Shown: positions 1-11,204 of the stretch, in pieces
Layout: each line of letters begins with the position of its first letter
How positions within the stretch are numbered: the stretch's first letter is position 1
Assembly: GCA_964600735.1 (NCBI GenBank)
Contig: CAZRLL010000129.1
Coordinates: forward strand, 1 to 11,204
From: an uncultured archaeon
GTDB taxonomy: Archaea > Asgardarchaeota > Heimdallarchaeia > Heimdallarchaeales > Kariarchaeaceae
Length of the DNA stretch: 11,204 nucleotides
Direction: 5' to 3'
The notes under the pieces: generated by a model
Database searches by the model: none
What the model was told of the DNA's origin: nothing
The model's input: the letters and a program-made list of their open reading frames with translations, nothing else
Program-made: the position numbers and the translations under genes

Positions 1-1053
1 AGTAAAGTCTTTCTCCGCGTAAACTAGTGCATCTGCAAGTATTAACCTTCCTTCTGCATCAGTGTTATCTATTTCTATGGTTTTACCATTACTTGCTGTA
101 ACTACATCTGCAGGTTTAGTTGCCCTTGCCGACGGCATATTTTCGGTTAGGGGTGCTAGACCAACAGCATTTAAAGCTAAACCTAATTTTGATATTCCAA
201 GTAATGTCCCGATTACTGCAGCTGCCCCACCACAATCTCCTCTCATGGCACCCATACCAGAACCTGGTTTTAGAGAAATTCCGCCGGAATCAAATGTTAT
301 ACCCTTACCGACAAAAATAACTGGTTTATCACCTTCGTTTCCCCCATTGTAATGAATTTCTAGGAATTTTGCGGGTTCATCTGTACCTGCTGCGACTGAT
401 AAAAACGAGCCCATATTTTTCTTTTTAGCCCAATTCTCATCATGACTAATTATTTTGGTGTTTTGGATACCCTCAAACAACTTTTCGGTATGCTTAACAA
501 AATATGTAGGTGTTGCAATATTTGATGGAAGCTCGGTTAATCTTCTAGCTTCATTTTGTGATATCGCAATAATCTCACCATTATTCCAATTATTAATTTC
601 TTCTTCGTTACCGCAGAAAATTACTTCTTCAATGGTTTTCCTTTCATCTTTCTTTTGGGTTTTTAATTCATCAAATCGGTAAAGGGCTAATAATACTCCC
701 TCAGCAGTACTTTGACCATCTGAATTTAAAGCCTCTATTGCAATTCTTTTAGCACCCAATTTTCTTAGTTTTTTCACCCCCTTTGCTGCTGCAACTCTTA
801 CTGATTCGTGGTTAGTCTCATCATTTTTTCCCAAACCTACAAGAACTACACGCTTTGCAGAAACACCATTAATTCCGTAGAGAACCAATTTTTGTTTTTT
901 CTTCCCCGTAAAATCTCCAAGTGATAATACTGGTTCCAAATTATCTTTGATTCTAGCCCCAGCACCCTTTACAATGTCATCTTCATAAAACCCAATCACT
1001 ATTCCATCTAAATCTAGCGATTCAATTTGCTCACTGCTTACTGATATTTTCAT
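1..1053 (-). CDS. Leucyl aminopeptidase family M17 (C-terminus truncated by window edge)
   Basis: Reverse-strand frame open from ATG at 1053 to window start; reads MKISVSSEQIESLD... with M17 signatures VGKGITFDSGGISLKP, MRGDCGGAAAV and IEIDNTDAEGRLILADALVY. Absent from the ORF track because it leaves the window. Confidence 0.93.
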   Translation of the reverse strand, partial: MKISVSSEQIESLDLDGIVIGFYEDDIVKGAGARIKDNLEPVLSLGDFTGKKKQKLVLYGINGVSAKRVVLVGLGKNDETNHESVRVAAAKGVKKLRKLGAKRIAIEALNSDGQSTAEGVLLALYRFDELKTQKKDERKTIEEVIFCGNEEEINNWNNGEIIAISQNEARRLTELPSNIATPTYFVKHTEKLFEGIQNTKIISHDENWAKKKNMGSFLSVAAGTDEPAKFLEIHYNGGNEGDKPVIFVGKGITFDSGGISLKPGSGMGAMRGDCGGAAAVIGTLLGISKLGLALNAVGLAPLTENMPSARATKPADVVTASNGKTIEIDNTDAEGRLILADALVYAEKDFT

Positions 1054-1126
1054 TATATTCGGTTCCTTTTTTCATTACTTTTGAATTTTATTTTTTTAAT
1101 AATCTATTTTAATAATAAAACCAAAA

Positions 1127-2461
1127 CTAATTATTGTGCATATCAAAAACTGTTTTTTCAAAACTTTCCATTAGCTTATTCAGGTTGATTCCAACTAATT
1201 CACGATCTCTCATTTTCCACTCACCATTTATCATAACATCACTTACATCATTGCCTGTTGCGGAGTAAACCAAGTGAGATAGGACAGTTTCTAATCTCGT
1301 TATTGGTAATAAATATGGTTTCTTTAAATCAATTACAGCAAAATCAGCTTTCTTGCCAACTTGGACACTACCAATCGAATCCTTCCAATTTAATACTTTT
1401 GCACCACCATATGTTGCCATCTTGAGTGAAATCCAAGCAGGCATAACTGTTGGATTTAAGGCCATACTTTTTTGAGCGATTGCTGTTGTTTTCATTGTTT
1501 CAAATATATCTAGACCATTATTACTGGATGGACCATCAGTTCCCATCCCAATTTTGTTAGTATAGTCAAGCATTTCCTTTATCTTGGGAATGGCATTTCC
1601 TAATTTCATATTACTCACAGTGTTTATAGCTATACCAACCTTATTCTCTGTAATTGTTTTGATATCTTTGGTGTTCATTTCAATGCAGTGTGCAGCAATC
1701 ATATCTTTGTCTAGGACTCCTAATTTGGACAGATATTCGGTTGGAGTTTTTACTTTCAATGGTATATCGAAACCAAATCGTTTGGCTAGGGCATGAATTA
1801 AATTCATTTCATTTTTATCTTCAGCTAAATGAGTGTGTACAGCTATTTTCTTGCTTGCGGTTCTGTTGTAAGAATTTTTAAATTCATATATGTCCTGGAA
1901 ATCATCTTTGGTCACGGTGTAGGTTGCATGCGGGGTTAGAGCAACTCTAATCATGTCCCCCTCTTTTTCATGCCATGTCTTTATTATGGAAGAGAATTCA
2001 TCGACACTATTTATCCCAGAAATTAGTGGCGTTCCAAGCATCAATCTAACACCTACATCATTGAACGCCTGTGCTTCACTATTTGGGTGCCAATACATCG
2101 AATTCAGGGTTGTACAACCCGACATTAGTGCCTCCACTGCAGCTAATTTTGCACCTGCATAAACCTGATCAGCAGATAGTTTCGCTTCCAACGGCCAAAT
2201 ATGATCGTTTAACCAATTTTGCAGAGGGATATCATCTGCATATCCTCGAAACAGAGTCATTGCAGCATGTGTGTGAGTATTTACAAGACCTGGTATTAAT
2301 ACATGATTTGGGAAATCATAAACCTCCTTACCAGAGGCGTCTAATTCCTTACCCACTTCTGTGATTGTATGGTCCTCAACTGCAACCATCCCATTTTCAA
2401 TGATAAATGGCTGATCATCATGAAAACTAGCCACATAACGGGATTTAATAATAAAATCCAT
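1127..2461 (-). CDS. mtaD: Amidohydrolase, 5'-methylthioadenosine/S-adenosylhomocysteine (or 5'-deoxyadenosine) deaminase family
   Basis: 444 aa; metal-binding VNTHTHAAMTLFRGYADD, HTHLAED, AAHCIEM, and GTDGPSSNNGLDIFETMK motifs of the TRZ/ATZ/MtaD family. Confidence 0.88.
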   Translation of the reverse strand: MDFIIKSRYVASFHDDQPFIIENGMVAVEDHTITEVGKELDASGKEVYDFPNHVLIPGLVNTHTHAAMTLFRGYADDIPLQNWLNDHIWPLEAKLSADQVYAGAKLAAVEALMSGCTTLNSMYWHPNSEAQAFNDVGVRLMLGTPLISGINSVDEFSSIIKTWHEKEGDMIRVALTPHATYTVTKDDFQDIYEFKNSYNRTASKKIAVHTHLAEDKNEMNLIHALAKRFGFDIPLKVKTPTEYLSKLGVLDKDMIAAHCIEMNTKDIKTITENKVGIAINTVSNMKLGNAIPKIKEMLDYTNKIGMGTDGPSSNNGLDIFETMKTTAIAQKSMALNPTVMPAWISLKMATYGGAKVLNWKDSIGSVQVGKKADFAVIDLKKPYLLPITRLETVLSHLVYSATGNDVSDVMINGEWKMRDRELVGINLNKLMESFEKTVFDMHNN

Positions 2462-2534
2462 TATTAATTCAATGATCCAATCTGTATTTTAATAGTATTT
2501 TCAATTAAGGAATATTATCAAGTATGAAATTAAC

Positions 2535-3350
2535 TCAATACCAGTATCTTTTATCTCCTTTATCTTTAATCATATCACTAACAATTTTTGCTGCTTCATT
2601 TGCTGCTTTAATACTAGAAGCCTCTCCTTTTACCGCAAATTCGTTGGTTGCTCGATTTGCATAAACTGCACAAACTGCACCTACTTCTATATTGTATATG
2701 CTCCCCATAATAAACATCAGACTGGCTTCCATATCAAAATTCATCACATTTGCTTTCTGTAAATCCTCCACTAATGACTTCCGATGACTCGGTAAATAGT
2801 GGTTCCAACCTACCCTTCCCTGTCCCGCGTAAAATGATGAAGAACTGCCTGTGATACCAACATGATAGGGTAAATTGTTTTCCTCACAGGCTTTAATAAG
2901 CGCAGAAGTGATCATTCTTGAAGCATAAGCAGGAAACTCTGGTATTACATAATGTGCACTTGAATCTTCGAGTCGTACTGCTGCTTCGCTAATGACCAAA
3001 TCACCAAGTTCAATTTCTGGTTGTAGAGCACCACAACTACCAACACGAATAATATTTTTAATATTCACATTTTTCAATTCAGCAATCGCTATTTCACAAG
3101 CTGAAGGACCTATTCCACTTGACACGGCAGATATCTCTGTTTCCTTGTATTTTCCGGTATAAGATGTAAATTGTCGATAGTCAGCTACTTTTTTTGCTTC
3201 TTCCCAATAATCTGCAATTTTCTTTACCCTTTGGGGATTTCCTGGCATTAAGACAATATCTGCCAAATCACCGGGTTTTACTCTTAGATGATATTGAAGC
3301 CCTTCATCGGTTTCAACAGAAACAGCATCTTTTGCTTTATGATCACTCAT
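2535..3350 (-). CDS. Nucleoside phosphorylase, uridine phosphorylase-like (PNP/UDP family)
   Basis: ORF 2535..3377; likely start at internal Met (MSDHKAKDAV, 3350). Motifs VLMPGNPQRVKKIA, IIRVGSCGALQPEIELGDLVI, NFDMEASLMF typical of NP-I family phosphorylases. Confidence 0.88.
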   Translation of the reverse strand: MSDHKAKDAVSVETDEGLQYHLRVKPGDLADIVLMPGNPQRVKKIADYWEEAKKVADYRQFTSYTGKYKETEISAVSSGIGPSACEIAIAELKNVNIKNIIRVGSCGALQPEIELGDLVISEAAVRLEDSSAHYVIPEFPAYASRMITSALIKACEENNLPYHVGITGSSSSFYAGQGRVGWNHYLPSHRKSLVEDLQKANVMNFDMEASLMFIMGSIYNIEVGAVCAVYANRATNEFAVKGEASSIKAANEAAKIVSDMIKDKGDKRYWY

Positions 3351-3470
3351 TTTGATGATCGTGATAATTTTTAACAATTAAAAACACCTTAGAAGAATTA
3401 CCTAAATGAATCACAATAAAATTACACTTTATACGTCAACGATATAGTGATATGACAAAACGAAACAATT

Positions 3471-4001
3471 CTAATGGATAGCCAAAGGAAAATTCTTCTC
3501 TCCTGCCTCAATTCTTACTTTTAACCAGTTTTCATAGGGTGGTAAAGGGCAGGCATAGTTCTCACTATACGCACAATAGGGTGACATTGCAAGATTAAAA
3601 TCCAAAACAAATATATCCCCTTTTTTTTCCGGATATAAATAACGACCAGCACCATAAGAATCCTCACCTGATGTTTTGTCACGGAATGGGACAAAATATA
3701 TATCTGGGTTATCAGTTGATTGATAAACATGAATTTCAACTTCCTCTTCATTTATTTTGAATTCAAGATAACCAATGCGTAAATAATTACTCACACTACC
3801 AGTAGATTCTTCCATCTCAATAATTTCAGGTGATTCATAGGAATTTAATGTTAATTCAAATCGATAGTTTTCAGCAATTGAGTAGTATTCAAGGCTAAAA
3901 AAATCGTCTCTCAATTCATGAGGAATTGGAGAGTGATGTGACGTTTTGAAATAACGATCTTTGTTCGCTCTATCTATCTCTATCTGTTTTTTATATTTCA
4001 C
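3471..4001 (-). CDS. DUF1684-family protein
   Basis: 176 aa; conserved FVPFRDKTSGEDSYGAGRYLY...GDIFVLDFNLAMSPYCAYSENYACPLPPYENWLKVRIEAGEK pattern. Confidence 0.85.
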   Translation of the reverse strand: MKYKKQIEIDRANKDRYFKTSHHSPIPHELRDDFFSLEYYSIAENYRFELTLNSYESPEIIEMEESTGSVSNYLRIGYLEFKINEEEVEIHVYQSTDNPDIYFVPFRDKTSGEDSYGAGRYLYPEKKGDIFVLDFNLAMSPYCAYSENYACPLPPYENWLKVRIEAGEKNFPLAIH

Positions 4002-4073
4002 AATATAAAAATGGTTTTATCAAATATAAACAGTAACTTTCCGATAAAAAATGACCGCACTTTTGGAGTTAAA

Positions 4074-4556
4074 TTATCTCATAAAAGTAAATTTACCCGT
4101 TAGCAATGCTAATCCCAAAGTCAAAGTACCCAAACTCCCCATATCTCCAGCTGGTATTTGCACTATAACATCTCCCATTTCCAGATCTTTTCGAGAAAGG
4201 CCCGGATCAGAGCCACCAAAAACTGCTATCCATCTCTTCCCTTGTAGATTTTCAACAATTTTTGAATCCAGATTCTCCTTTCCATAAGGAGGAGGAGCAA
4301 CAACAATCAGTATATCAGGTGAGAAAAGTTCCTTTAAATCGGCAATTTCATACAGTGACATAAAATTAATATCGTGCTTTAAGGCAAGTTTTTGAGCAGC
4401 TGGTAATCCCCGTTGAGCAGCTGAACCCTGTGCTTGAGTAATGATCAACGATTTAAAACCCATACCAGCAGCAATTCTAACAAATTCAGAACATCGATTG
4501 GCAGATGCAACATTATGAAAAACAATTATTGGGAAGCTAGTCATATATATTATCAC
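4074..4556 (-). CDS. COG4080-like SpoU/trefoil-knot RNA methyltransferase family protein
   Basis: 160 aa, FPIIVFHNVASANRCSEFVRIAAGMGFKSLIIT...AAQRGLPAAQKLA...ILIVVAPPPYGKE; resembles archaeal proteins of this family by pattern memory, not searched. Confidence 0.6.
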   Translation of the reverse strand: MIIYMTSFPIIVFHNVASANRCSEFVRIAAGMGFKSLIITQAQGSAAQRGLPAAQKLALKHDINFMSLYEIADLKELFSPDILIVVAPPPYGKENLDSKIVENLQGKRWIAVFGGSDPGLSRKDLEMGDVIVQIPAGDMGSLGTLTLGLALLTGKFTFMR

Positions 4557-4620
4557 CTCGAATGATGATTAAAATTTCTGAGGTAGGTAAATTGGTATTA
4601 GCAAATAGCTTGTATGTTTT

Positions 4621-5091
4621 CTATACGTCATTACTAAATTCATTTTCTCGAATTAGTGATGATGATAATAAATTTCCATACTCATCCTTTAGCCAAGGGA
4701 TCACAATTACATCAAGAGGTGACAGTCCATTTTCTTCACGCATTTGATTGATTTTATGTGCACTTTTCCTTGTCTCTTGAGAAACGACAATTACATCAGC
4801 GCGAGGATCGTTTGGAGCAGGTCCCCAATTATCATACAGTGGATCCACGTCCACCTGATCACAATATTGCGATAAGTATTCTCTCACATTTTTTGCCCGT
4901 ATTTCATAACCCTGTATAAAGTTGTTAAATTGTTTATCCTTGAAGAGTTTCTTACCTAGTTCTTCGGAAACTATACCCGCAAAAACCTCCTTGGCTGCAA
5001 ATGCTGCGGTGTGAAGTAATAGCCGATGAGCATCGTGGAGTCTATCAAAAGTTCCTCCAAGAACTGCACGGGTGTATGGTTTCTCATCCAT
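4621..5091 (-). CDS. coaD: Phosphopantetheine adenylyltransferase, archaeal/eukaryotic type
   Basis: 156 aa; nucleotidyltransferase motif AVLGGTFDRLHDAHRLLL and ADVIVVSQETRKSAHKINQMREENGLSPLDVIVIP...SSSLIR. Confidence 0.9.
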   Translation of the reverse strand: MDEKPYTRAVLGGTFDRLHDAHRLLLHTAAFAAKEVFAGIVSEELGKKLFKDKQFNNFIQGYEIRAKNVREYLSQYCDQVDVDPLYDNWGPAPNDPRADVIVVSQETRKSAHKINQMREENGLSPLDVIVIPWLKDEYGNLLSSSLIRENEFSNDV

Positions 5092-5345
5092 ATGTTAGTT
5101 GTTGTCTATGTTGAAAATATATAATATTACTTGCGTGGATTGGGTTTAAAATCAATACGGGGCACATTTATTAGTCGAGTCACTCTTCAATTAAAAATTT
5201 TTGAAATAAAATCCTATAGATTGCATTTTACAACACAATAAGGTAACAACTAATTTAAACGGGTTTTCCTGATTTTACACTGTAAGAGTCTTACCTGAAT
5301 CGACTCAACTATTTTTGAATGCTAGAAGGATCAAATGTATGATAT

Positions 5346-5417
5346 ATTATGAAATGATGAACGTGAGTCCTGGATTTTTCACAAAAAATGACCTTAAAAC
5401 CGCAAACTGATCATAAT
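5346..5417 (+). ncRNA. Candidate C/D-box sRNA
   Basis: C box ATGATGA (5354-5360) and D box CTGA (5407-5410) flanked by a perfect 7-bp terminal stem ATTATGA (5346-5352) / TCATAAT (5411-5417). Possible degenerate D' CTGG (5370-5373); C' is weak. Confidence 0.38.
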
Positions 5418-5490
5418 TATCAACAAAAGACATTCCTTATAGCGATTTACAACAATTATGGTATTTTATTGGATGATCCATAAATACAAT

Positions 5491-5500
5491 TTTTTATAAG
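5491..5500 (+). promoter_or_regulatory. TATA-like box for the 5S rRNA transcription unit
   Basis: TTTTTATAAG centred about 25-27 nt upstream of 5522, the first base of the closing stem of the permuted 5S RNA. Confidence 0.6.
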
Positions 5501-5521
5501 GATAATCGATTCATAGAATTA

Positions 5522-5671
5522 GACTCATCAACCGGATAAGTTAAGCCTCGTCCCGGATTTATTTGTACTAATCTGCGTGAGCGTTTGGGAATTTGGTCAA
5601 GCTGCGTATTATCGCGGTCATAGGGCGAGTGTGACACCGGAAAACATCCGAACTCCGATAGCTGGTGAGTC
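5522..5671 (+). rRNA. Circularly permuted 5S ribosomal RNA (3' portion encoded before 5' portion)
   Basis: Segment 5536-5605 matches the 3' half of archaeal 5S (AAGTTAAGCCTCG, TTGTACTA, GCGTGAGC, TTTGGGAA, GCTGC); segment 5614-5660 matches the 5' half (GCGGTCATAGGGCGAG, GTGACACCGG, CATCCGAACTCCGA). Helices: I 5601-5606/5613-5618 capped by UAUUAU; II 5547-5553/5623-5629 (GGGCGAG with CUCGUCC); III 5638-5641/5654-5657; V with GUGA tetraloop 5577-5580; new terminal stem 5522-5530/5663-5671. Confidence 0.9.
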
Positions 5672-5673
5672 GA

Positions 5674-5684
5674 TTTTTCTTTTT
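5674..5684 (+). terminator. T-rich archaeal-type terminator of the 5S gene
   Basis: TTTTTCTTTTT begins 3 nt after the last base of the closing stem. Confidence 0.6.
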
Positions 5685-5738
5685 CGTTATTCATTAGTTT
5701 TAGGTTACAAATATTTTTGAATTGAATTCTGAAATGAT

Positions 5739-6680
5739 TTAAAAATTAGCTATCTCAGGTAAAACCTCATCTCTTAGTGTTTCAATTGGGGTAATTTCAA
5801 AGATATTGGGAAGATTGACAATCGCATGCTCAATACCTACATCTGCTAATTCTTTTAGGTAATCAATTACATCCTGAGGAGATTGTTTATCAGGTATAAG
5901 CTCTACAGTACCAAGAGTTGTTTTTTCAATCTCATCATAATTTCTACCCAAATTCTCGCAATGATTTTTCAATACTTGTAATTTATTCAACAAGGTCTCT
6001 TTGCCTGCTCTTGAAAACAAATTACAGGTATCTGCATATTGGGCAACCATTCTTAGCGTTTTTTTCTCACCCATTCCTCCAATCATAATTTTTGGATGTG
6101 GTTTTTGTATCGAAGCTGGAGCATTATGTGTATCTTTCAATTGGTAATGTGCTCCAGTGAATGATTCAGAATCATCAGACCACATCTGTTTTGCGATCTG
6201 TATTGCCTCTTCCAACATTTCAAATCGAATCTTAACAGCTGGAAAGGGGAAACCATAAGCTTCTGCTTCTTCTTTGTACCAGGCAGCACCGATCCCAAAA
6301 TAAGCTCTCCCTTGGGATAATACATCTAGAGTTGTTGCTTGTTTGATTAAAAATGCTGGATTTCTGTATATCACACCAGTTAATAGAGTTCCTAGTTTAA
6401 CATTTTCTGTTATTCCAGCAAAAAAATTAAGCACAGAATAGCCTTCAAGCATGGGATCTGTATATTGTAGACCAAATAAATTTTGAATCTGATAATAGTG
6501 ATCCATCACCCAAAGTGAGTGAAATCCTCCATTATCAACTGTTTTTGCGATCGCTATTAAATTTTTTGTGATTTCAGAGTCCCCACCAGGAAAGGTAAAA
6601 TTTGGAATCTGTATACCAAGCTTCATCTGCTTGAATAATTCTTGAAATTTTATAAGTTTATCTGAATTCCTAGAATTCAA
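5739..6680 (-). CDS. Luciferase-like (LLM class) F420-dependent oxidoreductase
   Basis: 313 aa; MKLGIQIPNF, HSLWVMDHYYQI, VKLGTLLTGVIYRNPAFLIKQATTLDVLSQGRAYFGIGAAWYKEEAEAYGFPFP, PKIMIGGMGEKKTLRMVAQYADTCN. Confidence 0.9.
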   Translation of the reverse strand: MNSRNSDKLIKFQELFKQMKLGIQIPNFTFPGGDSEITKNLIAIAKTVDNGGFHSLWVMDHYYQIQNLFGLQYTDPMLEGYSVLNFFAGITENVKLGTLLTGVIYRNPAFLIKQATTLDVLSQGRAYFGIGAAWYKEEAEAYGFPFPAVKIRFEMLEEAIQIAKQMWSDDSESFTGAHYQLKDTHNAPASIQKPHPKIMIGGMGEKKTLRMVAQYADTCNLFSRAGKETLLNKLQVLKNHCENLGRNYDEIEKTTLGTVELIPDKQSPQDVIDYLKELADVGIEHAIVNLPNIFEITPIETLRDEVLPEIANF

Positions 6681-6845
6681 TGACTACATTAGTGAAATAT
6701 GAAAAATACGCGAAATGCAGAATTATATCTTTTCGAAATTATAATGTAAAAGAGTTTATGAGCAATAATGAAGGATTAAATATAACGTCTAGTTATCCAA
6801 AAGCTTGCAAAAATATTTTTAAAAATAGAATCCAGCATTTTTCTA

Positions 6846-7229
6846 GTGACGAAGAGTAATATTGTCAAAGACATATACCTAAAATTGATTGATAAAGCAT
6901 TTACTAATGGTATAATTTCGACTGATGAATCCCAAATGTTGGAGAAGATTAAAAATGAACTCGTGGATTTTGACAAATATCTGACTATTGCTATGGAAGA
7001 TAGGATTATCACGCCAGATGAGTTAGAGACTTTAAAGAAAATCCAAAATTCAATTGTATCTGAAGCAGAAACAGTTGCCAAAGAGGATAAAATAATTACT
7101 CGGGACGAAGAAATATTATTGGAAACATTGAACAAATTGCTAAAGAAATCAATTGACAGGCATGTTGATATAAGTCAAATTAATAAAATGTATCGAGAAA
7201 TTTTCAAAACCAGACTATTTATTCCCTGA
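6846..7229 (+). CDS. Small uncharacterised protein with three tandem acidic repeats
   Basis: 127 aa, GTG start in ORF track; repeat pattern xxNGIISTDESQMLEKI / MEDRIITPDELETLKKI / KEDKIITRDEEILLETL. Confidence 0.65.
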   Translation: MTKSNIVKDIYLKLIDKAFTNGIISTDESQMLEKIKNELVDFDKYLTIAMEDRIITPDELETLKKIQNSIVSEAETVAKEDKIITRDEEILLETLNKLLKKSIDRHVDISQINKMYREIFKTRLFIP

Positions 7230-7233
7230 TTTG

Positions 7234-8253
7234 TTATCTTGGGACTCCTTCCATCTTCCATTGTTTCAATAGTTTTACCAGTTCTTCCTTCTTATCGATA
7301 CCTTTGGAAACGAAGCTGTATAACTGGGATAGGGCAATGCTTCCCAAATGCTCGTATGCTTCATCCATCTCGCTTATTGTAGATATTCGATCTTGAAATC
7401 CTTTATCAGTGGTTGCTTCATCGACGAAATCCAAGAATAGATTGAGTATTTGAAGGGTTTGTTTATCTACTTTTTCTTCTTCTGTTTTTTCTGGTTTTAT
7501 TTTAACAGGTTTTTTAGGTTTTTCTTCCTCTTTCACAACTTCCTTATCAGGAGCGGTTTCCTTTGTAACTTTAGTAGGTTTAATTGCTGGTTCTTTCTCT
7601 ATAGGTGAGATATCTGAGTACTCCTTTACACCATCCAAATACTCCTTGGTGTCAAATGTATATGAATCGGGTTCGGAGAGAATTACGGATAAGGTGTCAT
7701 GAATTGGTAGTAAAACTGATGTTAATTCATCTTTATCCATTATTATCTGTTTAATATCATGACACAGTTGAGATATTGACTTGTTTAATTGTTCCTCCCG
7801 GCCAATAGGTCCACCCTCATCCTCTTCTTCTGCTTGCATTTCTTGCATCATTTTCAATTGAATGCGCAGTGCATCCCTTTCACTATCAAATAAATCTGAT
7901 TTATTCTCTAATTCTTGTTTTTGTTTTTCTAGAGAAGTTTTTTCAGTAATTAATGCAGTTAGGTCATTCTGTTGTTCATCCAATTTTGCAGTTAATGCTG
8001 ATTCTCTTTCTTGTAATTTATCTTGTAGAGTTTTTTCAGTTTCTTCCAATTGTTCTCTTAATTCTTGTATCATTTCTTGATCGGTATTATTATCCAACTT
8101 TTTCTTTAATATTTCAATTGTTTTTATTCTTCGCATGGCCAGCTGAGGACTTATATTTTCTTTTAATAGATAGTACACAATAAATTCAATATCTGCCACA
8201 GTCATATCGCTTTTATCAATCAATTCACGCAATGACTCGAGGGTAACTTCCAT
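7234..8253 (-). CDS. Uncharacterised coiled-coil protein
   Basis: 339 aa; N-terminal helical domain, long heptad-like Glu/Leu/Gln region (about aa 50-145), K/E/P-rich linker (about aa 215-260), helical C-terminal domain. Confidence 0.75.
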   Translation of the reverse strand: MEVTLESLRELIDKSDMTVADIEFIVYYLLKENISPQLAMRRIKTIEILKKKLDNNTDQEMIQELREQLEETEKTLQDKLQERESALTAKLDEQQNDLTALITEKTSLEKQKQELENKSDLFDSERDALRIQLKMMQEMQAEEEDEGGPIGREEQLNKSISQLCHDIKQIIMDKDELTSVLLPIHDTLSVILSEPDSYTFDTKEYLDGVKEYSDISPIEKEPAIKPTKVTKETAPDKEVVKEEEKPKKPVKIKPEKTEEEKVDKQTLQILNLFLDFVDEATTDKGFQDRISTISEMDEAYEHLGSIALSQLYSFVSKGIDKKEELVKLLKQWKMEGVPR

Positions 8254-8372
8254 TAAAGATTGTCTCTTTATTTATTGCTAAAGCTTTTCGGAAATGGATA
8301 CTTTGGAATGATATATAATTTCAACATTTATTGCAGTAAAACAAAAAAGATGATCAAATAAAGTGAAAGATC

Positions 8373-9074
8373 TTATTTTTTTATTTTCGCATAAGATTCA
8401 TTCTGGATATTTTTTTCTAATTCTCTTAATTTAGATGCATCGTAATTCAATATTCCACTATCCCAAAATACAATTTCATCATTTTTTGTCCGGATTATCC
8501 TTTTTTCACCTAATTCAATTTTTTCAATGTTCGTAAAATGGCTATTATAGTATGTTTTTGCAGTATTAATAATTTCTCGACTTCTTTTAAATTTACCAAG
8601 CCTTGAGAATGCCTCTGCTTTTAGACAAGTAAGATTGAAATTTAGTTCTCTAGGTAAAGGATATTTATTGGCAAATATCTCGTCAATGGTTTGCAGTACT
8701 TCAATAAAAGCCTCATTCTTATAATAAGTTAATATTTGATAAATTTTTGTCATTTGAAAATTTATTTGTTTTGTTAATTTATCGATGGTTAGATAATTTA
8801 CCAGATTATCAGTGTAGAATTTTCCATCTTTTAATTCTTGATCTGGTATTTCTCCTTCAAAATCATGAGAAATTATGAAGAGAGTGTTGTGTGGTGCATT
8901 ACCCATTTCGAAATTAAGAATACACTGTTCCTTTGCTTCAGAAACACTCATTATTTGATTGGAAAGCAAATAAATCAATTCTGAATTGGTATTAAGTTCC
9001 CATATATTCCCATTAAATGCAAATCGATTCCAGTTCAATTTCTTGATATTTTGATTTGCTACATTCAATTTCAC
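8373..9074 (-). CDS. Uncharacterised protein
   Basis: 233 aa uninterrupted ORF, with a central TPR-like helical stretch (LNFNLTCLKAEAFSRLGKFKRSREIINTAKTYYNS); no confident family. Confidence 0.65.
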   Translation of the reverse strand: MKLNVANQNIKKLNWNRFAFNGNIWELNTNSELIYLLSNQIMSVSEAKEQCILNFEMGNAPHNTLFIISHDFEGEIPDQELKDGKFYTDNLVNYLTIDKLTKQINFQMTKIYQILTYYKNEAFIEVLQTIDEIFANKYPLPRELNFNLTCLKAEAFSRLGKFKRSREIINTAKTYYNSHFTNIEKIELGEKRIIRTKNDEIVFWDSGILNYDASKLRELEKNIQNESYAKIKK

Positions 9075-9179
9075 TCAATCCTTTAAATTTATAGGCTTTC
9101 ATATATACAAGAAACTATTGGTTAATTATGTGTTCTTATGGGACACAATGATTTTAATCCAAATACTTTGAGATTTTTG

Positions 9180-9209
9180 ATATTCTCTAATTATTTTCAT
9201 TGAGAATAT
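9180..9209. repeat. Inverted repeat, 8-bp stem
   Basis: ATATTCTC (9180-9187) and GAGAATAT (9202-9209), 14-nt spacer, in the divergent intergenic region before the NAD kinase. Confidence 0.4.
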
Positions 9210-9356
9210 GTTATAGAATCAAATTATTGGATTTAAATTGTGAATTTTTAAATTCTAATGAAGCGGTATCAGATAAATTATCTAATTTGATATTGATCAT
9301 TGATTATAATTTTAAAGTCACTTACAGAACTGAAAGTATAGATCAGAGGGGAATTA

Positions 9357-10292
9357 ATGTCAATCAAGATCCATGGGATATGTATTAGTACTCAAGCAAG
9401 GAACGAATATGATAAAGTTTCTCAAATGATTTTAGATCTTACTCCAGACACAGAAATTATCAATTTTTATGATGTATTGAAGGATATTTCCTTACTTGAA
9501 ATATGTGATTATATTTTTACAGTAGGGGGTGATGGATCCGTGGCTTGGTTAATTCAAACATTTTTTGAAACATTTGGAAATGTAAAAAACTTAAAACCAA
9601 TTGTACCTATAATAAGACCTGAATCAGCTGGATACCTAAAACAACTGGATTATGAAGAGAAAAAATTTGTTTCAGGTTTAAAAAATATATTGGATGGACA
9701 TTTTACTGTACAAGATCGAACAATTTTGAGAACTAAGATCTGTAATAACAAATATGTTGCGGTAAATGAGATTTATTTCCAAAGTGCACCACAAATTGGT
9801 AATTTTACAGTCTCTATTCAACATGAGAATAGTCACTATCGCCCAATGACCACAACTATGGCAGATGGTGTAATGATAGTCACACCAATTGGTTCAACTG
9901 CATGGTCACTATCATACCGGGGGCAAATTAGTTTAAATGAGGATGCTCTTGAGCTGGTTTTTACAGGTGGAATTCATTCCTCAGCTAATTTCACTTTACC
10001 CAGAAATCCTCTAAAAATAACTTTACAAATGAAAAATTCATCCGTAAATGAAGAGACAATTGATGCTTATGAAAAAACAAGAAAAAAATTAGGCTTACAA
10101 CAGGATCTTACATCGATGGAGACTTTGGGTATTGTTTACGGTCCAAGAATTATCATTGATGGAAAGGTGGTTTCCTTTGATGTCACGGAATTGGAGATTG
10201 ATTCAAGCTTAACCATCCCGTTTGTATTCCTTCATCAGGAAACAGTGGTTGATAAGGCAAGAAAATTGACCAAGCAACCATCGTTTAAATAA
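9357..10292 (+). CDS. NAD kinase (ATP-NAD/polyphosphate kinase family)
   Basis: 311 aa; YIFTVGGDGSVAWLI, VAVNEIYF, ADGVMIVTPIGSTAWSLSYRGQI and downstream VFTGGI correspond to the GGDG, NE/D and TPTGSTAY motifs. AGAGGGG ribosome-binding-like sequence upstream of ATG. Confidence 0.85.
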   Translation: MSIKIHGICISTQARNEYDKVSQMILDLTPDTEIINFYDVLKDISLLEICDYIFTVGGDGSVAWLIQTFFETFGNVKNLKPIVPIIRPESAGYLKQLDYEEKKFVSGLKNILDGHFTVQDRTILRTKICNNKYVAVNEIYFQSAPQIGNFTVSIQHENSHYRPMTTTMADGVMIVTPIGSTAWSLSYRGQISLNEDALELVFTGGIHSSANFTLPRNPLKITLQMKNSSVNEETIDAYEKTRKKLGLQQDLTSMETLGIVYGPRIIIDGKVVSFDVTELEIDSSLTIPFVFLHQETVVDKARKLTKQPSFK

Positions 10293-10361
10293 TAATTCAT
10301 TAAAATGATTTAATCAGTTTCAGTCGTAAGTTTTTTCAGTTCATTATTATTTTATCAAATT

Positions 10362-11189
10362 GTGGTAAAGAATTCTAAACAAATAGTATTAATTACAGGG
10401 GCATCGAAAGGTATTGGACTTGTAACTGCTAACTATCTAGAAATGAAAGGTTACCGTGTGTATGGTACATCCCGAAGTTCACCAGATAGTTTTGAAGAAT
10501 TTGATTTTTCATTTTTACAACTTGATATCACTGATGATGATTCTGTTAGCAATTGTGTGAATGAATTAATTGAAAGAGAAGGGAGGATTGATGCACTAGT
10601 TAATAATGCTGGATATTCTCTAGTTGGTCCGATTTCAGATACATCGATCGATGATATAAAAAGGCAATATGATACTAATTTTTTTGGAGCTCATAGGATG
10701 ATTCTAGAGGTCCTTCCAATAATGAAAAAACAACAATTTGGAAGGATTATTAATGTTGGATCATTTGGTGGTCGGATTGGTTTACCATTCCAATCATTTT
10801 ATTCTGCTTCAAAGTCTTCACTGGCAGTTTTTACAGATTCGCTTAGAATTGAATTATATACATCAGGAATAAAATTAAGTTTAATTGAACCAGGGGATGT
10901 TAATACCGGAAATCATGATCATCATGTAATTAATGCACAAAATTTCAATCCAGAAAATAATGAAGTTGCCAGAAGAGCTTTGGAAGTAATGAGACAAGAT
11001 GAATTAAAAGGAATATCTCCAGAAAAAGTCGCAAAGACAATTCATAAAGCAATAAAATCAAAAAGACCTAAGCCTAGATATTTGGTAGGATTCCAAGCAA
11101 AATTCTTTGGTACATTGCAAAGATTTCTTCCTTATACATTACAAGAAAGAATCAATTTTATGTATTATAAAGTACCAAGAAAATCTTAA
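10362..11189 (+). CDS. Short-chain dehydrogenase/reductase (SDR)
   Basis: 275 aa, GTG start; TGASKGIG cofactor motif, NNAGYS, and YSASKSSL catalytic Tyr/Lys motif. Confidence 0.93.
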   Translation: MVKNSKQIVLITGASKGIGLVTANYLEMKGYRVYGTSRSSPDSFEEFDFSFLQLDITDDDSVSNCVNELIEREGRIDALVNNAGYSLVGPISDTSIDDIKRQYDTNFFGAHRMILEVLPIMKKQQFGRIINVGSFGGRIGLPFQSFYSASKSSLAVFTDSLRIELYTSGIKLSLIEPGDVNTGNHDHHVINAQNFNPENNEVARRALEVMRQDELKGISPEKVAKTIHKAIKSKRPKPRYLVGFQAKFFGTLQRFLPYTLQERINFMYYKVPRKS

Positions 11190-11204
11190 GATTTTAAAAG
11201 ACCA

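What the first reader, a model, noticed from the sequence alone, without database searches (positions are those of the whole stretch)
5522..5671. Circularly permuted 5S rRNA gene in an archaeal genome
The two conserved halves of 5S rRNA are on the same strand in swapped order. The usual 3' part (GTTAAGCCTCGTCC ... TTGTACTAATCTGCGTGAGCGTTTGGGAA ... CAAGCTGC) comes first, then only 8 nt later the usual 5' part (GCGGTCATAGGGCGAG ... GTGACACCGGAAAACATCCGAACTCCG). All canonical helices can still form: helix II is 7 pairs between 5547-5553 and 5623-5629, and helix V keeps a GUGA tetraloop. The new ends lie in loop B, after the 3' strand of helix III, and are closed by a new 9-pair stem GACUCAUCA/UGGUGAGUC. 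Loop B therefore becomes a three-way junction. Permuted 5S rRNAs are known from some mitochondria and permuted tRNAs from some algae and archaea; I know of no described chromosomally permuted archaeal 5S gene, but could not search. Standard canonical 5S models may miss it or report only a fragment, so such genomes may look as if they lack 5S.
Basis: partly seen in the sequence, partly recalled or inferred. Interest (0 to 1): 0.97.

Follow-up and report, generated by a model that had tools for sequence, protein, structure and literature searches.

The report
Circularly permuted 5S rRNA gene, Asgard archaea
This Heimdall-type (Asgard) archaeon encodes its 5S ribosomal RNA with the two halves in swapped order; standard 5S models miss the gene, relatives carry the same arrangement, and I found no paper describing it.

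Summary

- **Locus.** Window 5522-5671 (+) holds the 3' two-thirds of a 5S rRNA, a short capped helix I, and then the 5' third. A 9-bp stem pairs the new ends.
- **Rotation test.** Rfam's 5S model gives 12.5 bits, far below its 38-bit cut-off. A model built from ten real canonical archaeal 5S genes, rotated in silico at the same point, scores the locus 74.4 bits (E about 1e-16) over its full length. The same ten genes in native order give 19.8 bits.
- **Relatives.** The same permutation occurs in 13 more distinct sequences (15 loci) from Heimdallarchaeota and Wukongarchaeota contigs, at 64-116 bits. The seven of these loci put through Rfam at gathering threshold got no 5S hit.
- **Covariation.** In 12 of the natural permuted sequences, 96% of pair cells are paired. 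Compensatory changes occur in 23 of 33 pairs.
- **Not an artefact.** An independent assembly carries an identical unit.
- **New features.** Helix I is capped by a UNCG tetraloop in 13 of 14 sequences. The closing stem differs in sequence between lineages but is kept. No conserved bulge-helix-bulge motif is present, so the RNA probably functions in permuted form.
- **Literature.** Authors of two closed Heimdallarchaeum genomes reported that no 5S gene could be predicted. I found no paper describing an archaeal permuted 5S.

No expression or ribosome data were available.

The parts
5490..5499 (+). A/T-rich TATA-like box (TTTTTTATAA), about 23-32 nt upstream of the first base of the closing stem
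   Evidence: Read from the sequence. Relatives have an A/T box at a similar distance from their closing stems. That it acts as a promoter is inferred from general knowledge of archaeal promoters, not tested.
5522..5530 (+). Closing (terminal) stem, 5' strand: GACUCAUCA
   Evidence: Forms 9 standard pairs with 5663-5671. Duplex energy p is about 0.018 against shuffles. Stems in the same position but with different sequences occur in relatives.
5531..5537 (+). Leader linker ACCGGAU. It repeats the helix III 5'-strand sequence ACCGGA found at 5636-5641.
   Evidence: It could pair with UCCG 5654-5657 as an alternative to helix III. Its significance is unknown.
5538..5546 (+). AAGUUAAGC: the AA bulge, the lower helix III pairs (G5540-C5635, U5541-A5634) and the 3' side of loop B
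   Evidence: R1 alignment positions 1-9. The GU/AC pairs are invariant in the 12 sequences of alignment A2.
5547..5553 (+). Helix II, 3' strand (CUCGUCC)
   Evidence: 7 pairs with 5623-5629. In relatives, 6 of 8 helix II pairs show compensatory changes.
5554..5599 (+). Gamma domain: helix IV (weak), loop E (UGUAC / GGGAA), helix V, and loop D GUGA (5577-5580)
   Evidence: R1 alignment. Rfam RF00001 aligns this half only. In relatives, 6 of 8 pairs of the helix V stack (the 8 pairs around loop D, with a one-base bulge) covary, and 3 of 4 helix IV pairs.
5601..5618 (+). Helix I as a capped hairpin: GCUGCG (5601-5606) / CGCGGU (5613-5618), loop UAUUAU (5607-5612). The original 3' and 5' ends of 5S are joined here.
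   Evidence: In 13 of 14 homologous sequences the cap is a UUCG or UGCG tetraloop on 7-8 bp. 4 of 7 pairs covary.
5619..5622 (+). Loop A, from the CAUAG motif (its last G, 5623, is the first base of helix II)
   Evidence: Conserved motif aligned by R1.
5623..5629 (+). Helix II, 5' strand (GGGCGAG)
5630..5637 (+). 5' side of loop B and lower helix III (UGUGACAC)
   Evidence: R1 alignment.
5638..5657 (+). Helix III (CGGA 5638-5641 / UCCG 5654-5657) with loop C (AAACAUCCGAAC)
   Evidence: 4 standard pairs. All 4 pairs covary in relatives and are 100% paired.
5658..5662 (+). Trailer linker AUAGC (3 nt, AAA/AAU, or 2 nt where the stem extends by one pair, in most relatives)
5663..5671 (+). Closing stem, 3' strand: UGGUGAGUC
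5672..5686 (+). T-rich tract GATTTTTCTTTTTCG, the likely archaeal terminator
   Evidence: Sequence. T-runs follow the closing stem in relatives. In the independent assembly L204, the first differences from the window appear only here, after the stem. The terminator function is inferred.

Best explanation
Window 5522-5671 (+) is a stand-alone gene for a circularly permuted 5S ribosomal RNA of a Heimdallarchaeia-type Asgard archaeon.

**Gene layout.** The order is: new 5' end; AAGUUAAGC and the helix II 3' strand; the helix IV / loop E / helix V / loop D domain; helix I closed into a hairpin, where the ancestral 3' and 5' ends are fused; loop A; the helix II 5' strand; the helix III / loop C hairpin; new 3' end. 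The break lies at the two-adenine bulge between helix III and loop B. A 9-bp terminal stem pairs the new ends, so the bulge becomes a three-way junction.

**Shown here.**
- It is a 5S rRNA in permuted order.
- The fold is conserved, with covariation.
- It occurs widely in Heimdallarchaeota and Wukongarchaeota.
- Standard 5S models fail to detect it.

**Inferred.**
- It is transcribed from its own TATA-type promoter to the T-run as an RNA of about 150 nt.
- This RNA enters the large subunit as it is, without religation. The capped helix I and the extra terminal stem would point away from the conserved protein- and 23S-binding surfaces.
- It is the organism's only 5S.

**Likely origin.** A tandem 5S duplication followed by loss of the outer parts. 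This would explain the short repeats of helix III sequence left at both ends.
For: **Rotation test.**
- R1 was built from 10 Rfam-verified canonical archaeal 5S genes, rotated at loop B with random 6-nt linkers.
- R1 scores the locus 74.4 bits, E 1.8e-16, full model.
- R2, the same genes in native order, scores 19.8 bits, E 0.06, covering only the 3' half.
- Rfam RF00001 scores 12.5 bits against a 38-bit cut-off and gives nothing at gathering threshold.

**Homologues with the same break point.**

| Loci | R1 bits |
|---|---|
| L165 | 115.8 |
| L185 | 112.8 |
| L169 | 111.8 |
| L207 / L208 | 109.9 |
| L120 | 109.4 |
| L212 | 109.3 |
| L200 | 108.8 |
| L124 | 102.6 |
| L211 | 102.5 |
| L121 | 97.9 |
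| L205 / L206 | 97.4 |
| L108 | 94.1 |
| L197 | 64.1 |

**Covariation.** On 12 natural sequences, 96.2% of cells are paired. 23 of 33 pairs change on both sides. 0 of 500 shuffles reach the observed values. Slid controls give 25-45% paired.

**Taxa.**
- The window's proteins are closest to Heimdallarchaeota / Kariarchaeaceae.
- L121 (and L108, whose 5S unit is the same type) is Wukongarchaeota.
- L124 is Heimdallarchaeota; L185, L205, L207, L211 and L212 are its syntenic relatives.

**Independent assembly.** L204 has an identical unit in the same gene neighbourhood.

**Mature-form argument.**
- Helix I is capped by UUCG or UGCG in 13 of 14 sequences.
- The closing stem is kept with five or more unrelated sequences. 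It starts about 25 nt after an A/T box and ends at a T-run.
- No conserved BHB motif is present.

**Literature.**
- E. coli tolerates a 5S whose native ends are joined by a 4-nt connector (PMC7283268).
Against: - No transcript, end-mapping or ribosome data were available.
- Only this 11.2-kb contig (and 24 kb of L204) of the genome could be seen, so a canonical 5S elsewhere is not excluded for this organism.
- A Kariarchaeum MAG was reported as having a 5S gene, method not stated.
- Thermodynamic folding alone does not recover the 5S fold. The MFE is a different structure, and the z-score is only -1.29.
- The window scores lower than the other lineages (74 against 94-116 bits), and its helix IV is weak.
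- The window's helix I cap is a hexaloop, not UNCG.
- The closing stem is only moderately significant in the window (p about 0.02) and not significant in L200 and L197.
- From my own knowledge, the insertion point lies in the helix III bulge region that binds uL18 in other organisms. Steric tolerance is therefore assumed, not shown.
Confidence: 0.8

Rival explanations
1. The permuted gene is only a precursor. Leader and trailer pair, an endonuclease (EndA-type) cuts both, and RtcB joins ...helix III to AAGUUAAGC to give a circular 5S. That RNA is either used as a circle or reopened in the helix I loop to give a canonical 5S. This is the pathway used for permuted tRNA genes.
For: - The ends are paired like an archaeal processing stem.
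- In the window, leader ACCGGA repeats the helix III 5' strand. Leader CGGA can pair with trailer UCCG, flanked by AAC on both strands, which gives a loosely symmetric arrangement.
- In Heimdall type B, leader UCAGG / UCGGG can pair with trailer CCUGA.
- Archaeal 16S and 23S precursors, and permuted tRNAs, are circularised this way (PMC12918454; PMC4267664).
Against: - No strict 3-4-3 BHB sits at a conserved leader/trailer position in any lineage. Relaxed BHB-like matches are no more frequent than in flank shuffles (138 observed against 165 expected in the window).
- Worked out by hand, cuts with BHB geometry would destroy helix III in type B (UCAG facing UCAG). They appear to work in the window only because CCGG is a palindrome.
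- The helix I cap is a stable UNCG tetraloop in 13 of 14 sequences. That fits a permanent structure, not a processing site.
- Reviews state that archaeal 5S is not processed through circles (PMC12918454).
Confidence: 0.12
2. It is a 5S-derived RNA with another role, or a decaying relic of a tandem 5S duplication. The working canonical 5S gene would lie elsewhere in the genome.
For: - Only a fragment of this genome is visible.
- Tandem 5S arrays do give full-length R1 hits: L188 at 76.8 bits, L150 and L184 at 64 bits.
- A Kariarchaeum MAG was reported to contain a 5S.
Against: - Every 5S helix is maintained by compensatory changes across two Asgard classes, and all conserved loops are kept. Relics do not behave this way.
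- The two halves are separated by a 4-6-nt cap on a 6-8-bp helix, not by a spacer with full helix I strands.
- The unit is 100% identical between two assemblies whose flanks differ.
- Its position between the same genes is conserved among Heimdall relatives down to 64% MiaB identity.
- Closed Heimdallarchaeum genomes had no predictable canonical 5S.
Confidence: 0.05
3. It is an assembly or chimera artefact that joined two partial 5S copies.
For: The contig comes from a metagenome-assembled genome.
Against: The same order occurs in 16 loci from JGI, ENA and NCBI assemblies of different samples. These include an identical copy in a 24-kb contig and copies on contigs of 192-400 kb.
Confidence: 0.01

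Closest known systems
Canonical archaeal 5S rRNA (Rfam RF00001)
   Same: All five helices are present. So are loop A CAUAG, loop C ..CAUCCGAAC, AAGUUAAGC, loop E GUAC/GGGAA and a GNRA-type loop D. Domain lengths are the same. The gene is stand-alone with its own promoter and terminator, as in some archaea.
   Different: The order is rotated. The ancestral ends are fused into a capped helix I hairpin of 6-8 bp instead of 9-10 bp. New ends lie at the helix III AA bulge and are closed by an extra 9-13-bp stem. Some Heimdall lineages add a ~21-nt leader hairpin. The locus fails the Rfam cut-off (12.5 against 38 bits).
Permuted mitochondrial 5S rRNA of brown algae and other stramenopiles (Valach et al. 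2014, PMC4267664; model mtPerm-5S)
   Same: It is permuted both in the gene and, as proposed here, in the final RNA. Helix I is replaced by a hairpin. It was missed by the standard 5S model.
   Different: In the mitochondrial case the ends sit at the loop A junction between the alpha and gamma domains, and the beta and gamma domains keep their order. Here the ends are inside the beta domain and the whole 5' third is moved behind the 3' two-thirds. This is a cellular chromosome, not an organelle. The Rfam E-value scan of the region listed only RF00001 among 5S-type families.
Circularly permuted tRNA genes (Cyanidioschyzon merolae; Thermofilum pendens, the latter from my own knowledge)
   Same: The 3' half is encoded upstream of the 5' half on one strand with a short intervening sequence, and the termini are paired.
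   Different: Those precursors carry a BHB motif. They are circularised and then reopened by RNase P and tRNase Z to give a normal tRNA. No conserved BHB was found here, and the junction is a stable tetraloop.
Circularly permuted 23S rRNA of Pyrococcus / Thermococcus (PMC7758197; bioRxiv 10.64898/2026.03.23.713588)
   Same: An archaeal ribosomal RNA that works in a permuted form.
   Different: There the gene is colinear. The permutation arises at the RNA level by BHB circularisation plus excision of helix 98. Here the gene itself is permuted.
Engineered cp5S rRNA in E. coli (Huang et al. 2020, PMC7283268)
   Same: The native 5' and 3' ends are joined by a 4-nt connector, and the ribosomes remain functional.
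   Different: The engineered RNA is opened in loop C or loop D and tethered to 23S. The natural RNA is free and opened at the helix III bulge with a new terminal stem.

Membership tests
5S rRNA (function and fold) | Three-domain fold: helix I, helices II-III with loops B and C, helices IV-V with loops E and D, joined at loop A | tested here: met
   R1 (rotated canonical model) scores 74.4 bits over the full length. Across 12 natural permuted sequences, 96.2% of cells are paired and 23 of 33 pairs are compensatory.
5S rRNA (function and fold) | Conserved sequence motifs (CAUAG, CCGAAC, AAGUUAAGC, GUAC...GGGAA) | tested here: met
   All are present at 5619-5623, 5649-5654, 5538-5546, 5565-5568 and 5587-5591.
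5S rRNA as defined by Rfam RF00001 | Colinear 5'-to-3' order with termini in helix I, meaning a score at or above the 38-bit gathering cut-off | tested here: not met
   No hit at gathering threshold. 12.5 bits, E 7.6, in E-value mode. The native-order control model R2 gives 19.8 bits.
5S rRNA (function and fold) | Component of the large ribosomal subunit and the only 5S of the cell | not testable with these tools
   No RNA or ribosome data, and only an 11-kb contig. Indirect support: closed Heimdallarchaeum genomes had no predictable 5S (PMC8813620).
Permuted mitochondrial 5S (mtPerm-5S type) | Termini at the loop A junction, with helix I replaced by a 5' hairpin and the beta and gamma domains in native order | tested here: not met
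   The termini lie between helix III and AAGUUAAGC. The Rfam E-value scan of the region listed only RF00001 among 5S-type families.
BHB-dependent permuted genes and archaeal circularised pre-rRNAs | A bulge-helix-bulge motif (3-nt bulges, 4-bp helix) formed by leader and trailer at the ligation site | tested here: not met
   No strict BHB sits at a conserved position in 12 sequences. Relaxed matches are not enriched over shuffles. The test was a simple pattern scan of my own, not an enzyme assay.
Stand-alone archaeal RNA gene | A/T-rich TATA box about 25 nt upstream of the RNA start, and an oligo-T terminator | tested here: inconclusive
   Such elements flank the closing stem in the window and in relatives. 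They were read by eye and no transcription data exist.

The most novel reading that the evidence does not exclude
The permuted gene is the only 5S gene of Heimdallarchaeia and Wukongarchaeia. It arose once in their common ancestor, and the permuted RNA with its extra arm sits in their ribosomes.

It would then be a rare genomic change marking this clade. Eukaryotic nuclear 5S is colinear. The distribution of the permutation, especially in Hodarchaeales, would therefore give an independent, non-phylogenetic character on whether eukaryotes branch inside or outside Heimdallarchaeia.
Probability: 0.3. Interest if true: 0.95.

Novelty: new variant of a known kind. Interest (0 to 1): 0.9.

Why it matters
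- 5S rRNA is among the most conserved and most easily recognised genes in cellular life. I found no report of a chromosomal, lineage-wide circular permutation of it in free-living organisms.
- It gives a likely explanation for why 5S genes 'could not be predicted' in closed Heimdallarchaeum genomes, and probably why many Asgard MAGs are scored as lacking 5S. That affects the MIMAG 'high-quality' criteria (my own knowledge of those standards).
- It supplies a ready search model for such genes.
- It gives a natural test of how much topological freedom the 5S RNP and the central protuberance tolerate, with a new arm at the uL18-binding region.
- It offers a discrete character for the debated position of eukaryotes relative to Heimdallarchaeia.
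- Cultured Hodarchaeales now exist (bioRxiv 10.1101/2025.02.26.640444), so the predictions can be tested experimentally.

Tried and rejected
- **Synteny through the neighbouring LLM oxidoreductase.** The best Heimdall relatives (L001, L002, L014, L081, L082) have no 5S next to that gene.
- **Exact look-ups of window proteins.** Two failed. A cluster member, P0161, finally gave the syntenic contig L204.
- **The metagenome pattern.** AAGTTAAGC..GTAC..GGGA..CGAAC was too permissive at its last block. The true number of permuted genes is therefore unknown.
- **The homologue search with P0122.** It returned only the query and one relative, with no taxon names.
- **MFE folding of the locus.** It gives a non-5S structure with an unremarkable z-score, so it is not informative either way.
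- **The BHB / splicing idea.** I pursued it because of the repeated ACCGGA and the AAC-CGGA / AAC-UCCG symmetry in the window. I rejected it as the general mechanism after comparison with the other lineages.
- **A simple longest-stem shuffle test.** It was too weak in AT-rich flanks, so I replaced it with a duplex-energy test.
- **A K-turn at the junction.** I considered this by eye; the sequences do not fit the consensus.

Full report
**1. What is in the window**

The window is a complete 11,204-bp contig of an NCBI metagenome-assembled genome. Its G+C content is 34%. Its proteins are closest to those of Candidatus Heimdallarchaeota and Kariarchaeaceae.

The 647-bp gap between a phosphopantetheine adenylyltransferase-like gene (4621-5091, -) and an F420-dependent LLM oxidoreductase (5739-6680, -) holds the feature on the + strand.

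- AAGUUAAGC lies at 5538-5546.
- The helix II 3' strand lies at 5547-5553.
- GUAC...GUGA...UGGGAA lies at 5565-5592.
- AGCUGCG ends at 5606, followed by a 6-nt loop, then CGCGGUCAUAG.
- The helix II 5' strand lies at 5623-5629.
- ACACCGGAAAACAUCCGAACUCCG ends at 5657.
- The 9-bp stem is GACUCAUCA (5522-5530) / UGGUGAGUC (5663-5671).

**2. Standard tools do not see a 5S gene**

- Rfam at gathering thresholds finds nothing in the window.
- In E-value mode, RF00001 gives 12.5 bits (cut-off 38, E 7.6). It aligns well only to the 3' half.
- ARAGORN finds no tRNA.
- MFE folding gives a non-5S structure with z = -1.29, so thermodynamics alone is uninformative.

**3. Rotation test**

The Rfam tool cannot take an edited sequence, so I did the equivalent test.

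- The metagenome scan had brought in many ordinary 5S genes. Rfam verified 13 of them, 12 of these full length.
- I took ten full-length archaeal genes and trimmed helix I to 7 bp.
- I rotated them at the point between the helix III 3' strand and AAGUUAAGC.
- I joined the old ends with random 6-nt linkers and built covariance model R1 with the rotated consensus structure.

| Model | Score on the window | E-value | Coverage |
|---|---|---|---|
| R1 (rotated order) | 74.4 bits | 1.8e-16 | 5538-5657, model 1-123 of 123 |
| R2 (same ten genes, native order) | 19.8 bits | 0.06 | 5523-5607 only |
| Rfam RF00001 | 12.5 bits | 7.6 | aligns well to the 3' half only |

The next best R1 hit in the window is 11.3 bits. 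R2 scores its own canonical members 121 bits. Rotation is therefore worth about 55 bits. The locus is a 5S rRNA in circularly permuted order.

**4. Relatives**

A degenerate pattern scan of JGI/ENA metagenome contigs was swamped by ordinary 5S genes. It still returned nine real permuted genes. Protein-guided look-ups added more in conserved gene neighbourhoods.

- There are 14 distinct sequences including the window, at 16 loci.
- The relatives score 64-116 bits with R1 but only 18-42 bits with R2.
- None of the eight relatives submitted to Rfam (seven other loci plus L204) got a 5S hit at gathering threshold.

Taxonomy by protein clusters and named homologues:

| Loci | Assignment |
|---|---|
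| L121 (L108 carries the same 5S type) | Candidatus Wukongarchaeota; the 5S sits just upstream of orc1/cdc6 in L121 |
| L124, and its syntenic relatives L185, L205, L207, L211, L212 | Candidatus Heimdallarchaeota, with MiaB-like protein identities from 89% down to 64% |

L197 (52% G+C) is unassigned.

L204 is a 24-kb contig from a different ENA assembly. It has the same gene order as the window and carries a base-for-base identical RNA unit. The first differences appear just after the closing stem. This excludes an assembly artefact.

**5. Covariation**

I aligned 12 natural permuted sequences to R1.

- 96.2% of the 396 pair cells are standard pairs.
- 23 of 33 pairs show changes on both sides.
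- None of 500 column shuffles reaches any of the five measures.
- Sliding the 3' partners by 1-3 columns drops pairing to 25-45%.
- Every helix is supported except the two-pair lower helix III, which never varies:

| Helix | Pairs with compensatory change |
|---|---|
| II | 6 of 8 |
| IV | 3 of 4 |
| V (the 8-pair stack around loop D) | 6 of 8 |
| I | 4 of 7 |
| III | 4 of 4 |

The alignment is fitted to the model, which favours the structure somewhat. The slid controls and the number of double changes make the conclusion safe.

**6. The new parts**

*(a) Helix I* is a closed hairpin of 6-8 bp. Its cap is UUCG or UGCG in 13 of 14 sequences. The window has UAUUAU.

*(b) The closing stem.* The new ends always lie between the helix III 3' strand and AAGUUAAGC, and they are paired.

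| Lineage | Closing stem |
|---|---|
| Window | GACUCAUCA / UGGUGAGUC |
| Wukong | UGCAACGCCUG / CAGGCGUUGUG |
| Heimdall type B | GCCUAGUAAGG(U) / (A)CCUUACUAGG(U) |
| L165 | UCUAAUGGUAG / UUGCCAUUAGA |
| L200, L212 | CCUAACAAA(A)GUC-type with bulges |

Duplex energies beat flank shuffles with p of 0.001-0.018 in ten sequences. They do not in L200 and L197.

*(c) Transcription signals.* An A/T box lies about 25 nt upstream of the stem. In Heimdall type B it is the conserved motif AAAGATTAAAAAA. A T-run follows the stem. This suggests that the primary transcript runs from stem to stem.

*(d) An extra hairpin.* Heimdall type B and L197 carry an extra ~21-nt hairpin in the leader. Among the type-B sequences it shows compensatory changes: GG/CC becomes AG/CU in L211, and a C-A mismatch becomes C-G in L124 and L169 (read by eye).

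**7. How it probably works**

I consider it most likely (about 0.8) that the RNA is used in the ribosome in permuted form.

- A UNCG-capped helix I is a stable terminal structure, not a processing site.
- The terminal stem plays the role helix I normally plays in tying the ends together.
- No conserved bulge-helix-bulge motif exists at the leader/trailer junction.
- The short repeats of helix III sequence in the leader do not give a consistent splice geometry. These are ACCGGA in the window and UCAGG / UCGGG in type B. Worked out by hand, BHB-type cuts would destroy helix III in type B.
- Those repeats are better explained as leftovers of a tandem duplication that created the permutation, or as alternative pairings of unknown role.
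- E. coli ribosomes work with a 5S whose native ends are joined by a 4-nt connector (PMC7283268).

The religation pathway remains a live rival (about 0.12). No RNA data were available.

**8. Comparison with what is known**

- The brown-algal mitochondrial 'permuted' 5S has its ends at loop A and keeps the beta and gamma domains in order (PMC4267664).
- Permuted tRNA genes use BHB splicing and a circular intermediate.
- The Pyrococcus 23S is permuted only at the RNA level (PMC7758197).
- Full-text searches for permuted 5S in archaea, Asgard, Heimdall, Wukong and Hodarchaeales found no description of this gene.
- Wu et al. [quoted passage not shown] A permuted gene would explain that. I could not test it because only 21 kb of one closed Heimdall genome (L209, probably one of theirs) was reachable, and it holds no 5S.
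- The literature library is incomplete, since subscription journals are missing. Novelty is therefore probable, not certain.

**9. Limits**

- I could not see the rest of this genome, transcripts or ribosomes.
- The phylogenetic spread (Hodarchaeales, Njordarchaeales, Gerdarchaeales) is unknown.
- The metagenome scan was truncated.
- R1 also scores tandem 5S arrays (L188, L150, L184), so hits need inspection.
- E-values from my models are rough because the calibration was short.

**Verdict.** This is a real, conserved, circularly permuted 5S rRNA gene shared by Heimdall- and Wukong-type Asgard archaea. It is a new variant of a known kind, and of high interest.

Noticed in passing
L085, L088, L094, L100, L110, L115, L132, L134 and others (e.g. 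L110:146-266 plus about 110 nt beyond): Many GC-rich (63-70%) soil contigs carry an archaeal-type 5S with an insertion of about 105-110 nt after GGGAAGCC. The true 3' strand of helix I (GCUGUCAGCC) lies about 110 nt further on. Rfam reports a 'full-length' hit that ends inside the insertion. This recalls the 108-nt insertion of Halococcus morrhuae 5S (my own knowledge).
   Followed up: partly
L120:701-721 and the equivalent positions in L124, L169, L185, L165, L205, L207, L211, L212: Heimdall type-B permuted 5S genes have an extra ~21-nt hairpin in the leader, between the closing stem and AAGUUAAGC. It is preceded by the conserved motif CAGAAAG and shows compensatory changes. It looks like a small expansion arm of 5S that the window's lineage and Wukongarchaeota lack.
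   Followed up: partly
window 5531-5536 and 5636-5641: ACCGGA occurs twice: once in the leader and once as the helix III 5' strand. Either copy can pair with UCCG (5654-5657). Type-B leaders have an analogous UCAGG / UCGGG complementary to trailer CCUGA. This could be a duplication relic or an alternative conformer.
   Followed up: partly
window 5504-5514: AATCGATTCAT, upstream of the predicted transcription start, is an alternative 11-bp partner (with G-U pairs) for the trailer GTGAGTCGATT. GATTCAT and GACTCAT form a near-repeat.
   Followed up: no
window 5494-5694 (-): A 66-aa ORF lies antisense over the whole RNA gene. It is probably spurious and could be annotated as a hypothetical protein.
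   Followed up: no
L121:3651-4976 (-) and 5041-5162 (-): In Wukongarchaeota the permuted 5S gene sits directly upstream of the ORC1/Cdc6 gene on the same strand.
   Followed up: no
L112:2017-2139, L182:4035-4159: These 5S-like sequences have a normal 3' half, close to that of L122, but a strongly divergent 5' half. L112 gave no Rfam 5S hit at gathering threshold. They may be pseudogenes or another unusual 5S.
   Followed up: no
L188:36-155, L150:776-961, L184:151-337: Head-to-tail 5S arrays, probably eukaryotic, give full-length hits to the rotated model (64-77 bits). They are a false-positive class for any permuted-5S search.
   Followed up: partly
L120, L124, L169, L185, L205, L207, L211, about 30-55 nt upstream of the closing stem: A conserved upstream element, (T)CTCCAATAG(T/C)AAAGATTAAAAAA, precedes the type-B genes. 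It is probably the BRE/TATA promoter.
   Followed up: no
L205:13889-17689, L212:13405-16857, L213:12561-21212: The gyrase A and/or B genes near the Heimdall 5S loci carry intein / LAGLIDADG insertions, according to precomputed Pfam hits.
   Followed up: no

Follow-up and report, generated by a model that had tools for sequence, protein, structure and literature searches.

The window analysed here, a stretch of DNA of 11,204 nucleotides, carries on its minus strand, at positions 4621-5091, a gene for pantetheine-phosphate adenylyltransferase (PPAT), whose closest named relative belongs to a Candidatus Kariarchaeaceae archaeon (Asgard class Heimdallarchaeia). This gene adjoins an element of the plus strand, between positions 5522 and 5671, in which the two halves of a 5S rRNA follow each other in swapped order. 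The universal motifs of 5S rRNA were recognised in this element (CAUAG in loop A, CCGAAC in loop C, GUUAAGCC, and GUAC...GAA in loop E); they are common to canonical 5S rRNAs and were invariant across the 14 orthologous genes described below. The parts of the 5S rRNA and the signals that flank the element are as follows:

5493-5499, plus strand: TTTATAA, TATA-box-like candidate promoter element, 22 nt before the first base of the terminal stem
5539-5659, plus strand: predicted excised and circularised 5S rRNA, 121 nt
5547-5554, plus strand: helix II 3' strand, partner of 5623-5629, with changes on both sides in 5 of 7 pairs
5568-5588, plus strand: helix IV hairpin with loop D (5568-5576 pairing with 5581-5588), 100% paired, with changes on both sides in 6 of 7 pairs
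5601-5618, plus strand: closed helix I hairpin (GCUGCG 5601-5606, loop UAUUAU 5607-5612, CGCGGU 5613-5618), 100% paired, with changes on both sides in 4 of 7 pairs among 14 sequences
5623-5629, plus strand: helix II 5' strand, covarying with its partner 5547-5554
5638-5641, plus strand: CGGA, helix III 5' strand, with UCCG 5654-5657 as its partner in the mature fold
5642-5653, plus strand: loop C with the universal CCGAAC, its AAC (5651-5653) being also the 3' strand of an inner helix predicted in the precursor
5674-5684, plus strand: TTTTTCTTTTT, two T5 runs, putative oligo-T terminator of the archaeal type directly past the stem

Within 5539-5659, the 3' strand of helix II is thus followed by helix V/IV with loops E and D, by the helix I hairpin, by loop A and the 5' strand of helix II, and finally by helix III with loop C.

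When searched against Rfam, the intact window matched no family at the gathering score, and around the site 5S (RF00001) was absent even at E<=10. Once the window had been split at the permutation point, positions 5531-5605 aligned to model positions 43-115 (15.6 bits) and positions 5614-5662 to model positions 5-53 (13.6 bits), RF00001 being the best family for both pieces, and no Rfam family other than RF00001 matched the element in either the intact or the cut window. The order is not the collinear one of the family, since model positions 43-115 precede positions 5-53: the 3' part of the 5S rRNA comes first, the helix I hairpin next, and the 5' part through loop C last. These alignments identify the locus as a circularly permuted 5S rRNA gene, in agreement with a first-pass annotation of the window, which had also described helix I as closed by a loop; UAUUAU indeed caps the hairpin 5601-5618. 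A minus-strand open reading frame (66 aa, 5494-5694) that lies over the element was discarded, as it is absent from the gene calls of the corresponding contig and the conservation of this region follows the pattern of a base-paired RNA.

The position of TTTATAA (5493-5499) is consistent with a promoter according to archaeal promoter geometry, and the same spacing of 22 nt between the TATA-like box and the stem was found in four orthologous loci (L004, L005, L006, and L013). In L003, the TATA-like box lies just 9 nt from the stem, which is a poor fit with transcription of the 5' strand of the stem. T-runs follow the trailer in nearly all orthologues, and TTTTTCTTTTT probably acts as a terminator. 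The PPAT gene was found next to the permuted 5S gene in almost all orthologous loci. A C/D-box-like element at 5346-5417 was also considered as a part of the system and was rejected, as it was not found upstream of the 5S gene in other loci.

At the ends of the element, GACTCATCA (5522-5530) is complementary to TGGTGAGTC (5663-5671) over nine consecutive pairs, with U5528-G5665 as the sole wobble, and the pairing described in the first-pass annotation, with its single G-U, was thus borne out. Beyond these nine pairs, a mismatch between A5531 and C5662 is followed by an extra pair, C5532-G5661. The stem had also been regarded as unexpected for a random fragment of a tandem 5S repeat, and this part of the claim does not hold for the stem taken alone: among 300 shuffles of a 350-nt region, 65 contained a stem of 9 bp with no more than one G-U at the same spacing, 16 such stems are present within the window, and a z-score of only -1.37 was obtained for the fold of 5522-5671. 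From the window alone, the 9-bp stem is not significant, and chance would be a plausible explanation for it. The claim stands through the position of the stem, which brackets exactly both halves of the permuted 5S gene, and through covariation, which rules out chance; it is on the basis of this position and of the comparative data that we consider the stem to be real. A bacterial-type intrinsic terminator was ruled out as well, since the two strands enclose 132 nt and are too far apart for a terminator hairpin.

Orthologues were obtained from contigs carrying PPAT homologues, by means of exact-protein look-ups, and from a DNA pattern scan of species-representative genomes; a PPAT protein search of genome contigs returned no match. 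The resulting set contains 14 distinct permuted 5S genes, namely that of the window, those of L003, L004, L005, L006, L010, L013, L015, L025, L027, L042, and L047, and the two copies of L048, which are arranged in tandem. The contigs are labelled Kariarchaeaceae/Kariarchaeota or Heimdallarchaeota (metagenome-assembled genomes), with the addition of one Hodarchaeales-like contig. In L025, the neighbouring gene encodes a thioredoxin reductase with 86% identity to Hodarchaeales proteins, and a decayed partial copy was also found in this locus. A DNA pattern scan of metagenomes yielded one true locus only, a duplicate of L010, and the other metagenome, bacterial, and haloarchaeal pattern matches were rejected either as fortuitous matches or as canonical 5S genes with a CCGAAC downstream of them by chance. 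Within the 14 related loci themselves, Rfam gave no canonical 5S at the gathering score. A covariance model built from the 14 sequences (R1) scored these same sequences at 139-157 bits and canonical 5S genes at 22-37 bits, and a search with R1 of L044-L046 and of a more distant Asgard locus, L049, found no further copies there.

The comparison of these 14 orthologues showed changes on both sides of all 11 pairs of the outer stem, with 87.7% of the alignment cells paired, as seen in the variants GACUCAUCA/UGGUGAGUC, GACUCAUUU/AAAUGAGUC, GCUCUUAGAA/UUCUAAGAGC, AUCUUGGG/CCCAAGAU, and AGCUUAUUUAA/UUAAAUAAGUU. Since each of the 11 pairs is compensated, the stem is under selection, and these compensatory changes confirm the proposal of the first-pass annotation that the terminal stem is selected for holding the new ends of the molecule together. 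For the entire precursor structure, 95.4% of the cells were paired versus 68.1% in column shuffles, none of the 500 shuffles matched the observed value, and pairing fell to 30-46% when the partner was slid by 1-3 columns. Helices I, II, III, and IV were 94-100% paired, with many double changes; covariation was scored for these four helices, the MAFFT gaps being inconsistent across the helix V region. The length of the outer stem varies from 7 to ~40 bp between orthologues and its sequence is not conserved, L027, L047, and L010 having outer stems of 30-40 bp, with ~40 bp reached in L027 and L047. Such a variation in length is expected of a processing stem and not of a structural element of the ribosome.

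In every orthologue, the outer stem forms the outer helix of a bulge-helix-bulge (BHB) layout. BHB motifs are cleaved after the second base of each bulge. In the window, this layout comprises:

5522-5532, plus strand: 5' strand of the outer stem, GACUCAUCA, with A5531 mismatched and C5532 pairing with G5661; predicted leader
5533-5536, plus strand: CGGA, 5' strand of the BHB central helix, located in the leader, pairing with UCCG 5654-5657 and identical to the helix III 5' strand
5537-5539, plus strand: UAA, 3-nt bulge of the 5' strand, with a predicted cut at 5538/5539
5540-5542, plus strand: GUU, 5' strand of the BHB inner helix, taken from the universal GUUAAGCC and pairing with AAC 5651-5653
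5654-5657, plus strand: UCCG, 3' strand of the BHB central helix in the precursor and of helix III in the mature RNA
5658-5660, plus strand: AUA, 3-nt bulge of the 3' strand, with a predicted cut at 5659/5660
5661-5671, plus strand: 3' strand of the outer stem, with G5661, the mismatched C5662, and UGGUGAGUC at 5663-5671; predicted trailer

The central helix has exactly 4 bp and was 100% paired in the 14 sequences, with double changes in three of its four pairs (CGGA/UCCG, CGAG/CUCG, CGGG/CCCG, CCAG/CUGG, CAAG/CUUG, CUGG/CCAG, and CAGG/CCUG). The 3' bulge measures 3 nt in 14/14 genes and the 5' bulge 3 nt in 13/14, the latter being 2 nt long in L025. The two bulges lie on opposite strands, 4 bp apart, both junctions are gap-free in the alignment, and A5539, the predicted first base of the excised RNA, is invariant. 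The 3 bp of the inner helix (GUU/AAC) are invariant in the 14 sequences, so that covariation speaks neither for nor against this helix, and its predicted pairing probability is low (0.00-0.17). Two 3-nt bulges on opposite strands around a 4-bp helix, flanked by an outer and an inner helix, correspond to the hBHBh' form of the motif, which is the form that the archaeal splicing endonuclease EndA recognises, and the location of the 3' half upstream of the 5' half, with the precursor termini forming the BHB, corresponds to the permuted-tRNA type. By these comparative data on 14 genes, a permuted 5S gene with a splicing-type motif is conserved across the Heimdallarchaeia contigs sampled.

The tetranucleotide UCCG (5654-5657) was found to covary both with CGGA of the leader (5533-5536) and with CGGA of helix III (5638-5641), helix III being, like the central helix, 100% paired with double changes in three of its four pairs. 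This is well illustrated by the two L048 paralogues, in which the leader, the helix III 5' strand, and the helix III 3' strand read CUGG/CUGG/CCAG in one copy and CAGG/CAGG/CCUG in the other, a triple compensatory change. The idea that the leader element ACCGGAUAAG is a duplicate of the helix III 3' strand was rejected, the two being complementary and not identical in L005, L013, L027, and others. Two pairings that are mutually exclusive and both conserved indicate, at the level of the alignment, that the RNA would adopt two successive structures. Minimum free energy (MFE) folds of the precursors contained the BHB central helix in 8/14 cases, the window included, and helix III in 1/14, while helix III was complete in 11/14 of the circular folds obtained after virtual excision. 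Folded alone as a circle, the RNA predicted from the window did not reproduce the 5S fold, and the 5S structure therefore rests on comparative evidence.

The product of such an excision was also analysed by virtual splicing. Predicted circle lengths are 120-125 nt across the orthologues, and the sequences that were virtually spliced and then re-opened in the helix I loop (n = 11, the last three orthologues having been added later) aligned over their full length with canonical 5S rRNAs of archaea and bacteria. When RNAalifold was applied to the virtually spliced sequences, helices I-IV were recovered, with compensatory changes in 16 of the 25 predicted pairs. The spliced junction has a single extra base (GAUAGUUAAGCC versus the canonical GAAGUUAAGCC), with three unpaired bases (AUA) versus two (AA) in canonical 5S.

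We consider it probable, at roughly 75%, that an independently transcribed permuted 5S gene carries here a BHB processing motif with the terminal stem as its outer helix, and the most likely fate of the stem would be to be cut off as a processing stem. In the proposed precursor, the leader (5522-5532) would pair with the trailer (5661-5671), CGGA of the leader would capture UCCG, the 3' strand of helix III, and GUU 5540-5542 would pair with AAC 5651-5653, leaving two opposite 3-nt bulges 4 bp apart. The tRNA-splicing endonuclease EndA would then cut both bulges and RtcB would ligate the ends, giving a covalently closed RNA of ~121 nt (5539-5659), with a predicted ligation junction at which CCGAACUCCGAU is joined to AGUUAAGCC (also written CCGAACUCCGAU joined to AGUUAAGCCUCG). 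After ligation, loop C, helix III, and loop B would be continuous, UCCG would re-pair with 5638-5641, and the leader-trailer stem would be discarded. We infer the start and stop of transcription, the cleavage by EndA, the ligation, and the final form of the RNA from the sequences compared here. Asgard archaea possess an (alpha-beta)2 EndA whose L1 loop confers a broad BHB specificity (PMC5829648).

Whether the circle would be the final form of the 5S rRNA depends on the linker that closes helix I. Across the orthologues, helix I is a hairpin of 6-8 bp that covaries through its closing pair, with unconserved loops of 3-6 nt (UAUUAU, CUUUGA, CUUGA, CUCGA, AAUUA, ACG, CAUGA, and UACAA), and no signal for a second cleavage was recognised in these loops. 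As no such signal was seen, we favour, with moderate confidence, a 5S rRNA that would stay circular. Alternatively, the BHB circle may be an intermediate that is opened in the helix I loop (5607-5612) to give a conventional linear 5S rRNA, the stem being discarded in this case too. To our knowledge, all 5S rRNAs described so far are linear, and it is possible that some nuclease re-opens the RNA, as happens in the pathway known for permuted tRNA genes (Soma et al. 2007; Chan et al. 2011, as cited in PMC5829648). We nevertheless regard a re-opened circle as rather unlikely, since the linker is just 3-6 nt long (ACG in L042), unconserved, and devoid of any tRNA-like or other recognisable processing signal, and since it caps a stable hairpin maintained by covariation up to the closing pair. 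Re-opening would not be obligatory either, as circular 23S rRNA was reported in mature archaeal ribosomes (PMC12918454).

A second alternative is that the RNA is not cleaved at all and remains a linear permuted 5S rRNA, the ends of which are clamped by the 9-bp stem protruding from the region of loop B and helix III. This corresponds to the view of the first-pass annotation that the ribosome has to accommodate a permanent extra helix at loop B. Such a structural helix would covary too, brown-algal mitochondria contain mature 5S molecules that are permuted (PMC4267664), and the 5S rRNA of Halococcus morrhuae can carry a large insertion (PMC7530397). In the window and four orthologues, moreover, a TATA-like box 22 nt before the stem and T-runs after it would delimit a transcript that contains little beyond the stem and the 5S rRNA. 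However, the conserved BHB geometry speaks against a retained helix, which would leave unexplained why 3-nt bulges are kept 4 bp apart in essentially every orthologue and why a tetranucleotide of the leader rivals the helix III 5' strand for its 3' partner and covaries with that partner. With a retained stem, this competitor of helix III would stay on the RNA, and selection on the leader element would then be difficult to understand. A length ranging from 7 to ~40 bp is likewise unexpected of a structural helix, the tandem genes of L048 require some excision step, and excision at the bulges would restore a 5S junction of canonical length and order. Taken together, these points make a retained stem improbable. 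Finally, the locus might be a non-functional relic, a fragment that straddles two units of an old tandem 5S duplication and whose ends are complementary by chance, as the frequency of 9-bp stems at this spacing, the decayed copy in L025, and the tandem copies in L048 might suggest. This is nonetheless extremely unlikely: the universal motifs are invariant across 14 orthologues, the stem and every scored helix show compensatory changes, the promoter-like box and the terminator are conserved, no canonical 5S was detected in any related locus examined, and 5S prediction failed in complete Heimdallarchaeum genomes (PMC8813620).

Excision and circularisation through a BHB, the processing that we propose here, have precedents among archaeal RNAs. 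The splicing endonuclease excises tRNA introns and also releases archaeal 16S and 23S rRNAs as circles, BHB-mediated circularisation being the normal route for these two rRNAs (PMC8339473). Circular 23S rRNA has been reported inside mature ribosomes, and 5S rRNA is listed as lying outside the circularisation route in the archaea investigated to date (PMC12918454). Archaea are also known to have circular pre-rRNAs, mature 23S rRNA in circular form, and, in Pyrococcus furiosus, a circularly permuted 23S rRNA (PMC8339473, PMC12918454, PMC7758197). As in the processing stems of 16S and 23S rRNAs, a leader-trailer helix with a BHB encloses an rRNA that is predicted here to be circularised, with loss of leader and trailer, and the stems of 30-40 bp found in L027, L047, and L010 resemble those of the large rRNAs. 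In contrast, the 16S and 23S genes are collinear and their natural ends are joined, whereas the 5S gene is permuted and ligation would build the junction between loop B and helix III.

Permuted tRNA genes, described in Cyanidioschyzon merolae and Thermofilum pendens and matured via a BHB and a circle (as cited in PMC5829648), are a close parallel. Going by what this source relates of them, they share with the permuted 5S gene a 3' half located upstream, a short linker, and a BHB at the ends of the precursor, and an endonuclease and a ligase are expected to restore connectivity. They differ in that the RNA is here a 5S rRNA, that the linker is a hairpin loop of 3-6 nt without RNase P or tRNase Z signals, and that the BHB central helix borrows a strand of the mature helix III through a partner copy in the leader. 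Without RNase P or tRNase Z signals in the linker, the 5S circle may never re-open.

A full-text search of the literature turned up no paper on a permuted 5S gene in archaea or on such an arrangement. The only permuted 5S described is the mtPerm-5S of brown-algal and other stramenopile mitochondria (Valach et al. 2014, PMC4267664). It also has helix I as a closed hairpin and its ends elsewhere, and the standard 5S covariance model fails to detect it too. However, its ends lie at the alpha/gamma three-way junction, and the mature RNA is permuted with no sign of splicing (PMC4267664), whereas the break is located here between helix III and loop B (beta domain), is flanked by a BHB, and is predicted to be repaired. 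Circular RNAs derived from canonical 5S genes were described in Halobacterium and Sulfolobus (PMC12558985, citing Danan et al. 2012); like the circle predicted here, they are archaeal circular molecules with a 5S sequence. They differ in having heterogeneous junctions and collinear genes, they are interpreted as related to degradation, and neither a BHB nor a permuted gene is involved.

The order of the halves also bears on genome annotation. According to Wu et al. 2022 (PMC8813620), gene prediction yielded no 5S rRNA in complete Heimdallarchaeum genomes, and a permuted gene order would lead to exactly such a failure; if our interpretation is correct, it would explain why 5S rRNA is 'missing' from these genomes. 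The gene of 5S rRNA, a universal molecule, is taken to be trivially easy to recognise, and a permuted order would explain why annotation pipelines, as well as a dedicated attempt (PMC8813620), miss it in Heimdallarchaeia; the same failure of detection affects the 5S criterion used in the grading of metagenome-assembled genomes. The R1 covariance model and the junction sequence are directly searchable in transcriptomes.

We propose more tentatively, as somewhat short of an even chance, that Heimdallarchaeia, including the Hodarchaeales-like lineages, have no collinear 5S gene, and that their sole 5S rRNA comes from the permuted gene and is circular in the ribosome. Hodarchaeales-like lineages are the archaea placed closest to eukaryotes. 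If the proposed maturation is correct, this would be the first cellular case of a permuted 5S gene, and also the first case of a circular 5S rRNA, with a possibly circular rRNA, open to experimental testing, in the closest archaeal relatives of eukaryotes. 5S rRNA would then join the archaeal rRNAs that are matured via BHB circularisation, contrary to current reviews, and a second class of RNA would make translation in this lineage dependent on EndA and RtcB. A functional ribosome with a 5S rRNA of altered connectivity is known from Escherichia coli, in which an engineered permuted 5S inserted into 23S rRNA, with helix I capped and the molecule opened elsewhere, supports a working ribosome; that construct is artificial, bacterial, and made without splicing.

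The sequence of canonical 5S rRNAs suggests how the arrangement may have arisen. Around helix III, canonical archaeal 5S reads GAAC-CCGG-AA-GUU (for example in L033). If two canonical copies provided the leader and the trailer, AAC could pair with GUU and CCGG with CCGG, leaving AA bulges. Since these leader and trailer copies would pair in the manner of a BHB, the transcript of a tandem duplication would already carry a near-BHB. The gene of L025, with CUGG-AA-GUU in its leader and AAC-CCGG-AAA in its trailer, looks close to this tandem-duplication state.

The orthologous locus L048, on a 1.13-Mb JGI contig, carries two tandem permuted 5S genes, and a second, decayed copy was found in the orthologous locus L025.

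L048 9164-9479, minus strand: a tandem pair of permuted 5S genes, both with a separate bulge-helix-bulge (BHB) motif
L025 3203-3275, plus strand: decayed partial 5S copy, 18.5 bits with R1, the covariance model built from 14 orthologues

The differences between the two L048 copies are few and compensatory. They are a triple change spanning the leader and the 5' and 3' strands of helix III, and, in helix I, a U-A pair in one copy versus C-G in the other. The partial copy in L025 retains the leader, the BHB 5' strand, the helix II 3' strand and helix IV. About 350 nt separate it from the intact permuted gene further downstream (3550-3706), and it looks like the remnant of a tandem duplication. 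Judging from a neighbouring protein sequence, this contig is Hodarchaeales-like.

Upstream of the 5S gene in the orthologous locus L003 (3231-3260, minus strand), a TATA-like box conserved with the window was found just 9 nt from the terminal stem, whereas this distance is 22 nt in the window and in L004, L005, L006, and L013. At normal archaeal spacing, the transcription start in L003 would fall inside the BHB; nonetheless, compensatory changes were observed in its stem.

Leader-trailer complementarity extending well past the 9-11 bp of the window was observed in three other orthologous loci.

L027 3259-3414: 5S gene and flanks with extended leader-trailer complementarity
L047 9692-9848: the same
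L010 65-219: the same

In L027 and L047, this complementarity spans about 40 pairs; the duplex energy is -46 kcal/mol for L027 and -38 kcal/mol for L047. The extended stems of all three loci are similar to the processing stems of 16S and 23S rRNA.

Just after the stem, positions 5672-5680 read GATTTTTC in the window versus GCTGTTTC in the ENA scaffold L001, which encodes an identical pantetheine-phosphate adenylyltransferase (PPAT). The window therefore derives from a closely related variant or from another assembly of the same population.

A C/D-box sRNA-like element was detected on the 5' side of the window 5S gene.

5346-5417, plus strand: C/D-box sRNA-like element with terminal stem, C box and D box
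5346-5352 (ATTATGA) and 5411-5417 (TCATAAT), plus strand: its terminal stem
5354-5360 (ATGATGA), plus strand: its C box
5407-5410 (CTGA), plus strand: its D box

Its Rfam snoRNA matches were all sub-threshold (about 18 bits), and no such element was found upstream of the 5S gene in the other loci compared with the window. GTGAGTC (5363-5369), in its first guide region, exactly matches the 3' strand of the terminal stem of the 5S gene, so it is complementary to the leader strand.

Another weak snoRNA-like match, just 3' of the 5S terminator, overlaps the 3' end of a luciferase-like gene on the opposite strand and is probably due to chance.

5698-5764, plus strand: Rfam snoR12 match, 19.3 bits, E-value 0.75

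Finally, the gene neighbourhood of the 5S gene is conserved.

4621-5091, minus strand: PPAT gene adjoining the 5S gene, eukaryote-like
4074-4556, minus strand: second stretch of this neighbourhood, considered together with the PPAT gene

By sequence, the PPAT is eukaryote-like, its best matches being Asgard homologues followed by plant proteins (41-43% identity). The PPAT and 5S genes stay linked, often along with a DUF2122/SpoU-like gene, across loci in which PPAT identity to the window drops to as little as 44%.
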